Shown here: piece by piece, positions 1 through 64,000 of the stretch
Layout of the letters: every line of letters begins with the position of its first letter
Position numbering within the stretch: position 1 is the stretch's first letter
NCBI GenBank assembly: GCA_965203555.1
Contig: CBDBCY010000004.1
Coordinates: 2,848,001-2,912,000, forward strand
Reading direction: 5' to 3'
Length of the DNA stretch: 64,000 bases
Source of the DNA: Acidimicrobiia bacterium
Lineage (GTDB): Bacteria; Actinomycetota; Acidimicrobiia; Spongiisociales; ZC4RG35
Notes under the pieces: generated by a model
Told to the model about the DNA's origin: nothing
The model's input: the letters and a program-made list of their open reading frames with translations, nothing else
Databases searched by the model: none
Made by a program: the position numbers and the translations under genes

Positions 1-199
1 CCGGGTGGAGGTGGTAGAGCACGTTGTTCATGATCACGTAGGATCGGTTGCGGGGAGTGTCGGTGTATCCCTTCTTGAAAGGGGAACCGGGCCGCAGGAC
101 CGAATCCATGAACTGGCCCGACCAGACCCGACCCGCCAAGTCGGCGGCATGGGTGCGGGCCTTGGTCATCAGACCCTGCTTTCCGTTTCGTCTGCTCAC
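1..199 (-). CDS. cytochrome b subunit of a bc/b6f-type complex, N-terminus (runs off left edge)
   Basis: Not in ORF track. GTG at 199 after AAGGAG translates MSRRNGKQGLMTKA...GYTDTPRNRSYVIMNNVLYHLHP, resembling split cytochrome b N-termini; follows the ferredoxin stop by 10 nt. Confidence 0.7.
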   Translation of the reverse strand, partial: MSRRNGKQGLMTKARTHAADLAGRVWSGQFMDSVLRPGSPFKKGYTDTPRNRSYVIMNNVLYHLHP

Positions 200-209
200 T
201 GCTCGCTCC

Positions 210-659
210 TTACCAGCGCATTCCGTAGGTGTAGCCGTGCTTGAAGTCTCGCTGGCCGGTGTCCACCTCCCAGGGCGCCGTGTTGAGGCCCATCTCCTCG
301 GCCTGGGCGGCCAGGGAGCCCTCGAATTTTCCGAGTGAGATCACCCCGGTGGGACAGCGGTCGATGCACAGGGCGCAGCGGGTGCATTCGTTCTCGTCGA
401 CCACGAAGAAACCATAGTTGGTGGTGTCTTGGCGGGGATCTTCGACATTGACCGCTTCGTCGATGGCTTCCATGGACAGATAGAAAATGCATTTCCACGG
501 GCAGATGTCCACGCACCCTTCGCAGATGATGCATTCGGACTGGTCGATGTGGAGGAACTGCTTGGGACGAAGCTTCCCCTTGTAGAAGTCGTTCTCGACC
601 AGGGCGAGCTGGTAGTCGTCGCGGAAGGGCGGGGTCTCGTCAACAACGCCGCGGGGCAT
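210..659 (-). CDS. 2x[4Fe-4S] dicluster ferredoxin
   Basis: CIICEGCVDICP and CTRCALCIDRCP motifs. Confidence 0.9.
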   Translation of the reverse strand: MPRGVVDETPPFRDDYQLALVENDFYKGKLRPKQFLHIDQSECIICEGCVDICPWKCIFYLSMEAIDEAVNVEDPRQDTTNYGFFVVDENECTRCALCIDRCPTGVISLGKFEGSLAAQAEEMGLNTAPWEVDTGQRDFKHGYTYGMRW

Positions 660-660
660 C

Positions 661-1287
661 TCAGCGGTCTCCCTTCACCATCGGCCGGCCGTAGGGGGAG
701 AGTTTGGTGGCGGCTTTCTTCTTGGGCGGCTTGTAAACCTGCTGGAACAGGTAGGCAACCAGGCCGGCTCCCGCCAGGGCGGTCACGTTGTAGCCTCCCG
801 AAATCGCGTCCTTGATGGCCGCCCAGCTTATCGAGACCTCGTTGCCCAGCATCAGTATGGGAGGAATGTCGAAGGCGATCCGCTGGTTCGACCAGTCGAG
901 GTCGGTCTGGGAGAGGTTGAGCCACTCGGAGGGGACAATGCCGAACACCAGCACGAACTCCATCCAGACCAGGAAGGCGGCGAAGGCAGCCCTGGCCCAG
1001 GTCATCTTTTGGTTGAGCACCCACAGGAAGGCGGCGCCCACCAGCATCATCTGGGAGGCGCCGAAGGCGGCCAGATAGCCGATGCTCTTCCAGAACCAAC
1101 CGCGCGGCACCCAGTTGAAGTAGTCCACCACCAGGGGCGTCGCCACCCCGTCGACGATCTCGGTCTCGGGGAGCTTGGAGTAGTGAACCCACAGCACGGC
1201 CACCGCCATCAGGCCGGTGCCCAGCACCAAAGACGCCCACCCGATGATGATTCGGTGCTTATCGCTTATGGCTGCGAGGCGATGCAT
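661..1287 (-). CDS. conserved multi-pass membrane protein of the respiratory operon
   Basis: About 4 hydrophobic segments; stop abuts ferredoxin start. Confidence 0.75.
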   Translation of the reverse strand: MHRLAAISDKHRIIIGWASLVLGTGLMAVAVLWVHYSKLPETEIVDGVATPLVVDYFNWVPRGWFWKSIGYLAAFGASQMMLVGAAFLWVLNQKMTWARAAFAAFLVWMEFVLVFGIVPSEWLNLSQTDLDWSNQRIAFDIPPILMLGNEVSISWAAIKDAISGGYNVTALAGAGLVAYLFQQVYKPPKKKAATKLSPYGRPMVKGDR

Positions 1288-1435
1288 CTTTAGGAGATGA
1301 CCTTCCCGGATCGGAGCACTCCTATTTTTACACCGCAGGCGCCTTCGAACAAAGTTTTGTGAGTTCCCTGCCGATCGCCGGCGGCACCCGGCAGCACGAC
1401 CGGCGCGCCGAGCGGGGTTTCGTTCTTGCTATCTT

Positions 1436-3016
1436 TTGGAGCGGCGATCATTGGCTAACTTTCCAATCTGGAGCCACGGGGGTCGTGCTCTGAATACAAC
1501 CAAGAATAATCAAGTCGCAGATCCGAAGAAACGAGCCGGACGGTACGCCGCCTGGTCGGACAGGTTGGGTCCGGACACCGCCGCCAAGTGGCACATCGTC
1601 ATGTCCACCGCCTTCCTGGCCCTGGCCGGGATTGTCTGGGTGGTGGCCATGGTGGAAGTTCGGTTCTCCGGCACGCTGACCGGGCCTTTCTCCTACGGTC
1701 GGGTGCGGTCCGTGGCTCTGTTGCTGGCGTTGATCGGCTGGTTGACGCTGTCCCTGGCGGGTGGGGTCTATTACCTGTTGCCCAGGCTCACCGGTACGCC
1801 GATGCGCGGCGAGGCGTTGGCCGTGGCCGGGGGAGCGGCCACTGCGGCGGTGACGGTGGCGGGAGCGGGGGTGGTGCTCCTGGGTTGGGGAGACGGAAGC
1901 GGCCCGTTCGCTCTTCCCTGGTGGGCTTCGCTTCCGCTGCTGGTCACTCTGCTGGCGCCGTCGGTAGTGACTGTCTCCACGGTTCGCCATCGTCAGGAAC
2001 CCAACATTTTTGTGTCTCTGTGGTATGTCCTGGCCGGGGTGGTCTGGCTGCCGCTTCTCTATCTGGCCGGCGCCATGGCGGCGCCCTCCTCGCTGGCCGG
2101 GGCTCTTTCCGAGTCGATAGCTCTGTTCGGGCTCTCCAACTTGTGGGTGGTGGGCGTGGGAGTGGGGCTGGCGTATTACGCCCTGGTGAAGGACACCGGC
2201 AATCCGCTGGCCAGCAGGCAGTTGGCGAGAGTCGGATTCTGGTCCCTGGCTTTCGCGTCGGCCTGGTCGGGCGTGGCGCCGCTGGTTTTCGGTCCCGTTC
2301 CGGGCTGGCTGGAAGCGGTGGCGTTTCTGATGACCCTCGCCCTTCCCGTGTCGGCTCTGGCCAACGCCGCCAATCTTTCTCTCACCGCCGAACAGACCTG
2401 GGCCGATCGGCAGAGCCGTCCGGTGGTCGCCGCTGCCCTGGCGGGGTCGTTCTTCGCCCTGTTGACGGCCTCTCTAACCAGCTTCGGGACGGTTCGCTCC
2501 GCGGCGGCCGTGGTGGGGCTCACCCCCTTCTGGGACGGTGTGCTGTACGGGACCCTGTTCGGCGCCGGCGGCCTGTTCGTTGCGGCCTGGTCCTACCAGG
2601 CGCTTCCGTCGATCAGCGGGCGGAAGTTGGCCGGCATGAACCTTGCCAGGGGGCATCTGCGGTTGACTTTCTGGGGAGTGGGTCTGACTTCGGCGCTGCT
2701 GGTGGGGGCCGGGTTGGTATCGGGCTACAGCTGGGCGGGCGGCGCCTACACAGGGATAAGTCCCACCGGCGCCGGATGGGGGGATCTGGCCGGCATGTCC
2801 TCGTTGCTGGTCGGGTTGTCCATACTGACCGGGCTGGTGGCTCTGGCGGGGCAATTGGCCTTCTGTCTGCTCATCTTCAGGACATTCACCACCGGCAGGC
2901 CCGCCGCACAGGAGATGTTCACTTTGGCGGATGAGGACCTTCCGGCCGATTCCGACAGTTCCTATGATGACGACGGCGGAAGCGATCCGGATAAAAGGGA
3001 GGAAGAGCAGGGATGA
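1436..3016 (+). CDS. cbb3-type oxidase subunit I (CcoN)-like protein lacking heme/CuB His ligands
   Basis: Many TM segments; YGRVR, YYLLPRLTG, YYALVKDTGNPLASRQLARVGFWSL, GPVPGW match the CcoN scaffold; start uncertain. Confidence 0.8.
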   Translation: MERRSLANFPIWSHGGRALNTTKNNQVADPKKRAGRYAAWSDRLGPDTAAKWHIVMSTAFLALAGIVWVVAMVEVRFSGTLTGPFSYGRVRSVALLLALIGWLTLSLAGGVYYLLPRLTGTPMRGEALAVAGGAATAAVTVAGAGVVLLGWGDGSGPFALPWWASLPLLVTLLAPSVVTVSTVRHRQEPNIFVSLWYVLAGVVWLPLLYLAGAMAAPSSLAGALSESIALFGLSNLWVVGVGVGLAYYALVKDTGNPLASRQLARVGFWSLAFASAWSGVAPLVFGPVPGWLEAVAFLMTLALPVSALANAANLSLTAEQTWADRQSRPVVAAALAGSFFALLTASLTSFGTVRSAAAVVGLTPFWDGVLYGTLFGAGGLFVAAWSYQALPSISGRKLAGMNLARGHLRLTFWGVGLTSALLVGAGLVSGYSWAGGAYTGISPTGAGWGDLAGMSSLLVGLSILTGLVALAGQLAFCLLIFRTFTTGRPAAQEMFTLADEDLPADSDSSYDDDGGSDPDKREEEQG

Positions 3017-3819
3017 GCGAACTTCTGGAGGCAGCGGCCCAGGTGGTTGGCGCTCCCCCCGAATTGGTGCAACGTTCCGCGGAGGCGCGGGCCGGGGCCG
3101 ACGGCATTTCGGTGGAGGAAGTTCTGAGAGCTTGGGCGGGGGGAGGACCCACGCCTTCCTCGCCGCCCGGGATAGAAACGCCGCCCCCGGCGCCCGCGCC
3201 GGCCGCCCCCGCTCCGCCGGCCGCCCCCACGGCGCCCCCACCCCCAGCTCCGCCGCCGCCCGTAGCGCCGCCTCCTCCGTCCGTGGCTCCTGCCACCCCT
3301 CCGGCCCAGCCTGTTCGGCCCGCCGCGGCGGCCACCGGCCCGCCCCCGGTGCTGAAGGGCCGGGTTGACCGGCCGTTTCGGTATTTCTTCGGCGCCGCCG
3401 CCCTGTTGGTCCTGTGTCTGGTGGTTACCCTGGTGCTTCCCTCCTTCTCCGGCGCCGGCCGCGGCGCTCTCCATTCCGAGATTCCCTACACTGAAGCGGC
3501 TTTGGTGGGACAGAGTGAGTACTTGGCGGAAGGGTGTGCAGGTTGCCACACCCAGATGGTCCGACCGATAGTGGCCGATGCGCAACTGGCCGCCTCGGCC
3601 GGACTGGGCGGGATAACCCTGTCCGACACCAACCAGGTGATTGGTCGGCAACGTTACGGTCCCGATCTGGCCAACGTGGGAAATCGGATGGATTCCGAAA
3701 CCATCGAGGCGGTGCTTTCAGGGGAGGGAGGTCACATTCTCTACCGGGGAAGCTGGATGGACGACCTCGTGGCTTATCTTGTGGAGTCGAGAGTTTTGAT
3801 GGAGGCAGCCGGTGAGTGA
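3013..3819 (+). CDS. CcoO-like monoheme cytochrome c with N-terminal module and Pro-rich linker
   Basis: CAGCHTQMVRP and GRQRYGPDLANVG are CcoO hallmarks; one TM; ATGA overlap with upstream gene. Confidence 0.85.
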   Translation: MSELLEAAAQVVGAPPELVQRSAEARAGADGISVEEVLRAWAGGGPTPSSPPGIETPPPAPAPAAPAPPAAPTAPPPPAPPPPVAPPPPSVAPATPPAQPVRPAAAATGPPPVLKGRVDRPFRYFFGAAALLVLCLVVTLVLPSFSGAGRGALHSEIPYTEAALVGQSEYLAEGCAGCHTQMVRPIVADAQLAASAGLGGITLSDTNQVIGRQRYGPDLANVGNRMDSETIEAVLSGEGGHILYRGSWMDDLVAYLVESRVLMEAAGE

Positions 3820-4849
3820 CTTTCTTGCGCAGGCGGCCCAAGCCATGGGCGCCCCCGAGGAATTGGTGCAGCGTTCTGCCGAGGCGCGGGCCGGGGCCGA
3901 CGGGGTTCCCGTGGAAGAGGTGCTGCGGGCCTGGGCCGGGGGAGGTCCGTCGCCCGCTGCGACCGCGCCGTCGCCCCCGCCTGCTGCCCCACCCGCCCCC
4001 GATCCGACTCCGTCGCCTGCCGTGGTCGCCACTCCAGAGCCCACCCCCATCCCCGCCGCGCCCCCGATCGCCGCGGCCGCCGAAGTTGCGGCCCCTGCCC
4101 CACCGGTCGTGGCAGCCCCCCCGCCGCCGCCCTCGGAAGTAACCACCAAAGAAGCTGTGTCCTTTCCGGTGGTGGTGTCGGTCCCGACCGCTCGCCTGAA
4201 GGAGCGGACATCTTCGATCCTTCCCCGGTGGCTGGCTGCCCTCTTCCTGGTGGTTCCGGTGATCGGGTTGCTCTATCTGGCGGGGAATTCCGCCCGGGCG
4301 GGTTGTGTGGAAGGAGGAGTGGAGTTGGCTGTCAACCCCATAGATTCCACGGTGGTCAACTGCGACGGAAGCGAGTTCACCGGTCGGGCCGAAGATACCG
4401 CCGGAGCGTTTCTGGTGGTGGGGGAAGTTGTTTTCGAGACCTGCGCCGGTTGCCACGGCGCCAACGGCGAGGGCGGCGTGGGCCCGGCCATGGCCACGGT
4501 GCTGTCGGTTTTCTCCAGTTGCCCCGACCACATCGAGTGGGTCGCCCTGGCCACCGGAGGGTTCCAGGACGCCGGCATCGACACCTACGGCGATCTGGCC
4601 AAACCGGTGGGCGGCGGAGGATTCATGCCCGGGTTCGCCACCAGCAACACCGCCGAGGAGATCGCCGCCGTGGTGGCCTTCGAGAGGATCCGTTTCGGCG
4701 GCGCCGACCCTGACGAGACCCTCGTCGAGTGCGGTTTGATCGATGGAGAGGACGGCGAAGAGACCGCAGAGACCGGATCAGAGACCGAGGAGGCGGAGAC
4801 CGAGGAGGCGGAGACAGACGAGGCCGAGGCCGAGCCTGCCGACCACTGA
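3812..4849 (+). CDS. membrane-anchored cytochrome c with the same N-terminal module and an acidic tail
   Basis: CAGCHG heme motif, FMPGF distal Met, one TM, ETEEA repeats. Confidence 0.85.
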   Translation: MSDFLAQAAQAMGAPEELVQRSAEARAGADGVPVEEVLRAWAGGGPSPAATAPSPPPAAPPAPDPTPSPAVVATPEPTPIPAAPPIAAAAEVAAPAPPVVAAPPPPPSEVTTKEAVSFPVVVSVPTARLKERTSSILPRWLAALFLVVPVIGLLYLAGNSARAGCVEGGVELAVNPIDSTVVNCDGSEFTGRAEDTAGAFLVVGEVVFETCAGCHGANGEGGVGPAMATVLSVFSSCPDHIEWVALATGGFQDAGIDTYGDLAKPVGGGGFMPGFATSNTAEEIAAVVAFERIRFGGADPDETLVECGLIDGEDGEETAETGSETEEAETEEAETDEAEAEPADH

Positions 4850-4872
4850 GCAGGAGGAGTCGGTCCCGATGC

Positions 4873-5157
4873 CTACCCTTCCGGCTTCCGCCCCCACCTG
4901 CTCTTTAGGATGGCCGCCCACAGCCGGGCGGTCTTGATCTCTCCCTCCGCCAGGACCTGACCTCCCTGTCCTTCCACCACCGGGATGCGCAGGCCGTAGT
5001 CGACAGCTATTTCCGGACGGCGATCGATGTTGATCTCCTCGATGGCGAAGCCGGACCACCGGGCTGCTCTGCGCACCCGAGGCGCCGCCGCCGCGCACAG
5101 ATGACACTCGGGGCGGGTGTAGAAGATCAGGCGCCGGCGCCCGCTGCTCGTTGTCAT
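4873..5157 (-). CDS. glutaredoxin-like protein (DUF836 type)
   Basis: FYTRPECHLC and YGLRIPVV motifs. Confidence 0.8.
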   Translation of the reverse strand: MTTSSGRRRLIFYTRPECHLCAAAAPRVRRAARWSGFAIEEINIDRRPEIAVDYGLRIPVVEGQGGQVLAEGEIKTARLWAAILKSRWGRKPEG

Positions 5158-5253
5158 CTGACTAGGAGATATCCTTGGCCCCTGCAAACCTCGTTGTAGG
5201 GAGTGACCTAGTGCGACCCGGCACTGCGATAGCGATAGTGGTCTTGGCCTTGG

Positions 5254-6096
5254 TCATCGTGGGCGCGGCGGTGGCGCAATTGTGGGGATTGATGTTCTCT
5301 CCATGACCACCGACATCCGCTCGGTGAGATTCAGTTCGTCGCAGGCCCTTCCTTCTCTCATGGCTATGGCCACCAGACCGGCCGAGTCGACATGGATCAG
5401 CAACTCCCCTTTACGCACCTGCGCATAGGTGGCGCCTGTCTTGATCCGATGAGTCGAGGCGCCCAATCTCACCACCAGTTCGGTGCGATCCTCCAAGCCG
5501 GCGGCTTGCAGGTCATCGGGGGAGATATTGGTCTGCACATTGCCGAAGGTGTCCACCCACCAGGCTTCGCCACTGACTCGCCCTGCGGAGACCTCCGGCA
5601 GGGGCAGAAGCAGCGGCGTCACCTCATGGGCGCCGATCGCGGGTCCCAAATCCTGCAGAGATGCTTCACCGGCGGCCAGCGCCGCGGCGGCCGGTGCGAA
5701 CACGTCCCGTCCCCAGAAGGTGGCGGAGGCGGCGGGCAGACGAAACTCGGGATTGTCGATGGACACTATCCGGTGGGCGCCTCCCATCATGGCAACCGCC
5801 GGCGAGAGCAGGCCGTTGTCAGGTCCGACGAAGGTCATCTCGCCGGTCTCCACCGCCAAGGCACGCCGGTCGGTTCCCACGCCGGGGTCCACCACCGCCA
5901 ATGTGACCCCCGGCGGAAGGTACTGGACAGCGCGTAACAGCGAAAGGGCGCCTGCCCGGATGTCGCCGCGGGCGATTCTGTGGTTTATGTCGATGACCCG
6001 AGACTGCGGGGCAATCCGGGCTATCACTCCGTGCACCACCCCCACGAACTCGTCGTCGGTTCCAAAGTCGGAAAGGAAGCTGATCGGAAGACTCAT
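5254..6096 (-). CDS. SAM-dependent chlorinase/fluorinase family (DUF62, SAM hydroxide adenosyltransferase)
   Basis: FLSDFGTDD, VVDPGVGTDR, GPDNGLL, SATFWGRDVFAP, VDTFGNVQTN. Confidence 0.9.
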   Translation of the reverse strand: MSLPISFLSDFGTDDEFVGVVHGVIARIAPQSRVIDINHRIARGDIRAGALSLLRAVQYLPPGVTLAVVDPGVGTDRRALAVETGEMTFVGPDNGLLSPAVAMMGGAHRIVSIDNPEFRLPAASATFWGRDVFAPAAAALAAGEASLQDLGPAIGAHEVTPLLLPLPEVSAGRVSGEAWWVDTFGNVQTNISPDDLQAAGLEDRTELVVRLGASTHRIKTGATYAQVRKGELLIHVDSAGLVAIAMREGRACDELNLTERMSVVMERTSIPTIAPPPRPR

Positions 6097-6193
6097 GATG
6101 TCCAGCGGTTCGACAGCATTAAGGCCAAGGCCTTTAAGGGTAGAGCCCCTGCTGATCGAGGGCGTCTTCTGTGTCATTTCATCACGAAAATCG

Positions 6194-6266
6194 CGACGGG
6201 CGAGGGGTCCTCCGGCGCCATCCCGCCTTCCCCAGAGGTGGCGCTCGGGAGACCCTCTTCCCGTCG
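6194..6266. ncRNA. long imperfect intergenic stem-loop (candidate small RNA or terminator)
   Basis: CGACGGG/CCCGTCG, GAGGG/CCCTC and GCGCCA/TGGCGC arms pair over ~25 bp. Confidence 0.35.
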
Positions 6267-6361
6267 GTCACTACAGGTTTGGGACACCGGGGCTGATTCT
6301 TCAAGTCAATCCGCAGCTTCTTTTCGCGATCCGGCGATCGGCGCCCATTCCCGGTAGAGGC

Positions 6362-6781
6362 TCAATTCCTCCGAAAGGCCATCATCACCAACGGTCGGAA
6401 GCTGAGTTCGACCGCTTCGTAGATCTCTCCCAACAGCAGGTCCAATGTCTCGGGAGTAACCTCCTGCACCTTCAGGCGACCGGTCAGCACCACTGCGCCC
6501 TCCCGATCAAGAGAAAAGTGGCATCGCCACATCCGGTGGTTGCGGAGAAGGCACAGCCGGTACACCTCCGCCCGGTTGGCGGGCGGCGCCGGAAGCACGT
6601 AGGCCTCGGCGCTGACTGTGCGGTCGCCCACCGTCCACCACACGGTGGTGGCCGAGCGGACCCCTTGGCGCATCCGCACCGCCCAGCGATCCTCTACCTC
6701 CTCGGCATATTCGACGTCGCTGTGCGGGTCGGCCACCCAGGCGGAGATGGTCTGCACCAAAACCGTGGCGGGATCGTTCAT
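6362..6781 (-). CDS. YbjN-domain (T3SS chaperone-like) protein
   Basis: YVLPAPPANRAEVYRLCLLRN...LDLLLGEIYEAVELSF; usual position downstream of mshA. Confidence 0.75.
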   Translation of the reverse strand: MNDPATVLVQTISAWVADPHSDVEYAEEVEDRWAVRMRQGVRSATTVWWTVGDRTVSAEAYVLPAPPANRAEVYRLCLLRNHRMWRCHFSLDREGAVVLTGRLKVQEVTPETLDLLLGEIYEAVELSFRPLVMMAFRRN

Positions 6782-7998
6782 CTGTGGAAGAGTACGCTCT
6801 GATAGAGTTCCAGCAACCGGTCGGAGGTGGCTTGCCAGGAGTATCTGCCTGCCCACTTCACCGCCCGTGCCGCCATGGAGGCGCGCAGGTCCCGGTCTTC
6901 TATCACCTTGCAGATGGCCGCCGCGTAACCATCGGGCTCCCACCCGTCCACCAGCAGACCCGAACCGCCGTCGTCCACCACGTACATGAGTCCTCCTCGC
7001 CGGGCCGCCACCACCGGTAGCCCGCAGGCCTGGGCTTCGGCGGCCACCAGCCCGAAGGACTCGCTGCGCGACGGCGCCACCAGCACGTCCGCCGCCCGGT
7101 AGAAGTCGGCCAGGCGGCTGTGCCCGACCGGCGGGTGGAAGTTCACCGCCTCCGGTTCCAACCGGGCCGCGGCTCTTTTCAGATTCTGCATCTCATGTTC
7201 GCCCCGGGGACCGCTGGGTCCTCCCACTATCAGCAAACGCAGACTCTCCAGCCGCTCTCGCGCCATGGCCACCGCCGCAATGGCCACGTCGGGTCCTTTC
7301 AAGGCCTGGATTCTTCCCACGAACAGCACCAGCGGTTCGTCGCCCAAACCGAGTCTTGACCGGGCCTGGGACCGGCTTCCCGGTCGGAAGTAGGTCCGGT
7401 TGACGCCGGGAGGAGAGACGCACAACTTGGTGGGGTCGGCGCCGTAGTGATCCAACAGGTCGTCCGCCTCGAACGGCGTGGACGCCACCACGCAGTTGGC
7501 GTTTGAGATCAAGGTCTCCTCGGCAGCGATCCGCACCGGGTCGCTGGGAGACTGGTCCCTGCGCCGGGTGGCGTCCTTCACCCGGCCCAGGGTGTGGAAG
7601 GAGTTGGCCATCGGGATGTTGAAGCGCCGTTTGGCCTCCTGCGCCGCCCATCCCGACAGCCAGTAGTGGCTGTGAACCAGGTCGGGTGGGCGAGGGTCGG
7701 CTTCCAACCGTTCCACCAGCGCCCGGCTGAAAGCGGGCAGATGCGGCACCTGCTCTTCGATACAGAGGGCAGAGACCGGTCCGGCCGCCAGGTGGTGCAC
7801 CCGGTACCCCGGGGTCACGGCCACGCTGTCGGGCAGTCCCGGCTGGTCCCTTCGCGTGTACACGTCAACTTCCACCCCCTGGGCAGCCATGGTGGAGGCC
7901 AACTCGTGCAGGTAGACGTTCATGCCGCCCGCGTCTCCCTCCCCGGGGTCGCGGAGGGGGGAGGTGTGCATCGAAACGAAGGCGACTCGGGCAATCAT
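6778..7998 (-). CDS. mshA: D-inositol-3-phosphate glycosyltransferase (mycothiol synthesis)
   Basis: SMHTSPL..PGEGDAGGMNVY, HSHYWLSG, FVGRIQALKGPD, SRSESFGLVAAEAQACG. Confidence 0.9.
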   Translation of the reverse strand: MIARVAFVSMHTSPLRDPGEGDAGGMNVYLHELASTMAAQGVEVDVYTRRDQPGLPDSVAVTPGYRVHHLAAGPVSALCIEEQVPHLPAFSRALVERLEADPRPPDLVHSHYWLSGWAAQEAKRRFNIPMANSFHTLGRVKDATRRRDQSPSDPVRIAAEETLISNANCVVASTPFEADDLLDHYGADPTKLCVSPPGVNRTYFRPGSRSQARSRLGLGDEPLVLFVGRIQALKGPDVAIAAVAMARERLESLRLLIVGGPSGPRGEHEMQNLKRAAARLEPEAVNFHPPVGHSRLADFYRAADVLVAPSRSESFGLVAAEAQACGLPVVAARRGGLMYVVDDGGSGLLVDGWEPDGYAAAICKVIEDRDLRASMAARAVKWAGRYSWQATSDRLLELYQSVLFHR

Positions 7999-8903
7999 CG
8001 CTGACAACTGACGGTGTAGAGGGGTCGGTGCACGGCGCCCAGCCGGCGCTTGTACGTCTCGGCGCCCTTGAGGAAATCGAACCGGGTCAGGCCCTCGGCG
8101 ATCACCTTCTCGATCAGGGAAGTCAACAGGACCACTCCCGGGGACAGTGAAGAATAGGCCGGATCGAAAGAGGAGTTGTACAGGTAGTAGCAGTCTGTGT
8201 CGGAGTATCCGAACACGCAGGCGGAAGCCTGCCCGTCCCCAGTCTCCAGGAGATCGATCCTCCATCCGGGAAGATCTGCCAACTGCCGGAACAGCGGCGT
8301 GGTTTCCTCGTCCATGAACTGTCCTTTTGCTCCGGTAGCCAGTTTATGAAGTCTGACGAACTCCTCGAACTCCCATCCCGGATCCGGTTGGCTGTGCAGG
8401 CGGAGGTGGCCGATCCCACGGTGGTAGCGCCTGGTCTTGCGGCGGATCTCGTGGCGTTCCTTCTTGCCCACCATCTGCAGGTACTCATCGAAGGTAGGGG
8501 GCAGATGGAGCACCGCCGCCACCTCGGTCTGCTCACGGACAGGGTTGGCCCCGGCCAGGTTCAGGCCGTCCGACACCGCGTCGGCGGCCCGGCCGGGCAG
8601 AGAGTCCCACAGTAGTGTGGCGCCCGTCCCCTGGCTGCTCCACCACTCGGCGACCAACTCAGGGACGCTTCCTCCTCGAGGACTGTGGTAGTCGGTCAGG
8701 GAAGCGGGACCCGCCATCCGCACCGTTTGATCATCCCTTTGGAGGGCGAGCAATCCGTCGTCGGATTCCACCAGTTCCAACCGGTTCCGGCTGCGGTGGC
8801 CGGTGACCGCCTGCAAGAAGTCCCGACCGGGAAAGGGACCGAGGTGGGTGGACACCGTGGGGAGACGGAAAGCTGCGGTGTCCCAGTCCTGGTGAACAAG
8901 CAT
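7995..8903 (-). CDS. GNAT-family acetyltransferase (CelD/BcsL-like)
   Basis: LPPTFDEYL..KKERHEIRRK, YLYNSSFDP..LSPG, FDFLKGAETYKRRLGA. Confidence 0.85.
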   Translation of the reverse strand: MLVHQDWDTAAFRLPTVSTHLGPFPGRDFLQAVTGHRSRNRLELVESDDGLLALQRDDQTVRMAGPASLTDYHSPRGGSVPELVAEWWSSQGTGATLLWDSLPGRAADAVSDGLNLAGANPVREQTEVAAVLHLPPTFDEYLQMVGKKERHEIRRKTRRYHRGIGHLRLHSQPDPGWEFEEFVRLHKLATGAKGQFMDEETTPLFRQLADLPGWRIDLLETGDGQASACVFGYSDTDCYYLYNSSFDPAYSSLSPGVVLLTSLIEKVIAEGLTRFDFLKGAETYKRRLGAVHRPLYTVSCQR

Positions 8904-8907
8904 CGGG

Positions 8908-10122
8908 TTAACAGGCCGCTCTCATGGTCGGATAGGGGTTGTAGGCGGGCGAACCCCTCCCGCTGGGATGAAGTTGCAGATGGAGGTGAGGAGGTCCCCC
9001 TTCGGCGTTTCCGGAGTCTCCGTTGTAGGCCACCAGCTGTCCGGAAGTCACCCGGTCGCCCTGATTGACCGCCCAACCGCTGAGATGGGCGTAGTAATAG
9101 CCAACCCCGGTGTCCGAATGCAGCCAGATGCCCCTGCCTCCCAAACCGCTGTTCACCACGGTGACGGTTCCGCTTGCCACCGCATAGAGAGGGGCGCCGT
9201 GGGGCCCGTACATGTCCACTCCCCGGTGGGTCCTGCCTCCCGATCGGGGATCTCCCCACGAGTCCACGAACGCCGACCCCGGGAAGGGGCACACCAGGCC
9301 GGGTATGGGTCCCACGCCCTCGCTCTGCCGCGACGCCCGGGCTATGGCCTGCAGGCGGGCCTGTTCGCGTCGACGGGCCTCGGCCGCTTGGGCGGCCGCT
9401 CTTCTTCGGGCCTCCTCCGCTCTCTTTCGGGCCTCCTCGGCGCGGCGCCGGGCTTCTTGGATCTCCCACTGCCTGACCAGTGCCTGGCACTGCTCGTCAA
9501 GTTCCTCCCAGGCCCCGTATTGGTCACGGGCAGTCAAGGCCAGGCTCTCCACCCAGTCTTTGCGTTGCTGTTCCAACTCCGCCAATTGGGTTTCCACCCC
9601 CGCGATTTCCTCCTGGTGTTGGTCGAGGTCCCGCTGGGAACTGAGGTAGTTGTTTATTTCGGCCAGTTGCGTCTCGGTTTGCGTGGCCAGGTAGTGGGTG
9701 CCCACTATCACATCTGCGGGGGTGTCTCCCAGAAAGGGAGCGAGGCTCAAGGCTCCCTGCTGCATGTACAACTGGATAGCGGTCTGCTCCAAACCGGCGC
9801 GAAGTTGCTCGACCTCTTCGGCCTTGAGGCTCGCCAGGGAAACCGCCACGTCACGTTGAGCCTGGACGATCTCGATCTCCTCCAGCACCAGGTACCACTC
9901 GGCGTTGGCTTCATGGAAAGCGTCCACCGCGTCCTCGTACACCACCAGATGGACGCTGGAGACTGCACAGGCCTTGTCAACTTCTGCCTTCTCTATCTGG
10001 GGCTGTGGGGGGTCTTCGTCCTCTTGCGCCATAGACAGGGTCGCTCCACCGGCGGCGAGGAGCATTCCTGTCAGTATCGCGACGAGGAGCAGGACGGCCG
10101 GGGCCCGCACCGCTTTTGCCAT
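8908..10122 (-). CDS. secreted coiled-coil M23 peptidoglycan endopeptidase
   Basis: Signal peptide, coiled coil, HRGVD, YYAHL and HLH zinc motifs. Confidence 0.9.
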   Translation of the reverse strand: MAKAVRAPAVLLLVAILTGMLLAAGGATLSMAQEDEDPPQPQIEKAEVDKACAVSSVHLVVYEDAVDAFHEANAEWYLVLEEIEIVQAQRDVAVSLASLKAEEVEQLRAGLEQTAIQLYMQQGALSLAPFLGDTPADVIVGTHYLATQTETQLAEINNYLSSQRDLDQHQEEIAGVETQLAELEQQRKDWVESLALTARDQYGAWEELDEQCQALVRQWEIQEARRRAEEARKRAEEARRRAAAQAAEARRREQARLQAIARASRQSEGVGPIPGLVCPFPGSAFVDSWGDPRSGGRTHRGVDMYGPHGAPLYAVASGTVTVVNSGLGGRGIWLHSDTGVGYYYAHLSGWAVNQGDRVTSGQLVAYNGDSGNAEGGPPHLHLQLHPSGRGSPAYNPYPTMRAAC

Positions 10123-10168
10123 ATACCAGATAGGTTAAAACGATTGGCAGGTCAATGATTCGAGGCTC

Positions 10169-11161
10169 TCAGGCGAGGAGGGTGAGCAGGGCGAAAAAGA
10201 CCATCCCGGCACACAGGGGACCGTCCAGGTTGGCCAGTATCCCCGGCAGGGGAGTGGACCACAGCCGTCCGGAGCGCAGCAGGGCGCCGAAACCTTCCCC
10301 GGCCAGATAAGCTGCCGCCAGACCGAACCCGATCAGCAGAAAACCGGTGATGGAGAAACCCCACAACATGGCGCCGAGCAACGACAGAACCACCACTGCG
10401 ATCACCACCGTGTTCTGTCGGTTCAGGAATCGGTTGGTCTTCACCCGCCGGGCAACCTCCGCCAGGATGATGGTGCCCACCGCCACCGCCAGGAAGAACC
10501 CCACGGTCCTGGAACCTGGTTCGTAGACGGCCCGGGCCAGCATCAGCGATGCCAGGGCCCCGCAGGCCACCGTGCCGATCCCCGCCGATATTCCGATGGA
10601 TACCAAGTGGCGCCGGCGGGGCACGAACACCGCTGCTCCCAGGGAGAAAACAACGCCCATGGAGAGGGCGAGGAGCGCCGCGGGCGGTCCCAACAGATGG
10701 ATCAGGCCCACGGCCACCACCTCGGCGGCCAGCAGTGCTCCCACCGCCATCCGGTACCCGCGTTCGGCGGCCGCCGCCGCTATGTCGATCGTCCACAATC
10801 CGACCATGGCTGCCAGGATGGGCTTCCACAGGCTCAGATCGCCCGACAGGTTGCCCAGGACCAGCGCCGCCACAACTATCAGGGTTCCCACCCCGCCCGA
10901 TCCCAGTTCCTTTCCCAACGCCACCGATCCTCCCGACACAGGGGGCAGCAGCGCTATCTCGTCATCGGCGTTGACCGGCGCAAGGGCGTCCACTTCTTCA
11001 CCGTTGCGCCACACCTTGGCGGTTGCCAATCCGGCCGCAAACTGGGCGCCGAAGCGGGAGGAAGCTGTTTCCAGCACCTCTCCCACCGTCTCGCCTTCGA
11101 TCATCACCTCGGAAGCGTGCGCCGCCTCTCTCAGACCGGCGAACAGTCGTACTCTAGGCAT
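10169..11161 (-). CDS. MoaD/ThiS ubiquitin-like domain fused to a multi-pass membrane domain
   Basis: RLFAGLREAA...IALLPPVSGG (aa 1-78), then ~250 hydrophobic aa ending PGILANLDGPL. Confidence 0.8.
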   Translation of the reverse strand: MPRVRLFAGLREAAHASEVMIEGETVGEVLETASSRFGAQFAAGLATAKVWRNGEEVDALAPVNADDEIALLPPVSGGSVALGKELGSGGVGTLIVVAALVLGNLSGDLSLWKPILAAMVGLWTIDIAAAAAERGYRMAVGALLAAEVVAVGLIHLLGPPAALLALSMGVVFSLGAAVFVPRRRHLVSIGISAGIGTVACGALASLMLARAVYEPGSRTVGFFLAVAVGTIILAEVARRVKTNRFLNRQNTVVIAVVVLSLLGAMLWGFSITGFLLIGFGLAAAYLAGEGFGALLRSGRLWSTPLPGILANLDGPLCAGMVFFALLTLLA

Positions 11162-11284
11162 TGTTTATCAGGATAGACGGATCGCCTCTGCGTGGCTGTC
11201 TCTTGTTCGCAAACTGCAAGTATGGCCGTCTCCACGCCCCGGATATACACTGGACGGATTGAGATAACCCGTCCTGGAGGTGAG

Positions 11285-12256
11285 ATGTACGCGATAAGGG
11301 TGGAGAGCCACGGGGGCCCCGAGCAACTGCGGTGGACGCAGGTTTCTGATCGCGGGCCGGGTCCGGGCCAGACGCTGGTCACCGTGTCGGCCGCGGGAGT
11401 GAACTTCATCGACACCTATCACCGGACCGGTCTTTATCCGGTGGAGCTCCCCTTTACTCCCGGGTTGGAGGGGGCGGGGATCGTTGCGGAAGTGGGGGAA
11501 GGGGTGGAGGGGATCGAAGCGGGTGATCGGGTGGCCTGGACCAAGTGCCAGGGCTCCTACGCTGAACAGTTGGTGGGGCCTGCGGATCAGATGGTTCCCG
11601 TGCCGGAGGGTTTGGAGATGGAGTCGGCGGCCGCAGTGCTGTTGCAGGGGATAACCGCCCACTTCCTGTCGCACGACACTTATCCCTTGCGGGAGGGTGA
11701 CCGGGCGCTGGTGCACGCCGGAGCGGGGGGAGTGGGATTGTTGTTGATCCAGATGGCCAAACAGCGGGGGGCGGAGGTGTTCACCACGGTAGGTTCGGCG
11801 GAGAAGGGTCGTCTTGCCCAAAGCGCCGGGGCCGATCATGTGATCAACTACCGGGAAGTGGACTTCGGTGATGCGGTGGAGGAGATCGCCGGACCCAAGC
11901 CACTGGACGTGGTCTACGACGGGGTGGGCGCCGCCACTTTTGACCGGGGCCTGTCGGTGCTCCGTCGCCGGGGGATGATGGTCACCTTCGGGAACGCCAG
12001 CGGGCCGGTTCCTCCCGTGGCGCCGCTGCGCCTCACCCAGGAGGGGTCCCTTTTCTTGACCCGCCCCACGGGATGGGACTACATGACCAACCGCGCCGAA
12101 ATGCTGGAGAGAGCCTCTTCAGTGTTCGGAATGGTGCTGAGGGGTGAGGTGAGTCTGCGGATCGGTCACAGCCTGCCCATGCGGGAGGCCCGCAAGGCCC
12201 ATGAAATGCTGGAGGGAAGAGCCACCACCGGAAAGGTGATCCTCACCCCCAATTAA
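11285..12256 (+). CDS. qor: NADPH:quinone oxidoreductase (zeta-crystallin/MDR family)
   Basis: GVNFIDTYHRTG, PGLEGAG, HAGAGGVG, VYDGVG, GNASG; GGAGG RBS. Confidence 0.9.
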   Translation: MYAIRVESHGGPEQLRWTQVSDRGPGPGQTLVTVSAAGVNFIDTYHRTGLYPVELPFTPGLEGAGIVAEVGEGVEGIEAGDRVAWTKCQGSYAEQLVGPADQMVPVPEGLEMESAAAVLLQGITAHFLSHDTYPLREGDRALVHAGAGGVGLLLIQMAKQRGAEVFTTVGSAEKGRLAQSAGADHVINYREVDFGDAVEEIAGPKPLDVVYDGVGAATFDRGLSVLRRRGMMVTFGNASGPVPPVAPLRLTQEGSLFLTRPTGWDYMTNRAEMLERASSVFGMVLRGEVSLRIGHSLPMREARKAHEMLEGRATTGKVILTPN

Positions 12257-13407
12257 CGGCGGAGTTTTTCCATGCGCTCCAGGGCGATCCGCAGTGTCTC
12301 TTCGCTCTTGCAGAAGGCGAACCGGACCATCCCGGCCCCGTCGGCCGGGTCCTCGTAGAACGTTGACGGAGGGATGGTGGCCACCCCCACTTCTTCGATG
12401 AGGTGGTGCACGAAGGACACATCGTCAGGGAAACCGAAGGGCCGGTGATCCGCCATCAGAAAGTAGGTGCCCTCCGGGAGGTACACGCCGAATCCCAGCC
12501 GGTCCAGGCCCTCCGCCAGCAGGTCCCGCCGGGCGGTGTAGAGCGCCTGCAGGTCTTCGTAGTATCCAGGCGGCGCCGCCAGGGCGGCCACGGCGCCGTA
12601 CTGCATGGGATTGGGAGTGGTGAAAGTCAGGAACTGATGGGCGGCTCTCACTCCGGCGGTGAGAGTCCGGGGCGCCACCGCCCATCCGGTCTTCCAACCG
12701 GTCACGGAAAAGCTCTTTCCCACCGATGACATGGTCACCGTCCGTTCCCACATGCCCGGCCAGGCCGCCAGGGAGAGGTGGGGGAGACCATCGAACCGGA
12801 TGTGCTCGTACACCTCGTCGGTGAAGGCGATCACGTCGTGGGAGACGCACAATTCGGCCAGCAGATCCATCTCTTCGCGGCTGAACACCCGGCCGGTGGG
12901 ATTGTGAGGCGTGTTCACCACTATCGCCCGGGCGCCGCCCGCAAACGCCGCCCGCAGTTCCGCTTCGGGCAGCCGAAAACCGGGAGGTCGCAGCGTCACG
13001 AACCGGGGCGCCGCATCGGACAGCGCACATCCCACCGGATAGCAGTCGTACCAGGGTTGGAGCAGTATGACGGGGTCCCCGGGCTCCAATAGCCCAAGGA
13101 AGGAAGCGGCCAGTGCTTCGGTGCATCCCGAGGTGATAGTGACGTTGCGGCCCGGATCGACGGCCCGCCCGGTCTGATGTTCGAAGCGGGCGGCGACCGC
13201 CTCCCGGAGGGCGGGAATGCCCATCGAGGGGGGATACTGGTTGGACTGCTGATCGATACCCGCCTTGGCGGCGGCCTTCACAAAGTCCGGTCCCTCGAAA
13301 TCAGGAAATCCCTGTCCCAGATTCACCGCCTGCACCTCCAGGGCGCGGGCGGACACCTCGGAAAAGATGGTGCTTCCGAAAGGACGCAATCGGGTTGCAA
13401 CAGCCAT
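12253..13407 (-). CDS. PLP aminotransferase class I/II (YbdL-like)
   Basis: NLGQGFPD, NTPHNPTG, DEVYEH, SVGKSFSVTGWKTGW. Confidence 0.9.
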   Translation of the reverse strand: MAVATRLRPFGSTIFSEVSARALEVQAVNLGQGFPDFEGPDFVKAAAKAGIDQQSNQYPPSMGIPALREAVAARFEHQTGRAVDPGRNVTITSGCTEALAASFLGLLEPGDPVILLQPWYDCYPVGCALSDAAPRFVTLRPPGFRLPEAELRAAFAGGARAIVVNTPHNPTGRVFSREEMDLLAELCVSHDVIAFTDEVYEHIRFDGLPHLSLAAWPGMWERTVTMSSVGKSFSVTGWKTGWAVAPRTLTAGVRAAHQFLTFTTPNPMQYGAVAALAAPPGYYEDLQALYTARRDLLAEGLDRLGFGVYLPEGTYFLMADHRPFGFPDDVSFVHHLIEEVGVATIPPSTFYEDPADGAGMVRFAFCKSEETLRIALERMEKLRR

Positions 13408-13465
13408 GATCAGATCAGATTAGGCGTCGTTGACCAACCACGGGGCCTATCGATCGGTTTGGCTT

Positions 13466-14119
13466 CTAGACCAGGACGGCGTGCACTTCGCCCGGTCCGT
13501 GCACCCCTCGGGTCAGGGTCAGTTCTATGTCGCCGGTGCGGCTGGGTCCGGTTACCACCATGATGTTCGCCATCCGGTCGGGTGATTCGACCTGTGCCGC
13601 CCAGTGCGACAGGGAGCGGACAATCCGGTTGGTCGGGATCAGCACCACGTGCACCTCGGGGATCACCGACGCCAGGCGGGAACGTCCCGGTCCCGACGTC
13701 ACCACCACCGAACCGGACTCGGCCAGCGCCGCCACTGCCGCCGATATCCCGACCTGCACGTCAAAATAGCCCGTCTGATGGGGAATCCGACTCTCGGGAT
13801 CCGAGGGCAGGACGGTCTCTATCCGCCGGTACCCCCGTTCGTCCAACTCGTCGAGCAACCCGTCGGCCGGGAGGTGTTCGGAGTCCCAGGCGACATACTC
13901 GTCGACACCGCGGTCCGCCATGATCTTGGTGATGACCTCAAGGGGCGAGTCATGATAGACCCTCCCGTCCAACTCTTCGAAAGCCTTGATGAAGTGAGCG
14001 GTCAACTCCACCTCGGGCAAATGGGGGAGGCTGGGTTCGGGATGGGTGTCGGTGTGCCCGGGAACCGTGTCGGCGCCAACCGCCTTGCGTATCCGGTTGA
14101 GAAACTCGCTACGTTCCAC
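13466..14119 (-). CDS. lutC: lactate utilization protein C (LUD domain)
   Basis: AESGSVV, TGPSRTGDIELTLTRGVHGP. Confidence 0.85.
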   Translation of the reverse strand: MERSEFLNRIRKAVGADTVPGHTDTHPEPSLPHLPEVELTAHFIKAFEELDGRVYHDSPLEVITKIMADRGVDEYVAWDSEHLPADGLLDELDERGYRRIETVLPSDPESRIPHQTGYFDVQVGISAAVAALAESGSVVVTSGPGRSRLASVIPEVHVVLIPTNRIVRSLSHWAAQVESPDRMANIMVVTGPSRTGDIELTLTRGVHGPGEVHAVLV

Positions 14120-15512
14120 TGCGATTTTCCTTCCACCATTGCCGAAAGGACTGGCCGGCGGGGGTGGGAAAGTCGCGGCTGTCGGTCCATCCCTTGGCGT
14201 GGAAGGGTAGACGGTGGAGCCACTCGCCGTCTCTTTTGACCCTTCCGGCCACACGACCGGCGGCCAGCGCCGATTTCCACAGGGCCGGACGTTTTGCGAT
14301 CTGGCGGTACAGGGCCAGTCCCGGACCCATCCATTTGAAGGGATCGTTCTCCTTGGTCGCCCGAACCCGCTGGTTGACCAGGAGTTTGGGAATGTCGATC
14401 CGCACCGGGCAAACCTCCCGGCAGGCGCCGCACAGGCTGGAGGCGTAAGGCAGGTCGACATGGTCCTTGAAGTCGGCCAGGCCGGGCGCCAGCACAGCTC
14501 CCACCGGGCCGGGATAGACGTGCCCGTAGGCGTGGCCGCCCACCTCCCGGAACACCGGGCAGACATTGAGGCAAGCGCCGCACCGGATGCAGGCCAGGAT
14601 CTCGGACGCGTCGCTCTCCAGGACCTTGCTCCGTCCGTTGTCGACGATCACCACCGCGAATTCGTCGGGACCGTCGGGGTCGCCGGGCCGTCGGGGACCG
14701 GTCACCACATTGGTGTACACGCTGAGCCTCTGTCCGGTGGCCGAGCGGGCCAGTATCTCCACGATGGTGGCCGCATCTTCGAAGGTGGGGACCAGCCTCT
14801 CCATGCCCATCACCGCGATGTGCATCCGGGGAGCGGCGGTGGTGAGCCACCCGTTCCCCTCGTTGGTGATGGTGACGATCGACCCGGTCTCGGCTATTCC
14901 CATGTTCACTCCCGAGATGCCGACGTCGGCGGTGAGAAAATAGCGACGCAGGTGGTGACGAGCCATCTGCGTGAGGGTCGGCGGATCGTCGGTGTAGGGA
15001 AGGTCCAGTTGCTTTTGAAACAGAGTCCCGACATCCTGGCGGGTGAGATGCATCACCGGAGCGATGATGTGCGAGGGGTGGTCCTCGGCGATCTGCACGA
15101 TGAACTCTCCCAGGTCGGTCTCCACCACGGTGTGACCCTGTTCTTCCAGATAGTGAAGCAACTCCAGTTCTTCGGTGACCATCGACTTGGATTTGATGAC
15201 CAGCGACTCTTTTTTGTTTCCCACCAGGCGGCCGATCATTTCGTTGGCTTCCCGGGCGTCGGCCGCCCATAGCACCTGCCCCCCGGCGCGTTCTACCGAG
15301 TCGGCGAACTGGTCCAGGTAATGATGCAGATTGGCCAGGGTGTGGAGTCGGATCTGCCGCCCGCGGTCGCGGGTCTCCTCCATGGCCGCGAAGTCGTCCA
15401 CCGCCCACTGGCGCTTGCCGGTGAACCGGCGGGCGGCTCGGCCCACCGCCGCAGGTTTGGGGGTGGACATCTCCTCGACGGCGCGGCGGCGGAAAGTAAC
15501 CGACTGTTTCAA
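14109..15512 (-). CDS. lutB: lactate utilization Fe-S protein B
   Basis: KSKSMVTEE, ETDLGEFIVQ, CIRCGACLNVCP, SSLCGACREVCP; TTG start overlapping lutA stop. Confidence 0.9.
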   Translation of the reverse strand: MKQSVTFRRRAVEEMSTPKPAAVGRAARRFTGKRQWAVDDFAAMEETRDRGRQIRLHTLANLHHYLDQFADSVERAGGQVLWAADAREANEMIGRLVGNKKESLVIKSKSMVTEELELLHYLEEQGHTVVETDLGEFIVQIAEDHPSHIIAPVMHLTRQDVGTLFQKQLDLPYTDDPPTLTQMARHHLRRYFLTADVGISGVNMGIAETGSIVTITNEGNGWLTTAAPRMHIAVMGMERLVPTFEDAATIVEILARSATGQRLSVYTNVVTGPRRPGDPDGPDEFAVVIVDNGRSKVLESDASEILACIRCGACLNVCPVFREVGGHAYGHVYPGPVGAVLAPGLADFKDHVDLPYASSLCGACREVCPVRIDIPKLLVNQRVRATKENDPFKWMGPGLALYRQIAKRPALWKSALAAGRVAGRVKRDGEWLHRLPFHAKGWTDSRDFPTPAGQSFRQWWKENRSGT

Positions 15513-16288
15513 GTCCGCGGTCCCCCTTCGGCCCGATCTTTGGCCAGCGCCGAGGCGATGTGAAGCACTTGCATGGGATTGTCGCGGCGCCGCAGTCCTC
15601 CTTCCAGGTGCATCAGGCAGGCGGCGTCCGCTCCCACCAGCATCTCCACTTCGGCTTCTTCCAGCCGGTCCAGCTTGGTGTTCATTATTTCGGTGGAGAT
15701 CTCGGGCATTTCCAGGGCGAACAGCCCCCCGAAGCCACAGCACTCCTCGGCGCCCTCCAGGTCCAGCCGTTCCACCCCGCTCACCGACTCCAGCAGAGAC
15801 TCTCCCTCTTTTCGCAGCCCCAGACCCCGGAGCGCATGGCAGGAAGGGTGATAGAAGGCGCGGGTCCGGTCCCCGGCGTCAGATCCGCCCGCCTCTTCCC
15901 GGTCCCCGGCGTGGTCTTCTTCTCTGTTTTCCGCCACGTAGGAGGTGAACTCGCGGACCCGGGAAGCCACCCGATGGGCGAGTGCCGCCTTTCCGGGAAC
16001 ATCGGCCGCCAGCCGCGGTCCGTGATGGATGATGAAGTCGGAGCATGACCCCGAGGGGATCACGATCGGCCCTTCGGTGCGGTCCAGCACTTCCAGGTTG
16101 TGAATCAGCACGTCGGCCGCCTCCCGGCGGTGACCGGCGTTGTAGGCGGGCTGGCCGCAGCAGGTCTGGTCCTGCGGGAATTCAACCCTGGCGCCGTTGC
16201 TCTCCAATTCTTCCACCACATCCCGGCCCACCTGGGGGAAAATTGCGTCTATGACGCAGGTGACGAAGAGTTGAACGGTCTCCGACAT
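15509..16288 (-). CDS. lutA: lactate utilization protein A (CCG domains)
   Basis: QTCCGQPAYNAG, PSGSC, YHPSCH, CCGFGG. Confidence 0.9.
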   Translation of the reverse strand: MSETVQLFVTCVIDAIFPQVGRDVVEELESNGARVEFPQDQTCCGQPAYNAGHRREAADVLIHNLEVLDRTEGPIVIPSGSCSDFIIHHGPRLAADVPGKAALAHRVASRVREFTSYVAENREEDHAGDREEAGGSDAGDRTRAFYHPSCHALRGLGLRKEGESLLESVSGVERLDLEGAEECCGFGGLFALEMPEISTEIMNTKLDRLEEAEVEMLVGADAACLMHLEGGLRRRDNPMQVLHIASALAKDRAEGGPRT

Positions 16289-16324
16289 GGGGGTCCACAC
16301 TAGCGGAGAGCCATTTCGCCAGAG

Positions 16325-17227
16325 TTGTCAGACTTTTGCATTGGTAACGATTCGGGTTTGCCGGGTCTTTGGCATATTATCCCGGTTATCGAATTACGCA
16401 GGACTTGGAGCTATCGGGGACCGGTTCGGGGAGTGATCCTCGACTGGAGCGGGACGGTCTGTGATGCATATGTGATGGCGCCCGCCCGGGGGTTCGTGGA
16501 AGTGTTCGGGGCGGCGGGGGTTGAGATAACCATGTCCGAGGCGCGGGAACCGATGGGCCTGCCCAAGGACCTTCACATCCGAGAGTTGCTGGGGGTCCCG
16601 GCCATCAGGAAGCGATGGAGGGCGGTGCACGGCCGGGAGCCCGACGACCGGGACGCCCGGGATCTGTTCGCCAGGTTCGAACCGCTGCAGATCGAATGCC
16701 TACCCGAATATGCGACGCTGCTGCCCGGTGCGGCGAGGATGGTTTCGAAATTGCAACGCGATTATGGCATCAAGATCGGCGTGACCACCGGCTTTATGCG
16801 TTCCATGGTGGACGTGTTGCTGGAACACGCCGCCGAGCAGGGCTTTTACCCTGACTGCACCGTGGCCGGCGACGAAGTAGCTCAAGGCGCCCGTCCCCGT
16901 CCGTTCATGATGTTCCGGAACCTGGAGCTCTTGGATTGCCATCCCGTGCGGTCGGTGGTGAAGGTGGACGACACGGTCTCCGGGGTGGGGGAGGGTCTGG
17001 AGGCGGGTTGTTGGTCGGTGGGGATCGCCCGATACAGCAACTACATGAACGCCGAGACCCTAGAGCAAGCCCGGTCCTGGTCGGCGGAGGAGGTGGCCGA
17101 ACGCCTCCGGAACGCCCGGCGTCTGCTGTGGGAGGCAGGCGCCCACTTCGTGATCGACGAACCGCCGGAATTGGTGGGGGTGGTGGACGAGATCAACCGG
17201 CGGCTGGCCAGGGGAGAGCAGCCTTGA
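16325..17227 (+). CDS. phnX: phosphonoacetaldehyde hydrolase (HAD family); start uncertain
   Basis: LDWSGT, EAREPMGLPKDLHI (Schiff-base Lys), VKVDDTVSGVGEG. Confidence 0.85.
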   Translation: MSDFCIGNDSGLPGLWHIIPVIELRRTWSYRGPVRGVILDWSGTVCDAYVMAPARGFVEVFGAAGVEITMSEAREPMGLPKDLHIRELLGVPAIRKRWRAVHGREPDDRDARDLFARFEPLQIECLPEYATLLPGAARMVSKLQRDYGIKIGVTTGFMRSMVDVLLEHAAEQGFYPDCTVAGDEVAQGARPRPFMMFRNLELLDCHPVRSVVKVDDTVSGVGEGLEAGCWSVGIARYSNYMNAETLEQARSWSAEEVAERLRNARRLLWEAGAHFVIDEPPELVGVVDEINRRLARGEQP

Positions 17228-17368
17228 CAAGGGTGGCGCCATGTAAACGATCGGCCGTGGCAGCGCCGCCCCTCGGAGGGTGAACAGGCCGCTTCGGAGC
17301 ATTGAAGAGTTGAGTAGACGGGGGCTGATCTGCTGTGATTGGTGAAGGTGGCTGCTAGTCTTGACTCC

Positions 17369-18352
17369 ATGTTCGGAGCAGCGTCGCGCAAGGTCCGCCG
17401 TCGGCTCTTTTGGATGGTGCTGCTTATGATCATGGTGGGACTCTCCGCCTGCGGGAGCGATGACGAGGAGGTGGAGGGCGAGGAAGCGGCCGTGGAAGGC
17501 ACAGGCGCCACGGCGGCCGGTGAAGAGGCCGAATCACCCGACGGAGTGGAACAAACCACTGCTCCTCCCACCACCGAACTCACCACTACCACCACCACTG
17601 CTCCGCAACGACGCATGGGAGTGGTCCTGTTGGCCCCCGATGAGGCCAACAACAGCTTGAACGTGCGCGCCGGGCCGGGCACCCAGAACCCGGTGGTTAC
17701 CGAGTTGTCGCCCGCTCAGGCCGAGCTTGTTCCCACCGGCGCTATCGAAGTGGTGGATGGCCGGGTGTGGCATGAATTGGTCGCCCAGGATGTCGCAGGC
17801 TGGGCATACGGCTATTACCTCACCGAGACTTGGTCTCCTTCCGATGTCGAGCAGGAGTGGGACTGGAGGTCGGCTCTGGAGAACTTCGCCAATGCCCTGG
17901 TGCTGGGAGAAGGTTTAGAGGACACCGTTTCTTGGCGAGGATTGTTCGTGATCCATTTCGATGACAATCTGCGGCGCTGGACACCCGATGACCTGCCCCT
18001 GCTGCCCGAAGACGACAGCGACCTTAGATGGTCCAACACCGGGGCCTCGGCCAGTGAAGGGGAAGCCACGGTGGGGAGTTGGAAGGAAGTCATCGCCGAT
18101 CCGTTCCTGTCCGATTATCTCGACGAGGACGTGAACATCGGGGTGGGAGAACTGACTCTGGGCGCCAACTCAGTGCTGCCCGGTTCCGCCATCTCCTCGG
18201 CGTTCGCCAACTTCCCTTGGGTTGCCATCCACGATCCCGGGGACAACGAAGAATTCGCTGGACTTGACTGGTCCACATGGCTGGTTTTCCTGGAGATGGA
18301 AGAAGACGGTCCCAAGGTCGTGGGCCTGCAGCCCCAGGTCTCCTATCCCTGA
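17369..18352 (+). CDS. lipoprotein with Thr-rich linker and SH3b-like domain
   Basis: Lipobox LSAC; LNVRAGPGTQNPVV..W..GWAYGYYL. Confidence 0.75.
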   Translation: MFGAASRKVRRRLFWMVLLMIMVGLSACGSDDEEVEGEEAAVEGTGATAAGEEAESPDGVEQTTAPPTTELTTTTTTAPQRRMGVVLLAPDEANNSLNVRAGPGTQNPVVTELSPAQAELVPTGAIEVVDGRVWHELVAQDVAGWAYGYYLTETWSPSDVEQEWDWRSALENFANALVLGEGLEDTVSWRGLFVIHFDDNLRRWTPDDLPLLPEDDSDLRWSNTGASASEGEATVGSWKEVIADPFLSDYLDEDVNIGVGELTLGANSVLPGSAISSAFANFPWVAIHDPGDNEEFAGLDWSTWLVFLEMEEDGPKVVGLQPQVSYP

Positions 18353-18686
18353 AACAGCCCAAGCCCTGGACTGACGCCACTGGAAACCTCGCCTCTCAAC
18401 GCTATGTCGCGAATTTCGGTTGCTACTCGCCTTTCACCACCCGGTGGCACCCTCGTTTGCCGCCGATCCTGGCCGTTTTCCCGGTATTTGATGTGGTAGC
18501 GACTTGCTCAACACCCCCACTACGTTCCTGAGGGTTGCGCAACCCTGACACAGTTGGGGGGATCCAGATGATCCTTGCGGTTGGCACACTGCCGAATGAA
18601 CCAGTCCCCAAGATTGGGGTGCTGGGGTACTATGGCTGGAATAGAGTTGGACATGGTGGGCGTGGAAGGGGTGTTGGTGGCGGCGC

Positions 18687-19622
18687 ATGTACGGAGCGGA
18701 TGCGATGGGAGTTGTTGATAGGGGTTTCGTGCCCACGCTGGCGAAGGCGGAGCGGGCTGCGAAGGTGGTGGCCGGGGAGGGAGCGGGAAGGGTGTTTTTG
18801 TTCGGGTCGGTTGCCCGGGGCAAGGCCCACTGTCACAGTGACATCGACTTGATGGTGATCTTTGATGATCTCGATTATGCCGTGCGGGAGGAGCTCACTT
18901 TGCAACTGGAGCGGTTGGCGGGTGCTGAGGTGGGCTGTTCCGTGGATGTGCATCTCACTGATCGTCCGGAGTGGAAGATGCGCACCGAGCAGGTGGTGAC
19001 CTCGTTTGAGAGCAGGGTGAAAAACCATGCGCTGTTGCTGGTGGACAGGGAACCGGGAGAGGTCGATTGGGACAAGGAGATGGTGATGCCGGCAAGCGAC
19101 TACGAAGAAGCAGTGGAACGGGTCCGCCAGGTAGGGAACGCGCTGGTGGCTATCCAGGGCCATTTGGTACCCACCGATTACCAGCAGCTCATGGAACAAA
19201 CCGGCCAGGAGATGGAGGCGTTCGCGGTTTACGAACAGAGACTCGCCCTGGGATGCGCGGCCGGGCACCTTACAGTGGAGACCGCGGTGAAGTCTCTGAT
19301 CCACCTGTCGGCGACTCCGCAGGCTCAGCCGTGGGGTCATGAAATAGACAAACTTCTTCCTCAGCTACCCGAACCGCACAGAAGCGAGATACAAACGCGT
19401 CTGGCATCGGTGGGTGTCAAGAACCTTCAGAAGTGGCAGCAACAGGCCCGTTACGAACGGTTTGTAACATCCAGCGTGGAGAGGTTCACCCAGATCGCCA
19501 AAGCCGCCTGCAGCGTGGCGCTATACACCGCGGATCAGTTCCCGCGGGAACTCGACGTCGCAACCCCGGTCTGGAGGAAGGTGTCATACATCGAACAGGT
19601 GATCGCCAGTCGCGACCTGTAA
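18687..19622 (+). CDS. minimal nucleotidyltransferase (MNT)-HEPN fusion protein
   Basis: LFGSVARGKAHCHSDIDL; C-terminal VETAVKSL..PWGHEIDKL..ARYE. Confidence 0.75.
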   Translation: MYGADAMGVVDRGFVPTLAKAERAAKVVAGEGAGRVFLFGSVARGKAHCHSDIDLMVIFDDLDYAVREELTLQLERLAGAEVGCSVDVHLTDRPEWKMRTEQVVTSFESRVKNHALLLVDREPGEVDWDKEMVMPASDYEEAVERVRQVGNALVAIQGHLVPTDYQQLMEQTGQEMEAFAVYEQRLALGCAAGHLTVETAVKSLIHLSATPQAQPWGHEIDKLLPQLPEPHRSEIQTRLASVGVKNLQKWQQQARYERFVTSSVERFTQIAKAACSVALYTADQFPRELDVATPVWRKVSYIEQVIASRDL

Positions 19623-20654
19623 ACCGGTCGTGACAGGTACGACACGCAAGGGCTGGGTCTGTCGTTCGATCTGTAAGCCCGGTGGCCTACTGCACGTCTG
19701 CTTGGCACGAATGTCATCCAGGGCCCAGTGGAAGCCAACCAGCAATGGGGACAAATAGGGACTCACCACAAGGCCCAGTGAATCCCCCCGCCCAGGATGA
19801 TCGCCGTTCACGCCCCCAACTGGAAGCCGGGAGGTCGAACCGAAGAACAGTGGCGATCCTGTCTCGCAACCTACGCCCAGCCAGTCCGCGGCTACAGCTT
19901 CACGAGGTCACCTCAGCGGATTCAATGGCGTGGGTGGCCCCCCTGTGGAACGAGAAGCCCGAGATGGCCCGCCTAGTGGACCGAGATCGAGCTAGGGCGA
20001 CCTGTCCCTTATGAGCGGTGTGGTTAGGTGTGCCCCCACGTTGTGGAATCGGTCGATTCTGGATGAGCTTGGCTGTCAAGCCCTGATCTCCTCCTTGGGT
20101 TACCGGGGTGCTAGTCCCACTGCTCGGGAGCATGGCCATAGGTGGTGGCGGTTCCTCTCCCGTACCATCGGGGTTCACCACAACCATGGAAACCTATGGG
20201 ACCACCCTCATGGGAATCTCGACTACCTTCGCCGCAGGGGTTTCAATCGGGTTGACCATCCTCTACCCCGGATGCCCGCCCACCGGTGCGACTCCCTGGC
20301 GCTCTGCTACGGCGTAATGTGGTGGACGATCACCACCGGAGCCTGGACAGCTAATTGCAGGCGTGTCCTGGATGATTCTCCGGGTAGTGACCACCTTGGG
20401 ACGGCAGTGGAGGCACAGCCCGACAGCACGAGAGTGGTCACCGGACACGGGTCCAACCAATGCAGCGGTTTCGCATTGGCCATGCCGCCCAGCGGTTGGC
20501 AGCATGGCCCCGTGTTGAATCTGCCGCCAATCCCCAAGAAGCCGCTAGTTGATCGGTTTGGACCGGGGGTTCTTCCAATAAAGTGACTTGCTGTCAGAGA
20601 GGCTGATGACGATCATCACGCCACCGTTCTACTGGGTTCCCGGGAGGCTTTCTT

Positions 20655-21677
20655 CTATTGGTCGGGCCAGCCTTCAGCTCGCTCGCCGCCGTCAAGGGCT
20701 TCCCGAATGGCGGTAGCCGCTTGGTCGGTCACCCACTGGCGCCACACATCAGGGTTGTTGTTCAACCACCAGATCGCGGTGTCGGCATGGCTGGCGTCGT
20801 TGTCGATCCGCCATATAGACATTGATGCGTACTGGTCGGCACTCACATCCCACTTTCGTAACATGTCGGCCACTTCGGGAGAGCCCATCAGTAGTTCAGG
20901 ACGCACCGCGATCAGGAGAGTCGTTTCATCGTAAGCGCAGGCTTTGGTGGTAGCCCAGCACTGGTCGCTGTAAGGAGGTTCTTCCAAGTGGACCATGTCC
21001 AACTTCAACGAGGGGGCCATGCTGCTGTCCAGGTAACCCAGCCAGGGCACCTTTTTCTCATAGCTTTCGAATAGCTCGCTGTGCAACACCCCTTCGGATT
21101 CGGGCACAACGATGTGCACATGATCGGAAAGGCCATAGCTGTCGACTTGGACTTCGTTCACCACGTTGCAGGCCCAACCATCAGGACAAGAAACGAGCCT
21201 GGCCTTGCCGCCACTCTCGGAGGTGGCGAACAGCTTCTGGTAACGCTCCTCTTTCAGGTCTTCAACGCTGTCCAGCTCCGGATACGCCTCCTGCACATAA
21301 GCGGGGATCATGAACGCCGATTGCGAGAGTTTGCTCAAGCTTTCGCCCAAGGACACTACCTCGCCTGCTACCGTGGCTTCCTCCCAGGCTTCGCGGGCGT
21401 TGGGCAACCACAGCTCCATCATCACGTCGCTGTCGCCCCGTCTCAGCGCGGGGATCGCCACTGTCGTGCCCCCTTGGATCACATCAGTGGAATAGCCATA
21501 GCCTTTTTCAACGATGTACTGAGCGATGCGGTTCTGCGACAACGCGCTGTCCCAGCCGAGATCACTAAAAACAATGGGATCCTTGGGGTCGTCGGATGTG
21601 GAGGAACAGGCCCCGATCGCGAGAACCGCCACCACCGCCGCCGCTGCCCTCATCACCGGTCCGCAATTCATCTTCAT
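20655..21677 (-). CDS. glycine betaine/proline ABC transporter substrate-binding lipoprotein (ProX/OpuAC family)
   Basis: Lipobox IGAC, LGWDSA, MELWLPN, CPDGWAC. Confidence 0.85.
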   Translation of the reverse strand: MKMNCGPVMRAAAAVVAVLAIGACSSTSDDPKDPIVFSDLGWDSALSQNRIAQYIVEKGYGYSTDVIQGGTTVAIPALRRGDSDVMMELWLPNAREAWEEATVAGEVVSLGESLSKLSQSAFMIPAYVQEAYPELDSVEDLKEERYQKLFATSESGGKARLVSCPDGWACNVVNEVQVDSYGLSDHVHIVVPESEGVLHSELFESYEKKVPWLGYLDSSMAPSLKLDMVHLEEPPYSDQCWATTKACAYDETTLLIAVRPELLMGSPEVADMLRKWDVSADQYASMSIWRIDNDASHADTAIWWLNNNPDVWRQWVTDQAATAIREALDGGERAEGWPDQ

Positions 21678-21744
21678 AAGTTCCTTCCCCCACTCTAACC
21701 AACGCCTATACACAGGTGGAACCCTGCGCTCCTGGGTCACATCA

Positions 21745-22130
21745 CTACCGCCGTGGGGTGTCTGGGGTGGGTTGGTCAAGAGTCGGTAGATCTCACGAGC
21801 GGTTTACCCTTTTCGGGCAGCGGATGACTTCCCGGCGGGTTTGCCTTCCGCCCGGCGTCTTTCGACATACTCGATGGTGTGTTGGTCTCGGACCATGCGT
21901 ACTGTGACGATCCGCCACCAGGGCGTTGTTGGGTGGCGGTTACCTGCCCGGTTGAGGCGATAGCGGACGATTCGTCCCGAGGACGCTTGGTGGGGGATCG
22001 TGCCGCGCAGTGCAGCGAAGGACCCTTCCGAGGTCATGCGTTCGGGGTTGTCACCGGCCGTGCTCAGTGGGGTGGGGCGGTGTCTGGACCGATGGGTTGA
22101 AGATCGACGACCCGGCGTCCGGTCTGCGAT
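21745..22130 (-). mobile_element. IS110-family transposase remnant
   Basis: AGDNPERMTSEGSFAAL..ASSGRIVRYRLNRAGNR..YVERRRAEGK..AREIYRLLT with frameshifts and stops. Confidence 0.8.
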
Positions 22131-22172
22131 TGGCTGCGAGCCACGGGGTCGCCGCAGCCTGGTTTACACGCA

Positions 22173-22724
22173 TCAACTGGGTGGATGACCGACTGCTTCA
22201 TCTACAAGCGGGGCCAGATCCTTCCATGTTGTGAGAATGGTCTCCACTATGTAGTCGCGGTATTCCTTGAGGTTGTCATCCTCCCAAAACCTACCTTTCG
22301 GAGGATCCAGGTTCCGATAGGCTGGCCACCACCGGGTGGATTGTGGATAGGCGGGACGAGCCTCCTTGGTGAAGGGCGACCTATACCTTTCCACATTCGT
22401 CCTGACTCCGCTGATCAGCGACCCATGAGGAGGGAAAAACGCCGACTTGCGATACCATTCCAATCTCACAACCGGGTCATTCTTGCCCTTCGGCCAACCG
22501 TGTCGGCGCAGGCCCAGACCTGGCCAGTTTCCTCCGATTCGAAACGACTCTACGCTGTCTTCAGCGATCCTTCCGCTTGTTAGGGCCGCGTCGAGATCGC
22601 CTTTGAGACTGCGGTAGAATCGATGCACGAACTTCGACACTTCGGCTTCTAGAGCAGCCCACTCTCTGATCCGCGCTTCATGCTCCAGAAAGAACTTGAC
22701 CTGTTCGTCTTCGATCCGATTCAT
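22173..22724 (-). CDS. hypothetical protein coupled to upstream nuclease
   Basis: 183-aa ORF with ATGA overlap. Confidence 0.7.
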   Translation of the reverse strand: MNRIEDEQVKFFLEHEARIREWAALEAEVSKFVHRFYRSLKGDLDAALTSGRIAEDSVESFRIGGNWPGLGLRRHGWPKGKNDPVVRLEWYRKSAFFPPHGSLISGVRTNVERYRSPFTKEARPAYPQSTRWWPAYRNLDPPKGRFWEDDNLKEYRDYIVETILTTWKDLAPLVDEAVGHPPS

Positions 22725-23470
22725 CCGAACTGCTCCTTTAGCGTCCGCAGGTAATTCTTGACGACATCAATAGCGCTGGCAACCTCAGTGGCAGACCGTG
22801 ATTCGTTCAGGGCCTCCTCCAACATCGCCCGAACCTCGGGCCACGAGAGGGTCTTGAAAGCACGTTGGGAGCACCGTGTGGTCGCCGTGTGCGGTCTCCG
22901 ACCGTCGGGGGTCAGAAACACGAAAAGAGGCGCCTTCTCGTTCTTGAAGTTCTCGTACAAATCGTCGCACTGGCTCGGCTGCTCTGACGCGTCAACCTTG
23001 TTCTCGATGACGAGCGTGAAGCTCCCGCCCCACACGACGAGGTCGGCCTCTCTGTCATTCCGCCACTCGGAAAACACCACCTTCCTCACCGCCGGTGGGA
23101 CGGACACCGGTGCCCCGGTGCAGTGTTCCACCAAACGCTCCACGAGCCCACAACCCAACCCGTGCCGGGCCGTCGGCGTCAACAGCCATCCCAGCAGGCG
23201 AGAATGGGTGTTCTCGTGGCGTGCTAAACCCACGATCTCAAAAAAGTCCGACGGCCCGGTCAACCACAGCCCGTCCGAAACGAGACGGTCATGCCGCTGG
23301 CGCATCTCCGTCATGGCCTCACGCCACTCGGCAAGGAGCCTCCTCGTCCGGCGCACGGCGATCTCGTCCCATTCACGATCCATTGTCCGAATGGTCCCCC
23401 GCCAGTCGGCCAAGCGCGTACTTGCCCGGCGCGCGGCGATCCCGTCCCACTCGCGCTCCATCGCACACAT
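22721..23470 (-). CDS. PD-(D/E)XK nuclease (PDDEXK_4-like)
   Basis: HENTHSRLLGWLL..HGLG, ADLVV, VIENKV, EQPSQ. Confidence 0.8.
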   Translation of the reverse strand: MCAMEREWDGIAARRASTRLADWRGTIRTMDREWDEIAVRRTRRLLAEWREAMTEMRQRHDRLVSDGLWLTGPSDFFEIVGLARHENTHSRLLGWLLTPTARHGLGCGLVERLVEHCTGAPVSVPPAVRKVVFSEWRNDREADLVVWGGSFTLVIENKVDASEQPSQCDDLYENFKNEKAPLFVFLTPDGRRPHTATTRCSQRAFKTLSWPEVRAMLEEALNESRSATEVASAIDVVKNYLRTLKEQFG

Positions 23471-23767
23471 GCGCGCCTCCCACAAGAGGACTCGATTAAC
23501 CGGTGTGCCTATAGGGGGTATGTCCGAAAACGATAGCGACCTCACATCTCCCGCACCCGCCCCAGCAGCGGCACGCGGCGCTCGCCCGGACTCTTCATCC
23601 GCTCCGCCGGGATCGTCCACTCCCCGCACTTGATGCAACCCAGCACGTCCGCCCCTACGGGTCGCCCTAAGCGAAGTTATCGGTCCTGCTTTTTCGGATG
23701 TGAATTGCTTCAGCACCCGATTATGGAGGACCCTCCCTTTACAATCGAAGGATTCCAAACTCCCGCC

Positions 23768-24115
23768 CTATTTTCCCGAAGATCCACTTTGTGATGGAGC
23801 TGCCTGGCTTCGGTCTGCTTTAATCTCTACACCGGTCGGGTTTGCCGTGATGTGGTCAATCCCCTCTTGGAATCCATAGGCGATGACCAGTCCTGAGTTT
23901 TCGGCGACATACAGCCCTGTATCGTTCCCATCGAGAAGCACGGGATTCGGTTGGAAGCGATAGCTGGAGACGACCCCCGCAACCTGGAAATTGCTGCTGT
24001 CTCGGGGCTTGAATACGACGGGTCCTCCCGAGAAGCCGGGGATGTTGTGGCCGTCGATCACAAGCACCGTGGGCCCGCTCTGAGCGAGAACCCCTGCGAG
24101 AGTGCCCTGCCCGCA
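23768..24115 (-). pseudogene. trypsin-like serine protease, C-terminal part (IS-interrupted, frameshifted)
   Basis: DGHNIPGFSGGPV catalytic Ser motif. Confidence 0.8.
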
Positions 24116-24190
24116 CTAGGAGGCTGCTGATTTATTCGGGTGGGTGAGATGCTTGGTTTGGGGGGGTGGGTTGTGGGATAATTTTGGGGT

Positions 24191-25809
24191 ATGTTGGGTG
24201 TTGAACGTTTTGATCGGGAGTTGTTGGACGCGATGGCGGTGTGCGGTGATCTGGTGCCGGAGGGGTCGGTTTACCGGTTTTTGGCCGAGCATCGGACTGG
24301 GGTGTTCCCGGATGGGTTGTTCGAGGATTTGTTCGGCCCTCGGGGTCGTCCGTCGGTTCCGGGGTCGGTGGTGGCGACGGTGATGGTGTTACAGGCTTTG
24401 GAGGGCCTGTCCGATCGGGAGGCGAATGGGTCGGTTGCGGTGTGATATTCGGTGGAAGGCCGCGGCGGGTTTGTCTCTGGTGGATGGGGGGTTTCATCCG
24501 ACGGTGTTGACGCTGTGGCGGGCAAGACTACGCAAAAGTGAGACACCGGAGCGGATTTTCGACGCGGTTAGGAAAGTGGTGGACGAGACCGGGATATTGA
24601 GAGGTCGTCGCAGGCGGGTGTTGGACTCTACGATCTTGGATGATGCGGTGGTCACCCAGGACACGGTGACCATGATCTGTGCCCAGATACGCAAGGTTCG
24701 CCGTTTGATACCCCGAGCGCGGCAGGTGGTGTTGTCTCGTGATCTGTGAACAGGCTGGTAAGCCGTCGTGTGACTGGTCGGATCCGCAGAGTCGTTCCAA
24801 CCTGATCGACGGGTTGGTCACCGATGGGCAGGCGGTGCTGGACGCGGTCGGAGGTATCGATCTGGATGCTGGGCAGTCGGAGGCGGTGGGGTTGTTGGGG
24901 GTGGTGGTCGGCCAGGACGTGGAACCGGACCCCGATCGGGAGGGAAGATGGCGTATCGCTCGGCGGGTGGCTTCGGGTCGGACGATCTCGGTGGTCGACC
25001 CGCAGGCTCGTCACGGACGCAAAACATCGTCGCAGCGTCGCGACGGTTACAAGGCTCACATAGCTGCCGAACCGGAGACGGGGATCATCACCGTCGTTGA
25101 GGTCACCGCCGCCAACACCCCCGACGGGGAGACCGGCGCGAGAATGCTGCAAAAAGACAAACCAGCTGGCACGGACGACACCCACGATCCGGCTGGCATG
25201 GATGATCCGGCTGGTGTGGACGATCCGGCTGGTGTGGACGATCCGGCTGGTGTGGAGGTCATCGCTGATTCGGCGTACGGGTCGGGCGAGGTTCGCGCCA
25301 AGTTGAAGAAGGCCGGGTATACCACCACTGTGAAACCGATACCTTTGCGTGGTAACTATCGGTTGGGCAGTGACCAGTTCACCCGGGACGATTTCGAGGT
25401 GGATCACGACCGAAAACAGATCACCTGCCCGGCCGGGGTGACGGTGAACATCAGCCCCAAAGGCTGGGCCCGGTTCGCAAAACACTGCACCGGTTGTGGT
25501 TTTCGGAGTCGTTGCACCACCAACCGACGGGGTCGCCAGATGCGGATCCACCCCCATGACCGGTTACTGGTCCAAGCCCGCCGAAAATGGAAAGATCCCC
25601 CGACCAAACACCGGTACAACAAGTACCGGTCGACGGTTGAGCGGTTGATCGCTCACTTGGTTGCCAACGGCCACCGCAAACTCCGCTACCGGGGCACCGC
25701 TCGAAACCGGCAACAACTACACACCCGCGTAGCGGCGATCAACCTGCGCAGGCTCATCAACCTCGGACTGCACCCCACCACCACCGGATGGGCCACCAAC
25801 CCGATCTAA
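24191..25809 (+). pseudogene. IS1182-family DDE transposase with two frameshifts
   Basis: Three consecutive ORFs: GRPSVP..LSDREA / LDSTILDDAV / GYKAH..ADSAYG..CPAG..RSTVER..LRYRG. Confidence 0.85.
25186..25257 (+). repeat. 18-bp tandem repeat x4 (DPAGVD) inside transposase
   Basis: GATCCGGCTGGTGTGGAC units. Confidence 0.9.
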
Positions 25810-25956
25810 AACCCGGGGACCCCCAACAGAGAACAAGCAAACACTGGAGCACACCGGCCACCACCCCCCGGAACCGGTGCGCCCACCGCTCCGCTCTTCG
25901 AGATCAAGCCCAGTGACCCACCACCACCCCAACACCAATACTCAGCAGCCTCCTAG

Positions 25957-26340
25957 CGGCATCGGGAATCCAGCACTCTCCGGAAACGCAAGGAGTTCCA
26001 TCTCTGTGAAGCCCGAGAAGTAGACCTGCTGCCCTACGGATATACCACTCGGCGTGGGCTCCAAGGCCGTGTTCGCGTGAGACAACTGCTGTGGTGGCGC
26101 AAGGATCGCTACATCGACCGGGGATTCTGATAGCCAAGCAATCTGCACCTGCAATGGCTTCCAGTCTCCGTCGTGGTGTATCTCAACTGCCGCCTCGTCA
26201 CCGGTGAGCAGGCCATCCACAACGTGGCGGGCTGTGACGAGGTACTGGCGTGATGCGATGTCAATTGTGAAACAGGTGCCTATGGTGTCTCCGTGCTCCA
26301 GCCGGAAAGTGCAATGGATGACATTGCTGCTGATAATGAG
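25957..26340 (-). pseudogene. trypsin-like serine protease, N-terminal part
   Basis: GTCFTI..YLVTARHVV (His), VDVAIL (Asp); ends FPMPL at the IS. Confidence 0.8.
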
Positions 26341-26729
26341 TGCCCGCCTGCTAACTGTCCTAAAGACCGCCCGAACTGTGCTTTCGGCAGTCTGGTGGAG
26401 CCGTGATGATACCTCAGGCAGACGCGGCATCTCGGCGCTTGCTCGGGCCGATACGTCACATTCCCGCTGACTGGCCGGGAACCTCAAAACCGGCTCCGGC
26501 ATTAGAAGTGACACTCATTCGTGCCATCTGTACATTGACCTGGGATAAATCTTCTAGCGGAGGCGGACGAGGCATGGCAGCACCAGCGCCTGCAGTATCA
26601 AGGGTCCCTTTTGGTACGGACCAGGAGTTGGTTGCTGAGGGGATTCCTGTGCTAGGCGTCTGACCCTTTCCAGCGGGGTTAGAAGCCTATGGATAGACCG
26701 CGGTGTGTTCCTCTTCTCGTTCCGCTAGT

Positions 26730-27262
26730 TCAGCCCGGTTTTTGTTCGTGCTCCTTCCAGGCTTGGTCGATGATGTAGGTAGTAGCGGCCGGGATCATCC
26801 GGGAGGGGTATGCGTCCTGGACCAGTCGGTATAGCTCTGCCCGCCTTTTTATGTCTGATGCGGCCAGCAACGCTGGGATGTCCCATTTGTCCACGTCGCG
26901 GGCGGACACCAGTTTCATGGCCAGGACGTATCGGGCAGGAACAGCGTACACCCTTAGCCGTGTCCCCTCGAACACGAGTATCGGATCTTCTACCCGGACA
27001 GCTGGGGCTTTGAGTTTGGCGGCGTCGTTGAACCAGCCCGGTTCCAGGTCATAGTCGCGGGCGACCCGGGCTACAGCGGGGTCATGCCTTCGGACACGAC
27101 GTCCACGTCGTTGGTGATGCGCTGGTCGTCCCATAACAGGGCCACCGCCGCACCGCCGGCGATCATCACATCGTGATTTCTGTCTGTGAGTTCGTAGAGC
27201 TGCGCGTCGACTTCTGTGAACAGTTCAATGATGCGCCGGGGGGTTAGGTCCAAGGAAGCCAC
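26730..27262 (-). pseudogene. DUF6036/AbiEii-like nucleotidyltransferase, frameshifted near 27075
   Basis: IAGGAAVAL..RITNDVDV in one frame; WFND..YVLAMKLVSARDVDKWD in another. Confidence 0.7.
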
Positions 27263-27717
27263 CAGTCAGGGGTGCCTTTGTCCAAGATCCGAGGATGGAA
27301 AAAGACCCGATGGTGAACACAGGTGGGGGGAGCCTGTTCCATTGCCCGCTTCCAGAAAAAGGAATCGTGTTCCCCCGGTTCGCAAAGCAGCACCCAGTCC
27401 TCGGCAAGGCGGTGTTCCCACACCCACTCTGGAACCGTCAGGTTCGCCCGATCCGCAAGGGCGTGAACAACCGCGGCTATCGAGGGAAGAAGATACCGGT
27501 CAGGGCCCTTATAGGAAGGAGCCTCCTTGATCATGGCCACCTTAGAGGGGGAACGGTTCCAATCAGCGACGAACTGCAACAACGGCGTCCTATAAGCCTG
27601 GAACAGGGTTTCGCCCACCATGTGAGGCGGCAACTCGGCTGCTGTGCGACGGCGTACCCGAAAGGAAGGCTCTCCTCTGGTAGGTGCCTTGGATGAAGGA
27701 CGGATAGGAAAGGTCAA
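27244..27717 (-). CDS. putative antitoxin partner of the nucleotidyltransferase; start uncertain
   Basis: IAAVVHALA..VPEWV..APP..HRVFF; overlaps the downstream start. Confidence 0.55.
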   Translation of the reverse strand: MTFPIRPSSKAPTRGEPSFRVRRRTAAELPPHMVGETLFQAYRTPLLQFVADWNRSPSKVAMIKEAPSYKGPDRYLLPSIAAVVHALADRANLTVPEWVWEHRLAEDWVLLCEPGEHDSFFWKRAMEQAPPTCVHHRVFFHPRILDKGTPDWWLPWT

Positions 27718-27979
27718 CTTGCCAGCCACAACTGTGTTTTTCTCCGTTCCTTGAGTGTAAAGGACACCCACCCCACACACTTGGGGGAATGTCTGACCGT
27801 TCATCGCAGGCAACCAATCATGGACAATCCCCAGGCGGTCTGTGTTTTGAATACCCCGGGGGGATTCAGGGACCGAAAGGAGACCTGCTAGCCTAAAACC
27901 ACCCAACCAGGGTGGAGAATTTCGATGATCGACTCTGGGGATTTTCGATGATCGTCATCAGCAGTTACCCCCCAAAACG

Positions 27980-28160
27980 GTGTCACGGGAGGACAACCCC
28001 TCCGACGAGCGGGTAGTGGCCGCGTTGGGTCGGAACGCCAAACCACCGACCCACCACAACGCCCTTCACCACTCACAAGTCCGATCTGCGATCAACACGA
28101 TCAAGACCGCCGACGCGTACTGGGCCGCTAAGGCGGCGCTGCGGTTCACATTTATGTCGA
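27980..28160 (+). pseudogene. P4-like tyrosine integrase fragment
   Basis: DNPSD..AALG..HHNAL..AKAALRF resembles the segment preceding the TATRSGE motif. Confidence 0.45.
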
Positions 28161-28245
28161 AAAGTTATACAAAATCCCTATGAAGTTAAGATAAAATCTC
28201 TATACTTTACGTGTGAAACCGGACTGCGAACCTTAGGAGACCACA

Positions 28246-28749
28246 ATGAGCTTTCCAGATGCCATAGGGAGCGTGCTGAGGCAGTATGTCGTGTTCGGGG
28301 GCCGGGCGGCAAGGTCCGAGTATTGGTGGTGGGTGCTGGCCGTGTTCATCAGCCAAGTGATAGTCAACATAGTTGGCAATGCCATTGACACTCCGATCCT
28401 GGGTGTGATATTCTGGCTTGGGGTCCTGGTTCCGTCTCTGGCCGTTGCGACTCGTCGGCTCCATGACACTGGTAGGAGAGGCTCATGGCTAGTACTCTGG
28501 ATCGGGATTTACGCCATCCTGGGCATTATTTTGATCGTTAGCGCCGGGGCGCTCATTATGGGGTTGATGTTGGGGTTCGGGGCTGCAACGTCGTTTGAGG
28601 AGGTAATGGTCGGCGGAGCTATCGGTGTCGTGGTGTCGGCGATAGGGATGCTGCCTATAGCGATCTGGTCTATTGTCTGGTTGGCCGGGAAGGGAGACGA
28701 CGGCCCTAACCAGTTCGGACCGGACCCTCTAGCAGCCTCCGACGCCTGA
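28246..28749 (+). CDS. DUF805 membrane protein
   Basis: YVVFGGRAARSEYWW, VATRRLHDTG, GPNQFGPDP; AGGAG RBS. Confidence 0.9.
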   Translation: MSFPDAIGSVLRQYVVFGGRAARSEYWWWVLAVFISQVIVNIVGNAIDTPILGVIFWLGVLVPSLAVATRRLHDTGRRGSWLVLWIGIYAILGIILIVSAGALIMGLMLGFGAATSFEEVMVGGAIGVVVSAIGMLPIAIWSIVWLAGKGDDGPNQFGPDPLAASDA

Positions 28750-28787
28750 CGCGGTAGCGGGACAATGAAAGCACGGGGGGGTGGTTC

Positions 28788-29144
28788 ATGACAGTGGCAG
28801 TGCTCCTCGCCTGGGTGCTGGCCGGGTGTGGCGATGATGACCCGTCCGGGGTGGGGGCTGCTGCGGTGGCGTCAATGTGCCACTTTGCTCCGACGGATCA
28901 TGGTCACGGTTTCATGCATCCTGACGGAAGACATGCCGGCGACCTACCGAACATCCTCGCGGGGATCGACGGCACCGCACGGGCGGACGTTTTCTCTGAC
29001 CAGGTGACCCTGTTAGCCGATACCGACACGTCCCTGTTTGACTCAGACGGCTCAGCGATCATTATTCACGCTAAACCGGATTCCTACGGTGCTGAACCCG
29101 GCGCCGGAGACCGGGTGGCCTGCGGTGTAATACAACAGAACTGA
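28788..29144 (+). pseudogene. sodC: internally deleted Cu/Zn superoxide dismutase lipoprotein
   Basis: Lipobox LAGC; HAGDLPN, IIHAKPD, GAGDRVACGVI; HxH copper strand absent. Confidence 0.65.
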
Positions 29145-29250
29145 AAACAGTGTGAGCATTCCGCTCATATAGGGCGGCGTCTTCGGGGGATGCAGCCGAC
29201 CTGCAGAGCACCGACGGGGTTGTGGGAATGCTGGCCACGCCTGCTCCGCA

Positions 29251-29365
29251 GCGTTCGCAACCGTTCGTTTAGGCGTTCGCAAACCGTTCGCAAAGGGTTC
29301 GTTTGGGGTGTGACCTGGGGAAACACCAACTCCGAAGTGGCAGGGTTTCGCAAACCATTCGCCGC
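29251..29365. repeat. cluster of short GTTCGCAA(A)CC direct repeats
   Basis: gcgttcgcaaccgttcg, gcgttcgcaaaccgttcgcaaagggttcg, gggtttcgcaaaccattcg. Confidence 0.5.
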
Positions 29366-29898
29366 CCGGGTCCCTCGTGATGTGTCGTAGGAGTATGCGA
29401 CGAACGCTTCGGAGAAGAGCACCCGAACGCGCTCTCGAACCGGCCTGCGCCGCTGCGAGGTTGGTGGGTGGTTGCCCACCGAAATCTGTTGTGGGCAGTC
29501 TTTAGTGCAAACGTGTGGTTGAGATACGCCCACGAAAAACCGCTTTTTCGGATCGTTCCTGCGGTCTTTCTGGGGGTGCAGGATCTGTCCGTTGTGGCCA
29601 TGTTCACCGTGACGGACTGGACCTCGGTGTTGTGCTGTCCGGTTTAGGACGCTGTTCACTGTTTGGTTTCTTCTCCAGCTCTTGCGGGAATAGTCCCGCA
29701 GCATTGTCCGGCATGCTTCCTGGCATCTCATGGTGGGGTTGGCTGGTTGTTCCTCTCGTGGCGGTTTGCTGTCGGACAGGCGGCGGGTACGAGTCTGGCT
29801 TGTCCCGGCGTTGGTGATGGCGATCACCGATGGTGTCTCGTTCCGCTGGTGCGTCTTTTCTCGGTATCATGTCTGGACAGGTTTTGGAAGGGAGCGTG

Positions 29899-30741
29899 AT
29901 GGGGCTGCGTTCACGGCTTGGGACTCTGGCGGGAGAGTGTGTGTCCCTGTGTGAGCAGGAGGATTGGCTGGGAAGCGAGACCGGAACACTGAATTATCGG
30001 CTTCTATATTCCAGTGTGGAGAGCTTCGAGCAGGGCAGTGGGTTCGCGATAGTGGGGATGAACCCGGCAGGTGGCCCCCAGCACGCCGATCCGGATGACG
30101 CTGTTCGCCCGTTCCGCGACCCCCGATATTCGGCTTATTTGGATGACCGTTGGGGCGCGGAGGCGGGCGCGGCTCGGTTACAGCGTGTGATTCAAGCGAT
30201 AGCCATGGTCTGTGTGGGTGCGACTCCGGGTGAAGCGCTGGCGGTTATAGAGGACCCGACCCCAAGTCCAGAGGGGCGTCTCAACCCGAAGGCCATGTCT
30301 TTCCTTCGGAATACGCCGTCTATGAACATCGTTCCTTTCCGGGCTTCGGTGCTTGCGGATGTTCCGCCGACTCTCCGGGAACGAGGCGAGGAGATTGGTT
30401 GGCGACTGCTCTGTTCAGCTCGTCCCAGGCTCCGTTGCATCGTGACGCTGGCGAACCAAGTTGGTGGAGTTCCATGGAGGACGATTCTGAGAGAAAGTGG
30501 TCAGCGCCGGCGGCCGGATTACGAGGAGACGATCAACAGGCGCCTGCGCCGCACCTACAGAGAAGTTCAGCTAGTGGGAGGACCACTCGCCGGAACTCTG
30601 GTTGTCGGCCTGCCTGCCATAGTCCGGGACAAGTACAGACGCGACGTAACGAAGCCGCTGTTAGAGACCCTCCAACGACGCCTCCACCACCACGGGATCC
30701 TCGGAGCTCCCACCAGCCCCGGGACCTCCAAGAGGCGTTGA
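29899..30741 (+). CDS. hypothetical protein, possible UDG-superfamily fold
   Basis: IVGMNPAGG motif, NIVPFRAS. Confidence 0.55.
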   Translation: MGLRSRLGTLAGECVSLCEQEDWLGSETGTLNYRLLYSSVESFEQGSGFAIVGMNPAGGPQHADPDDAVRPFRDPRYSAYLDDRWGAEAGAARLQRVIQAIAMVCVGATPGEALAVIEDPTPSPEGRLNPKAMSFLRNTPSMNIVPFRASVLADVPPTLRERGEEIGWRLLCSARPRLRCIVTLANQVGGVPWRTILRESGQRRRPDYEETINRRLRRTYREVQLVGGPLAGTLVVGLPAIVRDKYRRDVTKPLLETLQRRLHHHGILGAPTSPGTSKRR

Positions 30742-31710
30742 CGCCGACAAAGCCCGGTGCGCCAGGTGTGTGGATTGGACAGCCCTCTTGAATTGCCGAC
30801 GGAGTTGGGCTAACGGCGGTGCTGAATTGTTGCTATGTAATCTGTCCAATAGGTCGGGCAGGTTCCATTTGAGGGTCGTCGCCTGGCGAGCCATATAGAT
30901 ACCGACTTGCTTCAGACGGTATTCGTCCTCGTAGTCCAGCAGGACATAGCCGATCAGTTGGTACAGCATAGTCTTGGTGATCGCGGGAGTAACGGTCGTC
31001 TTGACTTCCAAAAGACGATTGCCCAGAATCAAATCTGCATCAGCTCCGCCGATATGGACACTGCCTGAGAACGTCGGGTTCAGGGTGACGGGATCGGATA
31101 GGCGTTCCTTATAGCATTCATAAAACGCTTTTGACAATGAACATAGATCGTCTATCCACAGGTCGTCAGCGATCCCGAGCAAGTCACAAACGGACGACAT
31201 GCGCTCTGCAAACAGAAGATTCCCGGGATGTGGGTTGATCCGGCGCATCTGCTCAAAGAGCGCCAGAACAAAACAGAACCTATTCAGCTGTCGCTCCCGA
31301 GCAGTCCCTAGCTTTCTCCCGCTAGGGCCGATCTCCCCAACAAAAGCCTCCAGTTCGACGAAAAAACCCTCAACCAAAGTCGGCGCGAGACTATACGTCT
31401 CTTCCAGTCTCCGCCTATGCAACTGCGCACCCGTCCAAGCAACCAGATCCCTATAGGGAGTAACCGCGAAATAGTAACGCAAGCGATAATCTATCGCCAT
31501 CCCCAAGTCCCCAAACGGGACAGGCCGATCCGGCGATTCTGCAGGACGAATGGTTTCAGTCTGACCCAGTTTCTTGTTTTGTTCCCGAACAAAACCACGA
31601 GTGTTAGGCGAGTTGTCGTAGAAGAACCTGCGTATCGCATTATCAGCCATGTCGGGTGAACCCAGACGACGATGACGCGAGGGCTTATCCAAATAGGAAC
31701 TCAAAGACAC
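30661..31710 (-). CDS. RecB-like PD-(D/E)XK nuclease
   Basis: GADADLI..LLEVKT..YQLIGY. Confidence 0.7.
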   Translation of the reverse strand: MSLSSYLDKPSRHRRLGSPDMADNAIRRFFYDNSPNTRGFVREQNKKLGQTETIRPAESPDRPVPFGDLGMAIDYRLRYYFAVTPYRDLVAWTGAQLHRRRLEETYSLAPTLVEGFFVELEAFVGEIGPSGRKLGTARERQLNRFCFVLALFEQMRRINPHPGNLLFAERMSSVCDLLGIADDLWIDDLCSLSKAFYECYKERLSDPVTLNPTFSGSVHIGGADADLILGNRLLEVKTTVTPAITKTMLYQLIGYVLLDYEDEYRLKQVGIYMARQATTLKWNLPDLLDRLHSNNSAPPLAQLRRQFKRAVQSTHLAHRALSASTPLGGPGAGGSSEDPVVVEASLEGL

Positions 31711-31939
31711 ACCTACGCTCCTCTCGCCACCCAGAGACTCACTCGCCCCCGATTTCCTTTCGCTGCAAGCAAGATCCGCGACCGCAAAATCGTAGCAGAC
31801 CGAGCTCCGCCCTCAGCTAACCCGCGAGCAGCTGCACGCTTGGCCGGTGGTCAATCCCCAATGCGGGTGTTGTTTCCCAACTTCTCCTCTAACTCCAGGT
31901 GACGGCCGGGCAGACCACCACCGGCTTAGACCGGCAGGG

Positions 31940-32494
31940 CTACGCCCAGGCCTCCACCCGGTCGGCCAGATACATACTTACGTCCTTGGCCAGATCCAAA
32001 GTGTCGCACAGCTGTTCGCGTCCCATCACCAGGTCGACCAGGGAGATGTGAACTGTCCCGGTGATCATCAGGCGTCGCTGAGTGGAGGAGCCAAGCGGTG
32101 CGTACGAGTCGATCGCCTGCACCTCGATGGGCAGGGACACGTCCCCGATTCCAGCCAGGTCGGTGGCCAGCACCAACAGGTCAGGCGGATTGGTGAGTGG
32201 GGGAACCGACCAGTTGAAATACATGTGCAACTGATAGATGTCCTCGGGTTCTTCGAAGTCGTCCTCCATCTCTTCCAACCGGTCGATCAGAGCCAGAAGG
32301 GCCCGCGGCTCCACATCCAGCGACAGGTGCAGATCGATGGGCAGGCTGCAGGATTCGGCGGGGTGCAGGTCCACTTCCCAGGATTGGCGTAGCGAGTAGG
32401 TCTCCACGAAGTGCCGCTCGTCGTGTATGTGGAAGCCGTGCTTTGTGGCGTGCTCTTTGACGTTGTGAATAAAGCCGGCGATATCGATGGACAT
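31940..32494 (-). CDS. conserved hypothetical protein
   Basis: 184-aa ORF with host-like codon usage. Confidence 0.7.
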   Translation of the reverse strand: MSIDIAGFIHNVKEHATKHGFHIHDERHFVETYSLRQSWEVDLHPAESCSLPIDLHLSLDVEPRALLALIDRLEEMEDDFEEPEDIYQLHMYFNWSVPPLTNPPDLLVLATDLAGIGDVSLPIEVQAIDSYAPLGSSTQRRLMITGTVHISLVDLVMGREQLCDTLDLAKDVSMYLADRVEAWA

Positions 32495-32652
32495 ATGTCC
32501 AAAGAGACTACCGCGCTCCCCGAAGCTAGGGTTCAGCCAGCCTTTTGGATAGTTTCGCGACCGGTTCGGGTTGCAAAGATCGGTTTTACGGATTGCGCGG
32601 GTTCGGAAAGCCGTAACATTGAGGAGCGGTTGATGGTAAGAGGGATCTTTCG

Positions 32653-33666
32653 ATGATCATTGTGATGAGACAAGACGCCACCGAGCAACAGGTGCAGGTG
32701 GTGGTGAACCGGCTGGAGTCCATAGATTGTGAAGCTCATGTCTCCGTGGGGCGATTCCGGACTGTCATCGGAGCCGTGGGCGACCGCCAGCAGATCCTGC
32801 AGTTGCCGCTGGAGGCTCTGGCTGGAGTTGAAAGAGCGGTGCCGGTTATGAGACCCTTCAAGCTGGTCAGTCGAGACTTCCAAGAGTCCAACACCGTAAT
32901 CGAGATCCGGGGGGTGCGCATCGGTGACGGCTCGTTCACGCCCATCGCCGGGCCCTGTGCGGTGGAATCCCGGGACATTCTGTTCCACACGGCCGAAGCG
33001 GTGAAAGAAGCCGGCGCCACGGTTCTGCGGGGGGACGCCTTCAAGCCCCGCACCTCGCCGTTTTCCTTCCAAGGCCTCAAAGAGAAGGGGTTGATGCTGC
33101 TGGCCGAGGCTCGGGAAGAGTTCGACATGCCCTTCGTCGCCGAGGTTCTGGACCCCCGCGACGTGGAGTTGGTGGCCGGCTACGCCGACATGCTCCGCAT
33201 CGGAACCCGCAACATGTCCAACTTCGCCCTGCTCACCGAAGTGGGGCGATCGGATACGCCCGTGATGCTGAAACGGGGTTTCACGGCCACCTTGGAGGAG
33301 TGGTTGAACGCCGCCGAGTACATCTATAAGGAGGGCAACCAGGACATCCTGATGGCGGAGCGGGGCATCCGCACCTTCGAGACGGCATCCCGAAACACAC
33401 TGGACATCACCGCCGTGCCACTGCTGAAGGAACTCTCCCATCTCCCGATCCTGGTCGATCCCTCCCACTCCTCGGGCAAGAGGCAGTTGGTGCATCCCCT
33501 TTCCCGGGCTGCGGTGGCAGTGGGCGCCGATGGGATAATGATCGACGTTCATCCCGCTCCCGACACAGCTCTGGTGGATGGCGCCCAGGCCATTCTTCCC
33601 CAAGAGTTTGCCGAGGTGATGAAGAGCATCAGAGATATAGCCGAAGCTCTACGGATTCCTCTTTAG
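32653..33666 (+). CDS. aroF: DAHP synthase type I-beta with N-terminal regulatory domain
   Basis: IAGPCAVES, FKPRTSPFSFQG, LKRG, ERGIRTFE, DPSH. Confidence 0.95.
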   Translation: MIIVMRQDATEQQVQVVVNRLESIDCEAHVSVGRFRTVIGAVGDRQQILQLPLEALAGVERAVPVMRPFKLVSRDFQESNTVIEIRGVRIGDGSFTPIAGPCAVESRDILFHTAEAVKEAGATVLRGDAFKPRTSPFSFQGLKEKGLMLLAEAREEFDMPFVAEVLDPRDVELVAGYADMLRIGTRNMSNFALLTEVGRSDTPVMLKRGFTATLEEWLNAAEYIYKEGNQDILMAERGIRTFETASRNTLDITAVPLLKELSHLPILVDPSHSSGKRQLVHPLSRAAVAVGADGIMIDVHPAPDTALVDGAQAILPQEFAEVMKSIRDIAEALRIPL

Positions 33667-34695
33667 ATGCCGTCCGCCGCGGTGGTCGGCACCGGGTTGA
33701 TCGGCGCCTCGGTCGGGATCGGGCTCAACGTGGCGGGCTGGAAGGTGAGAGGGTGGGACGCCAATCCGAAACATCTCGCCCACGCGCTCTCCATCGGAGC
33801 GGTGGTAGCCCCTGCCACCAGCCTGGAGGATGCCGTGGAGGGTGTGGAACTTGTGGTCCTGGCCGCCTCCCCCAAGGGCATTGTCTCCATTCTGACCGAT
33901 TTGCGCACCGAGGCGTTGGTAACCGACGTCGCCGGCATCAAGCAGCCGATGGTGGAGGCCGCCTCCGGCCTTTCCCGCTTCGTGGGCGGCCATCCGATGG
34001 CGGGTCGGGAGGTAGCGGGTCCCCTCAGCGCCAGTGGTGATCTGTTCCGGGGCGCCACGTGGGTGCTGACCACCGACCAGACCTGCCGGGCGGATCTGGA
34101 CAAGTTATCCGAAATCGTGCGGTCCCTTGGCGCCCAGCCGGTGGAGATGGCCGCTGCCCAACACGATTATCTCGTCGCACTGGTCAGCCACCTGCCCATG
34201 GTGCTGGCCGCTTCCCTGGTTGAGGAGTTAGGCGCTGCCGGACCCTCGGCCGACGCCATGGTGGCCGGAGGGTTTCGTGACCTCACCCGCATCGCCCTGT
34301 CCAGTTCCGACTGGTGGGCCGATCTGCTGGTGGCGAACCGACGGCCGTTGTCATCGGTGCTGCGAAAAGTGTCGGCGGGTTTGCAGGAATGGGCGGAGCA
34401 ACTGGATGCGGAGGCACGCGGGTGGGTCACCGGCCTGCTGGGATCGGCGCGGCAAACCCGCACCGCACTCGCCCCGCCGGTGGAGGGTGTGGGGGTGCTG
34501 CTGGAGGACAGGCCGGGAGAGATCGCCCACGTGGGACGGGCTCTGGCGGTGAGCGGAGTGGATCTGCGGGATCTGCAGCTTCGGCACGCCACCCACGGAG
34601 GTGGAGGAGTGCTCACCCTGTCGGTGCGCCCCGAGGAAGCCGCCAGCCTGCGGCAGGCGCTGGCCGCCGAGGGATTCCGGCTACTGGGAGATTGA
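33667..34695 (+). CDS. tyrA: prephenate dehydrogenase with C-terminal ACT domain
   Basis: GTGLIG, GGHPMAG, HD..VSHLP, GGFRDLTRIA, EDRPGE. Confidence 0.92.
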   Translation: MPSAAVVGTGLIGASVGIGLNVAGWKVRGWDANPKHLAHALSIGAVVAPATSLEDAVEGVELVVLAASPKGIVSILTDLRTEALVTDVAGIKQPMVEAASGLSRFVGGHPMAGREVAGPLSASGDLFRGATWVLTTDQTCRADLDKLSEIVRSLGAQPVEMAAAQHDYLVALVSHLPMVLAASLVEELGAAGPSADAMVAGGFRDLTRIALSSSDWWADLLVANRRPLSSVLRKVSAGLQEWAEQLDAEARGWVTGLLGSARQTRTALAPPVEGVGVLLEDRPGEIAHVGRALAVSGVDLRDLQLRHATHGGGGVLTLSVRPEEAASLRQALAAEGFRLLGD

Positions 34696-34708
34696 CGGAC
34701 CGCTTCGG

Positions 34709-35890
34709 CTAGCTGACGATCTGTTGTGTCAGGAGACTGAGCACCGAAGCAACTCCCGCCTTGATTCCCGTATCCAAGCAGGCTTCGTCAATCTGGAACC
34801 ACGCCGAATGCAGATCTCGCCGATCCCCCTCTGTCATGGTGCCCAGCCTCATCATCAAGCCCGGCGCCCTGTCCAGGTAGTAGGAAAAGTCCTCCGCTCC
34901 CAGAGACGTGAAGGTGCTCACCACCGCGTCCTTGCCCAGCATCTCCACCAGCGATCTTCTGACGGTGTCGACACAGGAGGGGTCGTTGTAAACCGGAGGT
35001 AGGACCGGCTGCCAGATGGTCTGCGCAACCGCGCCCGTGGGGACGGCAATCTCCTCGGTCAGGCGGCGAATCAGATCGGGCAGCAGCTTTCGAGCCCCCG
35101 GGTCGGGGGTACGGCAGGTTCCGCCCATCACCACCTCGGTGGGGATCACGTTCTCGGCTTTGCCTCCCCGGATGGTCCCGAAAGTCAGCGAGAAGGGAAG
35201 GCGGGGATCCACCCGACGACCCAGCAGCCCGGGAAGTTCGGTGAGGACCTTGCCGGCCGCGTAGAGAAGATCGGCGGTCAGGTGAGGCCGTGCGGTGTGC
35301 CCTCCCGGCCCCTCCAGCACTATCCTGACCCGGTCGCTGGAACTGGTGATGGCGCCTGGCTTCAACCCCACCTTCCCCAACTCCAGGGTGGCGTCCACGT
35401 GGAGAGCGGCGATGGCGCGCACGTCTTTCAGCACTCCTTCCTCCAGCATCTCCGCTGCTCCGCTGGGAAGTGATTCCTCCGAGTGCTGAAAGATCACCCG
35501 CACCCTGCCGGGCAGTGGACCCAGCCGGTTGAGGACCACCGCCACGCCCAGGCCGATGGCTGCATGAGCGTCGTGCCCGCAGGCGTGCATGACCCCGGGG
35601 TTCTCGGAGGCGTAGTCATTGGAAGGCGGCTCCTGGATGGGCAGCGCGTCCAGATCGGCGCGCCATGCCACTACGGGGCCGTCGGATCCCACCTCGGCGA
35701 CCAACCCGGTTCCGGACGGCGAGCGAACCCGGGCTGCTATCCCGTGGACGCCGAGCGCCTCCGCCAACAGTGCGGTGGTCCGAACCTCGGTGTGCGCCAA
35801 CTCGGGGTACCGATGCAGAGTCCTTCTCACTTCGATCACCTCGTCGATGACCTCCTCGACAGCCTTTTCGATCCGGCTTTCAGACACCAT
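34709..35890 (-). CDS. M20 family amidohydrolase
   Basis: LHRYPEL, RADLDALP, MHACGHDAH, GAEDF. Confidence 0.9.
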   Translation of the reverse strand: MVSESRIEKAVEEVIDEVIEVRRTLHRYPELAHTEVRTTALLAEALGVHGIAARVRSPSGTGLVAEVGSDGPVVAWRADLDALPIQEPPSNDYASENPGVMHACGHDAHAAIGLGVAVVLNRLGPLPGRVRVIFQHSEESLPSGAAEMLEEGVLKDVRAIAALHVDATLELGKVGLKPGAITSSSDRVRIVLEGPGGHTARPHLTADLLYAAGKVLTELPGLLGRRVDPRLPFSLTFGTIRGGKAENVIPTEVVMGGTCRTPDPGARKLLPDLIRRLTEEIAVPTGAVAQTIWQPVLPPVYNDPSCVDTVRRSLVEMLGKDAVVSTFTSLGAEDFSYYLDRAPGLMMRLGTMTEGDRRDLHSAWFQIDEACLDTGIKAGVASVLSLLTQQIVS

Positions 35891-35970
35891 ATCGGTAGGA
35901 AGGCTATCGCCGGCAAGGACATCCGGCGAAGACGAGGCAACGCCCGCGCCATGGCGCCCCCGGCGGTCGC

Positions 35971-36333
35971 TCAGTTGACGCCGCCGCCCAGCAGGATGCC
36001 GATCCACAAGAGCGTCGCCCCGGCGAATGTCACCGGGACGGTCCTCCATGAAATGCGGGATGGCTTTGCTCCTGACTCTTCGAGGGTCTCCACCATCCAG
36101 GTGGAGAAGGTGGTCAGGGCGCCCAGCAGGCCGGTTCCCAGCACCACCGACGCGTCGGGGTGGAGTTGTCCGTTATGGGAGGCAGCCACCACCGCTCCCA
36201 GGGCGAGTGAGCCCACCAGGTTGACCGCCATGGTGCCGGTCCCCACCGGTGTGCGACCCGCCAACCAGGCAGAAACCAGCCAGCGGATGACCGCACCGAT
36301 TCCACCGGCCAGGGCCACTGCCAGGATCACCAT
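35971..36333 (-). CDS. crcB: fluoride channel Fluc subunit
   Basis: GGIGAVIR, GTMAVNLVGS, GALTTFST. Confidence 0.85.
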   Translation of the reverse strand: MVILAVALAGGIGAVIRWLVSAWLAGRTPVGTGTMAVNLVGSLALGAVVAASHNGQLHPDASVVLGTGLLGALTTFSTWMVETLEESGAKPSRISWRTVPVTFAGATLLWIGILLGGGVN

Positions 36334-36722
36334 GCCAGACTCCGGCGGCGGGCCGAGGCGGCGAGGAACAGACCGGCCAGAATGCTTCCCGCGGCGTAGA
36401 ACGCGGCGATCAGGGGACCCTGCCGGTCCAACAGGTCCAAGGCTTCCCGGGCGAAGGCGGAGAAGGTGGTCAGAGCGCCGCAGAAACCCACCCCCAGCAG
36501 CGCCCATCCCCACCCGCGCCGGGCTCGCCGCTCGCAAAGACCGGCCAGGACACCCAGCAGCGCCGACCCTGCCAGGTTGGCCGCCACCGTGGCGACGGGC
36601 ACCTCGGCCACCGGGGCGATCCAGATGCCCAGCCCGTAGCGACACAGGGCGCCGATCGATCCTCCCAAAAAAACCGCCGCCGCAGTGCGGCCGGGGCCAA
36701 GGTCGGCTGTGGCGGGGTTCAC
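36327..36722 (-). CDS. crcB: fluoride channel Fluc subunit (second of a heterodimeric pair)
   Basis: GGSIGALCRY, ANLAGS, GFCGALTTFS. Confidence 0.85.
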   Translation of the reverse strand: MNPATADLGPGRTAAAVFLGGSIGALCRYGLGIWIAPVAEVPVATVAANLAGSALLGVLAGLCERRARRGWGWALLGVGFCGALTTFSAFAREALDLLDRQGPLIAAFYAAGSILAGLFLAASARRRSLAW

Positions 36723-36821
36723 CGGCGGCCGCCGCCGGTCGGCGCCGGTTGGAGAAGTCTCATCTTCGGCCAAGATAACCGACTTGGGGTGTGGGGGCCT
36801 ACATTCCGTATTCTTAAGGAA

Positions 36822-38483
36822 ATGCCGTTTCGGATAGCAGGCGCCCAATTGAATATGGTGGTGGGCGACCTCGGTGGCAACTGCCGACGGATCCTCGACG
36901 CCATGGATTGGGCAGAGGGACAACAGGCCGATCTCCTGGTGTTCCCGGAACTGGCGGTAAGCGGATACCCGCCCGAGGACTTGGCGGTGCGGGCCGATTT
37001 CGTAAACGCCAACCAGGAGACACTGCAACTGCTTGCCCGTCGTTGCGTGAGGACCACAGCAGTAGTGGGTTTCTTGGACTCCGCATCCAACGCGAGGGAA
37101 TCGCCAACCCGCCGCGACGCCTACACCGAACGGGTGGCCAATGCGGCGGCCATCTTGGCAGAGGGACGGATCAAGGGGGTATATCACAAAAGACTCCTGC
37201 CCAATTACGGTGTTTTCGACGAGCGGCGCTGGTTCCTTCCGGGAGAGGGGCCGGTTCGTACCTGGTCGGTGGCGGGTGTGAAAGTGGGGGTCTCCATCTG
37301 CGAGGACCTGTGGACCGAGGACGGTCCGTGGAAGCAATTGGCCGAGGCCGGAGCGGATGTGATCGTCAATATCAACGCTTCTCCTTATCACCTGGGTAAG
37401 GCGGCGGAGCGAGAGGCGCTGGTGTCCCGGCGGGCCCGCCAAGCGGGATCACCCCTGGTCTACCTGAATCTGGTGGGTGGCCAGGACGAGTTGGTATTCG
37501 ACGGCGCCTCGCTGGTGGTGGCGCCGGATGGTTCCGTCCTGCACCGGTCGCCACAGTTCTCCGAGGAGCGGTTCGTGTTGGATGTTCCCCTGGCCGGCGA
37601 CAAGGCGGGGTCTACCCCATCTGTTCCCGATTGGATGCAACCGGAGGAGGAGATGTGGTCGGCGGTCACCCTGGCAACCGGCGACTATGTGCGCAAGAAC
37701 GGGTTCGCATCGGCGGTGGTGGGCCTGTCGGGCGGGATCGACTCGGCGGTGACGGCATGCGTGGCGGTCGATGCCCTGGGCGCCGACCGGGTGTGGGGCA
37801 TTTCCATGCCGTCGGTCTACAGTTCCGAACATTCCAGGACCGATTCAAAGCTTTTGTCATCCAACCTGGGGATCCGCTTCGACATGGTTCCCATCGAACG
37901 GGTGCACCGCGCCTTTTGGGACTCTTTGTCGCCGGTGATGGGAAAGGAGGACTGGGGAGTGGCCGGCGAGAACCTGCAAGCCCGGGCCCGGGGGTCCTTT
38001 CTGATGGCGCTCTCCAACCGGCACGGAGGTCTGGTGCTGGCCACCGGCAACAAGTCGGAGATGTCGGTGGGCTACTCCACCCTGTACGGCGACATGGTGG
38101 GAGGGTTCGCTCCGATCAAGGACGTCTACAAGACCTGGGTGTACCGGCTGGCACGGTGGAGAAACCGCCGCGGTCCGATGATTCCCGAGGGTATCCTCAT
38201 CAAGCCGCCCTCTGCGGAACTGCGGCCTAACCAGCTTGATAGCGACTCTTTGCCTCCCTATGATGACTTGGATTCAGTGCTGGCGATGTACATAGATTCG
38301 GAGCTTTCGGTGGACCAGATCACGGCGTCGGGGTTCGATGCGGCGATGGTTCGGCGGGTGGTGGGGATGGTGGAGAGATCCGAATACAAGCGACACCAGT
38401 CGGCGCCGGGCCCCAAGGTCACCACCAAGAGTCTGGGGCGGGAACGCCGCCGTCCCCTCACCAGCGGATGGAACCGCCTGTGA
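36822..38483 (+). CDS. nadE: glutamine-dependent NAD+ synthetase
   Basis: Nitrilase domain FPEL..ICEDLW plus GLSGGIDS, ATGNKSE, KPPSAELRP. Confidence 0.95.
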   Translation: MPFRIAGAQLNMVVGDLGGNCRRILDAMDWAEGQQADLLVFPELAVSGYPPEDLAVRADFVNANQETLQLLARRCVRTTAVVGFLDSASNARESPTRRDAYTERVANAAAILAEGRIKGVYHKRLLPNYGVFDERRWFLPGEGPVRTWSVAGVKVGVSICEDLWTEDGPWKQLAEAGADVIVNINASPYHLGKAAEREALVSRRARQAGSPLVYLNLVGGQDELVFDGASLVVAPDGSVLHRSPQFSEERFVLDVPLAGDKAGSTPSVPDWMQPEEEMWSAVTLATGDYVRKNGFASAVVGLSGGIDSAVTACVAVDALGADRVWGISMPSVYSSEHSRTDSKLLSSNLGIRFDMVPIERVHRAFWDSLSPVMGKEDWGVAGENLQARARGSFLMALSNRHGGLVLATGNKSEMSVGYSTLYGDMVGGFAPIKDVYKTWVYRLARWRNRRGPMIPEGILIKPPSAELRPNQLDSDSLPPYDDLDSVLAMYIDSELSVDQITASGFDAAMVRRVVGMVERSEYKRHQSAPGPKVTTKSLGRERRRPLTSGWNRL

Positions 38484-39298
38484 ATTCTCCCCCCATCCTG
38501 GTCAACGGGAAACCATCGGCAGAGATGGTGTTTTCTGTGCACAGTCCCACCATCCAGCGCGGAGACGGGTGCTTTGAGGTGATGAGGGTATATGGAGGCC
38601 ACGCCTTCCAGGCCGGACCGCATCTCGACCGGTTGGAGCGATCCGCCCGGATGCTGGATCTGCAGCCGCCGGACCGCGCCGATCTGGATTCCTGGGTGGA
38701 GCAGGTGGCGGACCACGGCCCGGAGGGATTGGTCCGGGTCATGCTGGGTCGGGGCCAAAAACCCGGTGACGAGTTGTGCGTGGTGATGTGGCACGATGTT
38801 CCCTACCGGGCCGACCGGATTCGGCTGCGGGTGATGACGGCGCCCTGGCACTCTGCCGGTCACAAGTGGGATCTGGCCGGCGGCAAGACTCTCTCCTATG
38901 CGCCGAACATGGCCGCCACCCGCCGGGCGGTGCGGGAGGGATACGACGAGGCGTTGCTCATCTCCGAGGACGGGATTGTCCTGGAGGGACCGGTGTTCTC
39001 GGTGGGCTGGGCGTGCGACGGTGTGTTCGAGACTCCGTCCTTGGATCTGTGGATCCTCGATTCGATTACCCGCCGGGTGGTGCTGGAGGTGGTTTCCGAA
39101 CTCGGGATACCCTGCCGGGAGGGACGGTTTGATGTGGAACGCATGATGGGCGCCGACGAGGCCATGGTGATCGGGACCACCCGGGAAGTGACACCCATCG
39201 TGCAGTTGGACGACCGCCGGTACACGGCGGGCCCGATGACCGCCCGACTGGTCGCCGGCTTCAAAAGACGCGTCCAACAGGCCATTGACGGGTCTTGA
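38468..39298 (+). CDS. aminotransferase class IV (PabC/IlvE-like)
   Basis: RGDGCFE, HLDRL, KTLSYA, ILDSITR. Confidence 0.85.
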   Translation: MEPPVNSPPILVNGKPSAEMVFSVHSPTIQRGDGCFEVMRVYGGHAFQAGPHLDRLERSARMLDLQPPDRADLDSWVEQVADHGPEGLVRVMLGRGQKPGDELCVVMWHDVPYRADRIRLRVMTAPWHSAGHKWDLAGGKTLSYAPNMAATRRAVREGYDEALLISEDGIVLEGPVFSVGWACDGVFETPSLDLWILDSITRRVVLEVVSELGIPCREGRFDVERMMGADEAMVIGTTREVTPIVQLDDRRYTAGPMTARLVAGFKRRVQQAIDGS

Positions 39299-39346
39299 AG
39301 CAGTCTTTACCACCCGAGCGGAGTATTCAAGTCGGAGGTGATTGAC

Positions 39347-39922
39347 ATGGGCAGGTCCACGAGACTATTCACGATATGCGTTATCTTCGCGTTCGTATCG
39401 GTTGTTTCATCGGCCTGCGGCAGCGATGACGATCCGGCGTTGGTCACCACCACCTCCCGGGTGGTCACCACCAGCGCCTCCACCACCACCGCTCCCGAGC
39501 TTGAAACGACCACCACTGCGCCGGCTTCCGCCACGGTCACAGAGCCGGAGGAGACCGCTGGGGACGCTTCCGACACGGAAACGGATCCCTTGGAGGACAA
39601 CGAGATCTTCTATCGGGTGGTCCGCCAGGAGTCGACCCGCGACGGCAACCGTTTGTTCCTGGAGGTCCCCCCGGGCAGCTACACCGATGTCGACCTTGAG
39701 AACCTGGTGCTGTCGGTGTTCGAGGAGCGCGATGACCTCTACGAATTGCACGTCTTCGACAACCGCGAGGCGGTGGAGGCGTTGGTCAAGGCAGAGAACG
39801 AGCGGACCCCCGATGATGCCGAACTGCTGGACCGCCACTACCTGATAAGTGTCCTGGAAGGTTCAATCCTCCGATTCCAGGGTCCCTTCGCCAACCTGGA
39901 AGGATTCATAATCGGCTCCTAG
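39347..39922 (+). CDS. lipoprotein of unknown function
   Basis: Lipobox SSAC, Thr-rich linker. Confidence 0.75.
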   Translation: MGRSTRLFTICVIFAFVSVVSSACGSDDDPALVTTTSRVVTTSASTTTAPELETTTTAPASATVTEPEETAGDASDTETDPLEDNEIFYRVVRQESTRDGNRLFLEVPPGSYTDVDLENLVLSVFEERDDLYELHVFDNREAVEALVKAENERTPDDAELLDRHYLISVLEGSILRFQGPFANLEGFIIGS

Positions 39923-39924
39923 AA

Positions 39925-40345
39925 CGGCAAGCTCTAGTGGCTGCTCGTCAGGGCATTGTACGGGTCGTGGGGGCTGTTCCATGTGCAGTCGTTGTGGCAA
40001 TTTGCTGAGGGTCAGACCCGCCCCAGGGGCACCTATAAGTATGAGTGGTTGGTGCTTTTGGTAGCCATCGGGAAGGGCGGCCGGCAGAGTGTGCCGGGTT
40101 GTGTGTTTGGTGAGCGTGACAACCGCGGAGCGGTTGCGGGCGCCGATAATCAGATCGCTTTTCCGAATGGCCCGGTTCGAGGCGTTCGGTGATGCCGGGG
40201 GACGTTCGGCGATGGGCCGTGTGTTCCCCAGCGGTTGATATTTTACCGGCTCACAGTGGTTGCGCGGGCTTCCGCCGCCACGAACGGGCTGCCAGTCCCC
40301 GCTGACTACAAGGCTCAAACATACCTGATAGATGGCCTCCGCGCA
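39925..40345 (-). mobile_element. IS30-family remnant
   Basis: DLIIGARNRSAVVTL..TTRHTL..LPDGY; IS30-like end GGCAAGCTCTAGTGG. Confidence 0.7.
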
Positions 40346-40436
40346 CACCCTTTGCTCCGAAGACATTCGGATCCAGACCGGATGTGATCCTTAATGCTTT
40401 GTGCACCGGTTAGCAAAAGTAAACTGACCTTCGGTT

Positions 40437-42479
40437 TTGACAAAGTCACTTGTCCTTGCGTTTTGCCTTGCAACGATATCCATGCCTTTTCATGGTTCTT
40501 TCGGCCAGGCGGTTGAAATCACTTCCCAGACGGTGCAAAGTGATGAACGGCAACTCTCAGATCGAGGCAATGGGGTGTGGGAAGCCGTCATGACAGTGGG
40601 AAACGACGGAGGTTTTCTCGGGTACGTCGAGCTTCTGGCGGGTTTCCTGACCGACAGCGAATTTTCATGGCAGGGGGAGTCCTACACAGTGACGGGCATG
40701 GTTCTGGTTGAACGGGGAGGGGGCTCCACCGGCGGAGTGGACTCAGGATCCTACAATATCAGCCTCTACTTCTCGCCCGGTCTCCCGGACGGATTCGGCA
40801 GCCTGCGCCTTCAGATAGGCGATGTGGGACTCAATCTTGCGGACGGGAGAGTGGATTCGCGTCACTATTCGTGGGTTGGCGTGGACCTGGAATGGCGGCT
40901 CGGCCAGACGGTTCCCTTGAGCCTCAGGGAATACCCACCGCTCTTTGAGCCTCGTGCAATCGATGGACGAGGAAACCATCTGAATAACGTCACATGGGGC
41001 ATGGCACGCACGGGTCTTCTGAGGAAGGGTCCGAACTCCTATTCGGACGGCGTATCAACACCTCCTACCTCGCGGCCGAATCCCCGCACCGTTAGCAACA
41101 TGGTGTTTTCCCAAGAACGGCCCGTGTTCAATTCCCTGCAGGCCAGTGACATGGTCTGGCAGTGGGGACAATTCGTGGACCACGACATCAGCCTGAGTCC
41201 AACCAACATGCAAGAACCTTTCCCAATTGCAGTTCCGCAATGGGATCGAGTCTTCGATCCCGACGGAACCGGCAAGGCCTCCATCCCCCTTGATCGTTCT
41301 GTATTCGATCCTGCAACCGGGACCGGTTCGCACAATCCCAGGCGACAGCTCAACGTGGTAACCGCCTTTCTGGACGGCTCGCAAGTGTACGGCTCGGATT
41401 GGCATCGGGCACACTCGCTCCGTGCCAATGACGGCACCGGAAAACTCAAGACATCACACCAGGGACAATTCCTGCCCTATAACGAAGACAAACTGGAGAA
41501 TGAAGGGGGCAGAAATCGGGAGGGCCTGTACGTCGCGGGTGATTTGCGAGTCAATGAGCAGGTAGGGCTTATCGCTATGCATACCCTGTTCGTGCGAGAG
41601 CACAACCGCCTTGCTGATCTTATCGCCGAACAGCATCCGGATCTAAGCGGAGAAGAGATATATCAGGCGGCTCGCAAAATGGTTGGCGCCTATATCCAAG
41701 CCATCACCTTCAACGAGTTTCTGCCTCTGCTGTTAGGTCCCGATGCTATAGGCCCGTACGCGGGATACGACCCGGACGTTGATCCGACTATTGCCAGCGA
41801 ATTCTCAGCAGCGGCATATCGAGTCGGACACACGTTGCTTTCTCCCGACCTTTCGATCCGGAGCCGTAGCGGAGAGACAGAAAAGATAAACCTTGCCGAA
41901 GCGTTCTTCAATCCTTCCCTTGTCAGAGATCGCGGTATCTCCGTGTTCCTACGAGGGCTAGCCGCTCAAAGGGCTCAGGAAGTGGATGCGAAGATGGTAG
42001 ACGAAGTCCGAAACCTGCTCCTGAGAGGACCGGAAGGTCCAACTTTCGATCTGGTGGCCCTCAACATCCAAAGAGGTCGTGATCACGGACTGGCTGATTT
42101 CAATACTGTGCGGGGCGCTTACGGCTTGGCGCCGCTCACCTCCTTTGCCGACCTGTCGTCCCAACTCCGTGTTCAGCACGCTCTCAGGCTGGCATACGGC
42201 GCCATTCACGAATTGGACCTCTGGCCGGGCGCATTGGCAGAAGATCCCTTACCCGGAGCGGCCGTCGGAGAGACCCTCCACACCATAATCCTGGACCAGT
42301 TCCGCCGGCTCCGTGACGGAGATCGGTTCTGGTTCGAGCATGACCCCTACTTCGTGACCAACCCCAAACTCCTGAAGGAAATTCGCACAACCACTCTGGC
42401 CGACATCATCCGTCGCAATACGCCCATCGCAGAAGAAATCTCTGACAACGTGTTCAAGGCCGTCTCGAACGTCGGCTAG
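40437..42479 (+). CDS. secreted animal-type heme peroxidase (peroxidase-cyclooxygenase superfamily) with N-terminal beta-rich domain
   Basis: QWGQFVDHD, TAFLDGSQVYG, AGDLRVNE, AYRVGH, LNIQRGRDHG, GDRFWFE. Confidence 0.9.
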   Translation: MTKSLVLAFCLATISMPFHGSFGQAVEITSQTVQSDERQLSDRGNGVWEAVMTVGNDGGFLGYVELLAGFLTDSEFSWQGESYTVTGMVLVERGGGSTGGVDSGSYNISLYFSPGLPDGFGSLRLQIGDVGLNLADGRVDSRHYSWVGVDLEWRLGQTVPLSLREYPPLFEPRAIDGRGNHLNNVTWGMARTGLLRKGPNSYSDGVSTPPTSRPNPRTVSNMVFSQERPVFNSLQASDMVWQWGQFVDHDISLSPTNMQEPFPIAVPQWDRVFDPDGTGKASIPLDRSVFDPATGTGSHNPRRQLNVVTAFLDGSQVYGSDWHRAHSLRANDGTGKLKTSHQGQFLPYNEDKLENEGGRNREGLYVAGDLRVNEQVGLIAMHTLFVREHNRLADLIAEQHPDLSGEEIYQAARKMVGAYIQAITFNEFLPLLLGPDAIGPYAGYDPDVDPTIASEFSAAAYRVGHTLLSPDLSIRSRSGETEKINLAEAFFNPSLVRDRGISVFLRGLAAQRAQEVDAKMVDEVRNLLLRGPEGPTFDLVALNIQRGRDHGLADFNTVRGAYGLAPLTSFADLSSQLRVQHALRLAYGAIHELDLWPGALAEDPLPGAAVGETLHTIILDQFRRLRDGDRFWFEHDPYFVTNPKLLKEIRTTTLADIIRRNTPIAEEISDNVFKAVSNVG

Positions 42480-42485
42480 GACAGG

Positions 42486-42620
42486 CTAGGAGGCTGCTGA
42501 GTATTTCTGATCGTTCGTTGGGTGGCTGTGTGAGGTGGATTCGCTTTGCTTTTGTGTTTTCAGGGTTGGAGTTGATGAAAGATCAAGGTTTTAGGGGCGA
42601 ATAGTCAGGGGTTTTTCGCG
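42486..42620 (+). mobile_element. solo IS end related to the IS1182-like element
   Basis: CTAG-GAGGCTGCTGAGTATT is identical to the reverse complement of the right end at 25937-25956. Confidence 0.75.
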
Positions 42621-42627
42621 AGTTGGC

Positions 42628-44031
42628 TCACAGCAGCACGGCGGCCACCATCAAAAAACCCCCGAATCCCACCACGTCGGTGATCAGGGTCAGGAAGATG
42701 CTGGAGGCGAGGGCCGGGTCGAATCCCAGCCTGCGAAGCGCCACGGGAATGCCGGTTCCGGCCAGGGTGGCGATGGCCAGGTTGGCCAGAGCCGCCACGC
42801 CCACCACGGGCGCCACCTTCGAGGCGCCGAAATTGGATGAAAACACGTCCAGTGACAAAAGCGCCACGGTGAGGACCATGGCGGCCACCGCCAGGAAGGC
42901 GCCGTTCAGCAGTCCGATCCCCAGTTGGCGTCTGAGCACCGCCCAAATCCGGGCCCGGGGAAGGTCGCCGATCGCCATGGAGCGGATCACCACCGCCAGG
43001 CTCTGCACGCCTCCGTTGCCGCCCAGAAGCGCCACGACCGGCATCAGCGCCGCCAGCACCGGCTCAGCCGAGATGACCCCGGTCTGCCGCTCGATCACGA
43101 ACGCCACGAGCAGGGCCAACAGCAAATTGAGGCTGAGCCAGGGAAGGCGCATCCGCACCGAGGCGAGCACGCCGGTGTGGATGGTCTCCTCAGCGCCGGC
43201 GCCCACCGAGGCGGCAAAGTCCTCCGACGCCTCCGCCTGCACGGCGTCGATCACCTCGTCATAGGTCACCATCCCCTGCAGATGCCCCAGATCGTCCACC
43301 ACCGGCAGCCCCACCAGCCGGTAGCGCTGCATCAGTTCCGAGACCTCTTCGCGGTCGGCGGTGAGATGAACGGCCACCGGACTGGCTTCCATAGCCTCGT
43401 CCATTCCCACCGAGGGTCGCACGAACACCAGGTCCCGGAAGGAGACCACCCCGCGCAGTACCCCGAAGTCATCGGTGATGTAGACGTAGGTGAGGTCCTC
43501 CACCGTTTCCCGGATGGTGCGTATCCGTTCGATGGCCTCTCCGGCGGTCAGCCCCACCGGCAGGACCGCCACGTCAGTGGTCATGAGACCGCCGGCAGTG
43601 TCCGGCGGGTAGCGGAACAACTTGCTGACTTCGGTGCCGGACGGGTCTCCCATCAGGTCGATCAGGGCGGACACCGTCTCGGTCGGCATCTTCTCCAAGA
43701 TGTCCACCGCTTCCTCTGACGGCATCTCCTCCAGAACCGAGGCGGCTTCCAGCGACGGCAGTTCTTCCAGCAGGGTGGCGGCCAGTTCGTCGCGAAGTTC
43801 TTCCAGCACCGAGGCGCTGTGCTGGCGGTCGAGCAGGCTTAGAAGCTCCCCGGCTGTCTCCGCAGAGACCGATTCCAAGATGTCCGCCACGTCATGGGGA
43901 GATGCCTGGGCCAGGGCTATCCACATCTCAGTGTTGGCGCCCAGGTACTCCTCGACTTCGGTGGGGCGAAGGCGGGCGGCGCGCCGCAGGCGCTGGGCCA
44001 GTTCTCGGGGACGACGCGGTCTAAGTCTCAT
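42628..44031 (-). CDS. mgtE: magnesium transporter
   Basis: YPPDTAGGLMT, CBS pair, RLPWL, GGNGGVQS, DPALASS..TLITDVVG. Confidence 0.95.
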   Translation of the reverse strand: MRLRPRRPRELAQRLRRAARLRPTEVEEYLGANTEMWIALAQASPHDVADILESVSAETAGELLSLLDRQHSASVLEELRDELAATLLEELPSLEAASVLEEMPSEEAVDILEKMPTETVSALIDLMGDPSGTEVSKLFRYPPDTAGGLMTTDVAVLPVGLTAGEAIERIRTIRETVEDLTYVYITDDFGVLRGVVSFRDLVFVRPSVGMDEAMEASPVAVHLTADREEVSELMQRYRLVGLPVVDDLGHLQGMVTYDEVIDAVQAEASEDFAASVGAGAEETIHTGVLASVRMRLPWLSLNLLLALLVAFVIERQTGVISAEPVLAALMPVVALLGGNGGVQSLAVVIRSMAIGDLPRARIWAVLRRQLGIGLLNGAFLAVAAMVLTVALLSLDVFSSNFGASKVAPVVGVAALANLAIATLAGTGIPVALRRLGFDPALASSIFLTLITDVVGFGGFLMVAAVLL

Positions 44032-44134
44032 TGCTCTGCAAGATTACGGATTCACAAGCCAAAACCGCAGTTGTCAGGTCTGCGCCTGCTCTGATCGTCC
44101 GGGGCGCCGGCGCCCCGCTGCGGGGGATCCGCAG

Positions 44135-44614
44135 CTACCCGGAAAAGGGGCGGATTGAGGTCACCTTCACCTGGAACCGTCCTCCGGGGGCCTCATAGGT
44201 GACCAGATCGCCGGGAGATCTGGATAGCACCGCGTTGCCGAGAGGACTGCCGGGCGAGACCACCAAACGCGCCGAACCGCGGTTCTCGGCCGGGGCCAGC
44301 AGGAATTCCATCTCGTCGCCGTCACTGTCGACCACGGTCACCATCGACCCGACCTCCACCCGGCCGGTGTCATTTACCTCTCGGACTTTGGCGTCTCGGA
44401 GAACCTGCTCGAGGTGAGCGATCCTGGCCTCCATCATGCCCTGCTCGTCCTTGGCGGCGTGATAGTCGGCATTCTCACGGATGTCTCCGTGGGCGCGGGC
44501 CTCGGCGATCCGATCGGATATCTCGATCCGCTTGGGTCCCTTCAAGTCGGCCAGTTCGGCGGTGAGGCGCTGATGGGCGTCGGGAGTGAGAAAAACGCTG
44601 GCTGTTTCGGTCAT
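44135..44614 (-). CDS. greA: transcription elongation factor GreA
   Basis: ARAHGDIRENADYHAAK, SPGSPLG. Confidence 0.95.
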   Translation of the reverse strand: MTETASVFLTPDAHQRLTAELADLKGPKRIEISDRIAEARAHGDIRENADYHAAKDEQGMMEARIAHLEQVLRDAKVREVNDTGRVEVGSMVTVVDSDGDEMEFLLAPAENRGSARLVVSPGSPLGNAVLSRSPGDLVTYEAPGGRFQVKVTSIRPFSG

Positions 44615-44734
44615 CACCCCCAAGGATATCGCTTTGATGACCGGTTCCGTCCGCCGATACCGGTCCGGCGGGAAGGGAGTTCGACAAGGTGGCGGATGAA
44701 GGATTGTTCAAGCGGGATTGGTAGCTTTGTTGTG

Positions 44735-45767
44735 ATGGAAATCAAGCTGACCAGCTTCAGTCACGGCGCCGGTTGAGGCTGCAAACTCGGCTCGGCCGAG
44801 TTGGCGCAGGTGCTGCGCCCCCTGCAGGATCATCCCGCCTTCTCCTCTCCCAGGCTGCTGGTGGGGGTGGAGACCCTGGACGACGCGGGCGTATATCGCC
44901 TGTCGGACGAACGCGCCCTGATTCACACGGTCGACTTCTTCACTCCGGTGGTGGACGATCCCCGCGCCTGGGGGCGGATCGCCGCCGCCAATGCGTTGTC
45001 GGATGTCTACGCCATGGGCGGGACGCCGCTCACCGCCCTGCAATTGATGTGCTGGCCGTCGGGGGACCTCTCCCTGCAGATACTCGGAGAGGTGGCCTCG
45101 GGGGGAGCGGAAAAGATGGCCGAGGCGGGATGCACGGTGGTGGGAGGGCACACCATTGACGATCGGGAGCCCAAGTACGGGTTCGCGGTCACCGGAATCG
45201 CCCCGCCGGGGGAAATCATCACCAATTCCCAGGCCTGTCCGGGCGATCGCCTGGTGCTGACCAAGCCGCTGGGCACCGGTATTGTCACCACCGCTCACAA
45301 GGCCGACCAATGCCCTCCGGAGGTGCTGTCTCGGGCGGTGGAGGAGATGAGCGCCCTCAATGCCGGCGCCTGCCGCGCGATGGTCTCGGTAGGCGTTTCG
45401 GCCGCCACCGATGTCACCGGGTACGGTCTGGCCGGGCACCTTCTCTCCATGCTCCGCGCTTCGGGTGTGGGGGCCCGGGTTGAGACCGGCAGGCTTCCGC
45501 TTCTTCCCGGCGCAATCGAGTTGCTTGCCGCCGGACACTACCCGGGAGGCAGTATTCGCAACATGGGGGCGGCGGGGCCCGGGCTGCGGGGAGGTGACGA
45601 GACCTACCGGCGTCTGGCGTGCGACGCTCAGACCAGCGGCGGCCTGCTCATCTCGGTTCCCCTCATCGGGGGTCGAGCCGCTCTTGGCCCGGCTGGGCGA
45701 GGAAGGGGTGAGTCCGGCCGTGATCGGAGAGGTGGTCGAGGGCGAACCCCGGATCGAGCTCGAGTAA
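44735..45767 (+). CDS. selD: selenide, water dikinase with Sec at UGA 44774-44776; apparent frameshift near 45660
   Basis: MEIKLTSFSHGAG-UGA-GCKL in frame with DDAGVY, TVDFFTP, ANALSDVYAMGG, TDVTGYGLAGH, DAQTSGGLL; C-terminus AVIGEVVEG lies in a shifted frame. Confidence 0.9.
44779..44809 (+). promoter_or_regulatory. putative bacterial SECIS hairpin
   Basis: AACTCGGC-TCG-GCCGAGTT stem starting 8 nt after the UGA. Confidence 0.6.
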
Positions 45768-45776
45768 ATCGTCGGG

Positions 45777-46952
45777 TTAGTGCAGGACCGCCTGCAGGCC
45801 GGGCCTGAATTTCTCCGGTTCGAGCAAAAAGGCGTCGTGTCCCTTGTCGGAGTGGACGGTATGCCACAGCACCGGCACCCCCACTGCGTTGAGTTGCCTG
45901 ACCATATATTCCTGCTCGTCGGGATAGAAACATACGTCCGAGTCGATGGTGAACACCATCCACTGCTGGTTGCGGCAGCGGCTCAACACCTCCGCGATGT
46001 TCTGCCCGCCGACTTCTCGGAGCAGATCGAACTTCTGCCAGACCCGGACCACCCGCAGATAGGTGTTGGCGTCGAATCGTTCTATGAACTTTTGTCCCTG
46101 GTGCAGCATGTAGGACTCCATGGGATGCTGTACCCGGAATCCGGCCAGGTATTCGCGGTGAATGATCTCTTTGCGGATGCGCTCCCGAAAGGCGGACAGG
46201 GAGACAAAGGTCTTGTGGCCGATCATCCGGGCCAGCGCCAGTCCCAGGTCGGGCGCAGGGCCGTCGTAGAAGTCGCCGCCCCGGAAATGGGGGTCGGCGA
46301 TGATGGCGAACATCTGCTCGAAATTGTGGATCACCTGCAGGGTGGTCACCCCCAGACCCGCGGCGATGGGAATTACCACCTTCACCCGGTCCGGATAGCG
46401 TGTTCCCATCACCAACGCCATCAGGCCGCCCACCGAGCCTCCGGTGCAGGCGTGGATCCGCTCGATGCCGAGCTTGTCCAACAGTTGCACCTGGGAGTCG
46501 ACGATGTCGGTGATGGTGAGGTTGGGGAAAGCCGATCCGTACGGCCGGCCGGTGGCGGGGTTGATCGAAGACGGGCCGGTGGAACCGTAGCACCCGCCCA
46601 GATAGTTGACGCACATGACGGCATACCGGTCGGTGTCGAGAGCCAGTCCGGGTCCGATGAATCCCTCCCACCAGCCCACCTGCATCTCTTCGGTCCACTT
46701 CCCGCCCACCCCCGGCACCGACTCGGTGAATCCATGGGCATGCTGGCTTCCGGTGAGAGCGTGGAACACCAGGATGACATTGTCCCGGGTTTCGTTGAGT
46801 TCTCCGTACATCTCGTAGGCGAGGGTCACTTGGGGGATCTTCTTGCCGCTCAGAGTGGTGAAGGGACCGTCCAGTTGCACGAACCGGGTCTCGGTGCGGG
46901 GCAGGTTCGCATGTGCGTCTTCGGCGGGTGGGCGGGGGGCGCTGATTGTCAC
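45777..46952 (-). CDS. metX: homoserine O-acetyltransferase (GTG 46952 after AAAGGAG, or ATG 46970)
   Basis: HALTGS, GGCYGSTGP, GGSVGG, RFDANTY, KGHDAFL. Confidence 0.92.
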   Translation of the reverse strand: MTISAPRPPAEDAHANLPRTETRFVQLDGPFTTLSGKKIPQVTLAYEMYGELNETRDNVILVFHALTGSQHAHGFTESVPGVGGKWTEEMQVGWWEGFIGPGLALDTDRYAVMCVNYLGGCYGSTGPSSINPATGRPYGSAFPNLTITDIVDSQVQLLDKLGIERIHACTGGSVGGLMALVMGTRYPDRVKVVIPIAAGLGVTTLQVIHNFEQMFAIIADPHFRGGDFYDGPAPDLGLALARMIGHKTFVSLSAFRERIRKEIIHREYLAGFRVQHPMESYMLHQGQKFIERFDANTYLRVVRVWQKFDLLREVGGQNIAEVLSRCRNQQWMVFTIDSDVCFYPDEQEYMVRQLNAVGVPVLWHTVHSDKGHDAFLLEPEKFRPGLQAVLH

Positions 46953-46964
46953 CGACTCTCCTTT

Positions 46965-47054
46965 ACTCATCGGTCAGGCGTTGGCACCGTGCCGGGGATC
47001 CGACCGGTTGCCGCGGTTTCGCGGGGCCTGATCCCTCCACCGCTCTGGATGAGC
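46965..47054 (-). ncRNA. SAM-I (S-box) riboswitch, short form lacking P4
   Basis: GCTCATCCAGAGCGGTGGAGGGA..GGCCC..GAAACCGCGGCAACC..GGTGCCAA..GATGAGT upstream of metX. Confidence 0.9.
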
Positions 47055-47076
47055 GTCTGGTGACGCTACCGGACCC

Positions 47077-47105
47077 ATTTTGGCAGAAGTCTTCGTGAAA
47101 TTCAA
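47077..47105 (-). promoter_or_regulatory. putative sigma-A promoter for riboswitch-metX
   Basis: TTGAAT-17 bp-CAAAAT with TGn extension. Confidence 0.5.
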
Positions 47106-47209
47106 CCCCAAGACTGGAAACCGAACCGGTCTGACAGCCTTACCCCGCAACTCGCGCAGGGAGTGGGCGCTTTCTCCCGCCCCGTGGACCAGGACCGCCC
47201 GGACCGGCC

Positions 47210-48334
47210 TTAGAACATTTGCGGCTGGTTGCTGACCCAGACGGTGTTTCCTTCGGGATCCTTCACGCCCGTCATATCGATCGGCAGGCCGCTTCGGCGA
47301 GCAGGCATGTTTATGACGGAAAGACCCTGGGCGGCCAGATAGGTCCTCCACCCACTCATGTCGTCGGCCCACAGCACGATGTCGGCGCCTCCGGTCGCGG
47401 GCGAGTCGGGATGGCTCTTGCGAAGGATCAGATAGGAGCCGCCGATCGCCATCCACACCTGTCCGCGGGTGGCCATGTGAGGAGCGGCGACTTCCTGCAG
47501 ACCCAGAGCCTTGCTGTAGAAGCGGGACATCCTCTCCAAGTCGTTGGCCCAAAGAATCATGTTCATTCCTCCCCGCGGACTGAGAGAGGGTATCTCCTGG
47601 CCGGCCATGACGGTTTGCTTGGCGTCGGCCAGGCTGAACCGGCCGACCGTGACCTCCCGGCCGACGATCACCCCGGCAAGCTTGCGGCCTTCCACCGCCA
47701 GCCGGCTCAGGGTCCGCAGGTCCTCCAGTGTCCCCACGCCGCCCGCCACGATCACCGGCTCGGGCACCAATTCCAGCGCCTCGGCGTAGATGTCCAGATC
47801 GAGCGGCTCGGTCAGCGGATTGCGCCCCGCTTCGGCCACCAGGAAAGCAGCCACTCCCGCCGAGGACATCTCCAGCATCACCTCCTCCAGGTACCGGCCG
47901 CTTCGTTCCGTGAAGCCCTGGGTGACGATCTCCTGGTCGGGCCGCACATCGATGGAGACCACGATCTTGTTCGGGTAATCCCGGCACAGATCCCAGATCA
48001 TGATCTGGTCTTCGATGGCGGCGGTCCCCATCACCACTCTCCAAGCGCCGTTTCTGAGCAGCCGTATCGCCTCGAGGTGGGAGCGTACCCCACCCGCCAC
48101 CTGCACGGGCGTATCGAGTTCGGCGATGATCTCATCGATCAGCGGGCGGTTCTGATAGTCGCCCAAAGCAGCGGCGTTGAGGTCGACCACATGAAGAAAA
48201 TCGGCGCCCTGCCGGGCCCAACTGCGGGCCCGGTTGAGGGGGTCGTTGTCCAAGATGATGGCTTCGGTGACATCCAGCGCCGGAAGACGGACCGATCTTC
48301 CTCCCAGAATGTTGATCCGACCGTAGACGTCCAT
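47210..48334 (-). CDS. HisA/PriA-fold protein fused to a C-terminal VOC (glyoxalase-like) domain (alternative start 48388)
   Basis: GGRSVRL, LHVVDL, QVAGGVRS, VVMGTAA, VSIDV, VAGGVG; then DLERMSRFYSKALGL..KDPEGN. Confidence 0.8.
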   Translation of the reverse strand: MDVYGRINILGGRSVRLPALDVTEAIILDNDPLNRARSWARQGADFLHVVDLNAAALGDYQNRPLIDEIIAELDTPVQVAGGVRSHLEAIRLLRNGAWRVVMGTAAIEDQIMIWDLCRDYPNKIVVSIDVRPDQEIVTQGFTERSGRYLEEVMLEMSSAGVAAFLVAEAGRNPLTEPLDLDIYAEALELVPEPVIVAGGVGTLEDLRTLSRLAVEGRKLAGVIVGREVTVGRFSLADAKQTVMAGQEIPSLSPRGGMNMILWANDLERMSRFYSKALGLQEVAAPHMATRGQVWMAIGGSYLILRKSHPDSPATGGADIVLWADDMSGWRTYLAAQGLSVINMPARRSGLPIDMTGVKDPEGNTVWVSNQPQMF

Positions 48335-48384
48335 CCGGTAAGGATACCTCCGCGTCAGCACCTCTGAGATCGGGCGCCAGGCTG

Positions 48385-50196
48385 TCAATCCGGCAAGGGA
48401 TCCAGTTGCAGGGTCTGTTCGGCGGCTTCCAGCGTCTGGTCTCCGTCGAGCGCCGGAAGGAACAGATCGCCGTAGCGGGACAGCCGGTCCCAGAGGTTGG
48501 CGATGTCAATATCGCCGTTGGCGAACTCCCCGACCTCTTCCCACAGCAGGGGCGCGGAAACCGGCGCCCCCGGAAGAGGCCGCACCGAGTAGACCGAGGA
48601 GACAGTCTGCCCGAAGGCGTTGCGGTTGTGGTCGATGAACACCTTCCCGGTTCGTTGGCGTTTGTCCCACGCCAGGGTCAGGTCGTCGGGATTGGCCGCA
48701 ACCAGCACCCGGGCGACCGCCGCCACGAATCGCCGCACTCGCCCGTAGCCGTGGATGGGCCGAAGCGGCAGGTAGACGTGCATGCCCCGGCTTCCCGACA
48801 GTTTGGGGACCGACCGCAGGCCCAACTGCTCAAGCGCCACTCCCAACAGTCGCACTCCTGCCACCACCTGCTCCCAGGAGGCCCCCGGGGCGGGATCGAA
48901 GTCGAACACCGCCCAGTCGGGGTGTCCCAGATCCGGATGGCGGGAGTGGAACGGATGCACCTCCACACACCCCATGTTGGCGAACCACAGCAGGGACTCC
49001 GGGTGGTCTGCGCACAGAAAGTCGATCTCCCCACCCATGGAGCGTGAACCAACCGGCAGGGTGCGCATCCACTCCGGATGATGACCGGGGGCTCGCTTCT
49101 CATAGAAGGAGGACCCCCCGATGCCGTCGGGAAAGCGTGACATGGACAGGGGCCGATCGCGCAGATGGGGGAGCAGGGTGGGGGCGACGGAGGCGTAGTA
49201 GCTGATCAGGTCTCCCTTCGTGTACCCGTCGGGGAAGAACGGCTTGGAGAGGTTGGAGAGGCTCACCGAACGCTTGGCCTCCCGGGGCCGGAACCGGTCG
49301 TCCATCGGTTCGACCCCGACCGGATCCGGGAAAGAGACCAGTCCCGAAGCCGCCTGGCGCCCCAGCCTTGGTGTCTTCTCCAGGCCGGCCACCACCGTGT
49401 GCAGCTCGGCGCCGATCTTCAGGTGGCTCTCCCACTCTCGGGCCTCGGAGATCACCACCATCGAGACACCCGACTCGCAGGCCGCTTCCACCAGTGGTCC
49501 GACGCGAAGGCTTCCCTCACCGTAGGGGACATGGCTGATCTCCCCGGCAGGTCCGAACCGGTTGTCGGTGAAGTGGGTGTGAAGCGGCGACAGCATCCAG
49601 GCGGGGAAGGAGTCCTTCAGAAAGGACAGCACTGTTTTGAACCGGTCCTTTCCGACCAGCCCACCTCCGGAGAGCGCGTGAAGGTGCGCCCAATCGATCA
49701 CCGGCCGCACGAACGGGAACTCCGAGGCCAACAGAGCGATGTCGCCCAGGGTCCCGAATGCGCCTTGGCGCCCGGCGGTTTCAAGGCCCAGCCCCACGCC
49801 CAGGTTTGCCACCTTGGGCGCCAGTGCGTCCAGGCGGCTTCGGATCAGGTCCATCACCTGCCCTGGGGCCCGACCCTTCAAGTGACCGGCGTGGGCGACG
49901 ATCAGGGGAGCGCGCAACTCCTGCCCCAGTTTCAGGGTGTGTTCCAGGGCAGACAGGCACATGCGGGACTTGTCGGGCTCCTCGGTGGTGAGAACCGCGA
50001 AGTAGGGAGCGTGAACCGAAATCCGGAAGTCCCGCTCCGCGGCGTGGGCGCCAAACTGTGCGCAGCGAACCTCCTTCCAGGGAAATCCTTTCACGAAGGA
50101 GAGTTCATAGGACCCTATGCCCTGTGAAGACAGGTCGTCGAAGAATTCCCGGTCCTCGGCGCCCTCCGGCGGCGGGGGACCGGAGACGCCGAACAT
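48385..50196 (-). CDS. endonuclease IV-type TIM barrel fused to a LigD polymerase (Prim-Pol) domain; start uncertain
   Basis: HAPY, HAG, ETAG, DWAHLHA, HTHF, ISE; then TKGDLISYY, RFPDG, FDFDP, KLSGSRGMHV, KVFIDHNRN. Confidence 0.88.
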   Translation of the reverse strand: MFGVSGPPPPEGAEDREFFDDLSSQGIGSYELSFVKGFPWKEVRCAQFGAHAAERDFRISVHAPYFAVLTTEEPDKSRMCLSALEHTLKLGQELRAPLIVAHAGHLKGRAPGQVMDLIRSRLDALAPKVANLGVGLGLETAGRQGAFGTLGDIALLASEFPFVRPVIDWAHLHALSGGGLVGKDRFKTVLSFLKDSFPAWMLSPLHTHFTDNRFGPAGEISHVPYGEGSLRVGPLVEAACESGVSMVVISEAREWESHLKIGAELHTVVAGLEKTPRLGRQAASGLVSFPDPVGVEPMDDRFRPREAKRSVSLSNLSKPFFPDGYTKGDLISYYASVAPTLLPHLRDRPLSMSRFPDGIGGSSFYEKRAPGHHPEWMRTLPVGSRSMGGEIDFLCADHPESLLWFANMGCVEVHPFHSRHPDLGHPDWAVFDFDPAPGASWEQVVAGVRLLGVALEQLGLRSVPKLSGSRGMHVYLPLRPIHGYGRVRRFVAAVARVLVAANPDDLTLAWDKRQRTGKVFIDHNRNAFGQTVSSVYSVRPLPGAPVSAPLLWEEVGEFANGDIDIANLWDRLSRYGDLFLPALDGDQTLEAAEQTLQLDPLPD

Positions 50197-50395
50197 GATC
50201 GGTGGCTGACCGAGGTCAGCGGCGGGGGGAGGTCGGTTCGGCACTCCGACTAATGATGGTCGCGGTGGGCGTGAAAGTGGCCCATGCGACCAAGTCCGCC
50301 GCCTGAAGTCAGACAAAACGCTGCTCCACAGGGTGGAATCGTTATATTTGGACGGCGGGTCATTCCCGGCCCGTCCAAGCAAGGAAGGAGCAGCA

Positions 50396-50587
50396 ATGGA
50401 AACCCTAGCCATTGTGTTGGCGGCGATCGGCGCTATCAACTGGGGATTAATCGGCTTGTTCGGTTTTGACCTGGTAGCGACCATCACCACCGCCGGAAAG
50501 TTCGGCGACACCAACATAATCTCTCGAATTATCTACGTGATCGTCGGTATCGCCGGCGTGATCGCTTTGATTGGTGCCTTCGGCTAA
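50396..50587 (+). CDS. DUF378 small membrane protein
   Basis: IGAINWGLIGLFGFDLV..SRIIYVIVGIAG; AAGGAG RBS. Confidence 0.9.
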   Translation: METLAIVLAAIGAINWGLIGLFGFDLVATITTAGKFGDTNIISRIIYVIVGIAGVIALIGAFG

Positions 50588-50621
50588 TAGCCAGCACTTC
50601 GACAATTCACCTTTTGTAGGC

Positions 50622-50673
50622 GGCTGCCCCATGGTGTCGACTTCCCACCGGGAGTCGGGGCCATGGGGCAGCC
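50622..50673. terminator. strong inverted repeat (terminator or REP-like)
   Basis: GGCTGCCCCATGG/CCATGGGGCAGCC 13-bp perfect stem plus an inner stem. Confidence 0.5.
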
Positions 50674-50783
50674 CGCGTCCCGGGCGCCTGCAGTGAATCG
50701 AGCCAAGGCGGTTACCTCCCATCTCGAAAGGATTCCGCACATGCCGGTAACCTCCCTGGGGTGGCAATCGGGTCGAATTCCTG

Positions 50784-51671
50784 GTGACTAGAAGAATCCT
50801 GTTCGGGATCTGTACCGACCAGGCGGCGCCGTACCAGGTGTTGGTGGACCGGTGGCGGTATTTCGAGGAACTGGGGTTCGACAGCGTCTGGGACTGTGAT
50901 CATTTCCTCCGGCCTTCCGATCCCTCGGGTCCCTACTTTGAAGGATGGACGCTGCTGGCTGCGTTGGCGACGCAAACCTCTCGGATTCGGGTGGGGGTGC
51001 TGGTCGGAAGCAATACCTTCCGTCATCCGGCGTTGTTGGCGCACCAAGCCATCACCATCGACCACATCTCGGAGGGACGCCTGGAGTTGGGATTCGGCGC
51101 GGGGTGGTTCGTGGAGGAGCACGAGCGCTTCGGCATACCGTTCGGCGAGCCCCGGGTGCTGGTGGACAGGTTCGAGGAGGCGGTGGAGATCATCGACGCC
51201 CTGCTCCGAGGAGAGACCACCACCTACGACGGTCGGCATTACCAGCTGGAGGAGGCCCGCCTGCGCCCCCGGCCGGTTCAGTTGCCCCGACCCCCGTTCA
51301 CGCTGGGCGCCCACCGCCCCCGCATGCTGGCCATCTGCGCCCGGTACGCCGACCGCTGGAACTCGTTCGGCACCGTGGAGGAGATCGCCGGACGGAACCG
51401 CCTGCTCGACGAGGCATGTGAGAAGATCGGACGGAATCCCACCGAGATCATCCGGTCCTTCTACGGATGGGCGTCCAACATGGCCGCCCAGGGTTTGCCC
51501 GACGCCTGGGAGAGCGTGGACGCCTTCACCGAAGTGGTGGGAAGATACGCCGAAGCGGGTATCAACGAGTTCGTGTTCGATCAACCCCAGCCCGAGCAGT
51601 ACGCCACGGCCGAGAGGATTGTCTCCGAGGTAGTCGAACCTGGTCTCCCGGCTGTTGAGGTGACGTGGTAG
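50784..51671 (+). CDS. LLM-class (luciferase-like) flavin/F420 oxidoreductase
   Basis: GFDSVWDCDH, EGWTLLAALA, FRHPALLA, ARYADRWN. Confidence 0.9.
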   Translation: MTRRILFGICTDQAAPYQVLVDRWRYFEELGFDSVWDCDHFLRPSDPSGPYFEGWTLLAALATQTSRIRVGVLVGSNTFRHPALLAHQAITIDHISEGRLELGFGAGWFVEEHERFGIPFGEPRVLVDRFEEAVEIIDALLRGETTTYDGRHYQLEEARLRPRPVQLPRPPFTLGAHRPRMLAICARYADRWNSFGTVEEIAGRNRLLDEACEKIGRNPTEIIRSFYGWASNMAAQGLPDAWESVDAFTEVVGRYAEAGINEFVFDQPQPEQYATAERIVSEVVEPGLPAVEVTW

Positions 51672-52525
51672 CAGCGGGAGACATCGCCTTCGGGGTGGCC
51701 ACCGGTCAGACGATGCCATACCGTGTGCTGGTAGAGCGGTGGCGGTACTTCGAGGAACTGGGGTTCGACAGCATCTGGCACTTCGACCATCTCCTGCAGC
51801 CCTATGAACCGTCCCTTCCGTATTTCGAGGGGTGGACGCTTCTGGCGGCCCTGGCCGCTCGAACCAGCCGCGTCCGGGTGGGGCTGCTGGTGGCGAGCAA
51901 TACCTTCCGTCATCCGGCGCTCTTGGCTCAGCAGGCCATCACCCTGGATCACATCTCACAGGGACGCTTGGAGATGGGGATCGGCGCGGGGTGGTTCGTG
52001 GAGGAGCATGATCGGTTCGGGATCCCCCTCCATCAGCCGGGGGTGCGGGTGGACAGATTCGAGGAGGCTTTGAAGGTGATCGACCCCTTGCTGCGCGGGG
52101 AGACCGTTTCCCATCAGGGCCGTCACTATCAGCTCCGCGAGGCACGGCTCCGCCCCCGGCCGGTACAATCACCCCGCCCACCCCTGACCCTGGGCGCCCA
52201 CCGGCCCCGGATGCTGGGGATCTGCGCGCGCTACGCGGACCGATGGAACTCCACAGGAACGGTGGAGCAGATGGCCGAACGGAACCGCCGACTGGACGAG
52301 GCATGCCGGAGGATCGGCCGTGATCCGGCCGAGATAACCCGTTCCGTCCTCGCCGGGAACACCAATCTGGACTCCCAGGGTCTGCCGGACGCATGGTCGA
52401 GTATCGACGCGTTCAACGAAGTGGTGGGAAGATACGCCGAGGCGGGTATCAACGAGTTGATCTTCGAACCGCCCCGACCCGAGCGGTTCTCCACGGCCGA
52501 GAAGATTATGGCGGAGGTGAGATAA
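51665..52525 (+). CDS. LLM-class oxidoreductase, tandem paralog
   Basis: Same motifs; close DNA similarity to the upstream copy. Confidence 0.9.
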   Translation: MVAAGDIAFGVATGQTMPYRVLVERWRYFEELGFDSIWHFDHLLQPYEPSLPYFEGWTLLAALAARTSRVRVGLLVASNTFRHPALLAQQAITLDHISQGRLEMGIGAGWFVEEHDRFGIPLHQPGVRVDRFEEALKVIDPLLRGETVSHQGRHYQLREARLRPRPVQSPRPPLTLGAHRPRMLGICARYADRWNSTGTVEQMAERNRRLDEACRRIGRDPAEITRSVLAGNTNLDSQGLPDAWSSIDAFNEVVGRYAEAGINELIFEPPRPERFSTAEKIMAEVR

Positions 52526-52578
52526 ACCCCGGCCTGTGAACCATCCCAGCCGGCTGGGTATTCAAGTAACTGGTCCGA

Positions 52579-52971
52579 TCAGGCCCTGGCGCCCAGCGGC
52601 TTGGTGGGGCGGGACAGCACGTACCACCAGGCAATTGCTGCTACTGCCACCAGGATCACTCGGAGGGTGGTGTTGCTGGTCAGGAGGACCGCCGACACAC
52701 CGATCGAGAGGGTTATCCCCACCAAAGCGATGGCCTTGGCCCGTTTGGTGAGACCGCCCTGGTAACTGCGGATGATCTTGCCGAACACCGGGTGGTTGCG
52801 AAGCCACATCTCAAAACGCCGTGACGACCGGGCGAAGAAGAACAGCGCCAGGATCACGAAGTCCGCAGTGGGAATCCCGGGCAGCCAACTGATAAAAACG
52901 AACCCGAGACAGATCAATCCCAGGATGAGATAGATCAGGCGGACGAGGGGAAATCGGGCTATCTGCGCCAC
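52579..52971 (-). CDS. YbaN/DUF454 membrane protein
   Basis: LPGIPTADF..FARSSRRFEMWLRNHPVFG. Confidence 0.85.
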   Translation of the reverse strand: MAQIARFPLVRLIYLILGLICLGFVFISWLPGIPTADFVILALFFFARSSRRFEMWLRNHPVFGKIIRSYQGGLTKRAKAIALVGITLSIGVSAVLLTSNTTLRVILVAVAAIAWWYVLSRPTKPLGARA

Positions 52972-53046
52972 ATCCCAGAGGCTACGAATTATTGACCAAT
53001 AAATCAAAGCCACTCTGTGTTTTCTGGACGCAACTAGCCTTCCGAT

Positions 53047-53475
53047 ATGGCCTACCGGACTGTCCAGAGGGTGCGTTTCTCCGACCTCGACCCCTACAAC
53101 CACGTCAACCACGCCCGGTATCTGAGCTTCTTCGAGATGGCGCGGGTGGATCTGCTGGACGAGATAGGTTTCAGCATGGAGCAGCTAGCCGCAATGGGTC
53201 TTCAGATCGTGCTGGTGGAAGCCAACATCCGTTATTACACCCCGGCGCGCCTGGGCGACGAGATCCAGATCGCCACCAGGGTCAGGGAGGTGCGCCGCGC
53301 CTCTACCCGCTGGTCACAGAGAGCACAGATGGGTTCAGAGCAGGTGGCAGCGCTGGAGATAAAAGCGGCCTTCACCAATCTTGACGGCAAACCCCAACGC
53401 ACTCCCCGAGGCTTTGCCGAGGCAACCGCGCCCTATCGAGTGGAAGACTTAAAACGCAGGCCGCTACCTGGCTGA
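53047..53475 (+). CDS. acyl-CoA thioesterase (YbgC/4HBT family)
   Basis: VRFSDLDPYNHVNHARYLSFFEMAR. Confidence 0.9.
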   Translation: MAYRTVQRVRFSDLDPYNHVNHARYLSFFEMARVDLLDEIGFSMEQLAAMGLQIVLVEANIRYYTPARLGDEIQIATRVREVRRASTRWSQRAQMGSEQVAALEIKAAFTNLDGKPQRTPRGFAEATAPYRVEDLKRRPLPG

Positions 53476-53499
53476 CAACGCCAGTGAACATAAAAGACC

Positions 53500-53973
53500 C
53501 GGCCCAAGGAGGGCCCCCGGTTTGGACCAGACCCGGACCAAAAGCAGTCCCAGGGCCTTGTTCAACCCGCAGACATGACCCCATGTGAAAGAACGAAGAA
53601 ACGTTCCCAACGTGGAAGGGGCCATCATCCAAACGGTAACACCCTCCGGGTTGCTGCGGACCGCAGACGATCAGCATGATCGATATGGGTGCCGCCCAAC
53701 AGCATTCGACGCCACCAACGACAGCATCTTGCGGCCCGGACGTCCGCCGCCCGCTCTGCCGCCATCCGAACGGTGTCGTCCACCAACTGTTCCACACCCA
53801 ACCGGGACAAAAGACCTCCCACCAGCAACAGGTACGCATCCGCCACCAAAGACCCCTCGCTGCCAAGGGCAAACAGCCGTGTTCAGTTACTGCTGTTTTT
53901 CCAGGTCAGAGAGGCACTTCCCCTCATTTACCCGAACCACACCCACCCAAACTGCCCGATCGGTGGATTGAGG
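53500..53973 (-). mobile_element. IS1380-family remnant (left end plus transposase N-terminus)
   Basis: End CCTCAATCCACCGAT at 53973; GGTHIDHADRLR..MAPSTLGTFLRSFTWGHV with frameshifts. Confidence 0.75.
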
Positions 53974-53974
53974 T

Positions 53975-56344
53975 TTATTGGTTTGGGGTCATGCGGTAGC
54001 CGGTCCGGTGTTCGGTGTGAATGTGGGTGGGGTTGGTGGCGTTGTCGCCCAGTTTGCGGCGGAGGCTGCTGATCACGGTTCGCATTGGTCTGAGGTCCCT
54101 GTTCTTTTGTTGGCCCCAGACTCGTTTCAGGAGTTGTTCGTAGGTTATGACGTGACCGGCATTTTGTGACAGTTCGGCCAGGAGGCGGTACTCGATGGCG
54201 GTTAGTTGGACTGGTCGGCCTGCGAGAGTGACTCGGCGGCGGGTGTAGTCGATGGTCAGGTCACCTACGTTGTACGGCTTGGCCGGTTCGTGTGTGGCTT
54301 CTTTGCGTAGGGCGGCTCTGATCCTGGCGGCTAGCTCGGTAGGTGAGAACGGTTTGACGATGTAGTCGACTGCTCCCATGTCGAAAGCCTTGGCGATTAT
54401 GTCTTCTTGGCCGTACACGGACAGGAAGATGATCGGCATGTCGGTTGTTTTGAGGATGTCTTTCATCAGGGCGATTCCGTCCGTGCCGGGGAGCATCAGG
54501 TCTAACAGGACCAGTTGCGGATGGTTTGTTTCGACCAGGTGCTGTGCTTTGGTCGGATCGCCGGTCACGATCGGTTTGTATCCCTCTTTGGTTAGTACGT
54601 TGCGCACGTACCGAAGCGCTTGGGGGTCGTCATCTACCACCAGTATTGGCTGGTCGTCTTGTGAGCGGCTGGTGGAGGAGTGGGATGGGTCGGCGGGTGT
54701 GCCGGTTGTGACCTGTTCGGCTATCGGGATCGTGAAAGTGAACCGAGTGCCCGTTCCGGGACCGTCGCTCTCGGCCCAGATGCGACCCCCGTGAGCCTCG
54801 ACGATCCCTTTGCAGATCGCCAGGCCCATGCCCGGCCCCCGCAGCAGGTTTTCGTGGTTATCGGTTCTCCAGTCGGGGAGTTTTCCGAACAGGTGAGGCA
54901 ATAGCTCGGGTGTCACGCCTTTGCCCCGGTCGGAGACGGACACCGCCACATGAAGACCGTCTCGGACCGCGGTTATCCGGATAACAGACGACTCGTCAGA
55001 AAACCGGGCGGCGTTGCCCAACAGGTTGCTGAGCACTTGAACAATGCGGCGCCTGTCCGCCATCACCATCGGCAGGCCCGGCGCCAGGTCGATACGCAAG
55101 TTGTCACCGTCCCCGCCGCTGAGGAAGGTGTTCTTTGCCTCTTCTACTATGGTGACCAAAACCTCAGGCTTGGGAGAGACTGAAAGAGTGCCGGTCTCGA
55201 CCCGTGCAAGATCCAAAAGATCACTTATCAGTTCCCGCATCCGGTCGGTCTGCGCATCGATGATCCGGTAAAACTGGACTGTCTCGGCCGGATCCAGAGA
55301 CGCCCCCAGCATGGTGGTAACAGATCCCTTGATGGACATAAGAGGCATCCTCAATTCGTGGCTCACCATCGCCAGGAACCCGGCCCGGAGCCGCTCCAAC
55401 TCCTCCACATCGGTCATATCCTGCAGCGTTACCACGAACGACTCGACCCCTCCGTCACCTGAACGGATGGGTGTGGCGTTCACCAAAACGGTGACACGCC
55501 GCCCGTCGGGAACCTGCATGACGATCTCCTCGGCCCGTACAGTCTCCCCGCCGCTCAACGTCTGCGCCAACGGCAACTCGTCGAAAGAGACTTCCCTCCC
55601 GTCCCCACGGCGAATCGTCATAACCTCCAAAAGCTGCTCCGGCGACTGACCCGGATCCCTGAGACGGTCAACGATTCTCCGGGTTTCCCGGTTAATCGAC
55701 ACCACCCCTCCCGACCGGCCGTCCAAGACCACGACCCCGACCGGCGAAGTGTTGATCAGAGTCTCCAGATCGGCCCTTGCCCGCTGCTCGTCCCTAAACG
55801 CCCGGGCGTTGGCTATCACCATCGCTGCCTGCGACGCGAACAACACCAAAGTCTCCTCGTCCTCCGACGTGAACCCCCGACCCCCCTCCTTCCGACCCAC
55901 GTAAATACCCCCCACCCGCGTCCCTTGATGAAACACCGGCGCGCCCAAAAGAGAAAAATCCGGATCGTTCCCCACCGGAGGAGGCAACCGAGGAAGACCC
56001 AAAGAACCCATATGCCCCACCAAATCCCGAATCCTCAAAGGCTCGGGAATACTCCCCAGATACTCGAAAAGTCGCATCCCATCCGGCATGTCCCACAACA
56101 ACTGCGCCTCCTCCACCGTCAAACCCGAAGAAAGAGAATCCCGCAGCCGCCCCGACCCCTCCAACAGCGTAATAACCCCATAACGAGCCCCGGTCAACGA
56201 CCGAGCAGAATCCAACACCCCCTGCAACACCGTGTCATAATCAAGACTTTCGTTGATCCGCAGACTGGCGTGCCTCAACCGCGACAAACGATCCCGAAGC
56301 GCCTCAACCTGCCCCCTCAAATCATCGACTCGCTCCACACTCAC
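53975..56344 (-). CDS. soluble hybrid sensor-regulator: GAF-PAS-HisKA-HATPase-REC-winged-helix
   Basis: SHELRMPL, NLLGNA, DRGKG, GMGLAICK, VVDDD, LLDLMLP, KPFS, LRRKLGD..GYR; no TM segments. Confidence 0.9.
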   Translation of the reverse strand: MSVERVDDLRGQVEALRDRLSRLRHASLRINESLDYDTVLQGVLDSARSLTGARYGVITLLEGSGRLRDSLSSGLTVEEAQLLWDMPDGMRLFEYLGSIPEPLRIRDLVGHMGSLGLPRLPPPVGNDPDFSLLGAPVFHQGTRVGGIYVGRKEGGRGFTSEDEETLVLFASQAAMVIANARAFRDEQRARADLETLINTSPVGVVVLDGRSGGVVSINRETRRIVDRLRDPGQSPEQLLEVMTIRRGDGREVSFDELPLAQTLSGGETVRAEEIVMQVPDGRRVTVLVNATPIRSGDGGVESFVVTLQDMTDVEELERLRAGFLAMVSHELRMPLMSIKGSVTTMLGASLDPAETVQFYRIIDAQTDRMRELISDLLDLARVETGTLSVSPKPEVLVTIVEEAKNTFLSGGDGDNLRIDLAPGLPMVMADRRRIVQVLSNLLGNAARFSDESSVIRITAVRDGLHVAVSVSDRGKGVTPELLPHLFGKLPDWRTDNHENLLRGPGMGLAICKGIVEAHGGRIWAESDGPGTGTRFTFTIPIAEQVTTGTPADPSHSSTSRSQDDQPILVVDDDPQALRYVRNVLTKEGYKPIVTGDPTKAQHLVETNHPQLVLLDLMLPGTDGIALMKDILKTTDMPIIFLSVYGQEDIIAKAFDMGAVDYIVKPFSPTELAARIRAALRKEATHEPAKPYNVGDLTIDYTRRRVTLAGRPVQLTAIEYRLLAELSQNAGHVITYEQLLKRVWGQQKNRDLRPMRTVISSLRRKLGDNATNPTHIHTEHRTGYRMTPNQ

Positions 56345-57877
56345 CTCACCTCAACACCACCGGACACGAACCAACCCGCACATCCTCACAAAAACCTGAC
56401 ACCAAACAAACCGGAATCAACACACCCCGACCGTTAACGACCCCCACTATACCAACAACCACTCCCCGCCCTCACAACAACTCACAGCATCAATCCCCCC
56501 CAGGCATCCCCGGGACGGCTCAACAGAACCAGATGGCTTCCAACATCACGCTCAAATGCTTCCTGTGATCCCAGGGGAACTTTCAGGGCGAGGGCTTACA
56601 GTCGGCCTAAACGGCGCAGAGAGAGCAGACCCCAAACGGGCGGTTGTTTCCCGGCCTTCCGCAGGCGATCCGCACGATCAGAACCGAAAGAGCCGCTCCC
56701 ACAGAGACATGCCGGTGTTGGCAGCGTCACAGTCCAGGCTTTACCTCCAGAAGTCGTGTCCGCCGTCGATCCGATCAGTCCGTCAGGCGCGGCTGACCGA
56801 CATTCATCCATCAGTATCTGCCAACAGACGCGACTACCGAACGCGGCGGGTGCACGCCGGACTGCGGCTGGTTTCAGCTGTGAATCGATGTCCTCGACGG
56901 CGAAGGGGACGGTTCCCCGCGGTTCGTTTCCACCATCCCCACGCCGATGCCGGTCAGGCGGCGGGCCCGGCAGGCGCCGCAGTTGTCGGTGTCCCCCGGC
57001 CCGACCCGGACCATCCCAGCCCGTACCAAGGGGGCGGAGCCCGCCGCAAAAGGGAACGAAAGACCCCACCCACAAACGCGCGGAGGTGCGCAGAGTATCA
57101 ATCCGGGCCGCTGCTCCTGACCCCCGCACACCCCGGTTTAGCCATGTCTCATAAGAACTCACACATTATTGCGCGAAAACCCACATCATGCTGATAAGTC
57201 CTGTTTCGGAGCCCCTTAAACCGCCACCCCTTTAGTTATGGTGATTAAACAACCGGTAGGAAGAAGCGGAATGCTGTGGGCAAGGCTTTTGGGAAAGGCT
57301 ACCCAAGACGAAACGCAGGTCTTGGTTGGACGAATCGCGGGGGGGGGGGGGTCTTTTGGTGTGCTTCTCGGTGGTGGGGTCAGCAGGGCGCCAGGGTACA
57401 GATTGGGGACATCTTCCGAGAAGGGGCCGGCGGCAGCGGTAACAGGCGGTAAGGACACAACCGCGGACCCGCGCCTGCGGGCTGTCTTCGAACTGATCCT
57501 CCCTAAAACCAGTGACCGATCACCGACTTGTATGACCTGGCATACCGTCACCGTCGGGCATGGCATCGTGAACCCGCAGAAACAGACCACCTGCCGCATC
57601 CAGCGGATCTCTAGAAAAACTGCCGGACCCTCCAAAAACACTGTTCGACAGCAACGACAAGCCCCCCGCATCGCCAGCCATGCCGGCACCGGTCCGCAAC
57701 CGGGCCTCCGGTCAGTCACCCGGTCGCGTTCAAAGGCCAGCCGGGAAGTCCCCGGACCAAACCCAGCACCGGACCAAACCCAGCACCACTCGGGCACGAC
57801 GAAAGCACGTCGCTGTACGCGACAACGATGACCAAACAACAAACCCGCGAAAACACCAAAACCGAGAGGATCAAAAC

Positions 57878-60800
57878 ATGACAACCAGCAAACGAGTCCT
57901 TGCATTGACGATTGCGCTGTCCCTCGCTCTCGGGCTGGTGGCAGCAACGATGTCCACAACGACACCGGCAATCGCCGCCGAGGAATGCAAGATCAAAAAA
58001 ATAGGACAATGGACCATCTACACGATCAACAATGGACAGTCCTACTACGCCGTAACCGGCTCGGAAGAAGACGCGGAGCTGAGGGAACGGTGCGGCCTGC
58101 CACCCCTCACTACGACCACCACAACAACTACGGCCACCACTACGACCACGACAACCACGACCACTCTACCTCAGGACGACAATGATGATGCTGTCACGGG
58201 CGTGAATACGAACTCGATCAGGACCACTACTGATGGGACCGGGGGCGGGACAGGTGATGTGAACACCGACAGCGTCACAACTCAAACCCTCGGGACGAGC
58301 TGGGAACCTGCGGTGACTGTCGAGCCAGCGAACCCCTCTACCAAGGGCAGGTGGTCTCAGTTCAAGTTCACAATGACACCAGCACCAAGGAGGGACAGAA
58401 CTTCTGTTCTAGTGGAGGTGTATGTGCCTAGGTTCGGGCGCTACAAAACCTTTGTACCCATGAAAAGCGCCACCAAAGTGACGGGCTTTAGGGCCCAAGA
58501 TGATGATGAGTCGACAATCACGGTCAAGATCCTGGAACGCAACAACCATGACGAGTATGTGGTGGGTAGCCCCTCCTCTGCCTCCGTCACAGTGCCAGCG
58601 GCGTCCGATTATCCCACTGTGAACATTGAAAAGCATGAGACTACCCCTAGTATCGAGGAGGGAGGAGTTGCTAGGTTTCTCATAACGGCCGACAAGTCGA
58701 TACCCGCTTTCTGGGATGTGATGGTTGATGTTTCGCAGACCAACGGCCCGTTTACCACACAGTTGGGAGAACAACCCGTTGAGTTCGGCCCCGGGGACAC
58801 GAGTGTCATCTTCGAAGTGGAAACCGATCCCGACGACGTTTGCGAGGACGACGGGCAGATAATCGCTGAGCTCTCGGATAGCGTCATCTACACGGTCGGG
58901 TCCAATGATTCGGCGATCGTCCCCGTGACAGACGACGATCGTGAAAGGGCGCCAGTCTCTACAACGATCGGTGAGGGTTCTTTGACCCTGAAACCGAGGA
59001 CGTACAGTTTTGCGGGGAGGCAATGGACCAATAAGAGAGATAGGACGCTCCGTGTAGGCGGGTGGAAGCTGACGTGGGATCCCTGCCTGGATGGGGACAA
59101 CGTCCTGGAGGCCAACGTCATCAAGAACTTCACGACGAACCTCATGTCCTATTTCTTAGGGGGGACCTTTGATTGTTATACCACGATTTGCCAAGAGTTA
59201 AACCATGCTATCCGCAACGGAAACCAGTGCTTGAACGACGCCGCGGAGAGAATGGTCCGCTGGGGCCTGGAAAGGATCAGAGACGACGAGGATGTGAACA
59301 GTGGCTTTCCTGACCTGGGGGACTGCCATGTCGTAGAGTGGGATGATGACACTCCCACGTTCACGGTTTCCGCTCATCGATCTACTGTGACGGAGGGGGA
59401 TGAGGTCCGGTTCGATTTCGACTGGACCACTCCCAATGGCCAGAACCCGGAGCGTCGAACCGTCAACCTGAGGATAGTGACGGTCGGCAGCTTCCTGGAG
59501 GAAGAACCGCCGTCTACTCATGTCCTCGGAAAGAACGACGCGTTCAGCCACCGGGACAAGTACCGCACCCTGAAGCTGGAAACCGATAATGACGGCGTGG
59601 TAGAGCGCTTCGGAACCGTGCAACTCATTATTCTTCCTCCTAGCGACGATGACCACGTCTACGCTGTGGGCGAGGACAGTACTGCCATCGTCACCGTTCT
59701 CGACGATGACGAGGCCGTCACTTTCACTTCAACCACGCCTGCCCCTGTGGTCGAGGGAAATCGGCTCACGTTCTCAGTATCGGTCACCAAACACGCCAGA
59801 GATGGTATTCTGTCTGTGTCGGTTACGGAAACCGGGAACATGCTGAAACGCGATCGGGGCCATCCGCCCACCCAGGTCAACATCAGCAACGGCAACGGTA
59901 CCCTGTACGTCGACACGGTCAACGACACGCACCGGGAATGTCCTAGCACGATCAGTGTGACCAGCACCGACCCCCGCATCGGCAGTTCCAACACCGCCAG
60001 CGTGACGGTGGCCGACTACGAGAGGCCTGACAACGACGGGCCCACTGTGTCCATCATGCCCACCCGTCGCGGGTCGGCGATAACCGAAGGCCAAGACGCT
60101 TCGTTCACCATCACATCCACCGACTCGTCCAAGGCCGTGCCCGTGTTCTACCGCGTGACCCTCGGAACCAGTTGGGGTGCTCACTCCGACTGGCGGTGTG
60201 CAAGTGTCCAGGGCACCCAAACCGTATCCATCGCCACTTCGGACGATAGCGTTGACGAACCGGACGGGCCGCTGACCGTTTCACTGAGCAGCTCGCACCC
60301 ACACTACACCGTCTCTAGCAAGTCGCCGTCTGCTTCGGTGACCGTTAACGACGATGATGGGGGCGTCACCGTGGCCGCACCCAGTGCGCAGATCGGCAGC
60401 GCCGGCAATGTCATAGCGGGGGACGAGTTTGGCGTGTGGGTTGGCTTCTGCAACGAAGATGACCCGCCGAGCAGGGTCCGGGTCGAGGTAGAGCGCCCGG
60501 GTTATTCCGACAAGCACAGGTGGGTTTCTATAGACCATACCTACGATTGTTGGAACTACGGATTCTTCCATGAGAGCACCTCTTCAACCGGAACGGCCCG
60601 AATCACCGTGGTGGAAGGCGATGGCTATACCCATGGTGCCAGCACCTCTATCACCATTACGGCTGCCGGCACCTCCAGGACTACGGCTAGGCAAACCGTC
60701 TCCTACTCCACGGGCGGAGGCTCTCCCGTGACCTTCACGTCTCCGACCACCACCGTCAACGACGAAGTTCCGTCTGCTCCGCGTTCTTTGTCGGGGTCTT

Positions 60801-63800
60801 CGAATACGGCGGGTACGGCGGTGTCTTTGTCGTGGTCTGTTCCGAGCAACTACGGTACAGCGGCGATTTCCGGCTATCAGTATCGGTACAAGCTCAGCAG
60901 CGGCAGTTCGTGGACATCTTGGTCATCTCAGAGCAGTACTTCGGTGACGATTAGTGGTCTGTCGCCAGGTACTTCTTACGATTTTGAGGTGAGAGCCAGT
61001 AACAGCGCGGGAGACGGAGAGGCCGCGTCGACCACGGTCGCCACTGCTGTTGCGGCTTTGCCGGTGTTGTCGGTTTCTCGGTATCAGTCGGGTGTGACCG
61101 AGGGCGGCACTGCTTATTTCCGGGTGACCTCGGACAAGGTGGTTCCCTCTAGCATTTCGGTGGGTTTTTCCCGGTCACAGCAGGGGTCGTTCGCTAGTTG
61201 GAGCGGCAGCGGAACGGTCACTATTAGCAGTGGTAACACCCGGTCGGGGTGGATCAGCGTGTCCACTGTTGATGACAGCACGGACGAACCGAACGGTTCG
61301 CTTACCTTGACCTTGAACAGTGGTACCGGTTATACGGTGGGGTCGCCGTCGTCTGTTTCGGTGACTGTCAACGACGACGATGTTGCGGTGTTGCCGGTGT
61401 TGTCGGTTTCTCGGTATCAGTCGGGTGTGACCGAGGGCGGCACTGCTTATTTCCGGGTGACGTCGGATAGGTCTGTGCCTTCTAGCATTTCGGTGGGTTT
61501 TTCCCGGTCGCAGAGTGGGTCGTTCGCGAGTTGGAGCGGTAGCGGAACGGTCACTATTAGTAGCGGTAACACTCGATCGGGTTGGATAGCGGTGACCACC
61601 CAAAACGACAGCGTGGACGAACCGAACGGTTCGCTTACCTTGACCTTGAACAGTGGTACCGGTTACACGGTGGGGTCGCCGTCGTCTGTTTCGGTGACTG
61701 TCAACGACGACGATGTTGCGGTGTTGCCGGTGTTGTCGGTTTCTCGGTATCAGTCGAGTGTGACCGAGGGCAGCACCGCCTATTTCCGGGTGACCTCGGA
61801 CAAGGTGGTTCCCTCCAGCATTTCGGTGGGTTTTTCCCGGTCACAGCAGGGGTCGTTCGCTAGTTGGAGCGGCAGCGGAACGGTCACTATTAGCAGTGGT
61901 AACACCCGGTCGGGGTGGATCAGCGTGTCCACTGTCAACGACAGCACGGACGAACCGAACGGTTCGCTTACCTTGACCTTGAACAGTGGTACCGGTTACA
62001 CGGTGGGGTCGCCGTCGTCTGTTTCGGTGACTGTCAACGACGACGATGTTGCGGTGTTGCCGGTGTTGTCGGTTTCTCGGTATCAGTCGAGTGTGACCGA
62101 GGGCAGCACCGCCTATTTCCGGGTGACCTCGGACAAGGTGGTTCCCTCCAGCATTTCGGTGGGTTTTTCCCGGTCACAGCAGGGGTCGTTCGCTAGTTGG
62201 AGCGGCAGCGGAACGGTCACTATTAGCAGTGGTAACACCCGGTCGGGGTGGATCAGCGTGTCCACTGTCAACGACAGCACGGACGAACCGAACGGTTCGC
62301 TTACCTTGACCTTGAACAGTGGTACCGGTTATACGGTGGGGTCGCCGTCGTCTGTTTCGGTGACTGTCAACGACGACGATGTTGCGGTGTTGCCGGTGTT
62401 GTCGGTTTCTCGGTATCAGTCGGGTGTGACCGAGGGCGGCACTGCTTATTTCCGGGTGACGTCGGATAGGTCTGTGCCTTCTAGCATTTCGGTGGGTTTT
62501 TCCCGGTCGCAGAGTGGGTCGTTCGCGAGTTGGAGCGGTAGCGGAACGGTCACTATTAGTAGCGGTAACACTCGATCGGGTTGGATAGCGGTGACCACCC
62601 AAAACGACAGCGTGGACGAGCCGGATGGTTCGCTTACCTTGACCTTGAACAGTGGTACCGGTTATACGGTGGGGTCGCCGTCGTCTGCCTCCATCACCGT
62701 CAGGGACAATGATGAGGCGCCCGTGACCTGCTCGTCTGGTCAGGCCAAAAAGAATGGCGTCTGTGGTTACCCGGTGCTGACCCTCGGTAGGGAGACATCT
62801 GGTGTCACTGAGGGCGAGCGAGTTCGGTTCAAGATTTACTCGGATCGCCCGGTCACCAGGTCAACCAATGTGAAGGTCTTTCGCCAGGAGAGGGGCAATT
62901 TCGGCATCTCGACGGGCACTTCCTCTGTCGGGATTTCAGCGGGTGATGGACCGTGGTCCTTCTCCTACAGCACCACCGACGACTCCACCGATGAGTCGGA
63001 TGGATCGGTGCAGGCGTCCCTGCGTTATGGTTCCTACTACACGCCTGGCTCCCCATCGTCGGCTAGCGTGGCGATACGGGACAACGATGATCCACCTGCT
63101 GTGATCTCGACGGTCAGCATCAGTGGTGGTAGGGCCGTTACTGAGGGAGAGAATGTGGTATTCACCCTCACCGCTACCCCGAGACCAACGGAGGCGATAT
63201 CGGTCAGGGTGCATATCGCGGACCCCTACAGCGATGATCCGGGGATAACCATTTTCCTCACCGACTACAGCGAAAGGACCGTGCGCATTGGCACCAGCGG
63301 TAGGGCCACACTTTCCCTCGCCACCGATGACGATCAAGAGGACGAGAGGGACGATGATGTCGTAGCCACCATCAAGCCGTCGGCGTCAGAGTATCGCATT
63401 GGCACCGCCTCAGCCTCAGTTCGGGTGAGGGACAACGATGTGGCGGATACCTGCGCCTACGGTCAGACGAAGAAAAACGGTTCCTGCGGTTACCCGATAT
63501 TGACTGTCGAGAGGGTCTCATCGAGTGTTACCGAAGGCCAGGCTGCCCAATTCAGGATCCGCTCTGATCGGCGTGTGCCAAATTCCATCTCCGTCAATTA
63601 CCAACGCTCGGTGAGTGGTAGCTTCGGCATCTCCGCACGCAACTCCGCTGCTGGGAGTTTCCGGGGCAATGGCCCATGGGTGTTCAGCCTGAGTACTAGT
63701 AATGACAGTGTTGACGAACCTGATGGCTCGGTGACGGTGAGCTTGCGGAGTGGCCCCAGATATAGGGTTGGCAACCAATCATCGGCGACGGTGACCATTC

Positions 63801-64000
63801 GGGACAACGATGCGCCCGTCTCCACCGCCTGTCCCACTGGTCAGACGAGGAAAAACAGTGTCTGCGGCTATCCGGTGCTGACGATTGTTAAGGTGTCGTC
63901 GAGTATCACCGAGGGTCAGACCGCCAACTTCAACATCCGATCGGATCGCCGTGTTCCGGCCTCCCTCAGGGTGCAGCTCTACCGCTCGACGAGCGCTGGT
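57878..64000 (+). CDS. giant secreted/surface protein with Calx-beta-like repeats and an FN3 domain (partial, >2040 aa)
   Basis: Not in ORF track because it has no stop. ATG after GAGGA, signal peptide MTTSKRVLALTIALSL.., poly-Thr linker, repeated VTEG..DEPDGS..YTVGSPSS..DDD; FN3 at ~60766-61050. Confidence 0.88.
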   Translation, partial: MTTSKRVLALTIALSLALGLVAATMSTTTPAIAAEECKIKKIGQWTIYTINNGQSYYAVTGSEEDAELRERCGLPPLTTTTTTTTATTTTTTTTTTLPQDDNDDAVTGVNTNSIRTTTDGTGGGTGDVNTDSVTTQTLGTSWEPAVTVEPANPSTKGRWSQFKFTMTPAPRRDRTSVLVEVYVPRFGRYKTFVPMKSATKVTGFRAQDDDESTITVKILERNNHDEYVVGSPSSASVTVPAASDYPTVNIEKHETTPSIEEGGVARFLITADKSIPAFWDVMVDVSQTNGPFTTQLGEQPVEFGPGDTSVIFEVETDPDDVCEDDGQIIAELSDSVIYTVGSNDSAIVPVTDDDRERAPVSTTIGEGSLTLKPRTYSFAGRQWTNKRDRTLRVGGWKLTWDPCLDGDNVLEANVIKNFTTNLMSYFLGGTFDCYTTICQELNHAIRNGNQCLNDAAERMVRWGLERIRDDEDVNSGFPDLGDCHVVEWDDDTPTFTVSAHRSTVTEGDEVRFDFDWTTPNGQNPERRTVNLRIVTVGSFLEEEPPSTHVLGKNDAFSHRDKYRTLKLETDNDGVVERFGTVQLIILPPSDDDHVYAVGEDSTAIVTVLDDDEAVTFTSTTPAPVVEGNRLTFSVSVTKHARDGILSVSVTETGNMLKRDRGHPPTQVNISNGNGTLYVDTVNDTHRECPSTISVTSTDPRIGSSNTASVTVADYERPDNDGPTVSIMPTRRGSAITEGQDASFTITSTDSSKAVPVFYRVTLGTSWGAHSDWRCASVQGTQTVSIATSDDSVDEPDGPLTVSLSSSHPHYTVSSKSPSASVTVNDDDGGVTVAAPSAQIGSAGNVIAGDEFGVWVGFCNEDDPPSRVRVEVERPGYSDKHRWVSIDHTYDCWNYGFFHESTSSTGTARITVVEGDGYTHGASTSITITAAGTSRTTARQTVSYSTGGGSPVTFTSPTTTVNDEVPSAPRSLSGSSNTAGTAVSLSWSVPSNYGTAAISGYQYRYKLSSGSSWTSWSSQSSTSVTISGLSPGTSYDFEVRASNSAGDGEAASTTVATAVAALPVLSVSRYQSGVTEGGTAYFRVTSDKVVPSSISVGFSRSQQGSFASWSGSGTVTISSGNTRSGWISVSTVDDSTDEPNGSLTLTLNSGTGYTVGSPSSVSVTVNDDDVAVLPVLSVSRYQSGVTEGGTAYFRVTSDRSVPSSISVGFSRSQSGSFASWSGSGTVTISSGNTRSGWIAVTTQNDSVDEPNGSLTLTLNSGTGYTVGSPSSVSVTVNDDDVAVLPVLSVSRYQSSVTEGSTAYFRVTSDKVVPSSISVGFSRSQQGSFASWSGSGTVTISSGNTRSGWISVSTVNDSTDEPNGSLTLTLNSGTGYTVGSPSSVSVTVNDDDVAVLPVLSVSRYQSSVTEGSTAYFRVTSDKVVPSSISVGFSRSQQGSFASWSGSGTVTISSGNTRSGWISVSTVNDSTDEPNGSLTLTLNSGTGYTVGSPSSVSVTVNDDDVAVLPVLSVSRYQSGVTEGGTAYFRVTSDRSVPSSISVGFSRSQSGSFASWSGSGTVTISSGNTRSGWIAVTTQNDSVDEPDGSLTLTLNSGTGYTVGSPSSASITVRDNDEAPVTCSSGQAKKNGVCGYPVLTLGRETSGVTEGERVRFKIYSDRPVTRSTNVKVFRQERGNFGISTGTSSVGISAGDGPWSFSYSTTDDSTDESDGSVQASLRYGSYYTPGSPSSASVAIRDNDDPPAVISTVSISGGRAVTEGENVVFTLTATPRPTEAISVRVHIADPYSDDPGITIFLTDYSERTVRIGTSGRATLSLATDDDQEDERDDDVVATIKPSASEYRIGTASASVRVRDNDVADTCAYGQTKKNGSCGYPILTVERVSSSVTEGQAAQFRIRSDRRVPNSISVNYQRSVSGSFGISARNSAAGSFRGNGPWVFSLSTSNDSVDEPDGSVTVSLRSGPRYRVGNQSSATVTIRDNDAPVSTACPTGQTRKNSVCGYPVLTIVKVSSSITEGQTANFNIRSDRRVPASLRVQLYRSTSAG
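61058..62715 (+). repeat. five near-identical 333-bp coding tandem repeats
   Basis: TTGCCGGTGTTGTCGGTTTCTCGG at 61058, 61391, 61724, 62057, 62390. Confidence 0.95.

Follow-up and report, generated by a model that had tools for sequence, protein, structure and literature searches.

The locus lies at the start of the window, by which we mean the whole stretch of 64,000 nucleotides from an Acidimicrobiia bacterium (contig CBDBCY010000004.1) that was analysed. It carries three overlapping genes for a CcoN-like protein and two c-type cytochromes, here called pCcoN, pCcoO and cyt c3, and, divergently oriented, the first genes of a Rieske/cytochrome b operon:

1..199, minus strand: 5' end of a cytochrome b6-like gene (PetB-like, 262 aa)
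210..659, minus strand: 2[4Fe-4S] ferredoxin-like subunit with two CxxCxxCxxxCP motifs, Rieske/cytochrome b operon
661..1287, minus strand: unk208, the gene that opens the divergent Rieske/cytochrome b operon and encodes a conserved membrane protein without known family
1288..1435, no strand: divergent intergenic region between unk208 and pCcoN
1436..3016, plus strand: pCcoN, a CcoN-like 12-TM protein lacking the haem and Cu ligands, ORF of 526 aa
3013..3819, plus strand: pCcoO, 268 aa, with N-terminal cytoplasmic module, Pro/Ala-rich linker, one TM helix and CcoO-like haem-c domain
3013..3150, plus strand: N-terminal module, copy 1 (..PPELVQRSAEARAGADGISVEEVLRAWAGGGP), in pCcoO
3535-3549, plus strand: CAGCH haem-c site of pCcoO
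3812..4849, plus strand: cyt c3, 345 aa, a monohaem class-I cytochrome c domain preceded by N-terminal module, linker and one TM helix
3812..3949, plus strand: N-terminal module, copy 2, in cyt c3
4442-4456, plus strand: CAGCH haem-c site of cyt c3

The open frame at 1436-3016 is full length and uninterrupted, as an earlier note on this DNA had described it, and belongs to a CcoN homologue, with the correction that its start codon is uncertain. The TTG at 1436 is doubtful because genus relatives carry indels in codons 6-14 that are not multiples of three, and because distant relatives align only from about residue 45, where the conserved core starts; the true start probably lies downstream, between 1451 and 1601. 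The intergenic block CTATTTTTACACCG at about 1322-1335 is invariant or nearly so in 12 members of the genus, and so is the block CTTGCTATCTTTTGGAGCGGC from about 1425 to about 1445, which reaches into the nominal pCcoN frame. The stop codon of pCcoN and the start codon of pCcoO overlap as ATGA at 3013-3016, pCcoO and cyt c3 overlap by GTGAGTGA at 3812-3819, and both junctions are preceded by a purine-rich stretch. The earlier note had called pCcoN translationally coupled to two CxxCH cytochromes, and each partner carries one CAGCH. A weak hint of transcription comes from metatranscriptome X7, taken from the same sample as DNA set X2, where three short contigs match positions 2207-2341, 2735-2928 and 3005-3233 at 99% identity or more; such libraries can contain DNA, and these contigs may derive from it. 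A second RNA run (X11) gave no matching contig.

The earlier note had suggested aligning pCcoN to PF00115 and TIGR00780. Against Pfam COX1 it scores 76.4 bits (cut-off 34.8), which establishes homology to heme-copper oxidase subunit I, and against the ccoN profile TIGR00780 it reaches 87.7 bits, far under the equivalog cut-off of 583.15. An AlphaFold2 model (pLDDT 88.9) found CcoN chains as its best PDB matches in Foldseek, with E values of 1e-17 to 1e-19 and a TM-score of 0.87 when normalised to 3MK7 (target-normalised range over the best matches 0.85-0.88), and entries of bc1-cbb3 supercomplexes were among these best structural matches. The model shows pCcoN to keep the 12-helix CcoN fold.

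The metal-binding residues are a different matter. Ligand columns were identified by HMMER alignment to solved CcoN chains and by MAFFT alignment with ligand-complete CcoNs. The haem b His column in TM2 holds A94, the CuB His column in TM6 (WYGHN) holds F231, the cross-link Tyr column in TM7 holds S275, the CuB His-His pair in TM7 is A281-P282, and the haem b3 and haem b His columns in TM10 hold V369 and Y371, respectively. It is clear from these residues that the loss of all six His ligands and of the cross-linked Tyr, read by eye in the earlier note, stands, and its four motif pairings were reproduced; for the pairing of WWYGHN with SIALFG MAFFT agrees and HMMER places a gap, with no His under either. 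A Tyr occupies the cross-link column in 13 of 14 ligand-complete representatives and in none of 73 ligand-less ones. pCcoN is therefore most likely without haem b, haem b3 and CuB, and should then be capable of neither O2 nor NO reduction. Judged from its sequence, the oxidase label that it bears in databases is wrong.

The two partners have kept their haem-c sites. The CxxCH motif is present in all 29 CcoO-like sequences that we read. Against Pfam FixO, pCcoO scores 46.6 bits (cut-off 29.6), the match covering only profile positions 27-115 of 219, and the C-terminal extension of CcoO is absent. Its H241 falls in the column of the axial Met of CcoO, where His is found in the window's own family; a His there probably lowers the potential of the haem, which would fit a simple oxidase relay less well. 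Cyt c3 contains a GFMPGF motif and a single CxxCH, so it is not a dihaem CcoP, and it scores 11.9 bits against TIGR00782 (cut-off 180). Matches to FixO are confined to families that have pCcoN, in 15 genomes the pCcoN and FixO matches lie within open frames of the same length, and one protein of 665 aa bears both Pfam domains as a fusion. pCcoN and the CcoO-like gene have thus been gained and lost as a pair, and in one case joined into a fusion.

With the single pCcoN protein as query 13 close relatives were found, all from uncultured members of the Acidimicrobiia. Of 201 sampled class genomes, 87 contain pCcoN by a search with the single sequence and with a profile alike, among them 42 of the 47 genomes of about 1 Mb, and there are homologues outside the class, elsewhere in the phylum. 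At 28 of 29 related loci no readable ligand column holds a His, and the remaining one holds a single His. None of the six His ligands is present in 73 of 110 full-length representatives, and the ligand-less sequences form one side of a branch with a support of 99 (FastTree) and 98 (IQ-TREE), in trees without outgroup rooting. Apart from them there is a second clade that has degenerated independently. Within the genus the dN/dS of pCcoN is 0.158 (66 pairs, range 0.05-0.26), and the frame is open and full length in the window and in relatives down to 25% identity. The loss of the ligands is therefore old and selected, and pCcoN is under purifying selection, as was proposed with the term selected pseudo-oxidase in the earlier note. 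Across the same loci pCcoN is 26-49% identical and cytochrome b 72-88%, so that pCcoN evolves much faster than the subunits of the b complex.

The operon facing pCcoN continues beyond the window with genes for a PetD-like subunit, a Rieske protein and a dihaem cytochrome c; the genome has no other cytochrome b locus. Of 21 loci in other genera, families and orders, 19 show the same divergent arrangement, and in 5 of 10 loci from other classes a pCcoN homologue lies 5-7 kb from the same operon. A second connection is the N-terminal module, of which the PetD-like subunit contains a third copy. The module is common to this subunit, pCcoO and cyt c3 (HMM E values between 5e-18 and 5e-29, next unrelated match 0.05), and a fourth membrane protein also bears it. 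Pfam and NCBIfam contain no family for the module, for unk208 or for a 404-aa protein, and an atlas look-up of unk208 and the fourth module-bearing protein led to nothing but clusters named "hypothetical protein", from the same phylum. A complex prediction for the ferredoxin-like subunit with the PetD-like module (residues 1-38) scored 0.00, which has no bearing on binding either way.

Among the 201 class genomes, 178 have the ferredoxin-type b complex and only 87 have pCcoN, and in whole families (e.g. with pCcoN in 0 of 21 and 0 of 11 genomes) the b complex and an A-type oxidase occur without it. Because so many relatives have the b complex without pCcoN, the protein is not obligatory in the chain, i.e. 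it is accessory. The genome itself has one other match to PF00115, the A-type CtaD of a caa3 oxidase; no cytochrome bd was found, leaving caa3 as the only oxygen reductase. The ccoS (FixS) and ccoH (FixH) assembly genes gave no match in this 95%-complete genome. Among seven genomes that list pCcoN and caa3 genes on one contig, the two are adjacent in one.

Taken together, we favor, with a probability of roughly 0.5, the reading that a dead oxidase persists in the membrane as the scaffold of two c-type cytochromes serving the chain from the Rieske/cytochrome b complex to caa3. pCcoN would be a catalytically dead descendant of a cbb3 catalytic subunit, presumably devoid of any cofactor, that holds the CcoO-like haem-c subunit and works with the second, membrane-anchored monohaem cytochrome c. 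The three proteins would form an accessory, periplasm-facing cytochrome-c module of an aerobic chain running from the sole Rieske/cytochrome b complex, with its ferredoxin-like subunit, to the sole oxygen reductase, caa3. The likely origin would be an ancestral pairing of a b complex with a cbb3 oxidase, as seen in the solved bc1-cbb3 supercomplexes, from which the oxidase chemistry was lost and the docking and cytochrome-carrying role was left. The synteny and the shared module suggest that pCcoN is physically associated with the b complex, and an electron relay towards caa3, for which the position of ctaCDEFG between pCcoN and pCcoO-cyt c3 in one genome (L032) also speaks, may follow the same path. 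Several functions had been listed in the earlier note, among which an anchor for cytochromes linked to the bc-type complex is best supported by the conserved synteny and the shared N-terminal module, and a scaffold fits the conservation pattern.

A bolder version, which we consider unlikely, makes the ligand-less CcoN the hub of an unprecedented supercomplex comprising the ferredoxin-bearing Rieske/b6-type complex, the pseudo-cbb3 module and caa3. Part of the glue would then be the shared cytoplasmic "tether" module on its long Pro/Ala linkers, carried by the PetD-like subunit, pCcoO, cyt c3 and the fourth membrane protein. Some pseudoenzymes elsewhere have become architectural subunits, and here a dead oxidase would have done so.

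Somewhat less probable still are two explanations between which we see no difference in likelihood. pCcoN could be a neofunctionalised membrane protein, in which the haem pockets or the proton path now serve as a channel, a transporter or a quinone/lipid site, with cytochromes that are only loosely related to it; an ion channel was among the functions considered in the earlier note. The fold, kept at high model confidence, and purifying selection over the whole length of pCcoN are what such a protein would show. Almost all conserved positions of the ligand-less clade are, however, structural Gly, Pro, Trp and Arg positions that ligand-complete CcoN conserves too, the clade has acquired no conserved polar or charged residue of its own in the transmembrane helices, and the strict gain, loss and fusion of pCcoN with the haem-c domain does not suggest a loose relation. 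Alternatively, pCcoN could stand outside the working chain as an assembly or stabilising factor, a chaperone or platform for maturing c-type cytochromes, the b complex or caa3. At two loci (L031 and L032) the cytochrome c biogenesis genes for ResA, ResB and CcsA lie directly upstream on the same strand, in L032 ctaCDEFG, including ctaG, lies between pCcoN and pCcoO-cyt c3 on one strand, and a ligand-less COX1-like protein of Acetobacter, retained beside ctaB, has been suggested to have a stabilising role (PMC10715153). Against this, 19 of the 21 loci compared above have no adjacent biogenesis genes, the other two having cytochrome c biogenesis genes between pCcoN and the b operon, and membrane-anchored haem-c partners are the make-up of a working module rather than of an assembly factor.

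It is very improbable that pCcoN is still a redox enzyme that holds haem or metal by other ligands. In another class a few relatives that branch off early retain one or two haem b His, L058 having both the TM2 His and the second TM10 His, but pCcoN has only four His in all, none of them in a column conserved in the family, the ligand-less clade has no His, Met, Cys or Lys column at 70% conservation, and the TIGR00780 score of 87.7 is remote from the cut-off of 583. The alignments gave no sign of the alternative His ligands that the earlier note had named as evidence against its claim.

Recent decay of a pseudogene on its way out, for which nothing but the ligand loss itself speaks, is refuted by open full-length frames down to 25% identity, the ligand-less state of the 29 related loci, a dN/dS of 0.16 and retention in streamlined genomes of about 1 Mb; neither close homologues that keep the His ligands nor a dN/dS near 1, the signs of decay given in the earlier note, were seen. 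That pCcoN assists a second, active CcoN, whether in regulation or in structure, is refuted within the limits of 95% genome completeness, since the search for a ligand-complete ccoN proposed in the earlier note, where such a partnership was among the options, yielded only the A-type CtaD in this genome and TIGR00780 at E<=1e-50 matched none of 401 sampled class genomes.

These results bear on annotation, as NCBI and JGI name proteins of the pCcoN family "cbb3-type cytochrome c oxidase subunit I". High-affinity respiration at low oxygen is what such a name is commonly taken to imply, and in this class (0 of 401 sampled genomes with a ligand-complete ccoN) the conclusion would be wrong. One genome survey lists cbb3 oxidases for its genomes (PMC8357290). 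Since pCcoN occurs in very small streamlined genomes as well as in larger genomes of the class, the matter touches the respiratory chain of many uncultured organisms. pCcoN appears to be a natural, long-lived heme-copper oxidase scaffold without cofactors that has kept its haem-c partners, and with it one can examine which role subunit N has beyond catalysis and by what path electrons go from complex III to the oxidase in these bacteria.

In the literature we found no published description of a ligand-less CcoN family; a survey of heme-copper oxidases describes, in the passages compared here, families without the Tyr but not families without all ligands (PMC11214002). The closest parallel is the "deranged" COX1-like protein of Acetobacter, which according to the portion of the report used here lacks all metal-binding residues, is retained and was proposed to have a structural role (PMC10715153). 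Compared by that description, it is an A-family protein from Alphaproteobacteria whose gene neighbours ctaB, whereas pCcoN is of the C-family, is found in several classes of Actinomycetota, has intact haem-c partners and is tied to a b complex.

With the C-family CcoNOP oxidases (e.g. 3MK7) the present system shares the 12-TM fold of subunit N, the order of the genes for N, O and a third cytochrome c, and the overlap of these genes, and pCcoO resembles CcoO in its TM helix, CxxCH and R.GPDL motif. It differs in that pCcoN is without the ligands for haem b, haem b3 and CuB and the cross-link Tyr, the third subunit is monohaem instead of a dihaem CcoP, pCcoO is without the C-terminal extension and has, in the window's family, His in the Met column, pCcoO and cyt c3 have an extra N-terminal cytoplasmic module and Pro/Ala linker, and no ccoS or ccoH was found in the genome.

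In the bc1-cbb3 supercomplexes (6XKW, 8SMR, 9G83) an active C-family oxidase is attached to a Rieske/cytochrome b complex, and c cytochromes anchored in the membrane lie between the two; in the present case it is synteny and the shared module that suggest an association. The window's own b complex also departs from theirs, since it is split into b6 and PetD and includes both a 2[4Fe-4S] subunit and a dihaem cytochrome c. Cytochrome b is unsplit in the actinobacterial bcc-aa3 supercomplex, in which membrane-bound c-type haems, those of the dihaem QcrC, replace a soluble carrier and bring electrons from complex III to an A-type oxidase. To our knowledge this supercomplex has no CcoN-like or CcoO-like subunit. 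It comes from the same phylum as the window (e.g. 7QHM), and a dihaem cytochrome c is likewise encoded in the present b operon.

The finding consists of three overlapping genes, joined by ATGA (pCcoN/pCcoO) and by GTGAGTGA (pCcoO/cyt c3). These genes and two further features of the window are:

1436-3016, forward strand: pCcoN (P0001), a 526-residue CcoN-like protein matching Pfam COX1 and TIGR00780
3013-3819, forward strand: pCcoO, 268 residues, with a FixO/CcoO match and one CAGCH
3812-4849, forward strand: cyt c3, 345 residues, a membrane-anchored monohaem class-I cytochrome c
5254-6177, reverse strand: a gene of the SAM hydroxide adenosyltransferase family, directly downstream of the cluster
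46940-47055, reverse strand: a SAM riboswitch (RF00162, 71.4 bits)

P0001 scored 76.4 bits against Pfam COX1 (cut-off 34.8) and 87.7 bits against the ccoN equivalog TIGR00780, below the cut-off of 583, and the match of pCcoO covers the N-terminal half of the FixO/CcoO profile. Public records for close relatives, all from uncultured Acidimicrobiia, name the protein cbb3-type cytochrome c oxidase subunit I. pCcoN probably does not start at the TTG at 1436, since comparison within the genus places frame-breaking indels in codons 6-14 and distant relatives align to P0001 only from about residue 45. Of 21 class loci compared, 16 have the adenosyltransferase-family gene close to the cluster, genomes of about 1 Mb included. 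The window contains no tRNA genes.

For the ligand columns, P0001 was aligned to solved CcoN chains and to the ligand-complete CcoNs of the representative library. The haem b His columns hold A94 and Y371, the haem b3 column V369, the CuB columns F231, A281 and P282, and the column of the cross-linking Tyr S275, so the earlier note, which had all six His ligands and the Tyr missing, was correct in every particular. P0001 has only four His residues in total. An AlphaFold2 model based on 52 members of the family (mean pLDDT 88.9, 12 long helices) has the fold of CcoN: the best solved-structure matches were CcoN chains (E 5e-19 to 8e-17; TM-score 0.87 normalised to 3MK7), including cbb3 oxidases within bc1-cbb3 supercomplexes, and matches to cytochrome ba3 and NorB were weaker, at about 1e-10. 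Nearly every position conserved in the ligand-less rows is a Gly, Pro, Trp, Arg or Tyr that ligand-complete CcoN conserves as well, and no column of these rows showed His, Met or Cys at 70% conservation or more. pCcoN cannot perform oxidase or NO-reductase chemistry.

When 1.84 billion representatives were scanned with HMMER, 706 matched at E<=0.001, and His residues at the six ligand columns were counted in 110 proteins of at least 420 residues drawn from the best 150 of these. None was present in 73 proteins and all six in 14; the 23 intermediates had one (7 proteins), two (10), three (1), four (2) or five (3). In an unrooted FastTree of the 110, a branch with support 99 splits off a 68-row side that contains P0001, where 65 rows have no His and three have one stray His. 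The 42 rows sampled from this side stayed together in an unrooted IQ-TREE of 87 rows (SH-aLRT 98). Outside P0001's clade 15 further CcoN-like representatives, each with at most two of the six His, form a clade of their own (P0096, P0119, P0142, P0133, P0150, P0105, P0117, P0131, P0146, P0120, P0128, P0143, P0138, P0137 and P0149); the sister group of this clade is the ligand-complete P0064 group, and from this position it seems that CcoN lost its ligands more than once.

Of 29 loci taken from within the class (genus, family, order and other orders), 28 lack His at every readable ligand column (in two of the 29 the TM10 columns fall outside the sequence read), the sole exception being L026, which has the first His of the TM7 pair. 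Within the genus the dN/dS of pCcoN is 0.158 (range 0.05-0.26; 12 sequences, 66 pairs), compared with 0.179 for pCcoO, 0.152 for unk208, the 208-residue membrane protein encoded first in the divergent operon, and 0.037 for the ferredoxin-like subunit. Shared ligand loss and a dN/dS below 1 both bear out the selected pseudo-oxidase of the earlier note: pCcoN is under selection and not in decay.

P0001 matched 39 of 41 near relatives (two unpublished genomes, G027 and G038, included) and 87 of 201 genomes sampled evenly across the class, the family profile returning the same 87. These comprise 42 of 48 genomes of the window's order, 42 of 47 of a family with genomes of about 1 Mb, and one genome in each of two further families; many other families had none (e.g. 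0/21, 0/11 and 0/10). FixO matches, found in 73 of the 201, are confined to the families with pCcoN and lie beside it. In part of the family pCcoN and pCcoO are fused, as seen from pCcoN and FixO matches in open frames of identical length in 15 genomes and from a single 665-residue protein with both COX1 and FixO in L031. Across the phylum the count was 32 of 401 sampled genomes, a tally in which the unpublished genome G500 is counted within the 10/10 of family f70. Ten loci from other classes divide into three ordinary ligand-complete CcoNs, which group with canonical sequences, and seven degenerate ones. Four of the latter (L058-L061, from another class of the phylum) branch early and are devoid of CuB and haem b3 ligands; all four retain the second TM10 His, L058 in addition the one in TM2, both low-spin haem b ligands, and so may represent an intermediate state in ligand loss.

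The genome, which is 95% complete, was searched for other respiratory genes. PF00115 has just one further match in it, an A-type CtaD encoded 635 kb away in a cluster of ctaC (fused to cytochrome c), ctaD, ctaE and ctaG. No genome among 401 of the class matched TIGR00780 at E<=1e-50, and a ligand-complete ccoN, which the earlier note proposed to look for in the genome, was found neither here nor in that sample. Cytochrome bd, FixS and FixH were not found in this genome, and there is only one FixO gene. The only cytochrome b gene lies directly upstream of pCcoN on the opposite strand, in an operon with the order unk208, ferredoxin-like subunit, b6-like cytochrome b (262 residues), PetD-like subunit (306 residues), Rieske protein and dihaem cytochrome c (568 residues). 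This b complex is unusual in its split b6/PetD-type cytochrome b, its cytoplasmic-looking 2[4Fe-4S] ferredoxin-like subunit, the conserved unk208 of no family and the long insert in its dihaem cytochrome c. The ferredoxin-like subunit occurs in 178 of the 201 class genomes. The features concerned here and below are:

Window 210-659, reverse strand: 2[4Fe-4S] ferredoxin-like subunit of the b complex
L003 10864-16287: genes of the Rieske/cytochrome b complex, extending upstream of the window
Window 3013-3150 and 3812-3949, forward strand: N-terminal module copies on pCcoO and cyt c3
L003 14257-14391, reverse strand: module copy on the PetD-like subunit
L028 5352-6566, forward strand: 404-residue multi-pass membrane protein of unknown family with a fourth module copy
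L032 8090-10219, reverse strand: ligand-less CcoN with a C-terminal cupredoxin-like domain instead of a CcoO fusion

The three-gene cluster is divergent against the b operon in 19 of 21 loci from elsewhere in the class (other genera, families or orders), three genomes of about 1 Mb among them; in the other two, L031 and L032, ResA-ResB-CcsA cytochrome c biogenesis genes lie in between. Across these loci identity to the window's proteins is 72-88% for cytochrome b and only 26-49% for pCcoN. Beyond the class, five of the ten loci fetched have this ferredoxin/cytochrome b/Rieske operon at a distance of 5-7 kb from the homologue. Across 12 members of the genus, two blocks of the divergent promoter region, 1322-1335 and 1425-1445, show little or no variation, and the sequence between them varies freely; the blocks are candidate promoter or operator elements common to both operons.

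A second tie is a shared N-terminal module. pCcoO and cyt c3 begin with 46 nearly identical residues, followed by about 80 Pro/Ala-rich residues and a membrane helix, and the PetD-like subunit starts with the same motif, IPEELLRRSAEAKAKALG.PVEQVLAEM, which is highly conserved across the class; in L031 and L032 a shorter form is present on both PetD and cyt c3. CcoO and PetD have their N-termini on the cytoplasmic side, and the modules are therefore expected to face the cytoplasm. The module (about 40 residues) had no match in Pfam or NCBIfam. An HMM of the three copies recovered them at E 5e-18 to 5e-29 and found the fourth at 1.4e-12, in the 404-residue protein about 3.5 kb from ctaG; the next match was at 0.05. 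A word-based search of proteins of 189-604 residues gave 320 module-bearing proteins (E<=0.001), whose Pfam domains, where present, were FixO or cytochrome c (120 listed of the 320).

The haem c site of the CcoO-like proteins was read in 29 sequences after alignment with the true CcoO of three ligand-complete loci. All 29 have CxxCH and none has the canonical C-terminal extension, and most lineages retain the axial Met motif (S/T-M-P-S-Y/F). The window's family has His in the Met column (GGH, SHPS), which suggests that the pCcoO haem would be His/His-ligated.

The lack of oxidase chemistry, the selection, the co-inheritance or fusion with a haem-c domain, and the tie by position and module to the sole complex III lead us to propose, at roughly even odds (about 0.5), that pCcoN descends from an active cbb3 and is a scaffold for a cytochrome-c module in a chain from complex III to caa3, the A-type oxidase. 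The ancestral cbb3 would once have worked with complex III, and its descendant would have been kept as scaffold. In L032 the genes pCcoN, ctaC, ctaD, ctaE, ctaF, ctaG, pCcoO and cyt c3 follow each other on one strand. Three points speak against a strong form of the scaffold reading. The ferredoxin-type b complex is present in 178 of 201 class genomes and pCcoN in 87, and the module is therefore dispensable in many lineages; the caa3 link comes from one genome, L032, of the seven among the matches listed with both genes on one contig; and the replacement of Met by His is at odds with a simple high-potential relay.

In the literature searched, no CcoN family without ligands was described. The closest precedent found, as far as the accessible part of that paper goes, is a COX1-like protein without any of the metal ligands, kept by Acetobacter, probably in a structural role (PMC10715153). 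A survey of new haem-copper families describes, in its accessible part, proteins where the Tyr is absent and the metal ligands are retained (PMC11214002). Compared with cbb3 the pCcoN cluster is the same in fold and operon; what we rate as new, judging from sequence and gene order, is the apparently cofactor-free state with haem-c partners kept, the N-terminal module and the stable link to the b complex.
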